Assembly: GCA_963787835.1 (NCBI GenBank)
Contig: CAWBEI010000002.1
Span: 608,001-672,000 of the forward strand
Source: Ignavibacteriota bacterium
GTDB lineage: Bacteria > Bacteroidota > Ignavibacteria > Palsa-1295
Length of the DNA: 64,000 bases
Reading direction: 5' to 3'
In this document: piece by piece, positions 1-64,000 of the stretch
How the letters are laid out: every line of letters starts with the position of its first letter
Position numbering within the stretch: the stretch's first letter is position 1
The notes under the pieces: model-generated
Database searches by the model: none
What the model saw: only the letters and a program-made list of their open reading frames with translations
What the model was told of the DNA's origin: nothing
Position numbers and translations under genes: made by a program

Positions 1-1
1 C

Positions 2-697
2 AGTTCTTCTCATGCACTTGTAGGAGCCTTTGCAGGCGCCGCAGTAGCAAAAGCAGGCTCGTTCGGCGTTATCATTGCATCCGGGTGGACGCTCACACTT
101 GCATTTATCGTTCTGGCGCCGATGGTCGGGTTGCTTCTGGGATTTTTTATCTTTCTTCTCGTTACTTGGCTATTCCGAAAAAAATCACCAATGGCGGTCG
201 ATAGATGGTTCCGGCGCGGTCAACTTGTTTCTGCCGCTGCATACTCACTCGGTCACGGTACGAATGACGCCCAAAAAACGATGGGCATCGTGGCCAGCCT
301 TTTGTTCGCCAACCACATGATCCCAAAATTTGAGATCCCAATATACGTGATCATCGGTGCCTACCTTGCCATGGGGCTTGGCACACTTTCCGGAGGATGG
401 CGCATTGTTCGCACCATGGGCATGGGCATTACGCCGCTAAAGCCGATCGGTGGTTTTGCAGCCGAACTAGCATCGGCAGCAACGCTCTTCGGGTCATCTG
501 TGCTTGGAGTACCCGTATCGACAACCCATACCATTACTGGCGCGATCGTCGGTGTTGGTTCCCTCCGCAGACTATCCGCCGTTCGATGGGGAGTTGCTAC
601 ACGTATCATTTGGGCCTGGCTACTAACCATCCCAGCAAGTGGAGGCATCGCGGCACTTTCCTATTATCTAATGAGAGCGCTTGGTTATGCCCAATGA
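2..697 (+). CDS. pit: Inorganic phosphate transporter, PiT family (5'-truncated by window edge)
   Basis: Frame open from nt 2 (SSSHALVGAFAGAAV); motifs GHGTNDAQKTMG and PVSTTH; hydrophobic throughout. Confidence 0.93.
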   Translation, partial: SSSHALVGAFAGAAVAKAGSFGVIIASGWTLTLAFIVLAPMVGLLLGFFIFLLVTWLFRKKSPMAVDRWFRRGQLVSAAAYSLGHGTNDAQKTMGIVASLLFANHMIPKFEIPIYVIIGAYLAMGLGTLSGGWRIVRTMGMGITPLKPIGGFAAELASAATLFGSSVLGVPVSTTHTITGAIVGVGSLRRLSAVRWGVATRIIWAWLLTIPASGGIAALSYYLMRALGYAQ

Positions 698-1271
698 TAG
701 TATTCAAGATGCTGATGATAAGCATGTGCTTCGATGGAGGACTACGTCCAAATCCGTTGTGGCCGAAAACCCCTTTTTAAAGCTCGAATTACATAATCGC
801 GAAGAGGAGGAGACGGGACGTAAGGCAAATTTCTATATTGTCGGAGCACCAGACTGGGTAAACATCATTGCCATAACGGAAGCGAACGAGGTGGTGCTCA
901 TCGAGCAATTCCGTCACGGCAGCGAACGGATCGAGCTCGAGATCCCAAGTGGCATCATCGAGCCTGGCGAAGATCCAGCCCATGCCGCACTTCGTGAATT
1001 ACTCGAAGAAACAGGATATGAAAAAAGCGAACACAGTGAGTTCAAAAGTATTGGCGAGGTCCTGCCAAATCCTGCCTTCATGGAGAACACCTGCTATACG
1101 TATCTACTGACGAACGCCCGATTAACCGGCAATACAAATTTCGATGAGTATGAGAACATTCGGGTAGTTCGTATTCCTCGCGCGGAGATCGATCGTTTGA
1201 TCAAAAGCGGCAAAATTCAGAATGCCATCATCATTGCAGCATTCTACTTATGTAAACTTGCAGGAAATTAG
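687..1271 (+). CDS. NUDIX hydrolase, ADP-ribose pyrophosphatase-like
   Basis: Nudix box GIIEPGEDPAHAALRELLEETGY; QFRHG and LEIPSG; ATG at 687 overlaps the pit 3' end. Confidence 0.9.
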   Translation: MPNDSIQDADDKHVLRWRTTSKSVVAENPFLKLELHNREEEETGRKANFYIVGAPDWVNIIAITEANEVVLIEQFRHGSERIELEIPSGIIEPGEDPAHAALRELLEETGYEKSEHSEFKSIGEVLPNPAFMENTCYTYLLTNARLTGNTNFDEYENIRVVRIPRAEIDRLIKSGKIQNAIIIAAFYLCKLAGN

Positions 1272-1519
1272 CGCTGGAAGAATCTCCGAGATATCGGGTT
1301 CCCAATTGTGAGCGATGGACATAAAAATGCCTCATCCACGGGGAAAGCAAGCGTGTTTCACTAATCCCACATATATTGGATGAGGCCGCCCCGTTGCTAC
1401 TTGGAAGAGACAACAAGGACGTGCTTTAAATCACAAAAATGAGGTAATGAATCTCTCTCAGAGACAATTTCTTCAGAAAAATAAGAAATTTCTAATAAAA
1501 AATCACCTAATCCTAAGCA

Positions 1520-2380
1520 TCACGCCGCCGGAGCATTCCGAGCCGAAGAAATAGAAACCTCTGGCTTACGTACAGGTGTCGATTGATGGTCGTTCTCCAT
1601 AGTTTTTTCCACCGTATCTGTGAAAACGAGCTTCTTCTTGATCGCCATTTGCTCGAGCAATGGAACAAGCGGAAGCGAATCGAGCTGGCTGGCTGCGAGA
1701 ATATCTGCTTCAAAGCCAAGCTCGAGCAACCTCTGACCATGGTCCGACTCCCGAAGCGTCCGGTAAATATCCGAACCGTAATGCTGATAGATGGAAAGCG
1801 CGGCCCGTGCCCCATCTGTCAGGCGTTCATCAGTGTTACTGGAATCCACTGGCCCAAACCTCGCCAACAACCGCGTGATAAGCATTCCGGCGCATGTAGC
1901 ATCCTCTAAGGAAAACTCATCTTCGTGTCCGCTGCAAAGGATGATGATATGCTCTTTTGCAATACCGGGTATCGCGGAAAGTGCCTCGACCGTGGCCGAA
2001 AGATTTACAAAACTCGATACAAAACATTGCCTGGCATATTTCGCCTTCGTGAGCGCAACAGCGCCATTCGTCGTCGTGAGAATCAACGATTTACCACGGA
2101 CTGCCTCCTCGGTGTATTCGAACGGTGAATTACCAAGCGTAAAACCTTCGATCCGCTTGCCACCACGTTCGCCACAAAGGACGGTCGAGGTCGAATGCAA
2201 GTTGCCGACGATCTTCATCGCCTGTTCGACGGTTGCAACAGGGATGATCTCACGCGCGCCCGCGCGCATGGCGTACGTGATCGTGGTCGAGGCGCGAAGC
2301 ACATCGATGGCAACGACGATCTTATCGCGAAGCTCCAGCTCGTCGAGATGATTCGGAGAAAAATATACGGTTAAATGCAC
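1520..2380 (-). CDS. comB: 2-phosphosulfolactate phosphatase family protein
   Basis: VAIDVLRASTTI, CGERGG, GNSP, LTTTNG and EDATCAG motifs. Confidence 0.92.
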   Translation of the reverse strand: MHLTVYFSPNHLDELELRDKIVVAIDVLRASTTITYAMRAGAREIIPVATVEQAMKIVGNLHSTSTVLCGERGGKRIEGFTLGNSPFEYTEEAVRGKSLILTTTNGAVALTKAKYARQCFVSSFVNLSATVEALSAIPGIAKEHIIILCSGHEDEFSLEDATCAGMLITRLLARFGPVDSSNTDERLTDGARAALSIYQHYGSDIYRTLRESDHGQRLLELGFEADILAASQLDSLPLVPLLEQMAIKKKLVFTDTVEKTMENDHQSTPVRKPEVSISSARNAPAA

Positions 2381-2623
2381 TATTCTTATGTATTTAGCAT
2401 GATTGGCGCCATCTCACTGTAAAGAGGCGTTTGACCTTTTTATTGACGTAGAAGTTGGCATGAACAAACTGACCCTCGCGTCGATAATCTTATTTTTTAT
2501 GGTCTCGATCATAATAACGAACACTAAACCCGCAACGTCCCCGAATTCATCCCCAAATTGATTGGAACTGAAAACCATGGCCTGAGCACCTTTGAAATGC
2601 CATGATCAGCATTGGAAGTTTGA

Positions 2624-3073
2624 TCACTTTAACCGAGTATCAATGGAGAGATCTTCGATAGAAAGAATATCGAGTCCGTTCGCACGAGGATGGAATGGGT
2701 TTATTAGGATATTCTCTTCATCCTGCACAATAACCGATGGCACCCCGATAGCAAGAGAGCTTCCCTGTTGAAGAAACTTGTCACCGAATGTTTGGCTGAC
2801 TCTTGTTGGAGGAACATCATCCCAGCCAGAAGGCATATTCGTGACGTGGAAAATTGGAATTCTCAACCGTGCCGGAATCTGTAACGTGACCATGACCATA
2901 CCGCTAGGCAATATCGTAGAATGCGCTAACAGTTCCAACAATGCAAGCGAACGCGAACTGGCGGTGTAGAGCATCGCGTTTCCCATGCTATTCCATCGCC
3001 CACCAACCAATTGTGCGCCTCGCCCCGTGAGATCGCGCGCATGAATCCGTTTCGAAATCCGATAGACGGTCAT
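2624..3073 (-). CDS. RES-domain toxin (NAD+ phosphorylase type) of a RES-Xre TA system
   Basis: VYRI, GGRWN, YTASSRSLALLE, VPSVIV and NILINP motifs; start overlaps the antitoxin stop. Confidence 0.92.
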   Translation of the reverse strand: MTVYRISKRIHARDLTGRGAQLVGGRWNSMGNAMLYTASSRSLALLELLAHSTILPSGMVMVTLQIPARLRIPIFHVTNMPSGWDDVPPTRVSQTFGDKFLQQGSSLAIGVPSVIVQDEENILINPFHPRANGLDILSIEDLSIDTRLK

Positions 3074-3573
3074 TAATACACGCCGTGCTCGACACGCATC
3101 AATTCCGACATAACGACATGCATTCCTGTTGTGGTATCCAAAAGTTCATTCGGCGATCTTCCACCCAATGCACGGCTCGGAAGGCTGAGCCACGCTCGGA
3201 ACGCAGCATCATCCCCGAACACGGAACGACCATTTTCGACGATCTGAGCAACGAGAAGTGCGCGCTCCGATGAGGCAGAATCGATCACCGCATTCTGTTT
3301 GCGATATCGTTGGATCGTCCGCCAGGCAACCTGAAGATACCGCGACCAATCTTCGTTAGAAAAATTCGTTTCCTTCTGAATTTCTTCCAGTTCGCGCCCT
3401 CGAATCCCCTGTTTCGCTTTCTCGATCACACCCATCGGTGTCAGGGTCGCTGCCCAATGAAGCATGCGGTCAGATTTGCCGAGTTTCATGCGTAACCGAC
3501 CTACCGAATCACCCTTCTTCGAGCGAATCAGCACATCTGATTGTTTGGCGCGTTCTATTTGAATTTTTCCCAT
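3073..3573 (-). CDS. Xre/MbcA/ParS-type antitoxin
   Basis: HTH-like segment, SER, then VFGD..WL..P.RALGG..P.ELLDT..G...V..EL.R.EHGVY; ATG 3573 chosen, start uncertain. Confidence 0.9.
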   Translation of the reverse strand: MGKIQIERAKQSDVLIRSKKGDSVGRLRMKLGKSDRMLHWAATLTPMGVIEKAKQGIRGRELEEIQKETNFSNEDWSRYLQVAWRTIQRYRKQNAVIDSASSERALLVAQIVENGRSVFGDDAAFRAWLSLPSRALGGRSPNELLDTTTGMHVVMSELMRVEHGVY

Positions 3574-3581
3574 AATGACTT

Positions 3582-3602
3582 TTGTCGCGATTATTGTGAC
3601 AA
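3582..3602. promoter_or_regulatory. Putative autoregulatory operator of the xre-res operon
   Basis: Imperfect palindrome TTGTCGCGATTATTGTGACAA 8 nt upstream of the antitoxin ATG. Confidence 0.5.
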
Positions 3603-3739
3603 TTATCCAACCCAGCAGGGCTATCAAGAATTCCCTCGGTCACGAAGTCCTGAATTGTCTCACGGGATTCCCCCACCCTGCTTTCGGTGTTCTCCGCCAT
3701 CGAATTAGCAAGATCCATGAGCTTGAGAGAACATCGTAC

Positions 3740-4492
3740 ATGAGCGGACACTCCAAATGGTCGCAAATCAAGCGGAAAAAGGCGGTCACGGATAGGAACC
3801 GTGGCCGGCTGTTCACGCGGTTTATTCGGGAAATACAGATCGCGGCGCGCACCGGCGGCGGCGACCCGGATGGCAATCCACGCCTGCGTTTTGCGATCGA
3901 GCAGGCGCGCAAGAACTCCATGCCGGCCGATAATATCAAGCGCGCCATTGCTCGCGGCGCGGGCGGCGAGGGAGCAGAGGCGCTCGTTGAAGGAAGCTAT
4001 GAAGTCTATGGTCCGGGCGGCGTGGCGATCATCGTAGAAACCGCAACGGATAATAAGAACCGCACCGTCGGAGAAATTCGTCATGCCCTTAGTAAGTATG
4101 GAGGCAATCTCGGTGAATCCGGCGCGGTAAGCTGGATGTTCACAAAAACGGGAACCATCGTCGTTCCTCGTTCTGCGATCACCGAGGAGCGATTGCTCGA
4201 TCTCATTCTGGAATCCGGAGCCGACGATCTCCGCACCGACGATCCGGAATTTTTCGAAGTCAGAACCTCGCCAGCCGATTTCGAACGCGTGCGCGATAAG
4301 TTAGTCGATGAAAAGATCCCGATCGAAGATGCAAAATTTGCGATGATTCCTGCGAACATGGTTGCGGTCTCCGGCGATAATGCGGCAAAGCTCGTGAAGC
4401 TCATCGAAGCGCTCGAAGAGAACGACGACGTGCAGAACGTGTTCTCCAATGCTGACATCGATGAAGCCGCAATGGAAAATCTCAACGAATGA
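3740..4492 (+). CDS. yebC: YebC/PmpR family protein
   Basis: MSGHSKWSQIKRKK start, GGGDPDGNPRLR, YGPGGVA, TDNKNRT, DDVQNVFSN. Confidence 0.97.
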   Translation: MSGHSKWSQIKRKKAVTDRNRGRLFTRFIREIQIAARTGGGDPDGNPRLRFAIEQARKNSMPADNIKRAIARGAGGEGAEALVEGSYEVYGPGGVAIIVETATDNKNRTVGEIRHALSKYGGNLGESGAVSWMFTKTGTIVVPRSAITEERLLDLILESGADDLRTDDPEFFEVRTSPADFERVRDKLVDEKIPIEDAKFAMIPANMVAVSGDNAAKLVKLIEALEENDDVQNVFSNADIDEAAMENLNE

Positions 4493-4518
4493 TATAAACC
4501 GTTCCGACGCACGATCCA

Positions 4519-5022
4519 ATGATGGGCATAAGGATATTCGCTCTGCTTGCTTTCACAATGCTCGGACATCCGGAGACCCAGCCGGGATTCCTCGGGCTGA
4601 AAGTTGGCATGAAAGCGACAGATGCGCTTCCCGTCATTGGAAAAAATCCGGATATGCTGGAGCGTGTAAAAGCGCACGACGGCCAACGCGTTGTTTCCGA
4701 TTTCCTTCCCATTTCGGATTGTGAACTTACCATGCGCCGTTCGCTCGGCTTCGATTCCAGTGAAACACTCACCGCTATTGGGCTCACCTACAAAACAACC
4801 CCCGATCGTATCGAAGATGCGCGAGATTGTGCATTCCAATGGCTGACAAAGATGTACGGCCCGCCGATGACCGTAGCGCACGTCGATAGCGTAACACAAG
4901 AAGTGTGGCACTACGATGAAGTGAAGCTCACGCTCGAAGCCAGGCAGTACAATTCCCATGACGTGTTCGTCCTCATCTATTACTATAAGGAAGATAAAAA
5001 TGGACGAACCACCGCCGATTGA
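4519..5022 (+). CDS. Hypothetical exported protein (apparent paralog of 42519-43020)
   Basis: 167 aa ORF in operon between yebC and mtgA; hydrophobic N-terminus; GFLGLKVGM motif. Confidence 0.7.
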   Translation: MMGIRIFALLAFTMLGHPETQPGFLGLKVGMKATDALPVIGKNPDMLERVKAHDGQRVVSDFLPISDCELTMRRSLGFDSSETLTAIGLTYKTTPDRIEDARDCAFQWLTKMYGPPMTVAHVDSVTQEVWHYDEVKLTLEARQYNSHDVFVLIYYYKEDKNGRTTAD

Positions 5023-5791
5023 AGAACGAACATCGCCCTCGGTTGAGACGAATGAAGTTCCCGCTCCCATTCGCAACTCACAATTCGTAATTCGTAATGT
5101 ATTCAAATGGATGTGGCGCATTGCTGTTGTGCTTGCAGCGGTTCCCATGCTTCAGGTGGCGATCCTGCGTTTTGTCAACCCTCCGGTCAGTACCATGATG
5201 ATCTGCCAGATGTTCGGCCATCTCTTTGCCGGTGAAAAGATAGGGTGGTCGCACACCAATCTTGGTGAGAAGGAAATTTCGCCGTTTCTGTATTCCGCCG
5301 TGATCGCCGGTGAAGATCAGAGGTTCTTCACGCATCATGGGTTTGACGAAACAGAAATTCAGCAAGCCCTGCGCGCTCATGCGCGGCATCCCAAGCGGCC
5401 CGAGCGCGGAGCAAGCACCATTTCCCAGCAAGTCGCGAAAAATCTTTTTCTGCCACCATGGCATAGTTTTATTCGCAAGGGAGTCGAAGCATATTACACG
5501 GTGCTCATCGAACTGATGTGGCCGAAGGAACGCATCCTTCAAATGTATGCGAACATCGCCGAGTTTGCCCCAAATGTGTATGGTGCAGAAGCAGGCGCGG
5601 AGTTCCATTTCAAGCGCCATGCCGGTGAGCTAACCCAGCAGCAAGCAGCACAAATGGCTGCCGTGCTGCCCAACCCCGAACGGTGGAGTGCGTCGCATCC
5701 CTCCGCCTATATCCAGCGCCGCGCCGCCCGCATTCTCCGCCAAATGCGCGGCATCCCGACCGATGAAGAAGAGGATGGCGAGCCGGATTAA
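5000..5791 (+). CDS. mtgA: Monofunctional biosynthetic peptidoglycan transglycosylase
   Basis: GT51 motifs EDQRFFTHHGFD, GASTISQQVAKNLFL, RKGVE, KERILQMYAN, AAVLPNP. Confidence 0.95.
   Translation: MDEPPPIEERTSPSVETNEVPAPIRNSQFVIRNVFKWMWRIAVVLAAVPMLQVAILRFVNPPVSTMMICQMFGHLFAGEKIGWSHTNLGEKEISPFLYSAVIAGEDQRFFTHHGFDETEIQQALRAHARHPKRPERGASTISQQVAKNLFLPPWHSFIRKGVEAYYTVLIELMWPKERILQMYANIAEFAPNVYGAEAGAEFHFKRHAGELTQQQAAQMAAVLPNPERWSASHPSAYIQRRAARILRQMRGIPTDEEEDGEPD
5069..5098. repeat. Degenerate heptamer tandem repeat (ATTCGYA-like x4) in the mtgA N-terminus
   Basis: attcgca actcaca attcgta attcgta at; encodes IRNSQFVIRN. Confidence 0.6.
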
Positions 5792-5833
5792 AGAACGAAC
5801 GCACCGGCCTCTTAGTATTCTTGTTATCTTTTA

Positions 5834-6721
5834 ATGACCCACTCCTTCGATCGCTACACTGCCGCGGGCAATACTTTCCTTGTGATGAACACCTGGGAAG
5901 ATCCGCTTTCGCTTTCGCGCGAGCATACACGCGAATTGGTTCGCGGTGCCTGCGATTACCAAACTGGCGCGGGCGCGGATGGCCTCATTCTTATCAATCA
6001 ATCCGGACTCGCTGCCGATTTCCGCATGGATTTTTACAATCCCGATGGCACCACCGGAATGCTCTGCGGCAATGGCGCACGATGTGCAGTCATGGCTGCG
6101 AAGGACTATGGATTTCTCCATTCCGATGCAGTGTCGTTTGAGGTTCTTGGCTCGATCAACAGCGCGATATTTCTTCCGAATGGAGATGTCAGGGTTTATT
6201 TTCAAGATCCGACCGTTATACGATTAAATTTCCCGCTACCTCTCGAACAAGGAACTATCACTGCGAGCTATATCGATCTTGGTTCGCAACATGTGGTTGT
6301 GTTCTTCGATGATTATTTCGGCAAGAGCATCGAGGATTTCGACATTGCTCATTTTGGCCGACTTCTGCGGTGGCATCCGGAGTTCGCGCCAAAGGGAGCA
6401 AATGCGAATTTCATCGAAGTGCGCGAAGATGGCGAAGAAAAATATTTGCGTATTCGCACTTTCGAACGTGGCGTCGAGGGAGAAACGCTTGCCTGCGGAA
6501 CCGGCTGCATGAGTTCAGCTATTGTTGCACGGCTCACGGAAAAAATATTGAAGATGCCGATACGCCTGCTCACACAAAGCGGGGAATTTGTGACTGTAAA
6601 TTTCAAGATCGATGGTTACCATATTACAAACTTATCGCTGGAGGGGAGCATCGTTAAAGGGGAAGCTGGAATGCTCTTGTTCGATGAGCAAAGCGGATCT
6701 GTCACTATAAAATATGATTAA
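5834..6721 (+). CDS. dapF: Diaminopimelate epimerase
   Basis: GNTF, GADG, NPDG...CGNGARC, RTFERGVEGETLACGTG. Confidence 0.96.
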   Translation: MTHSFDRYTAAGNTFLVMNTWEDPLSLSREHTRELVRGACDYQTGAGADGLILINQSGLAADFRMDFYNPDGTTGMLCGNGARCAVMAAKDYGFLHSDAVSFEVLGSINSAIFLPNGDVRVYFQDPTVIRLNFPLPLEQGTITASYIDLGSQHVVVFFDDYFGKSIEDFDIAHFGRLLRWHPEFAPKGANANFIEVREDGEEKYLRIRTFERGVEGETLACGTGCMSSAIVARLTEKILKMPIRLLTQSGEFVTVNFKIDGYHITNLSLEGSIVKGEAGMLLFDEQSGSVTIKYD

Positions 6722-7502
6722 TGTACGGCTTTTTTTTCTAACGCTGGTACTGCTATGTGCTTCCGTGACCGGTGCATTCGCGCAAGTACGCGCTCCGTTC
6801 ATTATTCCTGCACCACCAAAGGACACCTCCACCTTCTGGATCTTTAAGGACATTACCGGCGGACCCTATTTTACCGGAGGGATCTCGCAAGAGAATGCAG
6901 ATCTGCCCACAGCATGGCATTCCGCTTCCAGATTCGCCTATGACATCGGCGGAACGATAGACTTCTTCTACAGTCAATGGCTGGGGGTCGATCTCTCCAT
7001 GTTCTATGATTCACGCGACCTCTATGCCCAGACTGCCGGTGAAAGTATCGATGTCAGTTTAGGATATCTCGCCCTGGAACCATCCGTCCGGCTGCTGTGG
7101 CTCTTGCTCGGGTTTACGATCGACATTCCACTCAGTGGCAGCGCCATCGAAAAGCTTGATGACTATCAGCGCGCCGATCAGCCAACAACCAAAAGCTACA
7201 ACCAAAACCTTAACGTCTCGACTAGCGATCTTCAAACGCTGTTCGAACTTCACGCAACGCTTTCCCTCCCTGTTCTCGAAAACGAGGGATCGGAATTATA
7301 TTTGGTACTCAGCGGACATTATCCTCTGACAAAGACCATTTTGTCCACCAATGGCTTCGACACCACGGGATATACCAAAACAAGTGGAATAGGAACGCCC
7401 ACGAATCCGGGCGGGCGTTTTTCCGGATCGTCACAAGTTGGAAAGGGACCGCTACCGACGATCGAAGCAGGAATTAGCTATCAGTTCGATATCCTGCATT
7501 AG
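6714..7502 (+). CDS. Outer-membrane beta-barrel protein (OMP_b-brl/PorT-like)
   Basis: Signal peptide (AFAQ); amphipathic strands; C-terminal GPLPTIEAGISYQFDILH similar to the next gene. Confidence 0.65.
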   Translation: MINVRLFFLTLVLLCASVTGAFAQVRAPFIIPAPPKDTSTFWIFKDITGGPYFTGGISQENADLPTAWHSASRFAYDIGGTIDFFYSQWLGVDLSMFYDSRDLYAQTAGESIDVSLGYLALEPSVRLLWLLLGFTIDIPLSGSAIEKLDDYQRADQPTTKSYNQNLNVSTSDLQTLFELHATLSLPVLENEGSELYLVLSGHYPLTKTILSTNGFDTTGYTKTSGIGTPTNPGGRFSGSSQVGKGPLPTIEAGISYQFDILH

Positions 7503-7560
7503 CAATTTAGTCCCATCCGCAATTTTTGTAGTATATTTGTATTATTTTAGTCTCCAAAAT

Positions 7561-8247
7561 ATGAAAAAAACCGCCATTCTTTTTGCACTGCTCTTCGGAA
7601 TCATTTCTACTGCTCGTGCCCAATCAACCTCTGCGCTGACCGCAGAAGACACCTGGAAAGACATAAAACTTGGCCCTCTTTTTAGCGCCGGTGAGGCCGT
7701 CAGCGCCGGGACCGTAGCCATTGGAGCAAAAACGGGATCGGCTTTTGCGTTTAGCGCTGGTGCAGATGCCGATTTCCCGATCACCCAAAATTTTGCATTT
7801 AACCTTGCCCTTGGGTATGATGCACGCAGCATCAATTTCCACGATCAGAGTACAACGAATAACGAAGCCGATTATACTTTTGGCTATTTTGTGCTACGAC
7901 CTGAATTCCGATTCAGTGGATTTTTGCTGGGCGTTGGAATCGGCATTCCGGTTTCCGCAAGCGTAAGCAACACAGGAATTGTCAGCCCCGAAACGCCTGT
8001 CACTTCGAGTTCTATGGCTACGCTTTTCGAAATTCGACTGGGCGGAGCAATTCCGATCGTGCAATCGAGCAGTGGCGTTCTCAATTTAACGATCGATGCC
8101 GCGTATGCCTTTACTCAGATCATCTCGAAGGGGCCGCTCGCGTTCTATCCAGCCACTGCGAGCAATATTCCATCCTCACAAAATAATGGCCCGCTTGCTT
8201 CCGGCGAGATAGGAATTCAGTATCTGTTCGACCTTACGCCGCATTAG
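7561..8247 (+). CDS. Outer-membrane beta-barrel protein, tandem paralog of 6714-7502
   Basis: MKKTAILFALLFG...ARAQ signal; C-terminal GPLASGEIGIQYLFDLTPH. Confidence 0.7.
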   Translation: MKKTAILFALLFGIISTARAQSTSALTAEDTWKDIKLGPLFSAGEAVSAGTVAIGAKTGSAFAFSAGADADFPITQNFAFNLALGYDARSINFHDQSTTNNEADYTFGYFVLRPEFRFSGFLLGVGIGIPVSASVSNTGIVSPETPVTSSSMATLFEIRLGGAIPIVQSSSGVLNLTIDAAYAFTQIISKGPLAFYPATASNIPSSQNNGPLASGEIGIQYLFDLTPH

Positions 8248-8265
8248 TCGCATAAAACCATAAAC

Positions 8266-10365
8266 CTATCGCAATCCGCTCGTTTCGAGAACGAGCGATT
8301 GTGTTTGCACCCCCTCCGAAGTTGCAATGCGGCATACGTAGCTGCCGGATGGCATCCTGCCAGCATTCCAGACAACTTCGTGCGGACCGGCACCAAAATC
8401 CTGATCTGCAAGTGTAGTGATCTCCTGACCGAGCATGTTGAATATCGTTACCGACACATGCTCGGTTTGCGTGAGCGAGAAGGGAATGGTCGTTTGCTGC
8501 GTAAAGGGATTTGGGTAACTTTGTTCGATGGAAGCCGTTACATCGTTCGATCGCACGGAGCTAAATTTGATCATCTCCGAAAGCGGGCGGCGCCATACAC
8601 CGCCGCCGGTAGTTCCGGCATAAAGATCGACACCATTCATTACGAGAGCTGTAACCGAAAGAATTGTAAGCCCCTGATCTTCATTGTTCCATGTCCTGCC
8701 CCCGTCTGTCGAAACGAATATTCCTCCCGTTGTTCCGGCGAATACATTGGATCCTACGCTCAGTAGTGATGTGATCTCGTAGCTGGAAAGAAGCGGGTCG
8801 CTCCACGTCGCACCCTGATCGGCAGAGACGAACACACCACTCGCGCTGCCGGAGATAATTGCTCCGGTATTAGTTACCGCAATAGCATTGACGCTATCGA
8901 ACGATGAGGGCGGAGTGATATTGTTCCATATCTCACCACTATCGGTGGAAACGTAAACGGCGCCGGTCGTGCTTCCGCAATAGTAGGCTGAAGTGCCGGC
9001 CGCAAAAGAAAGCAATCCGAGATCACCTGCGGCAATGCCGGAACTGGCGCTTAGCCACGTCGAGCCTTCGTCCGGTGATTGAAACATTCCATTGCTTGTT
9101 GCAGCAAAAAGGCCGTTTGACGTTGGGAACAGCCCGTCGATCTCAAAATACCCTAATGTTGAACCGGAACTCCAGGTCACTCCGCTATCCGGCGAAACAT
9201 CGACGGCTGAATTATCGGTCGCGGCAAATACTTGCCCATCGTACGCAGCAATGGCGGTAATGGAACCAAACGAATTCAAATTGGAAGTGATATCCGTCCA
9301 ATCTTGTCCGGCATCGCCAGTGAGAAAAAGGCTCCCAGACGATGAGCCATACGGCTGGAAACAATTAGCGAAAACGTAAGGCCCCAGCGCCGCAAGGCTT
9401 ATCACATTGGAGATAACGATCCCACTATCATCGGCATTCCAGTTTGCACCGCCATCCATGGAAATAAATACTCCCGACGATTGCGTGCCGGCAAGGATAG
9501 TAGTTCCAAACGGGGCGATGGCCGTCACGGTCAGCGAAGTGACCCCGGAACTTGCCGTGGTCCATGTATTCCCGGTGTCGTATGAAAAATAAAGCCCTCC
9601 CTGATAGGTGCCGGCCAACAGCTCGGAGCTATCAACTGCAAGGATGCTCGCCCCGGAGAGACCTGCAAAATTAGCGCCGAGATCGCTCCAGATCGCACCG
9701 GAATCTTTCGAAATAAAGATCCCGCTGTCGGTGGCGGCGAACAGATCCGCTCCCATAGCAACCAGGGAGTAAAGATAGGAAAAGTACGTTCCAGGCAACC
9801 CGACACCGGCCGTTGCACTCCACGTTACTCCATTATCCGTCGATGCAAGCACCTCGCCTAATTCTGTTCCGGCAAAGAGCATTCCACCGATCGAAGTAAA
9901 ACATGTTACAGCGGAGTCGTTCAAGGTCGTAACGGAAGTCCAGGTTGTGCCTAAATTGCTCGATCGGAACACCGAATTATATTCTGTTGTAAGAAAAAGA
10001 CTCGATCCTTGCGCGGATAACACCAACGGGTATCCGCTAAAACCCCGATCCGCCGCAGCCCAGGTAACACCTTTGTTCGTCGAGCGCAAAACGCCAGTCG
10101 TAGTAGCTGCAAATACATCGGTATCGAGCACCGCAAGCGCTTGAATAGATGGATTTCCGGAACTGGCCGTGACATTATTCCAGCTTACACCGCCATCGGT
10201 AGAGCGAAATACACCCTGGGCAGTACCCGCGAACACATCGCCGCCAAGCACAGCGACAGAAGTGATCGCCCCGCCGCTTGGCCCTGAGGTCTGAACCCAT
10301 TGGGCCTGGCTGACACTAACGGAACATAACAATACTAGAAATAAGACGGAGCGAATCATATTCAT
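8266..10365 (-). CDS. T9SS-secreted BNR/Asp-box beta-propeller protein
   Basis: Signal peptide (SQAQW); many S.D.G..W Asp-boxes; C-terminal YPNPF...TIFNMLGQEI...SGSYVCRI T9SS CTD. Confidence 0.88.
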   Translation of the reverse strand: MNMIRSVLFLVLLCSVSVSQAQWVQTSGPSGGAITSVAVLGGDVFAGTAQGVFRSTDGGVSWNNVTASSGNPSIQALAVLDTDVFAATTTGVLRSTNKGVTWAAADRGFSGYPLVLSAQGSSLFLTTEYNSVFRSSNLGTTWTSVTTLNDSAVTCFTSIGGMLFAGTELGEVLASTDNGVTWSATAGVGLPGTYFSYLYSLVAMGADLFAATDSGIFISKDSGAIWSDLGANFAGLSGASILAVDSSELLAGTYQGGLYFSYDTGNTWTTASSGVTSLTVTAIAPFGTTILAGTQSSGVFISMDGGANWNADDSGIVISNVISLAALGPYVFANCFQPYGSSSGSLFLTGDAGQDWTDITSNLNSFGSITAIAAYDGQVFAATDNSAVDVSPDSGVTWSSGSTLGYFEIDGLFPTSNGLFAATSNGMFQSPDEGSTWLSASSGIAAGDLGLLSFAAGTSAYYCGSTTGAVYVSTDSGEIWNNITPPSSFDSVNAIAVTNTGAIISGSASGVFVSADQGATWSDPLLSSYEITSLLSVGSNVFAGTTGGIFVSTDGGRTWNNEDQGLTILSVTALVMNGVDLYAGTTGGGVWRRPLSEMIKFSSVRSNDVTASIEQSYPNPFTQQTTIPFSLTQTEHVSVTIFNMLGQEITTLADQDFGAGPHEVVWNAGRMPSGSYVCRIATSEGVQTQSLVLETSGLR

Positions 10366-10432
10366 GACGGTCAAAGGAAATTAAAAGACGTGTGAAGAAC
10401 ATAAACCGCCATATAATAAGATTCCTTTAGTT

Positions 10433-11575
10433 TTAATCTCGCGACCCCGGATATTTCTTCTTCCTATTTCTCACGTAATCGACGAAAACGAACTGGCCGA
10501 GATCGTTCAGTCCGGAGTAATATGCACGGCCTTTGTTCGATTTTGTCAGCTCTTCCACGAAATCGATGAGATACGGATCGCGCGCGACCATGAATGTCGA
10601 GATCGTGATCTTCTCCCTTCGGCAGGCAAGGGCTTCATCCAACGTTTTATTGATGATCTTCGGATCGAGACCGAAGGAATTTTTATAAAGCCTCCCGTTA
10701 TCCTCGAACATCGCTGATGGCTTGCCATCCGTCACCATGAACACTTGCTTGTTCACATTGCCGGAACGTTTCAGCAGTTGCCGAGCCAGCCGCAATCCAG
10801 CACGAGTATTCGTGTGGAACGGCCCCACTTCAAGAAATGGTAACTCGCTAACCGTTATCAGCTTTGCCTCATCTCCAAAGGTAACGACATAAAGCTGATC
10901 CTTCGGGAACTTCGTTTTGATGAGTTCCGAAAGCGCCAGCGCCACTTTCTTCGCCGGCGTAATTCGATCCTCGCCATAGAGGATCATCGAATGCGAAATG
11001 TCGATCATCAGCACCGTTGCGCAGCTTGTCAGATGCTCGGTTTCGTAGATCTCGATGTCTTCTTCTTGCAGATTCTGATCTGCCGCACGAAGTTCGCTCT
11101 CATCAATTCCCTCCCTCAACGATCTTTTTTGCGCATTCAAGAACGTTTGCGTGAAGTCGATATTCGACGCCGTATCGCCGAACGTATAGTTCTTCGTGTT
11201 CTGTGTTCGTTCGATGCCCTGGCCGGTGTGCGGAGTATCGTGCGAGCCGTTCGGCGATTTCCGCAGCGAGCGAAACATCTCCAGCAGCGCATCCCGCCGA
11301 ATGTTCTGAATGGCCTTGTTCGTCGGCTTGAGCAGCGCATTTTCGTCCTCTTTCACGAGGCCAAGCTCTTTCAGCCGATCGACGAACATATCGAGCGTCA
11401 TATCCGGGCCGAAGATATTATACTGCTCATCGAGATAGCGCATCCATTCGAGGGTTTCGTTCACATCGCCGGAGGTGGTAAGCAACAACTGGCTGAAGAG
11501 CCCGAGCAACTGCTGCAACCGCTCCTCGGCGGTCGAGCTTTCATTCGGTTTCCATTTGGAATATTCTATGCGCAT
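10433..11575 (-). CDS. VWA (MIDAS) domain protein
   Basis: MIDISHSM (DxSxS), HTNT, VTDGKPS motifs. Confidence 0.9.
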   Translation of the reverse strand: MRIEYSKWKPNESSTAEERLQQLLGLFSQLLLTTSGDVNETLEWMRYLDEQYNIFGPDMTLDMFVDRLKELGLVKEDENALLKPTNKAIQNIRRDALLEMFRSLRKSPNGSHDTPHTGQGIERTQNTKNYTFGDTASNIDFTQTFLNAQKRSLREGIDESELRAADQNLQEEDIEIYETEHLTSCATVLMIDISHSMILYGEDRITPAKKVALALSELIKTKFPKDQLYVVTFGDEAKLITVSELPFLEVGPFHTNTRAGLRLARQLLKRSGNVNKQVFMVTDGKPSAMFEDNGRLYKNSFGLDPKIINKTLDEALACRREKITISTFMVARDPYLIDFVEELTKSNKGRAYYSGLNDLGQFVFVDYVRNRKKKYPGSRD

Positions 11576-11583
11576 GATGTCTG

Positions 11584-11733
11584 AACCTGGATTACGCGGA
11601 TATGTGCGGATTACGCGGATCGATCTTTGTGATCCTCATTATTGCCGAGATGATGATATAACCAATTCGCAACAGATTGTATCCCATCATCCTTCATCAG
11701 TGCCATCAGGATTCAATCAGCGTAATCCTGGTT
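11584..11733. repeat. Inverted-repeat element with ~9-nt GGATTACGC units (family C, copy 1)
   Basis: Left arm AACCTGGATTACGCGGATATGTGCGGATTACGCGGAT; right arm reverse complement AACCAGGATTACGCTGAT; fills the intergenic gap. Confidence 0.75.
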
Positions 11734-14700
11734 TACTTCGACACCACGACCACAGAACTCACAACCCGCGAACCGGAGCGTAACACCAGGCGATAAGCGC
11801 CGGACGAAATACCTTGCGCGGAATAGGTCTCGTTCTCATCACCGGCCTTTGTCCATTCGTGTTTGAGTTCGCACACATGCCGCCCCAGATAATCTTCGAG
11901 ATCGATCGAGAGCGGCCCATCGGCAGCAACATGATACAGGATCGTGAACGAAGTCTCTGTTGGGTTGGGATAGATCTTTTTGATCGTGAAGGCTGTGTCG
12001 CTGCTGATGATCTCCGGACTACAGATACCTATCACGCAGAATGTATTGCTCTCCGTGATGACCCCAATTGCAGTGTTCGGGAAATAAAATGTGTCGATGG
12101 TAATAGAAGAACAGAAGCCGGAATCTAAGGCAAGCGCCGTGATGGTTTGCAAAACTCCCGGCGCGCTGGGCACGGGGCCCGTGAGGGTAACCCTCCAGTT
12201 CTTGCCGGCGATCACTCCGGTTGGAACGAGCGGTGTAAGCATGGTAGCATCGAGACCGATCGTTGCAACATAGGTGGTGGCTCCGCTCGCCGCAAGATCC
12301 GTGCCCGAGTCCAGCGAGACGGGAATCTTTATTGTATCGCCCGGTGCGCCCAAACCTCCTGCAACCGACACTTTAGCGATCGTTATAGTGGTGAATGCAA
12401 AGGGATCGCTCGTGCTTTGACACCCATTCGAATCTGTGATCGTGACAGAATAAAGCCCTTCGGTATCGGGCCAGATGGTCTGATGTACCGAGTCCGGTAA
12501 CACCGAGCCATTGAAATACCATTGGTATTCTGAAGCGGGACTCGAAATAAGCTGAGAACCATTCCGTGTAATGACGGGCGTTGCCGGCGTTGCATAAACG
12601 AGAACCTTCGTCACTTGCGATGTACCCGAGCAACCACCCGCGCTTGTGACGAACACGGTATATCCGCCAGACTGACTCACGGTGATCCGTTCGCTCGTAT
12701 CGCCCGAGATCTGCGTGCCATCTTTGGACCACTGATAGCTCACATATCCTGCCCCAGCATCGAGCGTCACCGAATCGCCGGAACAAAAGTCTAAAGGTCC
12801 ATTGCCGGTGATGACTGGCGAGAGGTTTGAGCTGATCGCCACTGCTAAGTGTGCCGTTGCCGTGCAGCCGCCTGGGGTGGTCTCCGTTGCGATGAGGGAT
12901 GCGGTTCCCGCTGCGCCCCATTGTATCGTGATGCTGACAGGGTTACTGGTGGTGACTGTCCCCGCTCCCGGCGGAATGAGTTCCCATTCGAAGAAATCGC
13001 CCACAGCGATGGTATTTGTGCTATCAACATAAGTTGCCGTTGCATTGGGACAGACCGCAGCCGGGCCAACGACGATCAGTACAGGCGTTGGATTGACCGT
13101 AACCGTATCCGGCGTGCTCGTTGCACTGCAACCGGCTGCGTTCGTTACCGTTACAGCATACACTCCACTCGTTTTTGCTACGACCGATGGGGTGGTGTCC
13201 CCGTTTGTCCACTGATAGTGTGCATAGCCGCTCTGTCCTGAAAGCGTTACGCTGTCACCGGAACAAAATGAGGTTGCGCCACTGGCGGTGATCGAAGCGT
13301 CTGCGGCTGGCAGAACGGTAATACCTAACGGCGCACTGGTTCCCGAACAACCCGATGCGTTCGTTGCTGTTACCGTCACGGTATCGGTGTTCGATACATA
13401 GATCGAAGGCGTTGTGGCACCGGTGGACCATTGGTACCCGGCGTAGCTCTTAGTTGTTTGTACCAGGACGCTATCGCCCGCGCAGATGGTAGTGGCGCCA
13501 GAGGTAAGAACCGGCTGAGGAACGCTATCGGGCAGCACTGTTACATGCACGGCGCTCGAAGTTCCTGCACATCCGGCTCCGCCCGTAACGCGCACGCTGA
13601 AATCGCCCGATCGAGTAACCGAAATATCCGGCGTTGCTTCGCCATCCGACCAGGCATAACTCGAATATCCCGAACCCGCAGTCAGATGCACGGTATCGCC
13701 GGTGCAGATGGTAAGCGGCCCGCCTGTTATGATCGGTGTGAGCGAATCCGATACCCGTACAAGTACAGAATCCACTGCGGTGCAGCCATTCTTATCGCTG
13801 ACCATGATCGTGTAAAGCGTTGTGGAATCCGGGGTTGCCGTGGGTTGTGCAACGCTGGAATCGCTAAGGCTGCTAGCAGGAGTCCACAAGATCGTATAGG
13901 GCTGTTTGCCGCCACTGATGCTCGCGCCGATCTGGATCGATGAACCCTTGCACACAGAGAGCGGTGGGCCGGGAGCTATTTTCGGAGGCAAGGTGACCGT
14001 AAGATAGAACCGAGTCCTGAGATGAACATCCATTCTGGTCGGTGACCGTCACAAAATACTTTGTATTCTTGGCCACCGTCGCTTCAACCGTGCTTGAATC
14101 CGTGCGATTGAGACCCGCGGAGGGTGACCATGAGTACGTGAATGGAGCAACTCCGCCAGACTCCGTTGCCGTGATCGTGGCAGGTTCACCGGAACATACA
14201 GATCGATTGCCGCCTGCATTAACCTTAGGCTGGCCATAGAAAGAAACCGTTAATTGCTTCGTAGTTACACATCCATTGGAGTCCGTTACGGCGAGCGTGT
14301 AGGTCGTTCGTTGCGTTGGGTAAGCGGTGGGCTGCAGCGAGTCCGGATGATCGAGCGTTGCTGCCGGAGTCCACGAATACGTGAGCGGGCCGTTCCAATC
14401 GCTGATCGACGCCAGGAGTTTTATGGAACCTCCCACGCACACATCGTTGATCTGCGGAACCGTAATGGAAGGCGTTGACCGTACCACGATCTGAAACGTA
14501 TCGGAAACCGTTGCACACAGATCCGTGCCAACGCCATTGACGGTATAGTAATAGGCGCGCGGGATCGTTGGCGCAGGGAACGTATATGGCTCGGTGGTCG
14601 CGCCCGGGATCTGGTTCCCGTTCACCAGCCATTGATAAGAGCTTAGGCCCGGCTTCGTGTTCAGCGTCACCGATGAGCCAGGGCACACGGTGTCGGATGC

Positions 14701-16950
14701 TTTATCCGTAATGACCATCTCCAGCGGATCGCAGAACTCCGCAACGAACGCATTCCAATGGCCAACGGGGTTTGCGTCATGAGCGCCAGGGCTTGCGTAT
14801 TCACCGGTTGAGGTTTCGGTGTATCCACCCATAAACGGATGTCCCTGCCGGTCGATGTCGATGGCCAGACCGTAACCTCTTCGCCCATAATAGGTTCCCC
14901 ATTTCCGATGGCACGCACTGTCGAACTTGATCATGAACGGATTGTACGGGCCGAGCAGGGTCGTCTGGTATTCTCCGGGAGTCGAGATGCCGGACGCACT
15001 TCTAGTATAGCCGCTTGCAAAAAGGTTCTCAGAGGTATCGACTGCAATGGAATAGAGTTCATCAACCGAATCCCCTCCATAATAGGTGGCCCAGATTCGC
15101 TTGCCTGCGGTCGAAAATTTTGCCATGATAGCATCGTAACTGCCGGCCGAAGATGTTTGATAGGCTCCCGCCGTGGCATCGCCGGGATCGTTGGTGGTAC
15201 CGACAACATAGACCGTTCCCGTTCGGCTTGCCGCGATATTATAGAGCGTGGAACTATCGTCAAGGTAATACGTCGCCCAATCAAGCGCTCCCGTTGGCGA
15301 CCATTTGGAAATATAACCAGAACCCGGAGTCGTTTGATATGCCCCCGTCGTTGCGATACCGGAATCGCTTACGGTCGTGCCACTCATATAAATGTTATTG
15401 CTTCCATCAATGCTCACTTCTGCATTACCTTCGAACCTATCAATGTATTTGGTACTATTACCGCCAAAATACGTTGCCCAGTTCAATGTCCCTGCCGAAG
15501 CGAATTTTGCAATAAATGCATCGGTTGAAACCCCGTCGTTAAGATATTTTTGAGCACCAAGCGTAGCAATTCCGCTGTCTGATGCGTCTCCAACAACGGC
15601 GATGTTTTGTGAGCTGTCTATAGCTATGCCTGTCCCCAGGGAGTTGCCCTTGTTGGGTGGAACGGAGATAAATGGATTCGCCCTTGTCCATCCAACTCCT
15701 CGGATATATGTTCCCCATCTTCGGACACCGTTACTGTCGAACGACGCTAAAAACGCATCTTCGTTCCCTGGCCCAAACGTCGATTGAAACGAGCCGGAGG
15801 ACGCGATAACATTCGTGCTCGTTGTAAAACCCGTGACCACCATTCCACGATTGCTATCGCACGCGATCCCTCTGGGATAATCGTCACCACTGCCGCCGTA
15901 GTAGGTAGCCCACAGCAGGGTTCCCGTCGGTCCGAACTTTGCAATGTAACAATCGTCCCCGCCTCCGAGCGATGTTTCGAACGCCCCGCTCGTCGCGATA
16001 TTCGCCATACCGGTTGTCGATCCGGTTATATCCACGTTGCCGGAGCGATCGGCAGCCAGAGCTTGCAGATCCGTTTCATTTGCGGTATCAGCCCATCCGT
16101 AATAGGTTCCCCATATCCGCTGCGGATCAATGTAAAGATCGTGGGTTTGGTCATACGGCCCGGTCTCGAAACCAATACTGTTATCCTTCAGAAGAAAGCC
16201 ACATGGCACAGTCTTCTCCGATGTCCCTTCGAGTTGATAGCCATTGGGTTTCGTCTCGTCAACGTTGCCAAATGGCGATGCCAGATGAAACGAACCATCC
16301 TCATCCACCGAGAGCGAGGTCACATGATCGTAGCTCATCTGAATCGCGCTCGGGTCGCCGCCGGGATGGACGATGAAATCATATTCTAAATAATCTTGCG
16401 CATCAGGATGCTCTGTGTAAAGAACGAGATCGATGTTCGGATACATATTTCGATAGACGATCTTCTGGAATCCGGGAACATGAGTGATACCATCCGGACA
16501 ATTCGAGAGGTAGTAATTGGTGTAATCGGGAGTCTCGTCGCCGGCAATAATTTCGGCATCGGGATTCGAGCCGAGAAATTTCACATCCACGCGGTATAGC
16601 GCAAGAGTGTCGTTGTTCAGTCCGACCTCTCCCCTGCCCCTCTCCTTGGAAAGGAGAGAGGTTCTGGAACGCTTCGAAAACACATAATGCATGGAGCCTT
16701 TCGTGAAATACGTCTTCAGGCCATACCCATCGAGCGTGTAAAGCACTTCCGGCATCGGCTTCCCATATTGATCGGAAAGCTGACCGCGATTAGGAATAAA
16801 TTTCAAGCCGCTCGATGTGCCGAGCGTTTGCAACTCCGTGGAGGTAGTGAGGCCGCGTTTCTGGCTGGACTGCGCAACCGCTCGCTCCGCTTGCAATAGC
16901 AAGCAGAACAACAGGATGGCGGACATTATATTTCGTAGGGTCCACAACAT
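11733..16950 (-). pseudogene. Large T9SS surface protein (SBBP beta-propeller repeats, Ig-like repeats, cohesin-like domain, CTD) split by one +1 frameshift at about 14007; may be a sequencing error
   Basis: ORF 13873-16950 (FIPNRGQ, IDP..WGTYYG, repeated WATYYGG) and ORF 11733-14033 (Ig repeats, IYPNP CTD) join as ...SQDSV/YLTVTLPP... if 1 nt is removed, giving 1738 aa. Confidence 0.85.
16625..16662. repeat. CCCCTCTCC...GGAGAG hairpin element, in frame in the SBBP protein (family E)
   Basis: Stem CTCTCCTT-gga-AAGGAGAG preceded by CCTCTCCCCTGCC; minus strand reads SLLSKERGRGEV. Confidence 0.55.
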
Positions 16951-17054
16951 ATAGGACGGCGATAACGAACGGGTTGATAATGCACTTCTGACATAAATAA
17001 TGCCGGAGGAAAAACCTTTAATACCTCTTTTGCAACAAGTGTCTGCATCCGCCG

Positions 17055-17062
17055 TAATTTTG
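17055..17062 (+). promoter_or_regulatory. Bacteroidota-type -7 promoter box (TAnnTTTG) of manC
   Basis: TAATTTTG, 4 nt before the ATG; TTTG at 17029-17032. Confidence 0.55.
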
Positions 17063-17066
17063 CGGT

Positions 17067-18221
17067 ATGCGAATAAGCGTACTCATTATGGCTGGCGGGG
17101 TCGGCTCGCGGTTTTGGCCGGAGAGCCGGTCCAAAAAGCCCAAACAATTGCTCGATGTCGTCACTCCCGGCATTTCGCTCATTCAGGCAACGGTGCAGCG
17201 GACGCTCCTCTTTGCGGATATTGCCGATACACTGATCGTCACGAACGAAGCCCAGCGCGAAGAACTGGAACGTCAGCTACCCGATCTTCCGAAAGCCAAC
17301 ATTATCTCCGAACCGATGGGCCGTAACACCGCTCCCTGCATTGCGCTCGGCGCGAGAATGATCCGCGAGCGCATGCGCATGACCGATCATGCGGTTGAGG
17401 AAACGGTGATGATCGTGCTGCCGGCAGATCATGTCATCCGGAATGAACAGGAATTTGCGCGGCTCATGAAGCTTGCCGCTCGGCTTGCCCATGAAACGCA
17501 CGGGCTTATCACGGTTGGTATCCATCCCACGCGCGCCGAGACGGGATTCGGCTATATCCAACTCGATGATGAGCGCCTGCCCTCGCAAAAAGAGTTACCG
17601 ATCTTTTCGGAGTTCGAACTGCGCGACATCTTTAACGTAAAGCGTTTCGCCGAAAAGCCGGATGTCGATACGGCGCGACGGTTCGTCGAGAGCGGAGATT
17701 TTCTCTGGAATAGCGGCATGTTCATCTGGCGCGTCGATGCGATCGAGCAGGCGCTGCGCCAGTACACGCCGGAGATCATGGAACAAATGGATACGCTGCC
17801 CGTCCACACGTCTTCCAACTTCAATACGCAACTGCGGGAAGTTTATAGCACCGTGCGCGGCGTCTCCATCGATTACGGCGTGATGGAACCTGCGTCTGCC
17901 GTTGGTCAGAAAGCGAAAGTATTTGTGCTCCGCGCAGGCGCGCTGGGATGGAGCGATGTCGGGAGCTGGGATGAAGTGTATCGCCTGAGCGAAAAGGATT
18001 TAGAGAACAATGTGCTTATTGGCAGCCATGTCGTAGCACGAAATTCCCGTGGTTGCCTCGTCATCTCTCGGAACGATCAACTCGTGCTCACGTATGGCAT
18101 GACGGACGCCATTGTCATCAATACGGGCAACGCGATCCTCATCTCCCGCCGCGACCAGGCGCAGGGCATCCGCGATGTTGTGGACTATTTAAAGCGACGG
18201 CAGATGACGGAGTTTTTGTGA
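17067..18221 (+). CDS. manC: Mannose-1-phosphate guanylyltransferase
   Basis: MAGGVGSRFWPESR..KPKQL, EPMGRNTAPCI, PADH, FAEKP, WNSGMF, SIDYGVME, WSDVGSW. Confidence 0.96.
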   Translation: MRISVLIMAGGVGSRFWPESRSKKPKQLLDVVTPGISLIQATVQRTLLFADIADTLIVTNEAQREELERQLPDLPKANIISEPMGRNTAPCIALGARMIRERMRMTDHAVEETVMIVLPADHVIRNEQEFARLMKLAARLAHETHGLITVGIHPTRAETGFGYIQLDDERLPSQKELPIFSEFELRDIFNVKRFAEKPDVDTARRFVESGDFLWNSGMFIWRVDAIEQALRQYTPEIMEQMDTLPVHTSSNFNTQLREVYSTVRGVSIDYGVMEPASAVGQKAKVFVLRAGALGWSDVGSWDEVYRLSEKDLENNVLIGSHVVARNSRGCLVISRNDQLVLTYGMTDAIVINTGNAILISRRDQAQGIRDVVDYLKRRQMTEFL

Positions 18222-18224
18222 GAA

Positions 18225-18621
18225 TCAGCGAATTAATTGCACATCGATTTCTGCTTTTGCTCGAATAAAATCCGAATCGAGTGTCAGAAGTCTCAGACCA
18301 AAGAAGGAAGCAATGCAAGCTTGATATGCATCGTCAAAATCTAAATTAAAGCGGACATGATAATCGAGAAGTCGGTCGTAACTTTCGACCGGTAGTTCAA
18401 GCACGCGGAGTCTGGGGGCAAGGTCGTGGAAGAAATTCCTGAACAGATCATGACGCTTATATCGCAGAAGAATGAGGCCAACAGCATGCAGTGAAAAATC
18501 ACTGATCGTTAAATGATCTGATTGCCGAAGGAGTGCGTTCTCGACACAAATGCGCTCGCTCTTGGTCGAGCAATACCTCAAGAAAAACTCCAGAATCGGT
18601 CAGCATCCATTCATCAGCCAT
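18225..18621 (-). pseudogene. PIN-domain (VapC-like) toxin with a +1 frameshift at about 18537
   Basis: MADEWMLTDSGVFLEVLLDQERAHLCRE joins ALLRQSDHLTISDFSLHAVG...LDFDDAYQ...LTLDSDF if 1 nt is removed (131 aa); start overlaps the antitoxin end. Confidence 0.82.
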
Positions 18622-18835
18622 GATCGGACATCCAATCCAACGCGTTCTTCTTGAGGTCGCGCGAAGTAAATTGCTGCTTGAGATCAGAAAGACCGCCTGC
18701 CCACGAGAATGTCATCGGCGGCAGATCGCACTTCGATTCTTGCTGTGAAACAAGGAACTCGATAAAATCCTCAGCTTCTAACCGTTTGAGTGCAGGGAGC
18801 CGTTCTATCCGCTCGACGAGTGTTCTGGAATCCAT
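18614..18835 (-). CDS. DUF2281-like antitoxin
   Basis: IERLP...EAEDFIEFL...FSWAGGLSDLKQQFTS.DL...ALDW pattern; directly upstream of a PIN gene. Confidence 0.82.
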   Translation of the reverse strand: MDSRTLVERIERLPALKRLEAEDFIEFLVSQQESKCDLPPMTFSWAGGLSDLKQQFTSRDLKKNALDWMSDHG

Positions 18836-18896
18836 ATCACTGTAACACATGAACTATGCAGATAGAATTCCAATAACATAGACACAAAAGTAGATG

Positions 18897-20456
18897 TTAT
18901 TGGGTCTGCAAAATAAATTCCACCCTCCTGTTTTGCGCGCGCCCTTCCTCGGTGGTGTTCGTGGCGATGGGTTTTGCGGAGCCGTAACCGATCGTAGATA
19001 GCCGCTCCGGCGCAATGCCGTTCTCGGTGAGGTAGGCCACCACTGCCTCGGCGCGACCGCTTGCAAGCTTAACATTATGCTTTTCGGTGCCCGTGCTATC
19101 GGTATATCCCGCGATCTGAAGCTTGAATTCCGGGTGTGCTATGAGCAATTCTTTTACGCGGCCGAGTTCCGTGAACGAGGCCGGAAGCAGTGTTGCCTTA
19201 TCGGTCTCAAAGAAGACATTCTTCATCGTGATGGCAGTGCCGCTTTCGATCTTGTTCAACCGCAGGTCCCGCTCGACCGACTGAAATGTGGATAGTTTTG
19301 TGAGATCGATATTCTCGCTCGTTGGAAAATATCCTTCTCGTTCGGCGCGAATGCTATAGTTCTCACCGGCGGGCAACGAGATCTGGTATTCGCCGGACGC
19401 TGGATCGCTTCGGGCCGTACCAAGCAACGTTCCATCTCGCAGCCGCTCGTACCTAATTTGCGCGGCGATGGGCTTTCCGGCTCCATCGGTTACGTTCCCA
19501 TGAATGAGCGCAACAGCCATTTCCCGTTCCACGCGCACGCGGAAAATATCGCTCTGGTCACCAGCGGTACGTTTCCATGCAATGAATGCATACGTCCCTG
19601 CGGCATCTTCCGTATAATAACTGGTGCGACCAGGACGGTTGACCGATCGTCCAAGATTTTCGGGCTTTGACCAATGCTGCCAGGTATCATCCAACCGTCG
19701 GGAACGATAGACGTCCACATCCCCAACTTCGCCCGGACGGTCACTGGAAAAATAAAGCGTCCGGTTATCGGATGCAAGATAGGGCGTCATTTCAGCATAC
19801 CGGCTATTGATGTCAGAGCCGAGCCATAGCGGAGTCTTCCACGAATGGGACGAATCGTCGAAAAAACTGACATACAGATCACGATCACCCAGAGAAGAAT
19901 CCCGATCGACCGCCATCAGGAGTGTCCGCTGATTCGGCCCGAAACTATAATCGGTATATAGTCCATGCGCATGAAGATTCTGTATCTTGATCGCCTCGGG
20001 GATGGACCATCCTGTCGATGTTCTGTGCGTCACATATACCCGTTCATCCGGCGGCGAATCGCTGTGCATTTTGCCGATGAGATAGAGTGTGTTGTTGTCG
20101 GGTGAAACGGAACTTACGGCAATGCCATACGCACTCGCAAGATTTCCTCCGACTAATTGTGGCGCGGAAAAAACGGAATCATTCGTTATATGGCTCGCCC
20201 AAATATCAAAGACGGTACTGGAATCCATCCCAAGCCTGGTTCGCGTAAAATACAGCGTTTTTCCGTCGGCAGAAATGACAGGGAGCAGTTCACTTTGGTC
20301 GGGTGTGCTGATCGAAAGCGGGAGTTTTTGAAAGCCGCTCTGCGCGTTTGCTGAAAGGATGAAGCATGAAGAATGAAATATGAAAAGAAAGGCCGCTGCA
20401 GTTGCGTGCAAGAGGAAGCTTTTGTTCGGTTTTATTATACAGCGATGGATAGTCAT
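18897..20456 (-). CDS. PD40/WD40-like propeller + carboxypeptidase-regulatory-like + OmpA_C protein (PorE-like)
   Basis: PVISADGKTLYF, LYFSSDRPG repeats; NVFFETDKATL, GYTDSTG...N..L...RA, GRAQNRRVEF. Confidence 0.9.
   Translation of the reverse strand: MTIHRCIIKPNKSFLLHATAAAFLFIFHSSCFILSANAQSGFQKLPLSISTPDQSELLPVISADGKTLYFTRTRLGMDSSTVFDIWASHITNDSVFSAPQLVGGNLASAYGIAVSSVSPDNNTLYLIGKMHSDSPPDERVYVTHRTSTGWSIPEAIKIQNLHAHGLYTDYSFGPNQRTLLMAVDRDSSLGDRDLYVSFFDDSSHSWKTPLWLGSDINSRYAEMTPYLASDNRTLYFSSDRPGEVGDVDVYRSRRLDDTWQHWSKPENLGRSVNRPGRTSYYTEDAAGTYAFIAWKRTAGDQSDIFRVRVEREMAVALIHGNVTDGAGKPIAAQIRYERLRDGTLLGTARSDPASGEYQISLPAGENYSIRAEREGYFPTSENIDLTKLSTFQSVERDLRLNKIESGTAITMKNVFFETDKATLLPASFTELGRVKELLIAHPEFKLQIAGYTDSTGTEKHNVKLASGRAEAVVAYLTENGIAPERLSTIGYGSAKPIATNTTEEGRAQNRRVEFILQTQ
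20356..20386. repeat. Heptamer tandem repeat (ARNATGA x4) within the OmpA-protein signal peptide
   Basis: aggatga agcatga agaatga aatatga aaa; minus strand reads FIFHSSCFIL. Confidence 0.65.
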
Positions 20457-20508
20457 AGATCGGGGTTGTGCAACAAACTTTTATCCCTATTTGTCCGGTT
20501 TAGGGAAC

Positions 20509-23500
20509 ATGGCATTCCAAGATCTGCACCCGAATTTGTCTATTCATTCGAAATGGTGGTTATTAGTTGTTTTCCTGTTCCTGTTTCAGGGTCTTTTCCT
20601 ATTTCAGAATACAGGGATTGCACAAACCACGACTTCTGACGCACATTCTTCTGTCACTCCTAAACCGGCCATCCATCCTCACAAAAAGCATGGACGCCAT
20701 CGCAGAAAACATTTGCGCCCAGCCAAGAAGCCAGCGTTGATCCAAAGCCAGATCAGCCCTAAGATCCAAAGCCCGATGAAGTTCCACACCCCGCGCCCCG
20801 GCGCAGGTGGAGAAGAACGAAGCGACAAGTGGTTCTATCTCCGGCGCGCGTGGCCGAACCAAACGATCGATCCTTCCTTCTATCCTAATGCGCTTGCTCA
20901 GGCTGCAAAAATGCCAGTGCTCTCACAGCACGTTGGAAAAGATGGCACGCTCTCCGAGATGCAATGGCAGAGCATCGGCCCCAATTCGATCGATGGCCGC
21001 GTGACCTGTGTCGCCACACATCCTACGGATTCCAACACATTTTATATCGGCGCCGCTGCCGGAGGGCTCTGGAAAACCACCGATCACGGCGGAAGCTGGA
21101 CGTGCGTGACCGATACCTTCGGCAGTTTACCTGTTGGATGCGTAACCATCGATCCCACGCAACCGCAAACGATCTACCTCGGGCTTGGCGAATGCAATGA
21201 AAGCGGTGATTCCTATCCTGGCGATGGCCTTTGGAAATCTACGGACGGCGGGAACTCGTGGAGCTACCTTGGATTTGCGGCGGCGCAATATATTGCAAAA
21301 GTGCTCATTGACCCACGAAATCATGAGCAATTGTTCGTCGCAAGCCCTGGGCCGAATAGTTCCTCCGATACCAACCGCGGAATTTTTCGATCTACCGATG
21401 GCGGCGCAACCTGGACTCGTTCACTTTCGGGCGGCTTCTCGGCTCCTGCTGTCAACGGATGTTCGGTCGATACCATTCGTGCAGGTTTTATCGACGTAGC
21501 CATGAACCCTAACAACTCTGGCGAACTCGTTGCAGCAGCCTGGGACCATTCATTAACGATCGGCGCAGGGTTCTGCCCCGGTGGATCGGGTGGGCCAAAT
21601 ACCGGCATCTATCGTTCTACCGATACGGGCAAGACATGGGCGAGGATCGATACACTCTCCAACGGTCTTCCCAACGGCAAGAAATATGGCGTGCTTGGCC
21701 GTATCGCATTTTTGTGGACGGTGGCGCTCGGCGAGGTTACGACACCGGATTATCTTTTTGCCGGATACATTCGCACGGACACGAATCCCGTTACCCATGT
21801 TTTGAGCGATGAAAATTTCGAGGGGTTATACCGCTCGTCCGATGAGGGCATATCGTGGACAAAAGTACTTGATTCCACCATAAAGATCCCGATGGGTGGC
21901 ATTCAAAATAAGGACAGCGCGAATATCACGAACGCACAGGGAGGTTACGATTTCTTTCTGGCGGCGGGACCGATTACCACTCCCGTCGGAAGCCCCAATA
22001 TTTATATTGGTGGGATCGATATTTTCCGTTCCACCGATCTGGGACTTACGTTCTCAAACATAACGACTTCCTATCTCAATTATTACGCGAAAGATAATAG
22101 GGAGCAGCATTCCGATCAGCATGGGCTGGCGTTCACCGCTGCGACATCGGGAACCGATATGATCGTTGTTTCCGATGGCGGGGTGTTTAACACGCATGAT
22201 TTTGGAACAAACTGGAGCCAGACGAAAGGCCTTCCCATCACGATGTTCTACTCCATCTTGCCCTGGGCGCCCGGCATGGTCAATACGCCGGCAACCATTT
22301 CGGCGTCCGATCTGAAAGTGCTGGGCGGTACGCAGGATAATGGCACCGACGCGCACGGATTGACAAGCAGTTCTGAGTCTTTCGCAACCGACTCCGATTT
22401 TGCATGGATCAGTCAGGGCGATGGAGGAATGTGCGCTTCGCTGCCTGCCGATTCGACGAAGCTTATTACTTCCGCAGCGATAGGAGCCATTTTTGCACGC
22501 AATACTTTGGACTCGCTGGTGCCCAATCCACTCGGAACGTTCGACACCACGCACGACACGCTCCCCAGATGGCATACGCTTTCCACCCGATTGCTGTATG
22601 GCACTGACCGGTTGACCGATACCAATGAGTCCGCAGGATTTGTCGTCCCGATCGTGCTGGATAACGAGCGCATCACCGATCTTTATACCGCCCGGTGCCA
22701 TATCTATCATGCTGTGCTGGACTGGAACGACCTGGAGAATACAAAGTGGTACGACTGGTCGCCGGTGATCGCTGGGGACATTACAGATGATTCCATTTGG
22801 TATTACGGCGATATTGAAACCATCGCCCTCGGCCCGCGCGATGCCTCTGGCAATCCCATGCTTTGGGCTGGCGGTTACAGCGCAACCGCCGGAACGGAAG
22901 TGTGGCGAACGTATGTCAATCCGGCGCGCGCCGATACCGCTCCGCCCAAATGGGTCTCAAAGAGGACTGGAGTGCCAACCGTTAACGTCGCGCAGATCGT
23001 ACCGGATCGAAGCGATTCGCTGACAGCCTTCCTCTGTACCTCCGCAGCATCGAACGTCGATCATGTGATGAAAACGATCAATGGCGGCACACGCTGGACG
23101 GATATTTCCGGGAATCTTCCCGAATCGCCCGTGAGCGCCATCGTGATCGATACGCTGGCGGAACAAGGGAACCCCTTGCTAAAAAATCAATGCATCATCG
23201 CCGCTACGGACGTCGGTGTGTTTGTGACGACCAACGGCGGTGCCCAATGGGAACAACTTGGAACCGGCTTGCCGCACATGATCGTCACCGATCTCAAGAT
23301 CTATAAGAACATGCTGATCGCCTCCGTCTATGGCCGTTCGCTCTGGGCATTAGATATCAGTGGCATTCAGGCAGTTCAATCTGGTGTGGCTTCGGATGTA
23401 GTGAGCGCACTGCCCTCCATCTCCATTTTCCCGAATCCAGTGCTCGGAAGTCAGGTGTTTTCTCTCTCCTTATCGGGGAGCGATCGACCCGTTACCTCAT

Positions 23501-23673
23501 GCCGTCTCATTCAGGAATCGAGCGGGGAAACATTCGGTGCAACGATACAAAATAATACTGCCGGTTCGTATAATGTTGTGCCGGCAACGAAACTTGCTGC
23601 CGGAGCCTACCTCGTCCAAATTTTCAACGAGAACCAACTGATCGGACAGAATCGTGTTTCGATCATACCGTAA
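20509..23673 (+). CDS. T9SS-secreted VPS10/BNR beta-propeller protein (glycosyl hydrolase-like)
   Basis: WQSIGP..IDGRV, GGLWKTTDHGGSW, HSDQH, GGTQDNG, ASVYGRSLW; FPNP...AGAYLVQI CTD; start uncertain. Confidence 0.88.
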   Translation: MAFQDLHPNLSIHSKWWLLVVFLFLFQGLFLFQNTGIAQTTTSDAHSSVTPKPAIHPHKKHGRHRRKHLRPAKKPALIQSQISPKIQSPMKFHTPRPGAGGEERSDKWFYLRRAWPNQTIDPSFYPNALAQAAKMPVLSQHVGKDGTLSEMQWQSIGPNSIDGRVTCVATHPTDSNTFYIGAAAGGLWKTTDHGGSWTCVTDTFGSLPVGCVTIDPTQPQTIYLGLGECNESGDSYPGDGLWKSTDGGNSWSYLGFAAAQYIAKVLIDPRNHEQLFVASPGPNSSSDTNRGIFRSTDGGATWTRSLSGGFSAPAVNGCSVDTIRAGFIDVAMNPNNSGELVAAAWDHSLTIGAGFCPGGSGGPNTGIYRSTDTGKTWARIDTLSNGLPNGKKYGVLGRIAFLWTVALGEVTTPDYLFAGYIRTDTNPVTHVLSDENFEGLYRSSDEGISWTKVLDSTIKIPMGGIQNKDSANITNAQGGYDFFLAAGPITTPVGSPNIYIGGIDIFRSTDLGLTFSNITTSYLNYYAKDNREQHSDQHGLAFTAATSGTDMIVVSDGGVFNTHDFGTNWSQTKGLPITMFYSILPWAPGMVNTPATISASDLKVLGGTQDNGTDAHGLTSSSESFATDSDFAWISQGDGGMCASLPADSTKLITSAAIGAIFARNTLDSLVPNPLGTFDTTHDTLPRWHTLSTRLLYGTDRLTDTNESAGFVVPIVLDNERITDLYTARCHIYHAVLDWNDLENTKWYDWSPVIAGDITDDSIWYYGDIETIALGPRDASGNPMLWAGGYSATAGTEVWRTYVNPARADTAPPKWVSKRTGVPTVNVAQIVPDRSDSLTAFLCTSAASNVDHVMKTINGGTRWTDISGNLPESPVSAIVIDTLAEQGNPLLKNQCIIAATDVGVFVTTNGGAQWEQLGTGLPHMIVTDLKIYKNMLIASVYGRSLWALDISGIQAVQSGVASDVVSALPSISIFPNPVLGSQVFSLSLSGSDRPVTSCRLIQESSGETFGATIQNNTAGSYNVVPATKLAAGAYLVQIFNENQLIGQNRVSIIP

Positions 23674-23680
23674 CGCCGGC

Positions 23681-24712
23681 ATGTCGATCATGAACGATGA
23701 ACCCGCGTTGACAAGGCATCGTGAACTCGCTCGATCCTTACGACGGATATCGAGGAACATTTTCTGCAGGGCGCTCGCGGGTTTTCTCCTTTTTGCTTCC
23801 GTTCCCTTTTTGTCTGCGAGCGCCCAGCAGCGTCATAAGCCGGGGCACACACCGCAGATCAAACCCGATATGCTGACCCTGCGCTACAAACCGCAGGCCG
23901 GTACGCTGCTCTATAACATTCACACATCGATCAATCAAAATGTCCATTCGGGGTCGAGCGATTTCAAAGGTGTGCTTGGCAGCGCTGCGCAGATCGCATT
24001 TCATAATCTGGCGATCGATTATAAAAAGGGAATCTGGAGCTTTGAAGAATATTTCACCAAATTCGATGTCGCCGGTCATGACATCTGGGGGGATTCTATT
24101 TCGTTGAATGAAAGCTGGGCGGTCAATCGAATTTCCGATCTCACCTACGATATGCAGGGGGACGAGTTAAGCAACATTATCCGGGACACCCTAAAATTGC
24201 TCAATGCGGAAGCACAGACCAACGCCTATTTCTTCGAACCTCCGCGCATGCTTATTCCTTTGCCAGAACACACCGTCACCTACGGCGATACCTGGAACGA
24301 GCATCGAACGGATACCGTCCCCGTCCGGGACACGATCAACACCGGAACGACGACCGGAGAATATATTTATGATGTCTATCGCACATACCGCCTTGCACGG
24401 TTGCTCGATACCAACAATCGTTACTATGCCATCATCGTTGCAACCGATAGCGGTCTCTTCCAGGGCTTTCAGACGAATTCCGAAACGAAAGTCACCACAC
24501 AGGTCTCCGGTCCGATCGGCGGAACGGACACCACCGTTCTGGATCTTTTTTCAGGATGCGTGATCAAACGAACGCTCGATATGTCGATTCCAACCACGGT
24601 CACCATTGCATCCACCCCTCCATTCACGGACAAACTTACTGTTCACTCCGTGGTGAATCTGGATGAGTCCAATGCAACGATATTAAAGAACGATCCTCCC
24701 GAGCAGCACTGA
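23681..24712 (+). CDS. Hypothetical exported beta-rich protein
   Basis: Signal-like segment (ASAQ); LRYKP, PLPEHTVTYGDTW; start uncertain. Confidence 0.7.
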   Translation: MSIMNDEPALTRHRELARSLRRISRNIFCRALAGFLLFASVPFLSASAQQRHKPGHTPQIKPDMLTLRYKPQAGTLLYNIHTSINQNVHSGSSDFKGVLGSAAQIAFHNLAIDYKKGIWSFEEYFTKFDVAGHDIWGDSISLNESWAVNRISDLTYDMQGDELSNIIRDTLKLLNAEAQTNAYFFEPPRMLIPLPEHTVTYGDTWNEHRTDTVPVRDTINTGTTTGEYIYDVYRTYRLARLLDTNNRYYAIIVATDSGLFQGFQTNSETKVTTQVSGPIGGTDTTVLDLFSGCVIKRTLDMSIPTTVTIASTPPFTDKLTVHSVVNLDESNATILKNDPPEQH

Positions 24713-24723
24713 ATCCACGCGCC

Positions 24724-26271
24724 TCACGGCCTGATGCTATGAGGCGCAATCGTGATCTTATGAAGGTCGGCCGAAGCATCGAGCGTGATCGAAAGCTGGT
24801 TCCCTTCCAGCGTGGCTTGTTCGTTGATCGATCCGAGTTCGCAAACAAACCCATTATAGAGTAGATCGAATCCGGTATCGTAGTGTGTGGGCTGCCATGG
24901 ATGTCCGCCGACGACAGGCACATAGATCACCGTTGGCGCATCGATAGGTTTGCCACGCAGCACCAGTTCGAATTTCCTGGACCGCAGGTTAAAATGCTGA
25001 TGTACGGGCTCCGCGCTTGCAGCCATAACGTAAGGCCGAACAGCTACGTCCAAATTTCGCAACACTCTTCCGGCATCACCCGGATTCTTTGGCGGAACGT
25101 TCGATCTCGTACCAATGAGTGAAAAGTCCTCGCGCATAAAACCATCGTTACGGTCATGGGTATTATAAAGGTTCACATTCCAATAGGTGGCATTCACAAG
25201 AGCTTGTTCGACGGATTCGAATTGCCAATCCATGTGGCGGCGGACGACGGATCGCGCCCAATTCTGGCGGGTTCCGAACTCGGTCAGGAATGGGACCATC
25301 CCCTTTTCGTGCGCGCGCTTCACGCCGAGCCGCTGCGCATCGCGATATTCCTCCCGTTTGGAGTCGTGAAACCAACGGCCCCCAAGTGCAGTGAGCAAGG
25401 AATCGTAATAGTGATACGCAAAAACGATCCGGTCGTCATGCTCAGCAGCCGGTAGATAGGATTCGTACGCCCGACTGCTCCTAAGGTTGACATTCCAATC
25501 ACTTTGCGGAGCAACAAATGCAAAAAGGCTCGGCGAATGCCTTCGGATGCGATGAATAGCGTCGGCATAAAATACCCGAAGCACTTCCGCTTCGAAGGTT
25601 CGTGTATCCAACATCGCAGGATGCGGTTCGTTAAAGACTTCAATTCCCAGCACGCGGTCGCACTTCGAAACCGTTTCGGCAACCCGTTCGAGCATATCCA
25701 AAAACCGGTCGCGTACCGGAAAATTGTCCAGCGGAGGGTCAACCGAATGATTGGTGAGGTCATTCTTCCAAAAGTCGGTAAATGTTTTGCGAAGATGCCG
25801 GTTGAATTCATAGTTCGCGCCCCATAGTGGGGTATCGGTAAGGAAGCTAAATTTCCTTGTGCCTTCCGAGCGAACCCAATCCGGCATTCCATTCCCGCCA
25901 AACGCTTTGCCGATCAGATCCTGGTGAAGATCGATAATAATAAGAAATCCTTTCTCCGCAAAAAGGCAAAGATACTCGAAAAATGTTTGAAGATACTCCT
26001 CGTCATATTCCGGCATGGTGGGATTGCAGTGTGGTTCGAATGCCGCCCAGAAAAAGGGAAGCCGGATCGTCGTGAACCCGCAGGCACGCAACAGATCGAT
26101 ATAGGTCTCGTATTTTACCCAATCTTCGGGCGATCGAAACGGTAGATGCGGCGGAAGTTTTGCCGATGGGCCAAAGGATACGCCGCGCAAGAGCAGCCAG
26201 CGGCCATCGGCATGGCGAAACCATCTGCCGTCACTGAGGATCTCGGGCGTTTCGGGTTGTAGGAATTGCAA
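24724..26271 (-). CDS. Glycoside hydrolase family 5, endoglycoceramidase-like
   Basis: GRWLLLRGV, IRLPFFWAAFEP, DLHQD, GNGMPDW, FNEP (acid/base), HYY, TEFG (nucleophile), VRPY; no signal peptide. Confidence 0.88.
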   Translation of the reverse strand: MQFLQPETPEILSDGRWFRHADGRWLLLRGVSFGPSAKLPPHLPFRSPEDWVKYETYIDLLRACGFTTIRLPFFWAAFEPHCNPTMPEYDEEYLQTFFEYLCLFAEKGFLIIIDLHQDLIGKAFGGNGMPDWVRSEGTRKFSFLTDTPLWGANYEFNRHLRKTFTDFWKNDLTNHSVDPPLDNFPVRDRFLDMLERVAETVSKCDRVLGIEVFNEPHPAMLDTRTFEAEVLRVFYADAIHRIRRHSPSLFAFVAPQSDWNVNLRSSRAYESYLPAAEHDDRIVFAYHYYDSLLTALGGRWFHDSKREEYRDAQRLGVKRAHEKGMVPFLTEFGTRQNWARSVVRRHMDWQFESVEQALVNATYWNVNLYNTHDRNDGFMREDFSLIGTRSNVPPKNPGDAGRVLRNLDVAVRPYVMAASAEPVHQHFNLRSRKFELVLRGKPIDAPTVIYVPVVGGHPWQPTHYDTGFDLLYNGFVCELGSINEQATLEGNQLSITLDASADLHKITIAPHSIRP

Positions 26272-26337
26272 GGGAAAACCAGCACTACCTTTTTATATAG
26301 GAAGGAAGTTCCGCAAGAGTAGGGAGAAGATCTAATA

Positions 26338-27453
26338 ATGTCATTTTTAACGACATGGAATACAAACGGAACTATCCAATGTTTCTTGCGTAGTAGGTTT
26401 TTTAGTAAGTACGATGTCGGGCATTTAACTGATTTTGATTTGCCAATAAGATTTCCCTTCGCTCTTCTCCTCGTTTTGATTGGCGGGATTTTTAGCCCCG
26501 CACTCTCTCAGTCTCTTAAACCTGCCGCCGCCGATTCCTCGGCAAACATTGCTGGAAAAGCAAAGTCAGACACTTCGCTCCTTTCCCAGGTCACTCCCTC
26601 TCCTACATCAAACGACATCGATCGCCGAGCCGAGCCCGGAATCTTCGATTTTATCACCAATCTCCCCATGGATTGGCGGGACTGGGCTGTGAACAGCTTC
26701 CAGCTTCAATATTGGCCGCAATACACTGCCATTGCGGTATCCACTGCCGCGATGATCGTCTATGACAACCAAATGTGGAAGCCGTTCGAAAAAGAGTATA
26801 ACAAGAACAGCACCTTCCAAACGGCCTCGGATCTGTTCGTGGATGTCGGAGATGGCCGGTTCCAGTTCGGTCTCGCAGGCGGCTATCTTGTCTATGGAGT
26901 GATAGCCGGCGATGCGCGTGCGCTACGAACAGCCTCGCAAGTGTGTGAAGTGATCCTCGCTTCGGGCGGTGTGGTTCAACTGCTCAAGCATGTAACAGGC
27001 CGTGAAAGCCCGATCGATATTACTTACAACCCAACCGGCCGGTGGGACTGGTTTCCGAATCAGATCGACTACCTCTATCATACATCGCACTATGATGCAT
27101 TCCCGTCCGGGCACCTTACAACCGCACTTGCCACGCTAACCGTCATTGGCAATAATTATCCGGAACAGAAATGGATAAATCCTGTCGGCTATGCAGTGTG
27201 CGCCGGGCTTTCCGTCGGCCTGGTAGCCCAAAGTGTCCATTGGTGGAGCGATTTCCCGCTTGCGATCGCGCTCGGCATCGGTTTTGGAGATGTTGTTTCA
27301 CCCAATCCAAATGGTGATGTCAGTGTTCCCCAGCCAACGAAGAAGAATATGGGAATGATAGAATCAACCGTTCACACCCTCATGGCGCAAACGACGATCG
27401 TCCCCACCATGGAGCCTGGCGGCGGCGGACTTTCTATGATCGTGAAGTTCTAA
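26338..27453 (+). CDS. PAP2-family phosphatase
   Basis: KHVTGRESP, FPSGH, HWWSD motifs; true start may be TTG 26440. Confidence 0.85.
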   Translation: MSFLTTWNTNGTIQCFLRSRFFSKYDVGHLTDFDLPIRFPFALLLVLIGGIFSPALSQSLKPAAADSSANIAGKAKSDTSLLSQVTPSPTSNDIDRRAEPGIFDFITNLPMDWRDWAVNSFQLQYWPQYTAIAVSTAAMIVYDNQMWKPFEKEYNKNSTFQTASDLFVDVGDGRFQFGLAGGYLVYGVIAGDARALRTASQVCEVILASGGVVQLLKHVTGRESPIDITYNPTGRWDWFPNQIDYLYHTSHYDAFPSGHLTTALATLTVIGNNYPEQKWINPVGYAVCAGLSVGLVAQSVHWWSDFPLAIALGIGFGDVVSPNPNGDVSVPQPTKKNMGMIESTVHTLMAQTTIVPTMEPGGGGLSMIVKF

Positions 27454-27462
27454 TTCGCCACA

Positions 27463-28116
27463 TTACCGTGCAAGCACCTGATAGGAAACTGCCCCGTGCT
27501 TACGGATCGATTTGATATGGGCCTTGGTGTTTCCATCAGCCCGCAGATCGGCAAGCCGTTCTTCCGCCTCGAAATTACTGGACGTTTGAAGCACCGGATG
27601 CACGGTGGCTTTATGCACGGTATGTGGTGATGTGATCTGTGAGCTTACCGCCGCTTCGGGTGGTAATTCGCCGGGTGGGACGACCGTTGGTTGAAATGGA
27701 GGCGCTGACTGATCGTCGGTTGTATCTTTCTGATTGTTCCTTACGGAATCAGCCGGTTTAGGAATAGAGCGAATATCCTGAGCGACCCTTCGATCGCTCC
27801 GTTGCTGGAAAAATCCTTGTTTAAGCGAAAATGCAATAGCAAGCCCTATTAATAAGATCGCGAAAATGATCACCTGGGACGTTCCGCTCAGTGGTTGTGG
27901 GCGTGAAGACGCAGCCGGTGATGCATCCACTGGCTTGGCACTTGCGATCGGCACAGGCTCCGTTGGGCGCACGACCGCAGGAGCTACCGCGTCCCCCGAA
28001 TATTCAGAATGAGTTTGGGTAAGCAAATGCTCGATGTCCGCGCGGGTCATGCCAAACCGTTCTGCTAACCGCGCAGTCCGTTCACTGTTTGATGGTTGAT
28101 TGGGACGCTCCGCCAT
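27463..28116 (-). CDS. Membrane-anchored protein with a C-terminal SPOR-like domain
   Basis: One TM helix, Pro-rich linker, C-terminal QTSSNFEAEERLADLRADG...YQV. Confidence 0.6.
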   Translation of the reverse strand: MAERPNQPSNSERTARLAERFGMTRADIEHLLTQTHSEYSGDAVAPAVVRPTEPVPIASAKPVDASPAASSRPQPLSGTSQVIIFAILLIGLAIAFSLKQGFFQQRSDRRVAQDIRSIPKPADSVRNNQKDTTDDQSAPPFQPTVVPPGELPPEAAVSSQITSPHTVHKATVHPVLQTSSNFEAEERLADLRADGNTKAHIKSIRKHGAVSYQVLAR

Positions 28117-28176
28117 AATCGAATTTGGTAACGGAGAGGGTTTCTATTATAGTTCGAAGCCAGAAGGGATTTTCTA

Positions 28177-30084
28177 TCAGAATCTATACCGAACGGTCGC
28201 CCAGATAGACTGCGGCTTCTCGGGATACCCAGGCCAGAAATCGCTGCCGCCGCCGAGAATATTCTCTAACCGCACTGTTAACGCCACAGCCGCAGAGAGT
28301 TGAGCATCGACGTTTGCATCCAGGAATGTGAACGTCTCGCCAGGCCGTGAGATCACTTGAATAGAAACAGATGGCTGCACCGCATTCCAGATGGAATTGA
28401 AATGATAATCCAGATCGACCGTGGCATTTGGCTCGAACGGAATAGAACGATCTACCGCAATAAATTCAGCCGAACCGGTAATCGCGTCACGGCTGAAAAC
28501 GCTTATATTACCGGCAGCGGTGAAGTCAAAACGTTGTGTACTTTCGGACGCTACCGTGAATACATTGGCGAGATCTTTCGCAGTTGCAACATTGAAAATA
28601 GGTTCACGATCGCGGGTGATGTATCGCGCTTCGAAACGGAGTTCATCATCCGAGGAAAGCATATAATTTAAAAATGCAGCAAAGTTGATCTTATCCATCA
28701 CCACGGAACGCCCATCCACCGGAGCAGCCGTCGATAGACCATTTTGCTTCGATTGAAAAACCAACTGCGGCGAATAAAATGGATCGACCATCGTAAGTGC
28801 CCTAAACGATGCCAATTGCACGTGCGGCTCAAAACTTGCACCGATCGAAGTGAGAGCATTTATTTGCATTTGGCCTCGCAAAACCGGCAGCACCGCAGAA
28901 TAGCTTGATCCATCGACTCCCGTGCCACCCAAATATTCTGCACCTGCATACCAGGATAGATTCCCGTCGTTCGGATCGCCGAACAGCGCCTTCCCAGACT
29001 CGGCATGGATGGGCGTGCTCATCCGACCGAAAAAATTTGCTCCGGTAGTCACATTCGTATCGCAGGAAAGCGTCGCGAGAGAATAATTCCCTTCCGCGAT
29101 GACCCGGTACTTCGAAACGTCGAACCGCGTGCCGAGCTCAACATCCTGAGACGATTCGGTTGCCCCGCCGGAAAGCCCGTCACTCAACTCATGATCTTCA
29201 AAGCGTGCATCGTAATGGAACGCGCGTGTGACATCGCCCTCGATAGAGGCTAGGCCAGAAAATTGTGCGAGCGCTCGATCGATCGTCGATAGGTTATTGA
29301 TCGCGACGCTTTTTACATCATATCCCGCCTGCACTTTGAGATCCTGGGAGTGGTACGCATCGAGCGCAGGATCCTCGCCAAGCTGCGATTCAAGCGTTGC
29401 GCTAAGATCGCCAAAATTGTGTACGGCGGACCTGGAAGCCTGCAACGATTGATATTCCCCCGACAGATTCATCGAAGACCGTTCCGAGAGCGATGGCGCG
29501 AACCATCCTGCAACGCGTGGCAACGCAACATTCCCGCCTCCTGCTTCCAGATAAGATTCCGACCTCATGGGTGGTTCCAGAGGAATGGGCAGCGGCGATT
29601 GATCGAAGTATGGCAGATTCTCTCGCGTTACCGGATTCATGCGCTCAACGAGAGTGGAATCGAACGAGGTACTACGCAACTCCGTCTCCATCACCAAGCT
29701 CGGCGGATAATTGTAATGCACATGCGACCCTAACCGGGCAAGTTCCGGTATCTCGACCAGTTCCGAATCCAGCCACTCTTTATGCGGCAAAGAAACAGCG
29801 GTATCGACTACTGAAATAGCGGAATCGGCATACTCCCTCGACACGGAATCGTTAAAATGTTCCCGCTCCAGATCGCTGGCATGAAGTGTATCGCGATAAA
29901 CAAGTGCGCGGTTCTTTTGCGCCCGCCGTAACTCCGCAGCCATGGAGGGCGGAAGTGGGCGGTTCGTATGAAATACCGCCGTCGAAGAATCCTTTGCAAC
30001 AAGCGAGACCGATTGCCCGAAAGCATTGGACATGCCTGCAAGCGATGAGATCGAGATCAAAATCACAACGATGCAATATTTCAT
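28177..30084 (-). CDS. Outer-membrane beta-barrel, TonB-dependent-receptor-like, coupled to the TPR gene
   Basis: Signal peptide; C-terminal LENILG...WPGYPEKP.SIWATVRYRF; ATGA overlap with the TPR gene. Confidence 0.72.
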   Translation of the reverse strand: MKYCIVVILISISSLAGMSNAFGQSVSLVAKDSSTAVFHTNRPLPPSMAAELRRAQKNRALVYRDTLHASDLEREHFNDSVSREYADSAISVVDTAVSLPHKEWLDSELVEIPELARLGSHVHYNYPPSLVMETELRSTSFDSTLVERMNPVTRENLPYFDQSPLPIPLEPPMRSESYLEAGGGNVALPRVAGWFAPSLSERSSMNLSGEYQSLQASRSAVHNFGDLSATLESQLGEDPALDAYHSQDLKVQAGYDVKSVAINNLSTIDRALAQFSGLASIEGDVTRAFHYDARFEDHELSDGLSGGATESSQDVELGTRFDVSKYRVIAEGNYSLATLSCDTNVTTGANFFGRMSTPIHAESGKALFGDPNDGNLSWYAGAEYLGGTGVDGSSYSAVLPVLRGQMQINALTSIGASFEPHVQLASFRALTMVDPFYSPQLVFQSKQNGLSTAAPVDGRSVVMDKINFAAFLNYMLSSDDELRFEARYITRDREPIFNVATAKDLANVFTVASESTQRFDFTAAGNISVFSRDAITGSAEFIAVDRSIPFEPNATVDLDYHFNSIWNAVQPSVSIQVISRPGETFTFLDANVDAQLSAAVALTVRLENILGGGSDFWPGYPEKPQSIWATVRYRF

Positions 30085-33000
30085 TCGCCGCCTCCTTTCC
30101 GATGTTTTTTCTTCGCAGGGGGTAAAAGAGAGTCCAGTAAGGTTCGAGCGGCCTCGCGCTCATGCTCCGGAAGCGGCCGGAGATCCAGGAACTCGCGGAG
30201 ATTTCGGATCGCTTCTGCTTTTCGTTCCAGATGAATCTCTGCGCGAACTAATTCAAATAGACTTCGACGGTCCAATTCCGGCGATAGGGTAAAATCTTCT
30301 CTTGCCGTTTTGAAGTCTGTGGCAGCTTTGGTCCAGCTCCCTTGGGCAAAATAGGTTTCGGCAGTGTGAAACGTCGCTTCCCCGCCAAGCGCATCCTGCG
30401 AATGAGCAGCGATCACGTTGGCAAATACATCGCGCGCACTATCGTCTTTTCGCTGTTCGGCAAGCAATTCTCCCGCTCGAATCGCAGCGCGCGCGCAAAT
30501 ACTTGCCTGGATGGGATACCGTTGTGAGAGATCCAAAAGGATATGTATCGCAGAATCGGCTCTTTTCTTTTCAGCAAGCATTTGTCCGTATTCATACATT
30601 GCCTGCGGCGCCGCATCGCTGGAGTAATATCGTTCCTGATAGGCCGATTGAAAATCGGTGGATGCAGCATCGAATTGCTGGCCTGCGCGATGGATCCGCG
30701 CACGGTCGAGATAAGCACCGGATGCGACATCGAGAGTGGCATATCTCGCAATCACGGTATCGAGCTGCGCAACGGATGACGCAGTATCTCCCGCAGCAAG
30801 CTCTGTTTCCGCAATGAATAATTCCGCCTGTGGCCGTTCCGGACGAGCGGGATACTCCGCAATAAAAGACCTGAATGTTTTTAAAGCCAATTCCGGATCA
30901 TGCAGCTTCATCTGCAACACCCCAGCGCGGAACCGAACGACCGTATCGATCGGGTTCTTGGGATCCCGAGCCACGAATGAATCTGCTACGGCAAGCGCCT
31001 GAGGAATTTGTTTGAGATCGACGAGTGCATCCTGCAAAGCATAGAGCGCCGGGCCGGCCTCGTTCGACCGAGGATACGCATGCACCACCTGCTCATAGTA
31101 GTGAAGAGAACCCTGCTCATCCCCTCGACGAACGCGCTCCTCTCCGGCGACGTAAAGCGCGCGCGGCGCGACTGGTGAATGCGGATATTTGCTGACGATC
31201 TTATCGACCATCCCTTCCGCAGACTCATTGAGATTAATGGAATAGGCTGAGAGCGCATAATCGAAACTTGCGAGATCGACAATGTCACTCTCGGGATATT
31301 TCTTCATCAGGTACTCGAAGGCGTTCATCGCGCTGCGCTCGGAATCGATCTTCATGCGCGTGACGCCCAGCATGAGCGTGGCGCGCGTCGTACGGATCGG
31401 ATTAAATCCCGGGCGATCCGTGGCCTGATTATACAGCTTATTAGCCGCTTTCAGATCGCCCATTGCGTAGAAGGCATCACCGGCATGATCGAGCGCATCG
31501 TACGCATAGCGGCTGATGGTGTCAGTGACGAGTACGTGCTGGAATTCCTGTTCCGCACGCGCGAAATCGTTCGCGGAAAAAAGGCTCCATGCGTAAGAAT
31601 ACTCGGCATCTTCCTTGCGGTCACTTTCAGGATATTCCGAAAGCAGGCGTGAAAAGGTTACGGCTGCAGAATCGAATTCACCGGCTCGAAAGTAGGCGCG
31701 GCCCTGCCAGAAGAGTGCTTCGTCTGTGCGGCCAGGAATATGCTCGTGCGACTGATCGAGATACGTCGCAAGTTCGTCCGCAGCATCGTTCCAATTGTTG
31801 ATCGGGATAAGCGAAAGCCCGCGTTCCAAATGGGCTGTTGCCCGAGTGGCCGTGTCATGCAAGGGAAGATTTGCAAACGAATTCAGAAAATATTCTTCAG
31901 CGCGCTCGTAATCGTTCCGGCGGTAAGCAAGCTCGCCCAGCATGAAGGAGGCATACCCGCCACGAACACTCCGTTCGGTGCTGACGGGCTGCAAGAGCTT
32001 GCTGGCCTCGTAACTATGCTCCATGAACCGGATGAGCGCTAGCTGATACACCGCCTTATCGCTATAGAGCATCGAGCGGTCGAGCGTAAGCTTTTGGAGC
32101 GCATCCGCAGCTTCATCGAACATACCGGCCCGCGCTAAGGCAACGCCTGCATAGTAACGGGCACGTTCTGGGAAGTCATTATAGACGAAGAACGATGTAT
32201 CGACCGTGTTCTTTGAAAGCACCGACCGATCGATCAATGGAGCGCGATCGTTCGAAGATGCTTCCGACGTAAGCGAGTCATTCAGGAATGGATCGAAATA
32301 AATTCCCTGCTCTCGCAACGGGAGTGTCGATTCATGGAGAATGGGATAATGGCGGCGTCCGGTATCCGACACGGCAAGTTCGAGAAATGCCGCAGAGGCA
32401 TCCTGATATTTCCCTTGTTGAAATAAGGACCATCCCTTCTCAAATCGCAGCGCATCGGAGACGAACCGCGCCTGCTCCAAAAACGGCGGCCCTTTGAGGG
32501 AATCATTCGCATTGTCGATAAGCTCCTCGCCTTTCGATAAGGCTTCGGTAGCTTGCTCATACTGGCCGAGTTCGCTTAATGCACTGCCGCGCAATAGTTC
32601 GACCTCACTTAAATAGAACGGAGAGATTAGTTGCTTCGGAATTTCAGGATCAGAACCCGTTCTGGGCGCGCCAGACTTCATCCATGCAACAAGCTGTGAA
32701 CTATATTGAAGATCGCGGGCAGAAGTGCGGATTAAATGCAGCGTAATCGGAAAAAGCGAGTCCGCTTTATCCATCGTGGAAAGAACCCCGGTAAAATTCT
32801 TCTCCGCCCGTTGCACGGCTCCGAGCCGAAGCAGCGATAGTAACCGCAGCGGACTTTCCGCAATCCTGGAGGTTATTGCAAAATTAGAATCTGCTTCCGC
32901 GTGGCGTTGTTCGCGCTCGAAAAGTTCACCCATACGAAAATGGGTCAAAGCAGAAAGGCGCATATCCTCACATCTGGCAACCGTCGCACGATATTCCGTT

Positions 33001-33620
33001 TCTGCTTTGCTAAATTCATCCAGCGAGCGGTATCCCTCCGCCTTCCAAAAATGTATTTCAGACTGGAATGGAGTTCGTGCAAGGCTCGTGGTATCTATTT
33101 CATTCAATCGCGCGAGGCCGGACTCAACATCGTTCCTTCGAAGCGGCGTATGGGCATAGAACTCCAGCTCGCCCAGCAGAGCCGCATTCGCTTCCATTGG
33201 GCTGAATGCTGAAGCGCGCGTCTCGATCCGATCAACTTGCGACTCTGCGTGAAATCCCTGATCCCGATCGTATGCCGCGAGCGAGCGAAACAGATCGAGC
33301 GAGAGCAACGGATCGTCAAGGCTACGGTCATCGCCATCGAGCGATTGCATACGCGCCAGCTCCGCCGCACTCTGACTTTCTAAACCATAGGTGCGAAATT
33401 TGTCGAGTGCACTCGTTGTGGTCTCTTCGAATGTTGGCTGGAATACCGCAGAGCGCTCATCGAACGATGAGAGTGGTAGCAATTGGCTACGCGCTGAACG
33501 CGAAAAAAACAAGAGAGCAAGAATGCCCGCCACGAAAAGGCGGGCGGTAAATATGCGAGAGATCAAACGAGCGTGGCCGATGCGGTAAATGATATTGACG
33601 AAACAACCGAAGTAAGGCAA
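30081..33620 (-). CDS. Large periplasmic TPR-repeat protein
   Basis: Many TPR helical pairs (ALFWQGRAYF, EYPES...AEYSYAW, YP.S..AP.ALY); signal-like N-terminus; start uncertain. Confidence 0.88.
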   Translation of the reverse strand: MPYFGCFVNIIYRIGHARLISRIFTARLFVAGILALLFFSRSARSQLLPLSSFDERSAVFQPTFEETTTSALDKFRTYGLESQSAAELARMQSLDGDDRSLDDPLLSLDLFRSLAAYDRDQGFHAESQVDRIETRASAFSPMEANAALLGELEFYAHTPLRRNDVESGLARLNEIDTTSLARTPFQSEIHFWKAEGYRSLDEFSKAETEYRATVARCEDMRLSALTHFRMGELFEREQRHAEADSNFAITSRIAESPLRLLSLLRLGAVQRAEKNFTGVLSTMDKADSLFPITLHLIRTSARDLQYSSQLVAWMKSGAPRTGSDPEIPKQLISPFYLSEVELLRGSALSELGQYEQATEALSKGEELIDNANDSLKGPPFLEQARFVSDALRFEKGWSLFQQGKYQDASAAFLELAVSDTGRRHYPILHESTLPLREQGIYFDPFLNDSLTSEASSNDRAPLIDRSVLSKNTVDTSFFVYNDFPERARYYAGVALARAGMFDEAADALQKLTLDRSMLYSDKAVYQLALIRFMEHSYEASKLLQPVSTERSVRGGYASFMLGELAYRRNDYERAEEYFLNSFANLPLHDTATRATAHLERGLSLIPINNWNDAADELATYLDQSHEHIPGRTDEALFWQGRAYFRAGEFDSAAVTFSRLLSEYPESDRKEDAEYSYAWSLFSANDFARAEQEFQHVLVTDTISRYAYDALDHAGDAFYAMGDLKAANKLYNQATDRPGFNPIRTTRATLMLGVTRMKIDSERSAMNAFEYLMKKYPESDIVDLASFDYALSAYSINLNESAEGMVDKIVSKYPHSPVAPRALYVAGEERVRRGDEQGSLHYYEQVVHAYPRSNEAGPALYALQDALVDLKQIPQALAVADSFVARDPKNPIDTVVRFRAGVLQMKLHDPELALKTFRSFIAEYPARPERPQAELFIAETELAAGDTASSVAQLDTVIARYATLDVASGAYLDRARIHRAGQQFDAASTDFQSAYQERYYSSDAAPQAMYEYGQMLAEKKRADSAIHILLDLSQRYPIQASICARAAIRAGELLAEQRKDDSARDVFANVIAAHSQDALGGEATFHTAETYFAQGSWTKAATDFKTAREDFTLSPELDRRSLFELVRAEIHLERKAEAIRNLREFLDLRPLPEHEREAARTLLDSLLPPAKKKHRKGGGE

Positions 33621-33652
33621 AAATCAGTTCGAATATTTGGCTGTAAATTTGG

Positions 33653-33787
33653 CATGTCATCCTGAGCGGAGCAAGACGAAGCGATAGCGGAGTCTTGCGA
33701 ATTCGAAGGATCTATTGTAACTTTCTGAGATCCTTCGACTCCGTTCGACCCTCCTTCGTCGGGTCGAACTCCGCTCAGGATGACATG
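33653..33787. repeat. Cloverleaf palindromic element TGTCATCCTGAGCG...CGCTCAGGATGACA (family B, copy 1)
   Basis: 19-bp terminal IR plus three internal hairpins (GCAAGAC/GTCTTGC, TCGAAGGATCT/AGATCCTTCGA, GTTCGACCC/GGGTCGAAC). Confidence 0.85.
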
Positions 33788-33797
33788 ATTATGATCG

Positions 33798-34334
33798 CTA
33801 AAGAAAATGAAGTATCTCTTCCAGCCGGTGAATAATTTTCGTCGCCTTCGGGATCTCTTCGGAATGTGGGTTGACAAGATACGCCGTCTTCGTGCAGGCG
33901 CGAGTGCCGGCTTCGATGTCGGAGATGGAATCGCCGATCATCCAACTGTTCGCAAGATCAATATTCCATTTCTCGGCAGCTTCCAGCAGCATTGCGGGCG
34001 AGGGCTTACGGCGTGGCGAAGATTTATCGGCATCCGTGCAATAGAAAATATCATCGAAACGAACACCCGCCTCGCGCTCCATTTCGCGCTGAAGCTCCTC
34101 GTGAACTCGGTTGAGGTCGGCTTCCGACATCAGTCCCATTCCCACCCCACGCTGATTCGTAATGATGATCGCCAGATACCCACGCTGCTTTATGGAACGC
34201 AGCGTTTCGATGACGCCCGGCGAAAGCTCGAATTCATTCCAATGCCGCACATAGCCGCCCAAAATGCGCGCATTGATGACGCCATCGCGATCGAAAAAAA
34301 TGGCTCGGGGTTGGGGTGGGGATGCATTCATCAC
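33798..34334 (-). CDS. gmhB: D-glycero-D-manno-heptose 1,7-bisphosphate phosphatase (HAD IIIA)
   Basis: FFDRDGVIN, ITNQRGV, RKPSPAML, SWMIGDSISDIEAG. Confidence 0.9.
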   Translation of the reverse strand: MMNASPPQPRAIFFDRDGVINARILGGYVRHWNEFELSPGVIETLRSIKQRGYLAIIITNQRGVGMGLMSEADLNRVHEELQREMEREAGVRFDDIFYCTDADKSSPRRKPSPAMLLEAAEKWNIDLANSWMIGDSISDIEAGTRACTKTAYLVNPHSEEIPKATKIIHRLEEILHFL

Positions 34335-34499
34335 GGCATCTCAAACAGGCTGTGTCCTGTTATTGTGTCATAAAACAATGTTTCGAACAGATCAACGAAA
34401 ACATAGGCAATTATTATTGACCTGTAACCTTCGGGATCTACGACCGTCATGTCTTGCATATTCTTTTCACTCCGCGGCAATATCTTTATCCAGTGTTTT

Positions 34500-35186
34500 A
34501 TGAAATATTTTCTTTTTTCTTCATCCGTTTTGAGTTTGATGACTTTTTCTGCCCTCAGTGGTGATGCGCAGCAAAAGTACATCGGCGCGAGAATCGGGGC
34601 AAATCTCGGGAATGAATCACCGTTTTTCTCGGGACCTTTTCAGGGGATAAACACTGGGTTTATTGCTGGAGGACAATTCGATTATTGGTTCGATAATAGA
34701 TGGTCAGTGAGCGCCCAAGTGTTGTTTGACCAAAAGGGGTCCAAAAGGTCTTCCGGCGAATCAGGCACAGACTTTTCCGAATCTGGCACAACTGAATTCA
34801 TTTTGAACTATCTGGAAATTCCAATTTTCTATAAAGTCGCTTTAGTAACTGGGAACATTAGGCCGTATGTCTTCGCAGGGCCAAGTATTGGATTCTTCTT
34901 GTCTGGAAGCCAGAAGATCAATAGTAGATATTTAGTTAACACGCATTCCACTACTATCGATACTACGATGACCTTTAACGACTCGATCGCCAGATATCCC
35001 GACATCTCCGCGGTGCTCGGCGCAGGCATTTCCATCAATTTAAGGACTGGCCAACTATTGTTTCTCGATGCAGCGTATGCTCTGGGTTTAGTAAATATCT
35101 GGAATAATCCTAAGAGCAGCAGTCCTGTTTCTTTAAATTCCCGCGACATTCGTCTCACCGCCGGCATTCTGTTCCCAATGAATTAA
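34500..35186 (+). CDS. PorT-family outer-membrane beta-barrel protein
   Basis: IGARIGANL, GFIAGG, FDQKG, LNYLEIPI, PYVFAGPSIGFFL, terminal GILFPM. Confidence 0.85.
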   Translation: MKYFLFSSSVLSLMTFSALSGDAQQKYIGARIGANLGNESPFFSGPFQGINTGFIAGGQFDYWFDNRWSVSAQVLFDQKGSKRSSGESGTDFSESGTTEFILNYLEIPIFYKVALVTGNIRPYVFAGPSIGFFLSGSQKINSRYLVNTHSTTIDTTMTFNDSIARYPDISAVLGAGISINLRTGQLLFLDAAYALGLVNIWNNPKSSSPVSLNSRDIRLTAGILFPMN

Positions 35187-35202
35187 ACACCGCGAATTTT
35201 CC

Positions 35203-35858
35203 GTCCCGAAGGGATGCAAGGAAATTGCCGGGGACGTAAGTCCCCGGTTGTAAACGACCGAGAAATTAAAGTCCCGAAGGGACGAAACAACACTGCTACC
35301 GCCGTTCAAAAAATCGCATATCACACTCGATCCCACATGCCTTGAAGATTTCGAGCATCTCTTCTTCAAATGAAAGTTTACGATGGTGCTCCTCCTGATT
35401 CCGAATGTATCCCTCTACCGGCATGAGCGCCGAAGGACTTACCGTAAACGCTCCATATCCATCCTGCCAATGAAAATTTGGAGATAGTTCACTGCGCAGC
35501 CACTTCGAGGAATTTGTTTTGATGGCTTGCACCGTATCTCGAATGGAATCTTCTCTGCCAAGCGAGCAAAGCAAGTGAACATGATCTTCCACACCACCAG
35601 CGACGAGAAGTTTGCATTCGCGTTCCCGAAGGATGCCGCCCATGTAAGCATAGAGCCGGTCTTTCCATTCGGGCCGAATAAGCAGCGCGCGGTGTTTGGT
35701 GCTCCAAACCAAATGATAATAAAGGGCGGCGTAAGAAGAGGGCATAGTTAGGTGATTAAATGAGTGTGGGCTTTCGTCCCTTCGGGACTTGGGGACAAAG
35801 ATACGAACATTGTCCGGGGACTTACGTCCCCGGCTATTTCCTTGCGTCCCTTCGGGAC
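35203..35858. mobile_element. Y1 transposase cassette flanked by ~85-bp structured inverted repeats (RAYT/REP-like)
   Basis: Left 35203-35287 and right 35772-35858 are inverted copies of GTCCCGAAGGGAY-GCAAGGAAAT-WGCCGGGGACGTAAGTCCCCGG-variable-GTCCCGAAGGGACGAAA. Confidence 0.8.
35296..35745 (-). CDS. tnpA: IS200/IS605-superfamily Y1 (HUH) transposase
   Basis: YHLVWSTKHR, HUH motif DHVHLL, KTNSSKW, WQDGYGAFTVS, catalytic YIRNQEEHH; no tnpB. Confidence 0.94.
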   Translation of the reverse strand: MPSSYAALYYHLVWSTKHRALLIRPEWKDRLYAYMGGILRERECKLLVAGGVEDHVHLLCSLGREDSIRDTVQAIKTNSSKWLRSELSPNFHWQDGYGAFTVSPSALMPVEGYIRNQEEHHRKLSFEEEMLEIFKACGIECDMRFFERR

Positions 35859-38800
35859 TATTTCTGTTCCAGCGATTCGAAATATTTGCGGATGAGCGCG
35901 TTGTAGTCTGGGGTGAAGCCGTTCTCTTTTGCGTTGAGGATCTCTTCCTGCAGTTCTTTTTGTGCTTGCGGGGATTTTACGTCAAGGTCGCGCGGCGATG
36001 CGCGGACGACATTCTCACCCGGTTTCGATTCGCGCTCCTGATCCTTATCGCGCTCGTGGACGGAATGCTCGGCTTGCAATAATCGCGATAATATTCGTTC
36101 CTGCCTCTGGATGGTCTCCGGTTTCACGCCATTGGACTTCATATCGCCAATAGACTCCTGCATTTCATCGGCGATCTTGCGAAGTTCATCGGCAGATTGA
36201 TGAATACCGGTCTGCGCCTTGCTTTGCTCATCGGCCATTTGATCGATGGTTTTTTTCGCGGCCTGTTGCTGCGCGGCAAGCCTGCTCAGCTCTGCTTGCT
36301 GCCGCTGCATTTCTTTTTCCGCAGACTGTCCGCCGCCGCCCTTGCCGTTCATCATGGATTGCATTTGATTGTTCATCTCCTGCTGCTGCCCGGCCAGTTT
36401 GTTGATCTGGTCGATAAATTGCTGCATAGCGCCCTGTCCCTGGCCGCCACCGGAACCCGGCTGGTCGCCTTCCTGACCTTCGGAACCGGAACCATCCTCA
36501 CCATCCTGCCCCTCGTCACCGGAACCGTTGGAACCCGATTGACCCTGCTGGCCGAGCTTACCCGCCGCCTTTTGGAATGCGTTCGATGCCTGGTTCAGGG
36601 CCGTCATGGCTTGCTGTGCGCTTTGTGCGGAACTTTGCTGATTGCGGCTCGTCATGGCGTCCTCCGCCTGCTGCATCTCGGCGAATGCCTCGCCCATCTC
36701 CTTGCCCATTTCGGGCGTGACCTCGGTGGATTTTTGCGCGAGCTGCATGGCTTGCGAAGCAGTCTGACCGAGTTCATCTTTTTTCTCGGACTGCTGCTCT
36801 GCAAGATCTCGGAACACATTCGAATTCGGCTGCGCCTCTTTGGACTCGTTCTTTAATTGCTCTTCCGCCTGCGATAGCCTGTTGAGATCCCCCTCGATCT
36901 GCTTCATCTCGCGGATCGTCGCCTGCCGCTGCGTTTCGGACATCTTTCGTTTTAGTTCCGCAAGCTTTTGTCTGGCATTCCTCATTTTTTTGGATGCCGA
37001 TTGGGAATGCTGCGCGCCTTGCTGCATTTGGCCTTGCTGCATATCCTGCTGGGCATCCTCCATATCCTGATCGGTCGAGGGATCGCTCAGCGCTTCGGCG
37101 GCTTCCTTCGTTTCTTCCGGCGCCTGCATACTCTGAGGAAGTTTCTTCATCGCGTCCATGACGGCCTTCATCTCTTCGCGCATACGATCAAGCTCTTTCT
37201 GGGCATCGGCTTGCTTGCGAGCCTCGGCTGCTTTTTCTTCCGGCGTCATTTGCTTGCCTTGATCGAGTTTCTGATGTGCATCGTCTGCGGCTTTTTGCTC
37301 CTGATTCGCTAACTCGCTGGAGGCTTTCATCAACTCATCGACTTTTTGCTCTGCCTGGATCTTTTTCAGAATATTCGCGGTGCGCTCGATGGATTTTCGG
37401 AACTGGTCCTCGTTCTGCTTCATGTTCTGCATCGCCTGCTCGAGCTTTTTCGGGTCGATGTTCTTCTGCATGGCCTGCTGAAGCGCATCCATCGCTTTCT
37501 TTAGCTCCGGGGAATCGATCTGCTTGAACAGATCCTGCAGTTCCTGATATTTCTTCATCGTTTCCGGCGAAAGCGCGTTCTGCTGCTCCATGGATTGCGT
37601 CATCTCCTGCAGATCCTTCGCAACCTGATCGATACGATCATTCAGCTTATTTTGCCGGTCGAGCATTTGCTGCATGTCCTTCTGTTTAGAGAAGTCCTGC
37701 TCTTGTTTAGCAAGATCGCCGGCCTTCATCTGCTTCATTTCATCGAGCGCCGCATCGACTTTTTTCTGAAGCTCTTCGGCATCCTGCTTGATCTCGTTCA
37801 TATCGCGCTGGGCTTTATTGGCTTCATCGTCCGCGCGTTTGAATATTTCCGCGACCGAGGGAACCCGAACCGTGTATTCCGGCGTGCGTGCCGATTTCGG
37901 GCCGGTGACCGCATCGTTATCCGTCACTTCCATCACGTAGGATACTTCATCTTCCGGTCCGATCGAAAGCGGCGTAAGGTTCCAGATATACGGCACGTCT
38001 AATTCCTGCGTGTTGTAATTGGAAAGCGGTACGGTAAGCCAGGTGTAGCTCGTATCGGTAGGCAGATATTTCGATTTCGAAATCCGATAGCCAAGCCGCA
38101 CGCCTCGAAAGCCAAAATCATCGCGAATGCGGGCAAGCATATCGAGGCGTTCGTTATCCGGAAGATCGGCGCGTGCCGACGATGGCTCAACGAGAATGAT
38201 TTCCGGCGGCTGATCCTTCGAGATCGTGACGGTATATTCGATTGGGTGTTCGCTTGCTACTGAATCGCGGTCGAGCAGCTCGACGTGGTAACTTCCCGAT
38301 TGGAGAAATGTTACGCTACCCGTTGCAATGGAATCCTGGATCGAAAGTGAAAAAGTTCTTGAGTTTGTAGTCGAAACGTGTCCAGTGGAATCGACGGTAT
38401 TGAAAACAACTTCAGCATTTACCAGCGCCTTCGAAGCAACAATTCGGAATACCCCCCGTGTACCCGTCACGCCGGCAATATCGCCAATGTTTTCGGTGAG
38501 TGCTGTTGGCTTCAGCCGCGTATAGGGCGGCGGATCGACTTCCACATTCAGCGAGCGAATAATGGGGTGATCGAGCACCGAAATTTGGTAATGATCGGAT
38601 TCAATATCGCGAGCCTCGACAAAATATTCGATCGGATGCTGTGCATGGATCGTATAGGTAAACCCAGATTTTGATCCGAGCGCGACCACGTGAGCAGAAT
38701 CGAATGGGGCAGCGTTTATCACGATCGCATCGAAATCCTTCTGTCCTTCCTCGCGAGTATGCAAGTGAATTTGTTTAAGCTGCTCACCGCGCGTAGCGAT

Positions 38801-39520
38801 CCAAACGATCACAGAATCACCTCGCATCACGCGAGTATTTCCTGGCAATAGCACAAACGTGAATGGAGCAGGCTTCTGATAAAATGTTCGGAAATGCTCC
38901 AGACGCGATGTTGCGGCAAGCATTTCATCGCGAGCTCCTAAGAAGAACGCCGCGCCAATTGCAAGGCTCAACAGGAGAACTACTACAGATCGCTTCAACG
39001 GCCGCTCATCGACGATAGCATTGAAATCGAAACCACGAGCAACCTCATAAGTATTCGAAAATGCCGCCAGTGCAAAATTGGGCGACCCAATCGTAGCCGT
39101 GGGCTTTAGCCCACGGTCGCGGAGTTCACTCCGTGGGCTAAAGCCCACGGCTACGGGCTGCAGCGGCCTCATAAGTTGCAAGACGTTCACAAGCCGGTCG
39201 CTGACGGACGGATAATGGTTACCTATCTGCGCGGCAAGCTCATCATCAGAAGATCGCGGACGAATTCCTAATCGAACAAAGAGCGGTGGAAGTGTAAAAC
39301 CGAAAAACCCAATAACAGAAAGTAGCAAAGCCGACCAGAAAAGCCACGTTCGCCCCACAACAGGAAAATGACCGAGCATTTCCAATACAATGGCCGAAAC
39401 CGTAAGAACAACTACTACCGTCAGGCCGCTCGCGATCCCCGCGCCAAGCGCAACGGACTCCCGCCGCCGCCGAAGCGCAGCTAGACGAGAAAGGAGTTCG
39501 GTATATAATTCTTGTGCCAC
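35858..39520 (-). CDS. DUF4175-family membrane protein with a long Gln-rich coiled coil
   Basis: N-terminal TM helices, V.PP.YT, D.PPEI, DDFG, DNDAVTGPK, RQERILSRLL, Y...IRKYFESL. Confidence 0.88.
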   Translation of the reverse strand: MAQELYTELLSRLAALRRRRESVALGAGIASGLTVVVVLTVSAIVLEMLGHFPVVGRTWLFWSALLLSVIGFFGFTLPPLFVRLGIRPRSSDDELAAQIGNHYPSVSDRLVNVLQLMRPLQPVAVGFSPRSELRDRGLKPTATIGSPNFALAAFSNTYEVARGFDFNAIVDERPLKRSVVVLLLSLAIGAAFFLGARDEMLAATSRLEHFRTFYQKPAPFTFVLLPGNTRVMRGDSVIVWIATRGEQLKQIHLHTREEGQKDFDAIVINAAPFDSAHVVALGSKSGFTYTIHAQHPIEYFVEARDIESDHYQISVLDHPIIRSLNVEVDPPPYTRLKPTALTENIGDIAGVTGTRGVFRIVASKALVNAEVVFNTVDSTGHVSTTNSRTFSLSIQDSIATGSVTFLQSGSYHVELLDRDSVASEHPIEYTVTISKDQPPEIILVEPSSARADLPDNERLDMLARIRDDFGFRGVRLGYRISKSKYLPTDTSYTWLTVPLSNYNTQELDVPYIWNLTPLSIGPEDEVSYVMEVTDNDAVTGPKSARTPEYTVRVPSVAEIFKRADDEANKAQRDMNEIKQDAEELQKKVDAALDEMKQMKAGDLAKQEQDFSKQKDMQQMLDRQNKLNDRIDQVAKDLQEMTQSMEQQNALSPETMKKYQELQDLFKQIDSPELKKAMDALQQAMQKNIDPKKLEQAMQNMKQNEDQFRKSIERTANILKKIQAEQKVDELMKASSELANQEQKAADDAHQKLDQGKQMTPEEKAAEARKQADAQKELDRMREEMKAVMDAMKKLPQSMQAPEETKEAAEALSDPSTDQDMEDAQQDMQQGQMQQGAQHSQSASKKMRNARQKLAELKRKMSETQRQATIREMKQIEGDLNRLSQAEEQLKNESKEAQPNSNVFRDLAEQQSEKKDELGQTASQAMQLAQKSTEVTPEMGKEMGEAFAEMQQAEDAMTSRNQQSSAQSAQQAMTALNQASNAFQKAAGKLGQQGQSGSNGSGDEGQDGEDGSGSEGQEGDQPGSGGGQGQGAMQQFIDQINKLAGQQQEMNNQMQSMMNGKGGGGQSAEKEMQRQQAELSRLAAQQQAAKKTIDQMADEQSKAQTGIHQSADELRKIADEMQESIGDMKSNGVKPETIQRQERILSRLLQAEHSVHERDKDQERESKPGENVVRASPRDLDVKSPQAQKELQEEILNAKENGFTPDYNALIRKYFESLEQK
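39092..39155. repeat. GTAG-type REP doublet (REPIN) in frame in the DUF4175 gene (family A)
   Basis: Perfect 25-bp IR CGTAGCCGTGGGCTTTAGCCCACGG with a 14-nt spacer; encodes VAVGFSPRSELRDRGLKPTAT. Confidence 0.88.
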
Positions 39521-39591
39521 GACTGAGATGAAAAGACTCTGACCAATAGCCTTATGAAACTAACTCCTTGCCTGTTCCAGCCGTTCCGTTG

Positions 39592-39720
39592 TCAGAACCG
39601 TGATTTTGGGGATTAATGGGATGAGTGGGATTTTGATCGAAGCCTTTTCGAAAATAATACTTGTTAGCATATCCTGTCCCGTCCCATAAATCCCAATAAT
39701 CCCATAAATCCCGGTTCTGA
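39592..39720. repeat. Inverted-repeat element with ~9-nt GGGATTWWT units (family C, copy 2)
   Basis: TCAGAACCGTGATTTTGGGGATTAATGGGATGAGTGGGAT ... ATCCCAATAATCCCATAAATCCCGGTTCTGA. Confidence 0.8.
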
Positions 39721-39724
39721 TCCG

Positions 39725-39732
39725 TATTTTTG
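39725..39732 (+). promoter_or_regulatory. Bacteroidota-type -7 promoter box (TAnnTTTG) of the GT4 gene
   Basis: TATTTTTG, 4 nt before ATG 39737. Confidence 0.55.
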
Positions 39733-39736
39733 CAGC

Positions 39737-41077
39737 ATGAACATCGATCTCCTCGAACCCGGCGCGCCTCCGGGGCTTAACGTGCTCGTCGTTGCCTACT
39801 ATTTCCCACCGATGGGACTCAGTGGCGTGCAGCGAACGATGAAGTTCGTAAAGTACCTGCCGGATTTCGGCTGGCGTCCCATTGTGCTCACCGCCGGTGA
39901 AACACCGTACTACGCCCATGACGATTCCCTCCTCGACGAACTCAGCCCTCTTGTGGATACCGGCTATGTCCGCATTGTTCGGACAGAAGCAAGCGGTGCC
40001 CCGGCGGCAACGTTAGCAAAGAAGGAAGGGAAATCCCTCAAGCTTCCGACGGCACGGTATCAGAGGCTTCGCTCGAAACTGATTCAAACAGTGTATCAGC
40101 CAGATAGCCGCATCAAATGGAAACACCCGGCGCTCCAGGCTGCGGAACAGATCTTTGCAGAAGAGCGCATCGATGCTATTCTGGCAACCGCGCCGCCTTA
40201 CACCGACTTTCTCATTGCGACCGAACTTTCCAAACGGCATAACGTGCCGTTCCTTATGGATTACCGCGATGCATGGGTTTCGAATCCGGTGCTGAATTTC
40301 TACGCAACTCCTTTTCACAAAGCGTATGCTCGTAAGCTGGAAGATGAATGCCTCCGCGCCTCGAACGCCATCACAGTAGCCAGCCGCGCAATGAAAGAGG
40401 TGCTGCTGAAAAACTATAATTTTCTCAATCATGATGAAGTGACGATCATCACGCATGGGTTCGATCCCGAAGATCTGGATAAAGCCTCCGGCCTTATGGA
40501 TAACTATCGCAGTCCCGACAAATTTCGCATGACATACGGCGGTGCGTTTTATGTGGGGCGTTCACCCATCCCTTTTTTCGAAGCCGCACGGATCGCAATC
40601 GAACAGGAACCGGATCTTGGGAATGATCTCGAACTTGTGTTTGCCGGTATCTTGCAAAGTGAATATGTGCGCGCAGCGCAGAAAATGGGTTTGGAAAACA
40701 ATGTGGTGACTACAGGATATTTACCACACATCGAAGACCTTGCGCTGCTGCTTGCAAGTGATGTGTTGTGGATGACGATGTCGGATACCATCAGCGCACC
40801 CGGCAAGCTTTACGAGTATTTCGGCACGCACAAACCGGTTCTCGGGCTCGTGCCACCTGGAAGCCAGGCCGACAAACTCCTGAATGATTATGGCGCGGGG
40901 ATCTCGGTGGCGCCAAAAGATATACATGCCATCGCTGATGTGATTCTCGATCTCTATCGCCGGTGGCGTAAATCGCTTCTGCCCAAAAATATCAATCTTC
41001 CATTCGTCCAGTCGTTTGACCGGCGGATGCTTACCAAAGAAATGGCGAAGCAGTTAGGGCTGATGTTGAGCCCATAA
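39737..41077 (+). CDS. Glycosyltransferase family 4
   Basis: AYYFPPMGLSGVQR..KFVKYL, ATAPPY, DYRDAW, ITHGFD, PGKLYEY. Confidence 0.92.
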   Translation: MNIDLLEPGAPPGLNVLVVAYYFPPMGLSGVQRTMKFVKYLPDFGWRPIVLTAGETPYYAHDDSLLDELSPLVDTGYVRIVRTEASGAPAATLAKKEGKSLKLPTARYQRLRSKLIQTVYQPDSRIKWKHPALQAAEQIFAEERIDAILATAPPYTDFLIATELSKRHNVPFLMDYRDAWVSNPVLNFYATPFHKAYARKLEDECLRASNAITVASRAMKEVLLKNYNFLNHDEVTIITHGFDPEDLDKASGLMDNYRSPDKFRMTYGGAFYVGRSPIPFFEAARIAIEQEPDLGNDLELVFAGILQSEYVRAAQKMGLENNVVTTGYLPHIEDLALLLASDVLWMTMSDTISAPGKLYEYFGTHKPVLGLVPPGSQADKLLNDYGAGISVAPKDIHAIADVILDLYRRWRKSLLPKNINLPFVQSFDRRMLTKEMAKQLGLMLSP

Positions 41078-41151
41078 TGGGCTTTTTACAGAATGTCGAT
41101 CAATAGGTGTCGATGCGGAGCCATGAGCGCATCCCGGCTGTTAAGCACGTG

Positions 41152-42522
41152 ATGAAGAAAAATACTTTAGGCTTTCTTGCCACCTGCGGTCTTTTGATAT
41201 TTCTGCCTCAGCGAGGTTTTTCGCAGCATTTGGTTAATATTGCGACGGAGCCACCCGGCATAAAAAATGAGGCCACAGAGAAGCTGTTCCAGCCGGCTCC
41301 TGTCGAGGCCGATACGATCTACCATCTCGATCAGGCGCGCATCATCAAGCAAATGGATGCCACGCCCGACGGATCCCTCTGGTATGTTGTTGATGAGTTT
41401 GCCCATTGGCAATATATCACTATCAATGGCAATCCGTTCCCGGAACGCTATCATGAAATATCCGGAACCGGCACGCGCATCAGCCCGCATGGGGACCATC
41501 TTATTTGGACAGGATTGATGCATGCATTCACGACCAAGGGTTTCGATTCAACAATGTCGTTCCTGTACCAGGATACTTCGTTACTCTTCCGCCAGGTCAG
41601 CGATTATCCTGAACTTGAATTTTCCAGGACCGGTAACCATTGGGCTGCCTTGCTGCCGAGTGCGTTCAATGGACAAACCGGAGATCGTGACTTAGCAATC
41701 GTCGATGGCCGCATCGTGCATAAAGACGAACCTCTCCCTCATCAGTTCTCCTTTTCACATGACGAGCAGCATTGGGCATACCGCTCAACTGATCTCCTTA
41801 AGGAAAACCTTGTTACCGACCGCACCGACTCCGCTATGCTGCTGTACCAATGGCCGTTTCCATCCGCAACTTCCACTTACGATGCAACGATCTGGCGTTA
41901 TAGCCCAGACGTCAAGCGCGATCACGAACGCCTTGCCGGACGCGATTACGATTTTAATTTTACGCACATTGCAAGAGTAAATAAGACAGCCTATTCATCT
42001 CTTTCCGGCGATACCGCGCGTATGTATGTGAATTTTAAGGGAAAGAATGAAGGGCTATACCGCTGGGCTGCACAGTTCCTGATGGACGATTCTGGTAACC
42101 ACCTTGCATATTTCGCTTCCGATCCTGCGATCACACATAAAGATGAAGATGAGCGCCGTGCCGTCGTCGTTTATGATGGGAAGGTATTTGCCGGCCCGTT
42201 CCCCGGAGTGATCCTTCTTTTCATGAGCCCGAGCGGAAAGCATCTTGCGTATTCGCTAACGCTCGAATCTGCAAAATTCTATCTCGATAAGATGGTACTC
42301 GCAAAAACAAGTGCCATTGTTGATGCAGCCTGGTCGCCGGATGAGTCCAAGCTTGCCTTTGTCGCGACCGGAAGCCATGCCAAATATTTTGTGGTTGCGG
42401 GTGGCAAGCGTTCGCCGCTCTTCGAACAGATCGGTCATATCGGTTGGACTCCGGATGGGAAGTCAATCGAGTTCACTGCGGTCAGTAATGGCAGAGTAAT
42501 AAAGGTACGTCAGTCACTTTGA
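41152..42522 (+). CDS. Exported TolB/WD40-like beta-propeller protein
   Basis: Signal peptide; repeated FS.DG.H.A-like blades (SPSGKHLAY, WSPDESKLAF, WTPDGK). Confidence 0.72.
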   Translation: MKKNTLGFLATCGLLIFLPQRGFSQHLVNIATEPPGIKNEATEKLFQPAPVEADTIYHLDQARIIKQMDATPDGSLWYVVDEFAHWQYITINGNPFPERYHEISGTGTRISPHGDHLIWTGLMHAFTTKGFDSTMSFLYQDTSLLFRQVSDYPELEFSRTGNHWAALLPSAFNGQTGDRDLAIVDGRIVHKDEPLPHQFSFSHDEQHWAYRSTDLLKENLVTDRTDSAMLLYQWPFPSATSTYDATIWRYSPDVKRDHERLAGRDYDFNFTHIARVNKTAYSSLSGDTARMYVNFKGKNEGLYRWAAQFLMDDSGNHLAYFASDPAITHKDEDERRAVVVYDGKVFAGPFPGVILLFMSPSGKHLAYSLTLESAKFYLDKMVLAKTSAIVDAAWSPDESKLAFVATGSHAKYFVVAGGKRSPLFEQIGHIGWTPDGKSIEFTAVSNGRVIKVRQSL

Positions 42523-43020
42523 ACCGAATGTCAGTGGTTCGTTTTACATTCATTGTTGCAGCACTCTTTTCCTTTGGCCTCTCTGAAGCTCATTCGGACT
42601 CAGCTTATGTCCCTCCGCGGCCAGCGTTCGCCGGAATTCATGTTGGGATGCCGGAGGATTCGGCATATCTGATCATGAAACGGATCGCATTGCGGCGCGA
42701 CACCCTTTCCGCCGATTCTGTCATCTTGCTCGAATCAGATTCGGTGAGGATCTTCGGGCAGGCAGCGTACCTGCAATTGCAGATCCTGCATCATAAAGTA
42801 CGAACCATCGTCATCAATTGGTACTCCCTCGGCGGCGATGGCTATACCGGACTCCGAGACGTTCTGCTATCCTATTTGGAGCGTTATTTCGGACATGGAA
42901 TTGTCTTCACCGATGAGAACCCTGACCTACCATCGCTGGGAAACGGAAGATGGCACGAGCGAAGTCTCCCACTCTGACAAATATTTACGCATTTTCGTCC
43001 GGCTCGGAAAGCCACGGTAA
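42519..43020 (+). pseudogene. Hypothetical exported protein with a +1 frameshift at about 42918 (paralog of 4519-5022)
   Basis: GIVFTDE joins TLTYHRWETEDGTSEVSHSDKYLRIFVRLGKPR if 1 nt is removed; repaired length 166 aa versus 167 aa for the paralog. Confidence 0.72.
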
Positions 43021-43449
43021 AATTTCTTTACGGTTTTACGGTCTCATCCCAAATTATCCATTTCATAGTTTGGCACCGGAACTTGCAATAGGACGACTTA
43101 AAAAAATACAGAATTGCATAAAACTGACATTGGTTGTTAAAACTGGGATTGCGAAGACCAGCTGTTTTTGAAAAAACTGAAAACTATTATTCATGATTGC
43201 GTTATAATCGCTTCATGAACTATGCAGATTTTGTTCCATATTGTAAATAATCCGGATCTCAGTTCCTATTGAAAGTATTGAGTCGGAGCCCCGAGAACGA
43301 AAAACTAGAAAACGTTTTCATCATCGAGGCTTGATGAATGCTTGTTCAAACGTTCATGAACTACACCCGGCCTCGTCAAAAGATAGTTTCAGTTGGCACG
43401 ATACTGATATTCTGTCGATGTGGTAATGTCAGTAAGAACGGGAAAGGCA

Positions 43450-43641
43450 ATGGATCAAGAACTACGAGAACGAATTCCGTCGCGGTACTCAAGGATCGAG
43501 GAGTTCACCCTCGCATCCAGAATACTCGCGGAACAATTCATGCAAGAATGTATCGCCCATAAAGTATTGCCAACGTACGATGCCTTTACGATCTGGCTAA
43601 AAGATCATGAAAAAAATATGAGTTCCTATTATTGGCAATAG
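43450..43641 (+). CDS. Small hypothetical protein (63 aa)
   Basis: GGGAAAGG upstream of the ATG; long AT-rich upstream region; followed by a strong terminator. Confidence 0.6.
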   Translation: MDQELRERIPSRYSRIEEFTLASRILAEQFMQECIAHKVLPTYDAFTIWLKDHEKNMSSYYWQ

Positions 43642-43709
43642 GTTGAGAATCGCAACCCATCTTCACGCACGCCGTGAAGACACACACAACCAAAACCCTC
43701 TCTCACCTC

Positions 43710-43743
43710 AAATCCCTGCACTGACGATGCAGGGATTTTTTTT
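43710..43743 (+). terminator. Rho-independent terminator
   Basis: AAATCCCTGCA-ctgacga-TGCAGGGATTT followed by a T run. Confidence 0.85.
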
Positions 43744-43848
43744 GATCGAAATGTTGCAAGCGAGATCTATCTGCTGAGTCCCTCGACGCTTCGTCGGAAA
43801 AGGAATCTGCGATTACGATCGCTATTTCAGCAGGATCCCCCTCCTGAG

Positions 43849-44520
43849 TTAATTCTTTGCTGGGATCGAAGCCCCCTGCGTCTTTACCGCCATCATGACA
43901 TCGACTGTTCCATCGCCATCCACGTCTCCGGAGGCAATGCTGATGCTGATGAATTTGGGGGAAGCGGCATCGACTTCTTTGCGAATCGTGATCGGGGTGT
44001 GAGCGTGCGTGGCACTCGTCGTCGCACTGCCACTCAGTATGGCACTGCCATTTGTGGTTGCACTGCCGCTCGTCATGCCACTGCCGTTTGTCGGCATACC
44101 CATAATATTATTGGATGCCGTAGCATTATGCGAAGCAGTATTGGCATTCGTGAAGGTATAGGAGTTGGAAACGTTCGATGGCGCGCTGCTCGGTTTCGTC
44201 GTGATGATAACAGTATAATTCACCGGTGCGCCCTGGCTTTTTGCAGCCATTGCCCTGATCTGTGACCAGTCATCCATGGAGGTCTTGCCACCATCGACCC
44301 ATGCGACCTGCACATTGAACGTTCCGACCGGCAGCTTCCCGGCATCCACCGAACCATTAATGCAATGCACTATTGCGTGAAAACCTTTCGCAGGCCCGGA
44401 CATGCCGTCGATCTTAAGATATGCATCAAGGGCAGCCCGGGACGTCGTCGTACCCGCCATAAGCGCCAGAAGCGCTAGGGACACCGAAATCATTCTACCA
44501 ACGAAGCGATGATGTTTCAT
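43849..44520 (-). CDS. Secreted protein carrying Hcp-like (T6SS tube) motifs and a GDVDGDG motif
   Basis: Signal peptide ending SRA; mature N-terminus ALDAYLKIDG; HTPITIRKEVDAASPK; TAnnTTTG box at 44540-44547 and AAAGGA upstream. Confidence 0.75.
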   Translation of the reverse strand: MKHHRFVGRMISVSLALLALMAGTTTSRAALDAYLKIDGMSGPAKGFHAIVHCINGSVDAGKLPVGTFNVQVAWVDGGKTSMDDWSQIRAMAAKSQGAPVNYTVIITTKPSSAPSNVSNSYTFTNANTASHNATASNNIMGMPTNGSGMTSGSATTNGSAILSGSATTSATHAHTPITIRKEVDAASPKFISISIASGDVDGDGTVDVMMAVKTQGASIPAKN

Positions 44521-44753
44521 AAAAGAAATCCTTTCTTGACAAAAATAGAACCTATAGCTTGGGAACAACCAGAGCCGCAAACAGTTGCATGGGCTAAAAT
44601 GTTTTTTACCCTGCCGGTATTGTGATAGGCGCTTCCTGCTCCGCTCACTCGCTGGTGTCTGACTTTAAGATGACGTTGTTGCATAAGCCTTTGTTCTTCT
44701 CTTCCGAACCCTTTACGTGCATGGTGCATGTTGTTAAAACAAAGGAGAATTTA

Positions 44754-45689
44754 GTGAACATATTAGTAACGGGCGGTGCAGGATTTATTGGGTCGCACAT
44801 TGTCGATGCCTTCGTCGGGCGCGGCGATGCCGTCGTGGTGCTCGATAATATGAGTGCTGGCCGTATGGAGAATCTTAATCCCGAAGCAGAATTTATCGAG
44901 GGAGATATTACCGATCGGGTACTCGTTAGGCGTCTTTTTCGCGAGCACCGATTCGAGATCGTGAATCATCACGCTGCACAACTCGATATTCGCAAAAGCG
45001 TTGCCGATCCTGTGTTCGATGCACAGCAAAATATCATCGGCTCACTGAATTTGCTCGAAGCCTCGAAAGAGACCGGAAGCGTAAAGCGGTTCATGTTCGC
45101 TTCGACCGGTGGTGCTGTTTATGGCGAACAGGAATATTTCCCAGCCGATGAAAAACACCCCACACAACCGATTGCCCCCTACGGAGTAGCAAAACGGAGT
45201 ATCGAATTGTATTTACATTATTATTATTCAATTCATGGGATACCGTATGTAGCGTTCCGGTACACGAATGTATATGGCCCTCGGCAAAGTCCCCACGGGG
45301 AGGCTGGAGTAGTAGCCATCTTCGCTGAACGATTATTGAATGGCGAGGCTGCGGTCATCAATGGCGATGGCAAGCAAACACGGGATTACGTTTATGTAGG
45401 AGATGTCGTCCGCTCGCACCTTCTCGCACTCGATACTTTAAACAGCTCCGACATTTTCAACATCTCGACTGCAAAAGAAACAGACGTCAATGAGATCTTC
45501 AATGTCCTAAGTGAACTCACAACGAACGGCAAAGCGACGCCTCAATATGGCCCCGCTAAAGCCGGCGAGCAGCAGCGCAGCATGTGCAGTTATGACCATG
45601 CAAAACAAATCCTCGGATGGGAGCCAGAGACTTCGCTTACTGAAGGCCTGCGTGAAACGGTAGAGTTCTTCAAGCGTAAACCTGTTTAA
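44754..45689 (+). CDS. NAD-dependent epimerase/dehydratase (UDP-glucose 4-epimerase-like)
   Basis: GTG start after AAGGAG; TGGAGFIGSH, HHAAQ, STGGAVYG, YGVAK, NVYGPRQSPHGEAGVV. Confidence 0.93.
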   Translation: MNILVTGGAGFIGSHIVDAFVGRGDAVVVLDNMSAGRMENLNPEAEFIEGDITDRVLVRRLFREHRFEIVNHHAAQLDIRKSVADPVFDAQQNIIGSLNLLEASKETGSVKRFMFASTGGAVYGEQEYFPADEKHPTQPIAPYGVAKRSIELYLHYYYSIHGIPYVAFRYTNVYGPRQSPHGEAGVVAIFAERLLNGEAAVINGDGKQTRDYVYVGDVVRSHLLALDTLNSSDIFNISTAKETDVNEIFNVLSELTTNGKATPQYGPAKAGEQQRSMCSYDHAKQILGWEPETSLTEGLRETVEFFKRKPV

Positions 45690-45793
45690 GTAATAAGTAA
45701 GAGGTAAGAAGTAAGAATTAATCGGGCTTGGTCAAAACAAAAATGCGCTCTTTTTTTATTACCTCTTACCTCTTACTTATTACCTGTTACCTC
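45687..45793. repeat. Inverted pair of heptamer arrays (KARGTAA x4 / YTNTTAC x5; family D)
   Basis: taagtaa taagtaa gaggtaa gaagtaa ... ttattac ctcttac ctcttac ttattac ctgttac. Confidence 0.8.
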
Positions 45794-47521
45794 CTTACGA
45801 GTTGCGCGTCCCAGCAGCCTCCGCCAGGAGGACCGGTTGATACTACCCGGCCCAAGATTGACTCCGTGATGCCCCGGCATCGCCAGCTTAACGTTCCAAC
45901 CGATACGAAGCTGTATTTTCAATTCGAACGCGATGTGGATCAGTCCACCTTCGCAACTGCGTTTTCGATGACGCCGTATTTGAACGGTACGCCGAAGTTC
46001 CGATGGTCGGGCCGCAATGAAGTAACCATCACCCCGGCCACGCGTCTGAAAGATTCCACAACCTATACCGTTCAGCTTACCCGCGATCTAAAAACAAGTC
46101 TCGTAAATGGAACTGGCAGCCAGCTCGCAGCGCCGTTTTTTCTCACGTTCTCGACCGGCCCCGTTATCGATACCGGTATGCTTTCGGGATATTTGCTGAC
46201 TCCGATAAAATCCCAACCGATGAAACCAAGCGACCTGTTCATCTTTGCCTATGACATGTCAATACCTCATGCGGACACACTGAACTTTGCACACACACCT
46301 CCCGATCAACTAACGCAGCCCAACGATCAGGGCGTCTGGCAATTTTTAGCGATGAAAGTCGGCCACCGATACCGCGTGTTTGCGGTCGGGGATGTCTATC
46401 GGAACAAGGTATATGATGCCGGAGTCGATGCCTATGGCATACCGGCGGGAGATGTTACACTCGATAGTGTCGTCAAATCTGGGATCTATATTCGCATGTC
46501 ACCGGCGACCGATACGATCAAGCCGGAATTGCAGGACGTTGAAGTGGTCGATTCATTCCATATCCGAGCTCACTTTTCTGAACCGATCGATAGTCAGGAC
46601 GTTCATGCCCACAACTTTATTCTACACAGCGCTCCCCCTCCTAAAGAAGGAGGGGCCTGGGGGGTGGTCGCTGCCTTCCGTGAAAATCCAGAAAAGCATC
46701 CAAGCCAGATCACGCTTGTCACTTCCACTCCTCTAACGCCGAACCACGAATACACGCTGGAAGCGATTCGCGACAGCATCCACGATCTTTCCCATAATCC
46801 CCTCAGCGATTCGGCCCATAAAGTTACCTTTACCACGCCGCAGGAACTACGATCGCCCACACCTCCAAAATTCATTACGATGTCGCTTCGCGATAGCATC
46901 AAAGACATTTCTCAGTTGCCCTCGTTTCCTATCTCCTTCACGGATGCTGTGAATAAAGATTCCGCCGAACATGCCTTTACCATTACCGATACGGGGCACC
47001 ACTCCGTTCCCGCACTATTCCATTGGAACGACGATGCGAAAGTTTCTATGCGGCCTGCGGACAGCTTGGGTTCGAATGAGTTCTATCTGGTAACGGTCCG
47101 TTTGGGCAATATTCGGAGCGCGCTCACTCAAATTCCGGGCGTTGCAAAAGATACCGTGCTTCATTTCCATTTCAGGGCCGCGAATAACAGGGACTTCGGT
47201 ACCATCGGCGGGACAATTTCGATTGCGGATTCCTTCTTTGCCCGATCACCCAAAAGCGCATTAGTAGTGCAGGTGATGCAAAACGGGAATATTCTTACCG
47301 ATCAAAAGATACTTCCGCATGGCGAGCGGAAATTTCAATTCGATCAAATCCCAACTTCCACGTATCGCATTCGTGCGTTCCTTTCAGGGGATGGGAGCGG
47401 AACATACGATCCCGGTTCGGTCCAGCCCTGGCGTTTCGGAGTTCCCACCGGCGAGTACCCCAAACCATTCGATACACGCCCCCGCTGGACGATTCCCAAT
47501 ATTGATTTTGAAGTGAAATAG
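45743..47521 (+). CDS. Lipoprotein with Ig-like (Big_5-type) domains
   Basis: Lipobox LTSC then CASQQPPPGGPVDTTRP; FSTGPVIDTG; C-terminal D..G.YDPGS. Confidence 0.85.
   Translation: MRSFFITSYLLLITCYLLTSCASQQPPPGGPVDTTRPKIDSVMPRHRQLNVPTDTKLYFQFERDVDQSTFATAFSMTPYLNGTPKFRWSGRNEVTITPATRLKDSTTYTVQLTRDLKTSLVNGTGSQLAAPFFLTFSTGPVIDTGMLSGYLLTPIKSQPMKPSDLFIFAYDMSIPHADTLNFAHTPPDQLTQPNDQGVWQFLAMKVGHRYRVFAVGDVYRNKVYDAGVDAYGIPAGDVTLDSVVKSGIYIRMSPATDTIKPELQDVEVVDSFHIRAHFSEPIDSQDVHAHNFILHSAPPPKEGGAWGVVAAFRENPEKHPSQITLVTSTPLTPNHEYTLEAIRDSIHDLSHNPLSDSAHKVTFTTPQELRSPTPPKFITMSLRDSIKDISQLPSFPISFTDAVNKDSAEHAFTITDTGHHSVPALFHWNDDAKVSMRPADSLGSNEFYLVTVRLGNIRSALTQIPGVAKDTVLHFHFRAANNRDFGTIGGTISIADSFFARSPKSALVVQVMQNGNILTDQKILPHGERKFQFDQIPTSTYRIRAFLSGDGSGTYDPGSVQPWRFGVPTGEYPKPFDTRPRWTIPNIDFEVK
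46634..46668. repeat. CCCCTCCT...AGGAGGGG hairpin element, in frame in the lipoprotein (family E)
   Basis: CCCCCTCCT-aaaga-AGGAGGGG-CCTGGGGGGTGGT; encodes PPPKEGGAWGVV. Confidence 0.6.
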
Positions 47522-47565
47522 AGACGGAAGAATCTTTCCTCGATTATTCTCATTATTCTATTATT

Positions 47566-47814
47566 ATGATGAATCTTGGACCATACCCGCATATCGCCTT
47601 AGACCCGAAGATCTGCGGCGGCGCACCGTGTATTGCTGGTACACGCATTCCCGTTCGAACCATCGGCTCCTATGTGCAAATGGGAATTTCGCCAGACGTC
47701 TTGATCCAAGATTATTACCCGTGGCTCACGAAAGCAGAAGTGTTTGCTGCACTTGCCTACTATTATGACCATCTTCCTGAGGTCGAGGCTATAGATATCG
47801 TAGAAGCTGTATAG
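47566..47814 (+). CDS. DUF433 antitoxin
   Basis: DPKICGGAPCIAGTRIPV, YPWLT.AEV.AALAYY.DH. Confidence 0.93.
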   Translation: MMNLGPYPHIALDPKICGGAPCIAGTRIPVRTIGSYVQMGISPDVLIQDYYPWLTKAEVFAALAYYYDHLPEVEAIDIVEAV

Positions 47815-47823
47815 TCTCAAACG

Positions 47824-48153
47824 ATGACACTGCCAGCCTTACTGCTCGATGAAAACATTCCCTACGGTTTGCAACGGGCGTTGCGGCAAAGAGGCTGGGA
47901 TGTCGTGCATGTGAAGGACATTGGAATGCGTAGCGCCAGCGACCCCGAAGTGCTTGATGCAGGCATTCGCTCCAATAGAGTCATACTCACGTATAATATT
48001 GGTGATTTCACTCGATTGGATGAGTTATTACGAAATGCAAATCGTCCGCATCCCGGCATTCTTGTTTCCGTTGAACGTGCGATCGGAGATTTGGTGGATA
48101 GGTTAGAACACTTTGACTTCTCGCAAATTGATTCTACATTTAGGCATCTGTAA
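47824..48153 (+). CDS. DUF5615/VapC45-like PIN toxin
   Basis: LLLDENIP, GWDVVHV, SDPEVL, RVILTYN..DF, HPGIL. Confidence 0.9.
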   Translation: MTLPALLLDENIPYGLQRALRQRGWDVVHVKDIGMRSASDPEVLDAGIRSNRVILTYNIGDFTRLDELLRNANRPHPGILVSVERAIGDLVDRLEHFDFSQIDSTFRHL

Positions 48154-48175
48154 GATGCCCGACTGACTTTTAACT

Positions 48176-49654
48176 ATGTCTAGCCCACCCCTTAAACGCG
48201 CGCTCGGTCTTTACGCTACGACAGCCCTCGTCATCGGCTCGGTCGTGGGATCGGGAATTTTTTCATCTCCATCACAGATGGCGCGCGATCTGCCAAGCGC
48301 GCCGTATCTGATGGGGGTGTGGGTGCTCACCGGTATCCTGACACTCTTCGGCGCGTTCACGCAATGCGAACTTGTCGGACAAATGCCCAAGACTGGCGGA
48401 CTCTACGAATACTTCCGCGAAGTCTATGGTGAAGGACTCGGCTTTCTCTATGGATGGGCAAATTTTATGATCGCCGGAAGCGGAGCAATCGCGGCGATTA
48501 GCTTTTTCTTCGCACAGTATTTCGAGAATTTTACCGCGCTGCCACATTTTACGCACGCACTAACATTTCTTGGAGTGACCGAGGATACGCCATGGAATAT
48601 CCCGCTGCTCGGCGCCATTTTTCCCTATCAATTCTTGGGAAGGAAGTTAGTTGCATCGTTCCTCGTGGTGTTTCTGACAGCGCTAAATGTTCGAGGAGTA
48701 AAGCTTGGCGGAACAGTGCAAAGCATCTCGACCACAGCAAAAATGCTTGCCATTCTTGCCATCGTGCTTGTGGCATTCATTGCTGGATCGCATGTGGGTT
48801 CAACAGCTAATTGGAGCCATGCAGGAACCGCCGGCACATCACTGATCGGCTGGCCGCTTATTGGCGCTATTGCTCTTGCAATGTCCGGAGCATTCTGGTC
48901 CTATGATGGATGGGGAAATGCGGCATACATTGCTGGTGAAGTGCGCGAGCCACAAAAGATCATTCCTCGCGCTATCATTCTTGGTACGCTTACATTCATC
49001 GGACTCTATCTCGTCGTTAACCTTGCCTACTTCTATATCCTTTCTGTCGGAGGCGTTGCAAATGCACCCGGCGACCGCGTGGCTTCGCAAATGGTTTTCG
49101 CTGTTGTCGGATCCGGAGGCGCTGGAATTATAGCCGTTATTATGATGCTCTCGGCGTTCGATACTACAAACTCCACTGTGCTGACCAACGCCCGCGTGTA
49201 TTATGCCATGGCGCGCAACGGACTGTTTTACCGCAAGAGCGAGGAAGTTCACAAGAAATTCCAAACTCCGCATATTGCCTTATTTTTGCAGGGTGGGTGG
49301 TCTATTATTCTGCTTGTGACGGGATCCTTCGATCTTATCGTCAGCATGTATGTGTTCGTCAATTGGGTACTGTATGCGCTGATGGCGATCGCTGTTTTTA
49401 TCCTGCGCAAACGCAGGCCCAGTGCGGAGCGTCCATTTTCGGTGCCGGGATATCCGTGGGTTCCCGCGATCTTTGTGCTGTTTGCAAGCGCGTATGTTAT
49501 CATTACGCTTGTGACGGATATTCAGGCATATCAGGCCGGAACCCAGCCACTCATCCGCAGCGTGACCGGCATGGCGCTGGTGCTAACGGGATTGCCGTTC
49601 TATTATTATTGGCGATGGAAACGACGAAAGAAGTTGATAGTGGATAACGGATAG
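48176..49654 (+). CDS. APC-family amino acid permease
   Basis: GSVVGSGIF, PKTGGLYEY, WSYDGW, GEVREP, ARVYYAMAR, RPFSVPGYP. Confidence 0.94.
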   Translation: MSSPPLKRALGLYATTALVIGSVVGSGIFSSPSQMARDLPSAPYLMGVWVLTGILTLFGAFTQCELVGQMPKTGGLYEYFREVYGEGLGFLYGWANFMIAGSGAIAAISFFFAQYFENFTALPHFTHALTFLGVTEDTPWNIPLLGAIFPYQFLGRKLVASFLVVFLTALNVRGVKLGGTVQSISTTAKMLAILAIVLVAFIAGSHVGSTANWSHAGTAGTSLIGWPLIGAIALAMSGAFWSYDGWGNAAYIAGEVREPQKIIPRAIILGTLTFIGLYLVVNLAYFYILSVGGVANAPGDRVASQMVFAVVGSGGAGIIAVIMMLSAFDTTNSTVLTNARVYYAMARNGLFYRKSEEVHKKFQTPHIALFLQGGWSIILLVTGSFDLIVSMYVFVNWVLYALMAIAVFILRKRRPSAERPFSVPGYPWVPAIFVLFASAYVIITLVTDIQAYQAGTQPLIRSVTGMALVLTGLPFYYYWRWKRRKKLIVDNG

Positions 49655-49727
49655 TGGAAAGTTTGGAAATCTTGCTGCCCAAATCTTCTTTATCCACTCT
49701 CCGTTATACACCATACACTATCAACTA
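49632..49727. repeat. Inverted pair of heptamer arrays (AGTGGAT-like x4 / CTATCCA-like x5; family D)
   Basis: agttgat agtggat aacggat agtggaa ... ttatcca ctctccg ttataca ccataca ctatcaa. Confidence 0.75.
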
Positions 49728-49729
49728 TT

Positions 49730-50485
49730 ATGAACGTAGATCTCCTTGCAATAGCCGCGCATCCGGATGATGTCGAACTGGCGTGCGCGGGCACGTTGCT
49801 GATGAATAAACGCGCGGGCAAGCGCACCGGCATTCTCGACTTCACCCGTGGGGAGCTTTCCACGCGCGGCACGCTCGAAACCCGCGCGCGCGAAACCGAA
49901 GCGGCCACGAAAATCCTGCAGCTCGATTACCGCGCAAATCTCGAAATGCCCGATGGCAATATCGAACTTACGCAAGAGAATTTGCGGAAGGTTATTGTGC
50001 AAATTCGAAAAACACGTCCAACCATTCTACTTGGGCCAAGCCGCGAGGAACGCCATCCCGATCACGAAGCAGCGGCAGAGCTTGCGCGCCGCGCAGCATT
50101 TTATGCAGGACTGGTAAAGATCGAAACGAAAGATAAGGATGGGAACCCGCAGGAGCCACACCGTCCATTAATGCTGCTGCATTATTTGCAGGGACACCAC
50201 GTCGAATCGACCATTATCGTCGATATAACGCCTGTCATCGAGGAACGCATGAAGGCGGTGGAAGCCTATGCCTCTCAGTTCGATGGTAACAGGATGCCCA
50301 GCGACGATCTATCGAATCGCAAGTATGAGACGGTGCTTTCGCAACCGGGTTTCGTCGAAGGCATTCGCGCGCGTGCTGCGTATTTTGGTAGAAAGATCGG
50401 CACACGGTATGCGGAGCCGTTCTGGTCGCCCGAACCCCTCGGCACGCAAGACCTGTTCAGCCTGGTAACAAAGACTATCGCGTAG
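49730..50485 (+). CDS. bshB1: Bacillithiol biosynthesis deacetylase BshB1
   Basis: AHPDDVEL, DFTRGELSTRGT, RHPDH, AFYAGL.K, AYASQF, YAEPF. Confidence 0.9.
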   Translation: MNVDLLAIAAHPDDVELACAGTLLMNKRAGKRTGILDFTRGELSTRGTLETRARETEAATKILQLDYRANLEMPDGNIELTQENLRKVIVQIRKTRPTILLGPSREERHPDHEAAAELARRAAFYAGLVKIETKDKDGNPQEPHRPLMLLHYLQGHHVESTIIVDITPVIEERMKAVEAYASQFDGNRMPSDDLSNRKYETVLSQPGFVEGIRARAAYFGRKIGTRYAEPFWSPEPLGTQDLFSLVTKTIA

Positions 50486-50521
50486 TTTGAATTTAATTCA
50501 ATTTGAACTTGAAAGTTTTGC

Positions 50522-50653
50522 ATGTCATTCTGAGCGAAGCAAAACGGAGCGACAGCGGGGTTTTGCGAAGTCGAAGAATCTTTTGCACGCGCCGAGATCC
50601 TTCGACTCCGTTCGCCACTCCTTCGTCAGGGCGAACTCCGCTCAGGATGACAT
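50522..50653. repeat. Cloverleaf palindromic element (family B, copy 2)
   Basis: ATGTCATTCTGAGCG...CGCTCAGGATGACAT with the same three internal hairpins as 33653-33787. Confidence 0.85.
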
Positions 50654-50675
50654 CAGTAAGATAATCGAATATAAA

Positions 50676-52526
50676 TTGTCCTGCTACTGTAATCCTGGAT
50701 TTGGAATCTCGACCACAGCACACGGTGCTCTGCTGTTGTTCCTTGTGTTCAGCGCTATGAGTTGCACCACACCCGAAATGAAGCCGCTCATTTGCCCGCC
50801 GCCGCCTCAGCCGGTGTGCAATCCGGGAACGTTCGATAAAACATTACTGGATACGGTATATCATGGGGCCGGAATAGAGCAATTGCATATTACGATGCTT
50901 CCCTCCCCTGCAAACAGCCCAGAGGACGATTATGCGATGACGTTCATTCCGAATCCATCAGGCCCTCTTGCGCTCATCACCAGCGATAGGAATAATGCGG
51001 AGAACTACCATTCCGGCGGACGAACCCAGAGGCTTTTTTCTTCACGCGTTTATTCGACAACTCGTTTCGGCCCGATGTATCCTGTTCAGGGCGCAGATAA
51101 CATTCTGCCTGCGGGAACTGCATTTTACTCCAAAGCAGACGGTCTTCTCTATTTTTCCGCGAAAGCGCCGAACGAGGACCCCGACGATTACGATCTCTAC
51201 ACTGCATCTGTAACCATCAAGGGAGACGAAGTTACGATTTCCAACATACAGCCACTGAGCAAGCTCAATGCCGATGGACATTTCGATAGCCAGCCTGCGC
51301 TGGACGCAACCGGAACACATATCTATTTCGTCAGCGACCGGCCGGGCGGAGATGGAGGAACGGATATTTGGTATTCCGAACGCACCAGTGCAACCTCGAA
51401 TGACTGGATCGCGCCACAACCATTGCCGGAACCAGTAAACTCAGCCTGCGATGAGCTATCCCCCTTCATTCTTGCCTCCGATCCCAATACGCTCTACTTC
51501 GCGTCGAACGGTCACGAAACCGTCGGCGGATACGATCTTTTCAAGACGCATATTGCGAATGGCAGATATTCCGTGCCGGAGAATTTAGGCAAGCCGATCA
51601 ATACTCCATCCGATGAAGTGTTCCCATCGGCATTGAACGATACAGCGTTCTTCTGGTCCTCGAACGCGCCTGCAATGATGGGTGGAATGAATCTTTATAC
51701 GATCACGCGTACGCTTATCCCACTCCTTGCTGCGCATGGAGAGGTCTCTCCGCCAGGCCGCGTCGAGCCAAATCATTTGCGCGTTGATACCACACAGCCA
51801 GCACAGGAAGCTGTTGCACCGACATCTCCTACTCCGGCAACCCCTGTTACTCCGGCTTCAATGCCCCCGCTTCTTGGGCCAATCGAGATCATAACGCATG
51901 TCACTCGCGGCATGGATAACCGTCCGGCTATCGGTGCGGATATTTATGTACACCAAGATTCACTGGAACTCTATCGCGGGCTGATCCCCGAAACAGGAAT
52001 GATCGGTTTCAAAGTGAACCGCGAGGCAGAATATGATGTGGGCGCAGAAACGCCGGATGCGTTCTTCGATGTCAAGCATGTCGATCTGCGTGGCTTTAAA
52101 GATTCCATTATAAACGTCTATCTGCATTTGCCGGACACCCTTGTTATCCGCATTAATTTCCCCTTTGACGATTACCAGCACCCTTATGATTATACCATCG
52201 ACGATCACGGCGAACCTTCCTCGATGACGTGGCAACAGGCGCTTGACCTGACCGCGCATTCGGCAATTCGTTCGCTGTCGAAACTAAAAGAATTGCTGCT
52301 GATCGGCAATACCGATTCGCTGGGAACCGATGCGTACAATAACCGGCTCGGCCTCGAACGCGCAACGTTCGTTGCGAATGAATTGGAACGACGCGGGGTT
52401 CCGAAAGAAATAATTCGCGTGGCTTCCGAAGGCAGAACCGAGCCGGTAGCACGCCGTCCTGACGAATCCGATGAAATTTTCCGCCTGCGATCACGGAGGG
52501 TGGAATTTATTAAGGTGTTTCAGTAA
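50676..52526 (+). CDS. PD40 + OmpA_C lipoprotein (PorE-like)
   Basis: Lipobox-like AMSC; YFVSDRPGG.GGTDIW, LYFASNG; GNTDSLGTDAYN.RL..ERA, RRVEF; start uncertain (frame open from 50487). Confidence 0.85.
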   Translation: MSCYCNPGFGISTTAHGALLLFLVFSAMSCTTPEMKPLICPPPPQPVCNPGTFDKTLLDTVYHGAGIEQLHITMLPSPANSPEDDYAMTFIPNPSGPLALITSDRNNAENYHSGGRTQRLFSSRVYSTTRFGPMYPVQGADNILPAGTAFYSKADGLLYFSAKAPNEDPDDYDLYTASVTIKGDEVTISNIQPLSKLNADGHFDSQPALDATGTHIYFVSDRPGGDGGTDIWYSERTSATSNDWIAPQPLPEPVNSACDELSPFILASDPNTLYFASNGHETVGGYDLFKTHIANGRYSVPENLGKPINTPSDEVFPSALNDTAFFWSSNAPAMMGGMNLYTITRTLIPLLAAHGEVSPPGRVEPNHLRVDTTQPAQEAVAPTSPTPATPVTPASMPPLLGPIEIITHVTRGMDNRPAIGADIYVHQDSLELYRGLIPETGMIGFKVNREAEYDVGAETPDAFFDVKHVDLRGFKDSIINVYLHLPDTLVIRINFPFDDYQHPYDYTIDDHGEPSSMTWQQALDLTAHSAIRSLSKLKELLLIGNTDSLGTDAYNNRLGLERATFVANELERRGVPKEIIRVASEGRTEPVARRPDESDEIFRLRSRRVEFIKVFQ

Positions 52527-52540
52527 AAACACAAATTGCG

Positions 52541-53716
52541 TCATCCCGCCTTCACCTGAAAGAGCAGTCCCAATCCATACGTCACAACGGCAACGATAAT
52601 CCCCACGACCATCATTTCCATCCCGGATCTCCACCATGAGCGTACGGTGACAATGCTCTTGGCAGCGCCGACCAAGAAATGAGCGAGCAAGGAAACGGCG
52701 AAGCTGGTGATGACTGCTGTCATCCCACCTAAGAAAAAAAATGGGATGAGTGGAATGAACGCGCCGATGAGCGTCGAGAGTCCACCAGAAGCGAGCGAGC
52801 GCCACGGAGTTGGGAATGATATTTCGGAAAGCCCCAATTCCTCCGCACCCATCACTTTCAGGAATTCCTCCGGTTGCTTCGATATTTTGTGCGCGAGTTC
52901 GTTCGCTTCTGCTTCGCTGAATCCGCGAAGCTGGTACATGAGCGAAAGTTCTTCCAGTTCTTCTTCAGGATTTTCTTCGATCTCCTGCCGCTCGCGGTGC
53001 ATCTCGCCTTCATAGACTTCCCGCTGCGACTTCGCCGCAAGATACGCGCTCGATCCCATCGAAACAGAGCTTGCGATCATGCCCGCAAAACCAGAAAGCA
53101 ATACGAACTGTGTCGATGCGCCACCTGCCACATTCGTTGCGCCAGCAACGCCACTTACGATACCGAAAACCGCTCCTAACCCATCGTTCACACCATAGAT
53201 GGCATCCGCGAGCCAGGAGCCGCTACGCACATGCCACCGCTCGCGGCGAAGCAGCGTATCAAGTTTCGAGCGAGTATCGTGCTGAGGAAGGTGTGAATCT
53301 TCCGAGTACATTGAACGAAGAACCTTCCCGTGCACTTCTTCTTCTTTTTTTACTTCTTCGATCTCGCGGATAAGTTCTTCGTCGGTCACTTGGGCCATCA
53401 TTTTGGCGTAGCCACGCTCGGCGGCATCTTCATCCGCTTCCATGCGGCGAAGCACGCTTTCGGTATCCAGCGATTTTATGAGCATACGTTTGTACTGGAG
53501 TGAAATGCGGGAAGGCTCATCCACACTCGCTCCCATTTCTTCCAGTCGTTTTTTCCAGCGCGCCGCGTGCTTCTCTTCCTGCGCAACGAGTTTGTAGATC
53601 ACCGCTTTCCGCTTTTCATCGCGCTCGCGCTCGGCAAGCGCGCGGTATTGCTCGGCGGCCTCGCGCTCCGCACGGTAATTCTCTCGAAGGACTTTGATGG
53701 TGTAGGACTGGCTCAT
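52541..53716 (-). CDS. Ferritin-like/rubrerythrin domain fused to a VIT1/CCC1 transporter (MbfA-like)
   Basis: N-terminal E..EEKHA and E..EEVHG di-iron motifs; DAIYGVNDGL, SMGSSAYL, EELG VIT motifs. Confidence 0.9.
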   Translation of the reverse strand: MSQSYTIKVLRENYRAEREAAEQYRALAERERDEKRKAVIYKLVAQEEKHAARWKKRLEEMGASVDEPSRISLQYKRMLIKSLDTESVLRRMEADEDAAERGYAKMMAQVTDEELIREIEEVKKEEEVHGKVLRSMYSEDSHLPQHDTRSKLDTLLRRERWHVRSGSWLADAIYGVNDGLGAVFGIVSGVAGATNVAGGASTQFVLLSGFAGMIASSVSMGSSAYLAAKSQREVYEGEMHRERQEIEENPEEELEELSLMYQLRGFSEAEANELAHKISKQPEEFLKVMGAEELGLSEISFPTPWRSLASGGLSTLIGAFIPLIPFFFLGGMTAVITSFAVSLLAHFLVGAAKSIVTVRSWWRSGMEMMVVGIIVAVVTYGLGLLFQVKAG

Positions 53717-53796
53717 CTTAACGTAGCATTAATGATTCTTTGTTTGGATTTCAGAATTCTTACCAATATTCCCATAATTATCATGAACAATACAAA

Positions 53797-54258
53797 TCAT
53801 TCAAGTTCTTTTCTCAATAAATCTGCGATCATAGCAGGGAAAAAACTCTCGGAAGAAGAATTTATTTCTGAAATAGGCCACCATTTTACTTCAGCAATCG
53901 CTTCGTCTAACATAACGTTGTTATGCTTTGGCGAGGACCTTCCACCGGTTCTTGCAAAAAAAATTTGGGTTTCTATCAATACGGGTTTGCCATCATATAT
54001 TGATTCAAAGTCGCGAGTTAAAAGGCGTTGTTCAACACAGGCTATTTCTATACCTGTTTCTTCCATTAATTCTCTTCTGGCACCTTCTTCGAATGACTCA
54101 TTAGGTTCTAAACCTCCTCCAGGTGGGAGCCAGTAATTTTTTGCATGGATGTCATCGGGATTCGGGGCCGCCATATCCACAGTATGGCGAACAAGAAGTA
54201 CTTCATCCTTGTCATTTAGGAGCAGCACTCGCGCAACTTTTCTTTTCTTGAGTTCCAT
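53797..54258 (-). CDS. NUDIX hydrolase
   Basis: WLPPGGGLEPNESFEEGARRELMEETGI Nudix box. Confidence 0.9.
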   Translation of the reverse strand: MELKKRKVARVLLLNDKDEVLLVRHTVDMAAPNPDDIHAKNYWLPPGGGLEPNESFEEGARRELMEETGIEIACVEQRLLTRDFESIYDGKPVLIETQIFFARTGGRSSPKHNNVMLDEAIAEVKWWPISEINSSSESFFPAMIADLLRKELE

Positions 54259-54269
54259 TTAAAATGTCG

Positions 54270-57008
54270 TTAGCGAATAATTTCGAAATGCTTGGTTTGA
54301 ATGGTGTTGCCGTTTTTCAGAATGCAGGAATATGTTCCAATTGGCCATTGGGACACATCGACTGTGGAATTATTTGTAACGGTTTGCGTAAGAATCGTCC
54401 GGCCCAGCGCGTCGATCATTGCTATTGAATAGGTTCCCAGCGTCCCGGTGATCAGCGATACGGAATTCACCGCAGGATCCGGATAAAGCGAATAACGCAT
54501 TGGAAGATCATCCCCGGCTGAAACTTTTTCAGGCTCTGCCCACGCCCCTTCATAAAAAGGTGTTGTTCTCACGAGATGTTCCGTGTTGACAGCATGGATG
54601 CAATACATCCAGGGTCCGCGCGGGACAACGGAACCGGTATAATGGTTGGAAGAAACCCGTTGGAATGGGACGGTTATGGTATCGCGCGGAATTTTTACTT
54701 CTGAATCAGGATAGTAAATGACAGTGGCTGTTACTGCAGTGATGGAATCCGATGGAAGATAAGGGTCACTAAATACGTCTGCACCGAGGTTCATTGGATA
54801 TCCGAATGTATCGATAACCCTTACAGGAATATGCACTATCATTGGCCCTGCACTCCAGACATAATCGGCGAAGGGAGTAAGGAACGAATAGTCGTTTGCC
54901 CAGGTGGTGTACATCATGCCGCGCATGTTGGGGATGGTATCCATGGCAAGACGCCAGTCGCGCATGTTTATGGTGTTTGGCACATCGTAATAGGGGCTTG
55001 TGATCTGCGAAAAACCGAGCTTCGAAAAGAAGTTCAGGCTTTGCGACATATTCCCGCCATTCCAATTCACAATGGTAAAATCCTTCGGAATTAAATTCCA
55101 ATCGCCGGAGAGATCGCCATTTACGAGATAGTAATTATTGTGTGCATTGTGAAGGGAATCGAACATATCGCTCCAATCGAATCGCTCGGCGCCGGGATGC
55201 ACTTCCTGAATGATGGAATCCGCCTTCTTCACATTATCGGCAAGCTCGACCGCTGGAGAAACATGTCGCGAAGTACAAGCCGTATCCCAGTTCATCTCGC
55301 GGATCTCGTCGTGGCTCATGAAATATTTATTGGAATGATATTGCGCATCCACCAGCGAAAGCTGATTCTGAATAATAGAGTATAGCGTGTCTTCAGACAC
55401 ACAGACCATCGTAGAACCATCGCCTGTTCCATCATTTTCAACGGGATTTGGCCGAATAAAATGAACTTGCACGGTATCGCCATTCTTGATGGCGCTTCCG
55501 GGCAAGACCGTGAATCTCGGCGACGTATGCCAGGGATAGGAACCTTCATTCTGTTCCATCACGCTGTCAATGATAGGCGCATAATCTTTACCTTCCACAC
55601 AATTACTAGATTTCCCCGCCTCGCTCACAGCAGGAATTTCAGCACGCGGACGAAGTACATTTGTCATCCCCGCATCTTCGACCACAAAATCATCGAACCA
55701 GATCGTCCCAGCAGAACCGCCCCACACGCCGCAATAGACATACAATGAATCGTAGGTTAAGGTGTTAAAAACTACATTATACTGATTCCATCCATTCGAA
55801 GTTGAGGGAACCGGAAACGCGGTGTACGTCAGTGATGTGCTTTGGGCACCGTTATACCCGATGGCAAGCAATTGCACTTCCTCGCCCTGAAAATTCTGCG
55901 TGTTGATCCAGACCGACATGTGGTAGCCATGAAAAGGCTTACAGTTTAGCGATCGAATGAAACGAGCATCGCCAGCCGGATTTCCAGCGGTGAAGTTGGT
56001 GCAACGCGCACTATATTTGCCCGAGTGAACGGTCGTCGAATCGACGAACATGCTTTGATTGGGTCCGTCATAATAGCTCCAGCCAGTAAATTGTCCATTA
56101 GAGATGTTCTCGAACCCTCCGTTGGGAAGTATCATGTTAGGATCAGTGAGAACAATGCCGGTATCGGATTGAATGAGGTAGGAGGTCGTTGTTGGGATGC
56201 CTTCTGCAATATCGGGATCGTGGAACAAAATTCCTTCCGACCATCCGAATGGAAACACACCGGGAATGATCTCCACATTCGATTTTGCGGAATACGCTTG
56301 CAGCGAATCGACATTATAAAAATATTGCGGATACGAACCCTCGAACACACTATAGATATTATTCTTAAAATCGTTCTGCTGAAGCCCGTTCAGCTTATGC
56401 GCAGCCATGGTATCCTCTATGGTTTCGAGTGCGGCTACCTGGCTTTGCTCGATAAGATTATGCCCGGAGAACACCCATCGGATCGGGTAATCAGGCCAAT
56501 CGTTGATGTGAACCATCGGAAGCGCTGAATTTTGTAACAATTGGGCAAAAGTCGAAATGCTGTTAAATGTACCATTCGGATCAGTACCAGTAAGCAAAAT
56601 CCCATGTTGAGAAACATCCATAACGTAACCTTCTGCGGGTGGCATCGTTTCACCGGAAGCAAGTGATGCGGCGAGTGCGGAATCGAGCGCGGGATAACTT
56701 CCGGCTTCACCTAAATAAATAGCACCCGCAACTCCTTCCATAAAATTTCCACGAAACGGCGCCAGCGTGTATCCAAGCGTTTGTTGAAGCATCCGTTCGA
56801 GATAATCCAGCGCTTGTGCCGAGGACGTATCGGAAATGAGGATGGGCGTTGCAGGAGTTATGACGAATGTTCCTGCCGAACGGAAATAGGAGACTTTAGG
56901 CCGAGGGTGCAAGTTCGCAAGGATGCTGGATTGCTGGGCAATGCACATTCCGCTGAACACGAAGGTGAAGCACGCCGTTATAAGAAAAAATGCGATCCTG
57001 TGTTTCAT
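54270..57008 (-). CDS. T9SS-secreted GH20-like glycoside hydrolase with an inserted CBM4/9-like domain
   Basis: GH20 domain 2 (LHPRPK, EGYVMDV, INDWPDYPIR), HKLN, NGGFE...HSGKYS...GTIWFDD, HDE catalytic motif, TTW, YPDP...IGTY CTD. Confidence 0.78.
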   Translation of the reverse strand: MKHRIAFFLITACFTFVFSGMCIAQQSSILANLHPRPKVSYFRSAGTFVITPATPILISDTSSAQALDYLERMLQQTLGYTLAPFRGNFMEGVAGAIYLGEAGSYPALDSALAASLASGETMPPAEGYVMDVSQHGILLTGTDPNGTFNSISTFAQLLQNSALPMVHINDWPDYPIRWVFSGHNLIEQSQVAALETIEDTMAAHKLNGLQQNDFKNNIYSVFEGSYPQYFYNVDSLQAYSAKSNVEIIPGVFPFGWSEGILFHDPDIAEGIPTTTSYLIQSDTGIVLTDPNMILPNGGFENISNGQFTGWSYYDGPNQSMFVDSTTVHSGKYSARCTNFTAGNPAGDARFIRSLNCKPFHGYHMSVWINTQNFQGEEVQLLAIGYNGAQSTSLTYTAFPVPSTSNGWNQYNVVFNTLTYDSLYVYCGVWGGSAGTIWFDDFVVEDAGMTNVLRPRAEIPAVSEAGKSSNCVEGKDYAPIIDSVMEQNEGSYPWHTSPRFTVLPGSAIKNGDTVQVHFIRPNPVENDGTGDGSTMVCVSEDTLYSIIQNQLSLVDAQYHSNKYFMSHDEIREMNWDTACTSRHVSPAVELADNVKKADSIIQEVHPGAERFDWSDMFDSLHNAHNNYYLVNGDLSGDWNLIPKDFTIVNWNGGNMSQSLNFFSKLGFSQITSPYYDVPNTINMRDWRLAMDTIPNMRGMMYTTWANDYSFLTPFADYVWSAGPMIVHIPVRVIDTFGYPMNLGADVFSDPYLPSDSITAVTATVIYYPDSEVKIPRDTITVPFQRVSSNHYTGSVVPRGPWMYCIHAVNTEHLVRTTPFYEGAWAEPEKVSAGDDLPMRYSLYPDPAVNSVSLITGTLGTYSIAMIDALGRTILTQTVTNNSTVDVSQWPIGTYSCILKNGNTIQTKHFEIIR

Positions 57009-57097
57009 AATAGCGTGAACAAAGTATAAGTGGTAGAACTCACACAAAAATAAATGGTTTTCAGGGACGTTCGCACTGATTTCGCCATACTTTCTAC

Positions 57098-58867
57098 TTG
57101 AAACTCAGTCATTTTCTTTGGTTTTTCCTGTTTTTCTCTGCGTGGAGCATTAATGCTCATTCGCAGACGAGTGCCGTGTTGCCCGCAAATAGCGCTCTGG
57201 TCGCCATTCCGGCCAAACTCCCCGATCAGGATTCCGCTGACGACCGGCCCTGCTTCACGCTCGACGGCCGCACCATGTATTTTGGCTCTCGCCGGTTTTC
57301 GAAGGATTCCTGGCGAGTAACCGACCCTAACCCGCGTTGGAAATGGGATAGCGATCTGTGGGATCGGGTTCTGACCGATAGCGGCTGGTCATCCCCGATC
57401 AACCTCGGCCCACCCATCAACAACTCCGCAGGCCAGCTTAATCCAACGATCTCCCCACGTGGAGATGAGCTTTACTATGTGAACGGCGGCGGGCCTACCT
57501 TGTGGAAAGCACATCTCGTCGATGGAAAATTTCAACAGCCGCAGCCAGTTCCCGGACTGCTGAACAACATCTATACGAACCGGCAATTCGCGATGAATCA
57601 TTTCCACGACTCCATCTGGATGCTGGTGAATAAAGAAATGGCGCCGGATTCCGATCTTCGGCTTCGCGCACCCGACGCATGGGATCTGCATTTTCGCGAG
57701 CATCTCGTCCAGCATCTAAAAACGCAAATGGCTGCGGATTTTTATTCCTTGATGATCCGCTGTGAATCTTCCATCTCTCCCGATGGAAAATCAGCCATAT
57801 TTAGTGAAGACTTCGGCAAAAAGGGAGCATACGGAATTGCCGGCGAAGGCGGTGAGGATCTTTGGCTCGTCACGATCAGTCCCAACGGTTCGTGGGATAC
57901 GGTCAAATATTTAAATGGGAAGGTTAATTCTGAATTTGACGAAACGTATCCCTTCATCGCGGCGGACGGTGTAACGCTATACTTTACTTCCACTCGGCCC
58001 TGCCCAACCTGCCCCCGTGGCACGAGCGGCGGTCAGGATCTTTACCGCACCCAATTCAACGGCGAGCATTGGACCGATCCGGTTCCGCTCGGAGCGCCAT
58101 TTAATTCTGCTGCCGATGACTACGGCTTCTCGATCGGGCCGGATGGCAAAACTGCGTATTTTGTCAGCAACCGCGATGGGAAATCAAGGCTCTATCAGGT
58201 TGATCTCGGCCCGCAGGATTCCGCGATCGCTCCCAAGCCCGTCGTGATCTTACAAGGCGAAGTAACGGACGCCAAAACGCACAAGCCGCTTTCGGCGGAG
58301 ATCTTTGTCGATGATCTTACCGCAAAAGAAAATGAGTTCAGCGTCTATAGCGATAGCGTGTCCGGTAACTATGTGCTGGCCGCGCAGCGCGGACATCATT
58401 TCGGCATTCAAGCGATCGCTGCCGGCCATTTGCCGCGCTCCGAGCGGTTTGAAGTTCCCGCCGATCAGCCCTTCGATCGCACCAAGCTTGCACTGGAGCT
58501 CGAACCGATCGAGCTGGGCGCCACCATGGAATTCAAGAACGTCTATTTCGATTTTGGCAAGGCCGATCTGTTAGATGAAAGCAAACTTGAACTCAATCGC
58601 GTGGTCGTCTTTCTATCGAGATCAACGAACACCACCCTTGAGATCGGTGGGCATACCGATGATGTTGGCACGATCGCTGCGAACCAAAAGCTTTCCGAGG
58701 ATCGCGCGAATGCCGTGCGAGACTATCTCGTCCAGCACGGTGTAGCGGCAACAAGGCTGAAAGCCGTTGGCTATGGCAAATCGAAACCGCTCGTAAAAGG
58801 CAATACAGAAGCGGCCCGCGCTCAAAACCGGCGAGTTGAGATGACGATCACCAGCGAATCGGATTAA
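57098..58867 (+). CDS. PD40 + OmpA_C protein (PorE-like)
   Basis: PD40 blades (NLGPPIN, PFIAADGVTLYFTSTR); NVYFDFGKADL, GHTDDVG, QNRRVE. Confidence 0.9.
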   Translation: MKLSHFLWFFLFFSAWSINAHSQTSAVLPANSALVAIPAKLPDQDSADDRPCFTLDGRTMYFGSRRFSKDSWRVTDPNPRWKWDSDLWDRVLTDSGWSSPINLGPPINNSAGQLNPTISPRGDELYYVNGGGPTLWKAHLVDGKFQQPQPVPGLLNNIYTNRQFAMNHFHDSIWMLVNKEMAPDSDLRLRAPDAWDLHFREHLVQHLKTQMAADFYSLMIRCESSISPDGKSAIFSEDFGKKGAYGIAGEGGEDLWLVTISPNGSWDTVKYLNGKVNSEFDETYPFIAADGVTLYFTSTRPCPTCPRGTSGGQDLYRTQFNGEHWTDPVPLGAPFNSAADDYGFSIGPDGKTAYFVSNRDGKSRLYQVDLGPQDSAIAPKPVVILQGEVTDAKTHKPLSAEIFVDDLTAKENEFSVYSDSVSGNYVLAAQRGHHFGIQAIAAGHLPRSERFEVPADQPFDRTKLALELEPIELGATMEFKNVYFDFGKADLLDESKLELNRVVVFLSRSTNTTLEIGGHTDDVGTIAANQKLSEDRANAVRDYLVQHGVAATRLKAVGYGKSKPLVKGNTEAARAQNRRVEMTITSESD

Positions 58868-58908
58868 GTCAGAACCTGGATTACACGGATTGGATGGATT
58901 ACGCGGAT
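58868..58908. repeat. Single arm of the GGATTAC nonamer element (family C, copy 3)
   Basis: GTCAGAACCTGGATTACACGGATTGGATGGATTACGCGGAT. Confidence 0.75.
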
Positions 58909-58918
58909 GGGTAATTTT

Positions 58919-58976
58919 TGTCATCCTGAGCGAAGTTCATTCGACCGAAGGGAGAATGAACGTAGTCGAAGGGTCT
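58919..58976. repeat. Left half of the cloverleaf element (family B, copy 3)
   Basis: TGTCATCCTGAGCGAA-GTTCATTC...GAATGAAC-GTAGTCGAAGGGTCT. Confidence 0.75.
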
Positions 58977-58998
58977 CTGGCTCGACAAGGAATTATTG

Positions 58999-59814
58999 AT
59001 GTTACAAAATAGAATTATCCGCGGAATAACGCTCGCTTTTGAGAGAGCTGATAATGGAAGCATGACCGATCATGTGGGCGAATTGATCGTCTTCATTCAT
59101 GGCGTCGGCGCAGACCTAACAAGTTGGGAACCACAAGTCAAATTCTTTAGCGAACAGGGCTATTCTGTAGCCGCGATCGATATGCGTGGAAGCGGTCGTT
59201 CTCAATCTCGTGACGAGAACGGACTCGCTCTTCCTATCACTATTGCCGACTTCGCTGCTGATGTGAATGAACTTATTCTTGCACTTGGTTTCGAACGCGC
59301 GCATTGGGTCGGCAACTCGATGGGCGGAGTTATTATCATGGAAGCATTCCGCCAAACACTCCCGACCATAGCAAAAGCCGTTCTTTGCAACACCTTCGCA
59401 AAGCATCCTGACTCCACACTTATACTTCCACGGCCAGCGAACGCACTTAAAACCAAATCGCTGGCAGAATTTGCGGCTGAAAGAATTCCATTTGCTCATA
59501 AGCCCAATATTGCACCGGAAATTTTAGAAGCAAGCATCCGCGCTATGGTTGGAAAAGATGTCGAGACATACCTTCTTTCCTGGCGTGAAACCTGGAGCCA
59601 GGATTATCGAGGAATATTACCGGAAGTACGCATTCCTTCGCTTATCATTACTGGCTCTCTGGATAAAATTACACCATCCGCACTCGGTCTTGAGATCGCT
59701 GGATTAATTCCTCATGCTGAGTATTACGAAATTCAGAACGCCAGCCATCTCTCGAATCTCGATCAACCAGAGGAGTTTAACAGAGTGGTGCTGGATTTTT
59801 TGAGAAAGCCATGA
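58999..59814 (+). CDS. Alpha/beta hydrolase (enol-lactonase-like)
   Basis: FIHGVG, DMRGSGRS, GNSMGG nucleophile elbow, GSLDKITP, SHLSNLDQPEEFN. Confidence 0.92.
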   Translation: MLQNRIIRGITLAFERADNGSMTDHVGELIVFIHGVGADLTSWEPQVKFFSEQGYSVAAIDMRGSGRSQSRDENGLALPITIADFAADVNELILALGFERAHWVGNSMGGVIIMEAFRQTLPTIAKAVLCNTFAKHPDSTLILPRPANALKTKSLAEFAAERIPFAHKPNIAPEILEASIRAMVGKDVETYLLSWRETWSQDYRGILPEVRIPSLIITGSLDKITPSALGLEIAGLIPHAEYYEIQNASHLSNLDQPEEFNRVVLDFLRKP

Positions 59815-60152
59815 AGCTGAACGATCTTTCCAATCTATCCGCGCTTCTTTCCAAAGAAGAAGCGGATTCACTAGCAAAGGATGCAGCAGCAAAGCAAGCC
59901 AAACGCAAGCTCGGCGAGGGACAGGAAGTGCGCGTATTCCTCGACAAAAAAGCGCGGCGCGGAAAAGCGGTGACGGTCATCGAAGGGCTTCATCTCTCTA
60001 CGGAAATGCGAGACCAGCTTGCCAAAACGCTCCGACAAAAATTCAGTGTCGGCGGCACTGTTGAGAAAGATACGATTGAATTGCAAGGCGATCATGTTCA
60101 GAGAGTTGCGGCTTATTTGCGGGAGAATGCTTTTTCTGTAAAGACCACATAG
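59811..60152 (+). CDS. yciH: SUI1/YciH translation initiation factor-like protein
   Basis: RRGKAVTVIEG, GGTV...IELQGDH. Confidence 0.9.
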   Translation: MKLNDLSNLSALLSKEEADSLAKDAAAKQAKRKLGEGQEVRVFLDKKARRGKAVTVIEGLHLSTEMRDQLAKTLRQKFSVGGTVEKDTIELQGDHVQRVAAYLRENAFSVKTT

Positions 60153-60818
60153 ATGCAACTTCTTGAACTTGGCCTCACACCCTACCAGCAAGCCTGGGAA
60201 CTCCAGCGAGAGATCTTTCGCGGTGTCATTGCCGGTGAGCAGGACGATACGCTGATCCTCGTCGAGCATCCGCATGTTTATACTTTTGGTCGTGGCGCGG
60301 ATATGGAAAATTTCCTGCTCTCAGATGCAAAACTTCGCGAGATCGGCGCAGAAAAATTCGAGATCGAACGTGGCGGCGATGTAACCTATCACGGGCCCGG
60401 ACAGCTTGTTGGCTACCCTATTCTCAATCTCGCACATTTCAAGGAAGATCTGGGGTGGTATCTTCGGGCTCTTGAAGATACCATCATTCAAGTGCTTGCC
60501 ACTTATGAAATTGATGGATTTCGAATCGCTGGACGAACAGGCGTCTGGACTGGCGATCCGGGACATGAAGAAAAGATCTGCGCCATTGGCGTTCATGCTT
60601 CCAGATGGTGTACCATGCACGGATTTGCTTTCAATGTCAATACCGATCTCTCCTATTTCGAGCATATCGTTCCCTGCGGCATCTCCGATCGAGGAGTGAC
60701 AAGCCTCGGGAAAATACTTGGGAGAGAAATTCCAATGGATGAAGTTATCTCCCGATGTGTTCATGCATTCGAAACCGTGTTTCAAATTCACATCGAAGAA
60801 ATTATTATTCAAAAATGA
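60153..60818 (+). CDS. lipB: Lipoyl(octanoyl) transferase
   Basis: EHPHVYTFG, RGGDVTYHGPGQLVGYPI, KICAIG, HGFAFN, IVPCG. Confidence 0.97.
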   Translation: MQLLELGLTPYQQAWELQREIFRGVIAGEQDDTLILVEHPHVYTFGRGADMENFLLSDAKLREIGAEKFEIERGGDVTYHGPGQLVGYPILNLAHFKEDLGWYLRALEDTIIQVLATYEIDGFRIAGRTGVWTGDPGHEEKICAIGVHASRWCTMHGFAFNVNTDLSYFEHIVPCGISDRGVTSLGKILGREIPMDEVISRCVHAFETVFQIHIEEIIIQK

Positions 60819-62101
60819 AACGTCTTATCCTTGTTCTTGCTACTCTTGTTGTAAGTGTTAATGCGGCTTATTCCCAGCCTTCGGCAGATCTTGTAGCGCG
60901 CATCAATGAAACGGCTGCACTCTTAAATGCAACCCCGGGAGGCTATGATACCATGTTTAGCCCTGACTTCATTGCCCAAGTCCCGCCTTCGCAAATGACA
61001 GGCATCTGCACCGATTACTTCGATAAATACGGCGGAATAGTCCGATGGAACTATCTCGATTCCTCGAAGACCTCGAATGCAAAAGTTCGGATGGTGCTCT
61101 CGAAGGGATTTTCGGTAGATATGCACATTGGAATAGAGGAATCCGGCAATCACCTAATCAACTCTTTACTCTTCGGGCCAGGAACACCGCTGCTCAAATC
61201 GCTCGATGAGGTCGCAACCAAGATGAGTAAGCTTCGCGGCGTAACAGGATTCCTTGCCGCAAAGCTGAGCATGACTGGGATCGAACCAATAGCAAAATGG
61301 AACCCCGACACATCTCTTGCGCTCGGTTCCGCATTCAAGCTTTATGTGCTTGCGACTTTACTGAAAGAAATAAATTCTGGCACGCGGCATTGGAGCGACG
61401 TCATCTACCTCGATTCTGCCTCTCGCGCATTCCCTTCCGGCCAAATGCACGCGTGGCCGATCGGCTCGCCCGTCACACTCGCAACCGCGGCTACGCTCAT
61501 GATCTCCATCAGTGATAATACTGCTACCGATCTGCTTATTCACACGCTTGGGCGAAAAAATATCGAAGCCATGCTTCGCGAAGCAGGTAATAGTCATGCC
61601 GATCGTGACATTCCGTTCCTCACAACGCTTGAAATGTTCAAGCTGAAATCGAACGATTGCAAAATGGGGAAGCAATATGTCGAGTTACTCCAAACGATGA
61701 GAAGTAGCTATTTGGACGAACACGTCGCTAAATTCCCGCGCGATAGTGTTGCCTTCGGAGGTGGCGTTGCAATGATCGATAAGATCGAGTGGTTCGCATC
61801 ACCGAACGATATTGCAAATGTATTGAAATATATTCGCGACCACTCCACGACTAGTGAAGGCGCACATGTTCGAGACATTCTTGCCGTCAATGCTGGCCTT
61901 TCGATCGAGAAATCAAAATGGGAGTATATCGGCTACAAAGGCGGGTCTGAGCCCGGAGTGCTAAACCTTTCCTATTTATTGCGTTCACGATCAAGCGGAG
62001 ACTGGTATGTTATCACCGGAACCTGGAATGATACGGAAGCCGCGCTGGACGAGACTAATTTCGAAGGGTACATTCAGCGCGCCACGGAACTTGCACCGTA
62101 A
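60815..62101 (+). CDS. Exported serine hydrolase, class A beta-lactamase-like fold (LpqF-like)
   Basis: Signal peptide; SAFK (SxxK), SDN, KGGSEPG. Confidence 0.88.
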   Translation: MKRLILVLATLVVSVNAAYSQPSADLVARINETAALLNATPGGYDTMFSPDFIAQVPPSQMTGICTDYFDKYGGIVRWNYLDSSKTSNAKVRMVLSKGFSVDMHIGIEESGNHLINSLLFGPGTPLLKSLDEVATKMSKLRGVTGFLAAKLSMTGIEPIAKWNPDTSLALGSAFKLYVLATLLKEINSGTRHWSDVIYLDSASRAFPSGQMHAWPIGSPVTLATAATLMISISDNTATDLLIHTLGRKNIEAMLREAGNSHADRDIPFLTTLEMFKLKSNDCKMGKQYVELLQTMRSSYLDEHVAKFPRDSVAFGGGVAMIDKIEWFASPNDIANVLKYIRDHSTTSEGAHVRDILAVNAGLSIEKSKWEYIGYKGGSEPGVLNLSYLLRSRSSGDWYVITGTWNDTEAALDETNFEGYIQRATELAP

Positions 62102-62107
62102 TGTAAC

Positions 62108-62632
62108 GTGGAGCGTCCATTCCCATATAATCGTGTTTGTCTGATCGGCGTTTCTGCTTCTGGCAAAACGACGCTGGCAAAGCAACTTGCCCAACACATG
62201 GAGTGCGAGCACATCGAGCTGGATGCACTCTATCATGAACCGGAATGGAAAGAAGCTGAACTAAAAGATTTTCGAGAACGAGCAGAGTCAAGGTTATCTG
62301 CTGAACGGTGGGTTTGCGATGGCTTCTATGCAAATTGGGCGCGTCAATTTGACCGAGCAGATCTCATCATTTGGCTGGACTATCCCTTTAGAATTATTTT
62401 ACGCCGCGTGCTGTGGCGGACATTCAAGCGACTTCTGACAAAAGAAGAACTATGGAATGGCAATCGCGAATCATGGAAAATGACCTTCTCGAATAAGAGC
62501 ATTATCGCATGGGTCTTCAAAGTCTATTGGAAGCGTAAGAAAGAAACGCCACGATTTCTGGAATTATTCGAAGCGGAGAAATTGCGGTTCGGCCATCCGC
62601 GAGAATTGGAGCGATGGCTTAGTGATTTTTAG
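62108..62632 (+). CDS. Adenylate kinase-like P-loop protein (topology modulation/FlaR-like)
   Basis: GVSASGKTT, ELDAL, WVCDG, IIWLD, LWNGNRE. Confidence 0.88.
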   Translation: MERPFPYNRVCLIGVSASGKTTLAKQLAQHMECEHIELDALYHEPEWKEAELKDFRERAESRLSAERWVCDGFYANWARQFDRADLIIWLDYPFRIILRRVLWRTFKRLLTKEELWNGNRESWKMTFSNKSIIAWVFKVYWKRKKETPRFLELFEAEKLRFGHPRELERWLSDF

Positions 62633-62907
62633 AAAAGATCCAGCGTCACGCGTTTCCCAAGCGCCTTGGCATATTTTTGAAGTGTAGATATACGCATATC
62701 TTTGGCATGACGTTCGATTCTTGAGATCGCAGACTTATTCGTGCGAAGCTTTTTTGCAACTTGCTCCTGGGTCAACCCAGCTTGTTCACGTGCAACCTTC
62801 AGCATGACACCGAGCTTGAATTGTTGATAACCCTCCTCATAGCTTTTCGCAAATTCGGGATCGCGTTTAATTCGTGCTTCCCGATACCGTTGTAAGTCGT
62901 CTTTCAT
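62629..62907 (-). CDS. HTH XRE antitoxin (HigA-like)
   Basis: AREQAGLTQEQVA..L.T.KSAISRIE; ATGA overlap with the toxin. Confidence 0.92.
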   Translation of the reverse strand: MKDDLQRYREARIKRDPEFAKSYEEGYQQFKLGVMLKVAREQAGLTQEQVAKKLRTNKSAISRIERHAKDMRISTLQKYAKALGKRVTLDLF

Positions 62908-63254
62908 TGCCCATACCTCCTTAAATAATCCTTCTTTCTTCGCTCCGCGAGTTCAATTTCGGATGGCGGGGTTTTCATCGTCTTTTTACTAAACCCATTT
63001 GTCAACACGATTGAATTCGCACCGGAAAAGAATCCGAGAACGCGAAGGCTCACGCCGCCAAATCTTGCCCGCAACGCCCAAATACCTGACGTGCCTCGCA
63101 GTTTTTCGAAATATTCTGCTGGAACGAGCAGAGTTTCAGCAACCACGCGCATGACCCAGTCGATCTTTTGCATTTCTTTTCCAGACAGCGAATCAAGAAA
63201 CTCCTCTACCGGACATCTTCCTGTTTCCGTCCGATAAAATTCAAAAGTTCGCAT
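62904..63254 (-). CDS. RelE/ParE-superfamily toxin (HigB/Gp49-like)
   Basis: FYRTETGRCPVEEFLDSL, IW.LR, LTNGFSKKTMKTPPSEIELAERR. Confidence 0.92.
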   Translation of the reverse strand: MRTFEFYRTETGRCPVEEFLDSLSGKEMQKIDWVMRVVAETLLVPAEYFEKLRGTSGIWALRARFGGVSLRVLGFFSGANSIVLTNGFSKKTMKTPPSEIELAERRKKDYLRRYGQ

Positions 63255-63260
63255 TCATGA

Positions 63261-63282
63261 CAAAGTTAACATTAACGTTAAC
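63261..63282 (-). promoter_or_regulatory. TA promoter -7 box overlapped by a palindromic operator
   Basis: TAACTTTG (63268-63261) overlaps GTTAAC-ATTAAC-GTTAAC (63265-63282), 6 nt upstream of the toxin ATG. Confidence 0.6.
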
Positions 63283-63327
63283 CACATGTTCGAGAGATCA
63301 GTTGCAGATCAATTAAAAGTCAAGGTT

Positions 63328-63999
63328 TTAGATCATAGAGGGATACCGCATGGGATCGCTCTCGTGCATGAGGGCATAGATGCGCTCGAACATCGTCTCG
63401 ACGTTCGGCTTCGAGAAATAATCGCCGTCGGAACCATACGCGGGGCGGTGATTCGTGCCGGTAATGGTTACCGGATCGGAATCCAGCCAGCGGTAACCGC
63501 CTTGTTTTTCGAGGACTTCACGCATCATATACGCCGTCGCACCGCCGGGGACGTCCTCATCGGCGAAAACGATGCGGTTGGTCTTTTTGAGCGATTCGAG
63601 AATGATTGCATGTCGATCGAATGGCAATAACGTTTGCACATCGATGACTTCCATGGAAATATCGAACTTCGCAAGTTCTTCGGCGCATTCCATCGCGATG
63701 CGGCACATGGCGCCGTAGGTAACGAGCGTGACGTCCGTGCCTTCTCGCAGAATTTCTGGAACTCCAAGCGGAACGGTGAACTCGCCAACATTCGCGGGGA
63801 TGGTCTCCTTCAAACGGTAACCATTCAGCACTTCCACGATAAGCGCGGTATCATCGGACTGAAGCATGGTGTTGTAAAAACCGGCTGCTTGTGTCATGTT
63901 GCGCGGAACGAGGACGTACATCCCGCGCAGTGAATTCAGCACCATTCCCATCGGGGAGCCGGAATGCCAAACGCCTTCTAATCGGTGTCCGCGCGTGCG
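63328..63999 (-). CDS. 2-oxoacid dehydrogenase E1, beta/transketolase C-terminal part of a probable alpha-beta fusion (5'-truncated by window edge)
   Basis: [63 protein letters not shown]. Confidence 0.92.
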
Positions 64000-64000
64000 A

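Follow-up and report, generated by a model that had tools for sequence, protein, structure and literature searches.

The open reading frame at positions 43849..44520 (minus strand) of the window, the whole stretch of 64,000 nucleotides that was analysed, encodes P0001, a protein with a predicted export signal and with three short segments of Hcp (TssD), the tube protein of type VI secretion systems (T6SS). These segments are of Hcp origin, they stand in a permuted order, and they are under selection at the peptide level. P0001 belongs, as a somewhat degenerate example, to an apparently undescribed class of exported proteins built as peptide mosaics, and its architecture is well supported. The frame is complete (223 codons, 223 aa) and is present in a single copy in the source genome G000 (98% complete); compared with its syntenic orthologue P0002 it shows a pN of 0.18 and a pS of 0.64, the linker described below being left out. 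The named relatives are Candidatus Kapabacteria.

All motifs named in the preliminary description were found at their places in P0001. The Sec-type export signal is one of these: residues 1-29 (44434..44520, minus strand) form a predicted Sec/SPI signal peptide in which the n-region is basic, the core is hydrophobic and residue 29 is followed by a cleavage site of small residues; it has no lipobox cysteine. This signal was read by eye and from hydropathy, not with SignalP, and residues 5-22 are helical in the predicted model. The T9SS sorting domain PF18962 is common in G000 (at least 150 matches; 150 of 250 candidates were scored), and P0001 had no match to it at E values up to 10; lacking this C-terminal domain, P0001 does not class as T9SS cargo. 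Since it has neither a T9SS tail nor a lipobox, P0001 is probably periplasmic.

The sequence also agrees with the monocistronic layout proposed earlier: the gene upstream is divergent, the ORF downstream is convergent, and a weak terminator-like hairpin lies downstream of the P0001 gene at 43809..43822 (minus strand; four such hairpins found versus 2.1 expected in shuffles). The small convergent ORF (63-73 aa; 43420-43641, plus strand) is followed by a strong terminator-like hairpin at 43710-43738, and elsewhere in the window, at 47566-48153 (plus strand), a DUF433 gene is paired with a DUF5615/PIN-like gene, likely a toxin-antitoxin module. Around the family genes, neither defence genes, T6SS genes nor a conserved context was found among the 101 of 128 neighbouring ORFs scanned, and the idea of a conserved gene neighbourhood was rejected beyond close relatives. 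Several family genes from the same genus (loci L003, L029, L044 and L045) adjoin rpsL-rpsG, a setting that differs from the locus in the window; two of these loci also lie near tpiA. Downstream of the orthologue in genome G027, L046:2409-5541 holds ORFs that resemble, by eye, a transposase of the IS200 type and a reverse transcriptase that is split.

The strongest of the three Hcp-like segments is the central strand with its helix cap, residues 174-189 (43954..44001, minus strand). Residues 162-192 matched Pfam PF05638 (T6SS_HCP) over profile positions 38-68 of 129 (E 0.009; 16.7 bits versus a cut-off of 23.5), the partial match to TIGR03344 scored 15.5 versus a cut-off of 58.9, and residues 163-195 aligned with residues 47-77 of P0116 with a score that none of 1000 shuffles reached. 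P0116 is a full-length canonical Hcp, itself aligned against PDB entries 4hkh and 3he1; both P0116 and P0110 were retrieved with the family profile, which biases these comparisons, and their likeness in the main word is partly due to how they were chosen. The second segment, residues 70-89 (44254..44313, minus strand), corresponds to the Hcp C-terminal tail: residues 74-85 aligned with P0116 146-157, and only 2 of 1000 shuffles reached the score. When residues 64-90 alone were searched with phmmer against PDB, no Hcp was matched. The likeness of residues 70-89 to the protein of L026 (13 of 20 identical) was discounted, since L026 had been retrieved with that motif. The third segment, residues 30-41 (44398..44433, minus strand), resembles the first strand of Hcp and forms strand 1 of the predicted sandwich (pLDDT about 87). 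In local alignment it was not significant, about 90% of shuffles reaching its score; in an ungapped segment test against two canonical Hcps it scored 33 against a threshold of 23, and the family profile matched the N-termini of solved Hcps with E values of 0.05-0.2. In Hcp the central strand comes before the tail; in P0001 this order is reversed. The Hcp-like strands of the preliminary description are thus beyond chance for the central segment, and weak for the first strand, which fails the local alignment and passes the ungapped test. Two partial T6SS_HCP matches had been expected, and Pfam gave one. The C-terminal half of Hcp had been described as absent; most of it is, but its tail is present.

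The comparison with P0002 bears on how these segments are kept. The tail segment is identical at 18 of 20 residues (pN 0.06) and the central strand at 14 of 16 (pN 0.08), compared with a pN of 0.23-0.30 for the scaffold and pS values of 0.5-0.9, and no other part is so well kept between the two proteins. A loss of the Hcp-like motifs in homologues would have counted against the earlier proposal, and the orthologue conserves these motifs best of all. In the comparison with the L003 protein, which is more distant, the best-kept parts were the first strand and the FG-GAP-like hairpin; the tail and central strand were unexceptional there.

The remainder of P0001 is made of a scaffold, a linker and an acidic hairpin. 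Residues 42-69 (44314..44397, minus strand) are likely transthyretin/prealbumin-like scaffold strands, as judged from the matches of relatives and of the family profile: the N-terminal half of relatives matched CarboxypepD_reg, SdrD_B and SpaA, with E values down to 2e-9 and some scores above cut-off, and the family profile matched SdrD (E 1.3e-6) and NOMO2. P0001 alone gave no transthyretin-like match in Pfam. The sandwich-like strand that had been listed among the shuffled modules is part of the scaffold. The S/T/N-rich linker reported earlier is present at residues 112-173 (44002..44187, minus strand); it is 79% S/T/N/G/A, predicted to be disordered, and absent as an insertion from two homologues. 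It replaces the ring-stacking loop of Hcp, which most relatives keep, and the near-invariant G and R of the family (aligned positions 170 and 172) are also absent from P0001. A single FG-GAP-like acidic hairpin occupies residues 194-212 (43885..43941, minus strand); its PF01839 match (E 0.0048; 17.2 bits versus a cut-off of 22.1) is confined to one stretch and below cut-off, and two homologues are identical to it at 13 and 14 of 17 residues. This hairpin is possibly a Ca2+ loop. A five-residue pattern was also observed to be invariant at two places in P0001, P0002 and P0003 (residues 91-97 and 210-216 of P0001; 44230-44250 and 43873-43893, minus strand).

The AlphaFold2 model of P0001 is an almost all-beta sandwich with a mean pLDDT of 65, falling below 50 over residues 123-169; the linker-less orthologue P0002 gave a model with a pLDDT of 72. 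The predicted sandwich has strand 1 and the first part of the tail segment among its strands (pLDDT 76-89). A Foldseek search of PDB with both models gave no match at E 0.001. With VIA-align, the best Z values for the two models were 6.2 and 5.8, to assorted beta-sandwiches; neither model reached a Z of 8, and no Hcp chain was among the 50 matches listed for each, a result that does not in itself speak against a given fold. Many FnIII and Ig chains were matched with Z values of 4.4-5.0 (about 75-80 residues, rmsd about 3 Å), values in the range that common arrangements give. From these models and the sequences of relatives, the scaffold is likely an Ig/transthyretin-like beta-sandwich.

P0001 belongs to a large family of apparently exported proteins that share short peptide words. 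A three-sequence profile found relatives in 26 of the 35 genomes of the order, one to six in each, and signal-like N-termini were present in all 45 family ORFs examined, their starts being picked by eye. De novo analysis of 159 proteins in 111 clusters yielded 382 six-residue words that recurred in at least four clusters, versus none in five shuffles. Among 70 pairs of words co-occurring in at least four clusters, 11 appeared in both orders; one such pair, the main Hcp word with the FG-GAP-like word, occurred in the two orders 22 and 17 times. Similarly, among 185 proteins the Hcp tail followed the main word in 17 and preceded it in 15, and the Hcp first strand preceded the main word in 51 of 51. 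Relatives keep the segments, in both orders, in agreement with the proposal of a family in which short peptides derived from Hcp are shuffled. The further proposal that the shuffled pieces are polymer-interface peptides is too narrow, as FG-GAP-, tyrosine-kinase- and integrin-tail-like words are also found in relatives. The tyrosine-kinase-like words had E values of 1e-6 and those resembling integrin beta tails were very weak (E 0.1-0.2); a weakly VgrG-like word (TIGR03361, E 0.03-0.04) was present in two relatives, in the slot held by the Hcp tail in P0001. Pilin-, needle- and tail-tube-like origins were considered for other words from impressions by eye, and were dropped since profile searches gave no support.

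Of 44 family ORFs, 30 passed the score cut, below which P0001 and P0002 fall, and served to measure the conservation of the main word. In these 30, the main word showed 51% pairwise identity and 58% identity to canonical Hcp, and its four-fold sites were 33% identical versus 25% expected, that is, near saturation; in the rest of the protein, identity was 33% for amino acids and 32% at four-fold sites. With the peptide conserved and its four-fold sites near-saturated, the peptide is what is kept, and near-saturated synonymous sites rule out the origin of the main word as a DNA-level cassette or repeat. In Hcp numbering, the main word runs from about residue 38 to about residue 70 and covers loop L2,3, which, as described in PMC4650826, stacks the rings, its mutation stopping the stacking of hexamers.

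In relatives with an outer-membrane barrel and in giant secreted relatives led by FecR, the main word is present in 3-18 copies. P0123 and P0125 (3375 and 3305 aa) have an N-terminal FecR domain, a cohesin domain, 18 and 8 main Hcp words, respectively, and FG-GAP-like words. P0126, P0129, P0135, P0152 and P0245 are long exported proteins, two of them with an outer-membrane barrel match; most have tandem arrays of Hcp words, several have tyrosine-kinase-like words and some have integrin-tail-like words. P0036 and P0118 consist almost wholly of low-complexity strings of words. In G000, P0001 is the only ORF with three vocabulary sites. The 16,790 representatives found at E 0.001 do not give the size of the family, as most of the top long proteins match through transthyretin-like repeats, and the main word was found in only 16 of 112 long proteins. 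A search of the phylum was positive in 17 of 301, mostly through the Hcp word, and these may include true Hcp.

The promoter box attributed to the gene in the preliminary description is a bipartite element at 44564..44590 (minus strand), with a -35 box at 44584-44590, a -10 box at 44564-44567 and a 16-nt spacer. It recurs 70-74 nt upstream of six related genes and fits the ECF consensus as given in PMC3426412; an ECF-type -35/-10 element conserved in homologues is what is expected of an ECF-sigma-dependent gene. A second promoter variant, whose -35 box matches the ECF41 box given in PMC3426412, was present in 19 of 45 upstream regions of family genes. No credible sigma-70 site was found upstream of the P0001 gene. 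A purine-rich element resembling a ribosome-binding site (44529..44535, minus strand) is common to 10 of the 45 upstream regions. G000 contains 24 matches to sigma-4 regions. Across G000 the promoter element was not enriched (20 matches versus 27, 19 and 15 in shuffles), so that no regulon is definable. The same promoter-like element also lies 65-81 nt upstream of the genes for two large proteins with signal-like N-termini in G000 (C4:410821, plus strand, and C2:1672232, minus strand); these are possible candidates for co-regulation, but the element counts are within chance.

No T6SS lies near the P0001 gene, as had been noted, and none was detected in G000, where PF05638, PF04717 and PF05954 (Hcp, VgrG and gpD) gave no match and the positive controls matched. 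The sheath protein VipB was found in none of the 35 genomes of the order, PF05638 matches occurring in 19 of them. P0001 has thus not turned out to be a complete canonical Hcp tied to a T6SS. Searches of G000 for PF06841 (gp19 tube) and PF11751 (PorP) were blank, as were their controls, and are uninformative. Phage_GPD matches were found in 6 of the 35 related genomes, two of them above cut-off, so that some relatives may encode another contractile system. The two matches above cut-off (G011:C10:58234-59028 and G012:C106:10134-10919) lie in frames of about 545 aa, VipB being absent; G011 and G012 possibly encode extracellular contractile systems.

Full-length Hcp behind a signal peptide was also observed. 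L026:5563-6063 (plus strand) encodes such a protein (PF05638 E 7e-18) in a genome, G335, of unstated completeness and with no VipB match, and P0109 is likewise a full-length Hcp with a signal peptide. Tandem arrays, each of at least three exported proteins that combine half a transthyretin domain with a near-complete Hcp or mixed words, occur at L048:1249-3178, L049:176-2108 and L047:523-2757 in genomes G003, G002 and G012, and the family profile aligns with the N-terminal half of Hcp around an insertion. There is a continuum from full-length signal-peptide Hcp, through half-transthyretin proteins with a near-complete Hcp, to fragment mosaics such as P0001.

We tentatively favour, with rather less than even confidence, the view that P0001 is a periplasmic binding mimic, a putative decoy, of Hcp. 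P0001 would be exported by Sec and stay in the periplasm, its gene being induced by an ECF sigma factor; the Hcp segments would be displayed at the edges and loops of the sandwich, where they could bind foreign tube subunits or Hcp-recognising proteins (the tube, spike or cargo of an attacker), and such binding would blunt contact-dependent attack. As no other protein of G000 has this vocabulary, an Hcp-type partner must be either foreign or P0001 itself. A mimic is preferred for two reasons: the word that is conserved best and multiplied most corresponds to a known assembly interface, and a VgrG-like word can occupy the slot of an Hcp word; the 3-18 copies of the main word in barrel and giant relatives fit multivalent display. 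Several observations stand against a decoy: the ring-stacking loop is lost from P0001 itself, some words of the vocabulary (FG-GAP-, tyrosine-kinase- and integrin-tail-like) are unrelated to injection tubes, and the neighbourhoods scanned have no defence or T6SS context. Furthermore, the first Hcp strand is a predicted strand of the fold itself and so may be structural, and the Hcp continuum offers a simpler story of descent. Since a T6SS tube is polymerised before it reaches the prey, poisoning of its assembly from the prey periplasm is unlikely.

That simpler descent underlies a possible, rather unlikely, alternative, in which the family derives from a Sec-exported, T6SS-independent Hcp and has kept interface pieces for a filament or ring of its own in the envelope or matrix. 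The signal-peptide Hcps of L026 (whose genome has no VipB match) and P0109, the tandem intermediates of G002, G003 and G012 (signal, half a transthyretin domain and nearly a whole Hcp), the alignment of the family profile with the Hcp N-terminal half and the lack of another word-carrying partner in G000 all agree with it; however, the order of segments is scrambled, repeats and non-Hcp words are mixed in, P0036 and P0118 are hardly more than word strings, and with most of the Hcp barrel missing the ring geometry cannot be kept. We consider unlikely that the words act as ligands for receptors or anti-sigma factors, of the cell or its neighbours, that sense fragments of attack machines, with P0001 as an ECF-induced alarm or priming signal. 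The conserved ECF-type promoters in two variants, the 24 sigma-4 matches of G000, the fusion of words to N-terminal FecR domains in giant relatives and a vocabulary of unrelated sources, as befits a set of epitopes, would suit this role, but receptor, anti-sigma and ECF genes are not conserved beside family genes, and the unenriched promoter element defines no regulon. It is less probable still that stable strand and hairpin modules are reused in a periplasmic beta-sandwich of other function, the likeness to Hcp being mere ancestry: the model does place strand 1 and the beginning of the tail among the sandwich strands, but the words are more conserved than the surrounding scaffold and are near-invariant even in predicted-disordered contexts and tandem arrays. 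Finally, some relatives bear the NCBI name 'type VI secretion system tube protein Hcp', the nearest Atlas clusters are T6SS_HCP (0.81-0.82, a lead only), and Phage_GPD matches occur in six relatives, all of which could suggest a divergent canonical Hcp of a T6SS or other contractile system. This reading is extremely improbable, and the sequence tests already contradict it: the match covers only 31 of 129 profile positions and is below cut-off, the protein has a signal peptide and a permuted order, none of the 35 genomes has a sheath, and G000 has no Phage_GPD match.

Among known systems, the closest is Hcp/TssD itself (PF05638, TIGR03344; PDB 3he1, 4hkh, 6a2v and 5mxn). The family profile matched 3he1 with an E value of 9e-13, and P0001 has three short Hcp3/Vibrio-like segments; it differs in its signal peptide, in the permuted order, in the absence of most of the barrel, in a different predicted scaffold and in coming from a T6SS-less genome. 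It therefore lacks the full-length match, cytoplasmic synthesis, colinearity and genomic T6SS core genes expected of an Hcp. The N-terminal half of relatives resembles transthyretin/prealbumin-like domains (PF13620, PF17210 and PF17802); only about half of the domain is matched, the rest being broken by borrowed words, and it stands alone and not in adhesin repeats. P0001 has one sub-threshold acidic hairpin of the FG-GAP type (PF01839) and no propeller, for which several repeats above cut-off are required. The Sec-exported full-length Hcps (L026 and P0109) share the export signal, the lack of a T6SS and the segments, but keep the whole domain in its native order. The integrated decoys of plant NLRs and the bait region of alpha-2-macroglobulin likewise present pieces of targeted proteins on a carrier unrelated to them; in the present family, in contrast, the fragments are 10-35 residues long, come from several unrelated sources and are shuffled, with no effector or trap domain. 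No description of such a family was found in the full-text literature, a coverage outside which subscription journals and preprint supplements fall, and a Sec-exported full-length Hcp without a T6SS was not found in the literature searched. In the text available of 10.1101/2024.11.06.622250, T6SS_HCP-domain proteins are merely mentioned, in a secretome.

Proteins are normally shuffled by whole domains. In this family, the shuffled units are only 10-35 residues long and come from unrelated families; selection on the peptide keeps them near-invariant, and they are recombined in any order on exported carriers. A wider proposal, which we regard as doubtful, is that many T6SS-less bacteria share a vocabulary of short epitopes across phyla. 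The epitopes would be copies of parts of attack machines (Hcp, VgrG) and of other conserved proteins, and would be presented, freely shuffled, on exported beta-sandwiches and on outer-membrane barrels, with ECF factors in control; such a system would amount to a combinatorial defence by decoys, comparable to antibodies, against contact-dependent attack, with the P0001 gene as one member. If the proteins are decoys, they would provide a broad defence against type VI attack without effector-specific immunity genes, and short synthetic peptides would make the idea directly testable. Even apart from such a role, the family accounts for many 'Hcp' annotations in T6SS-less genomes (among the 35 of the order, PF05638 in 19 and VipB in 0), and is a living case of peptide reuse below the level of the domain.
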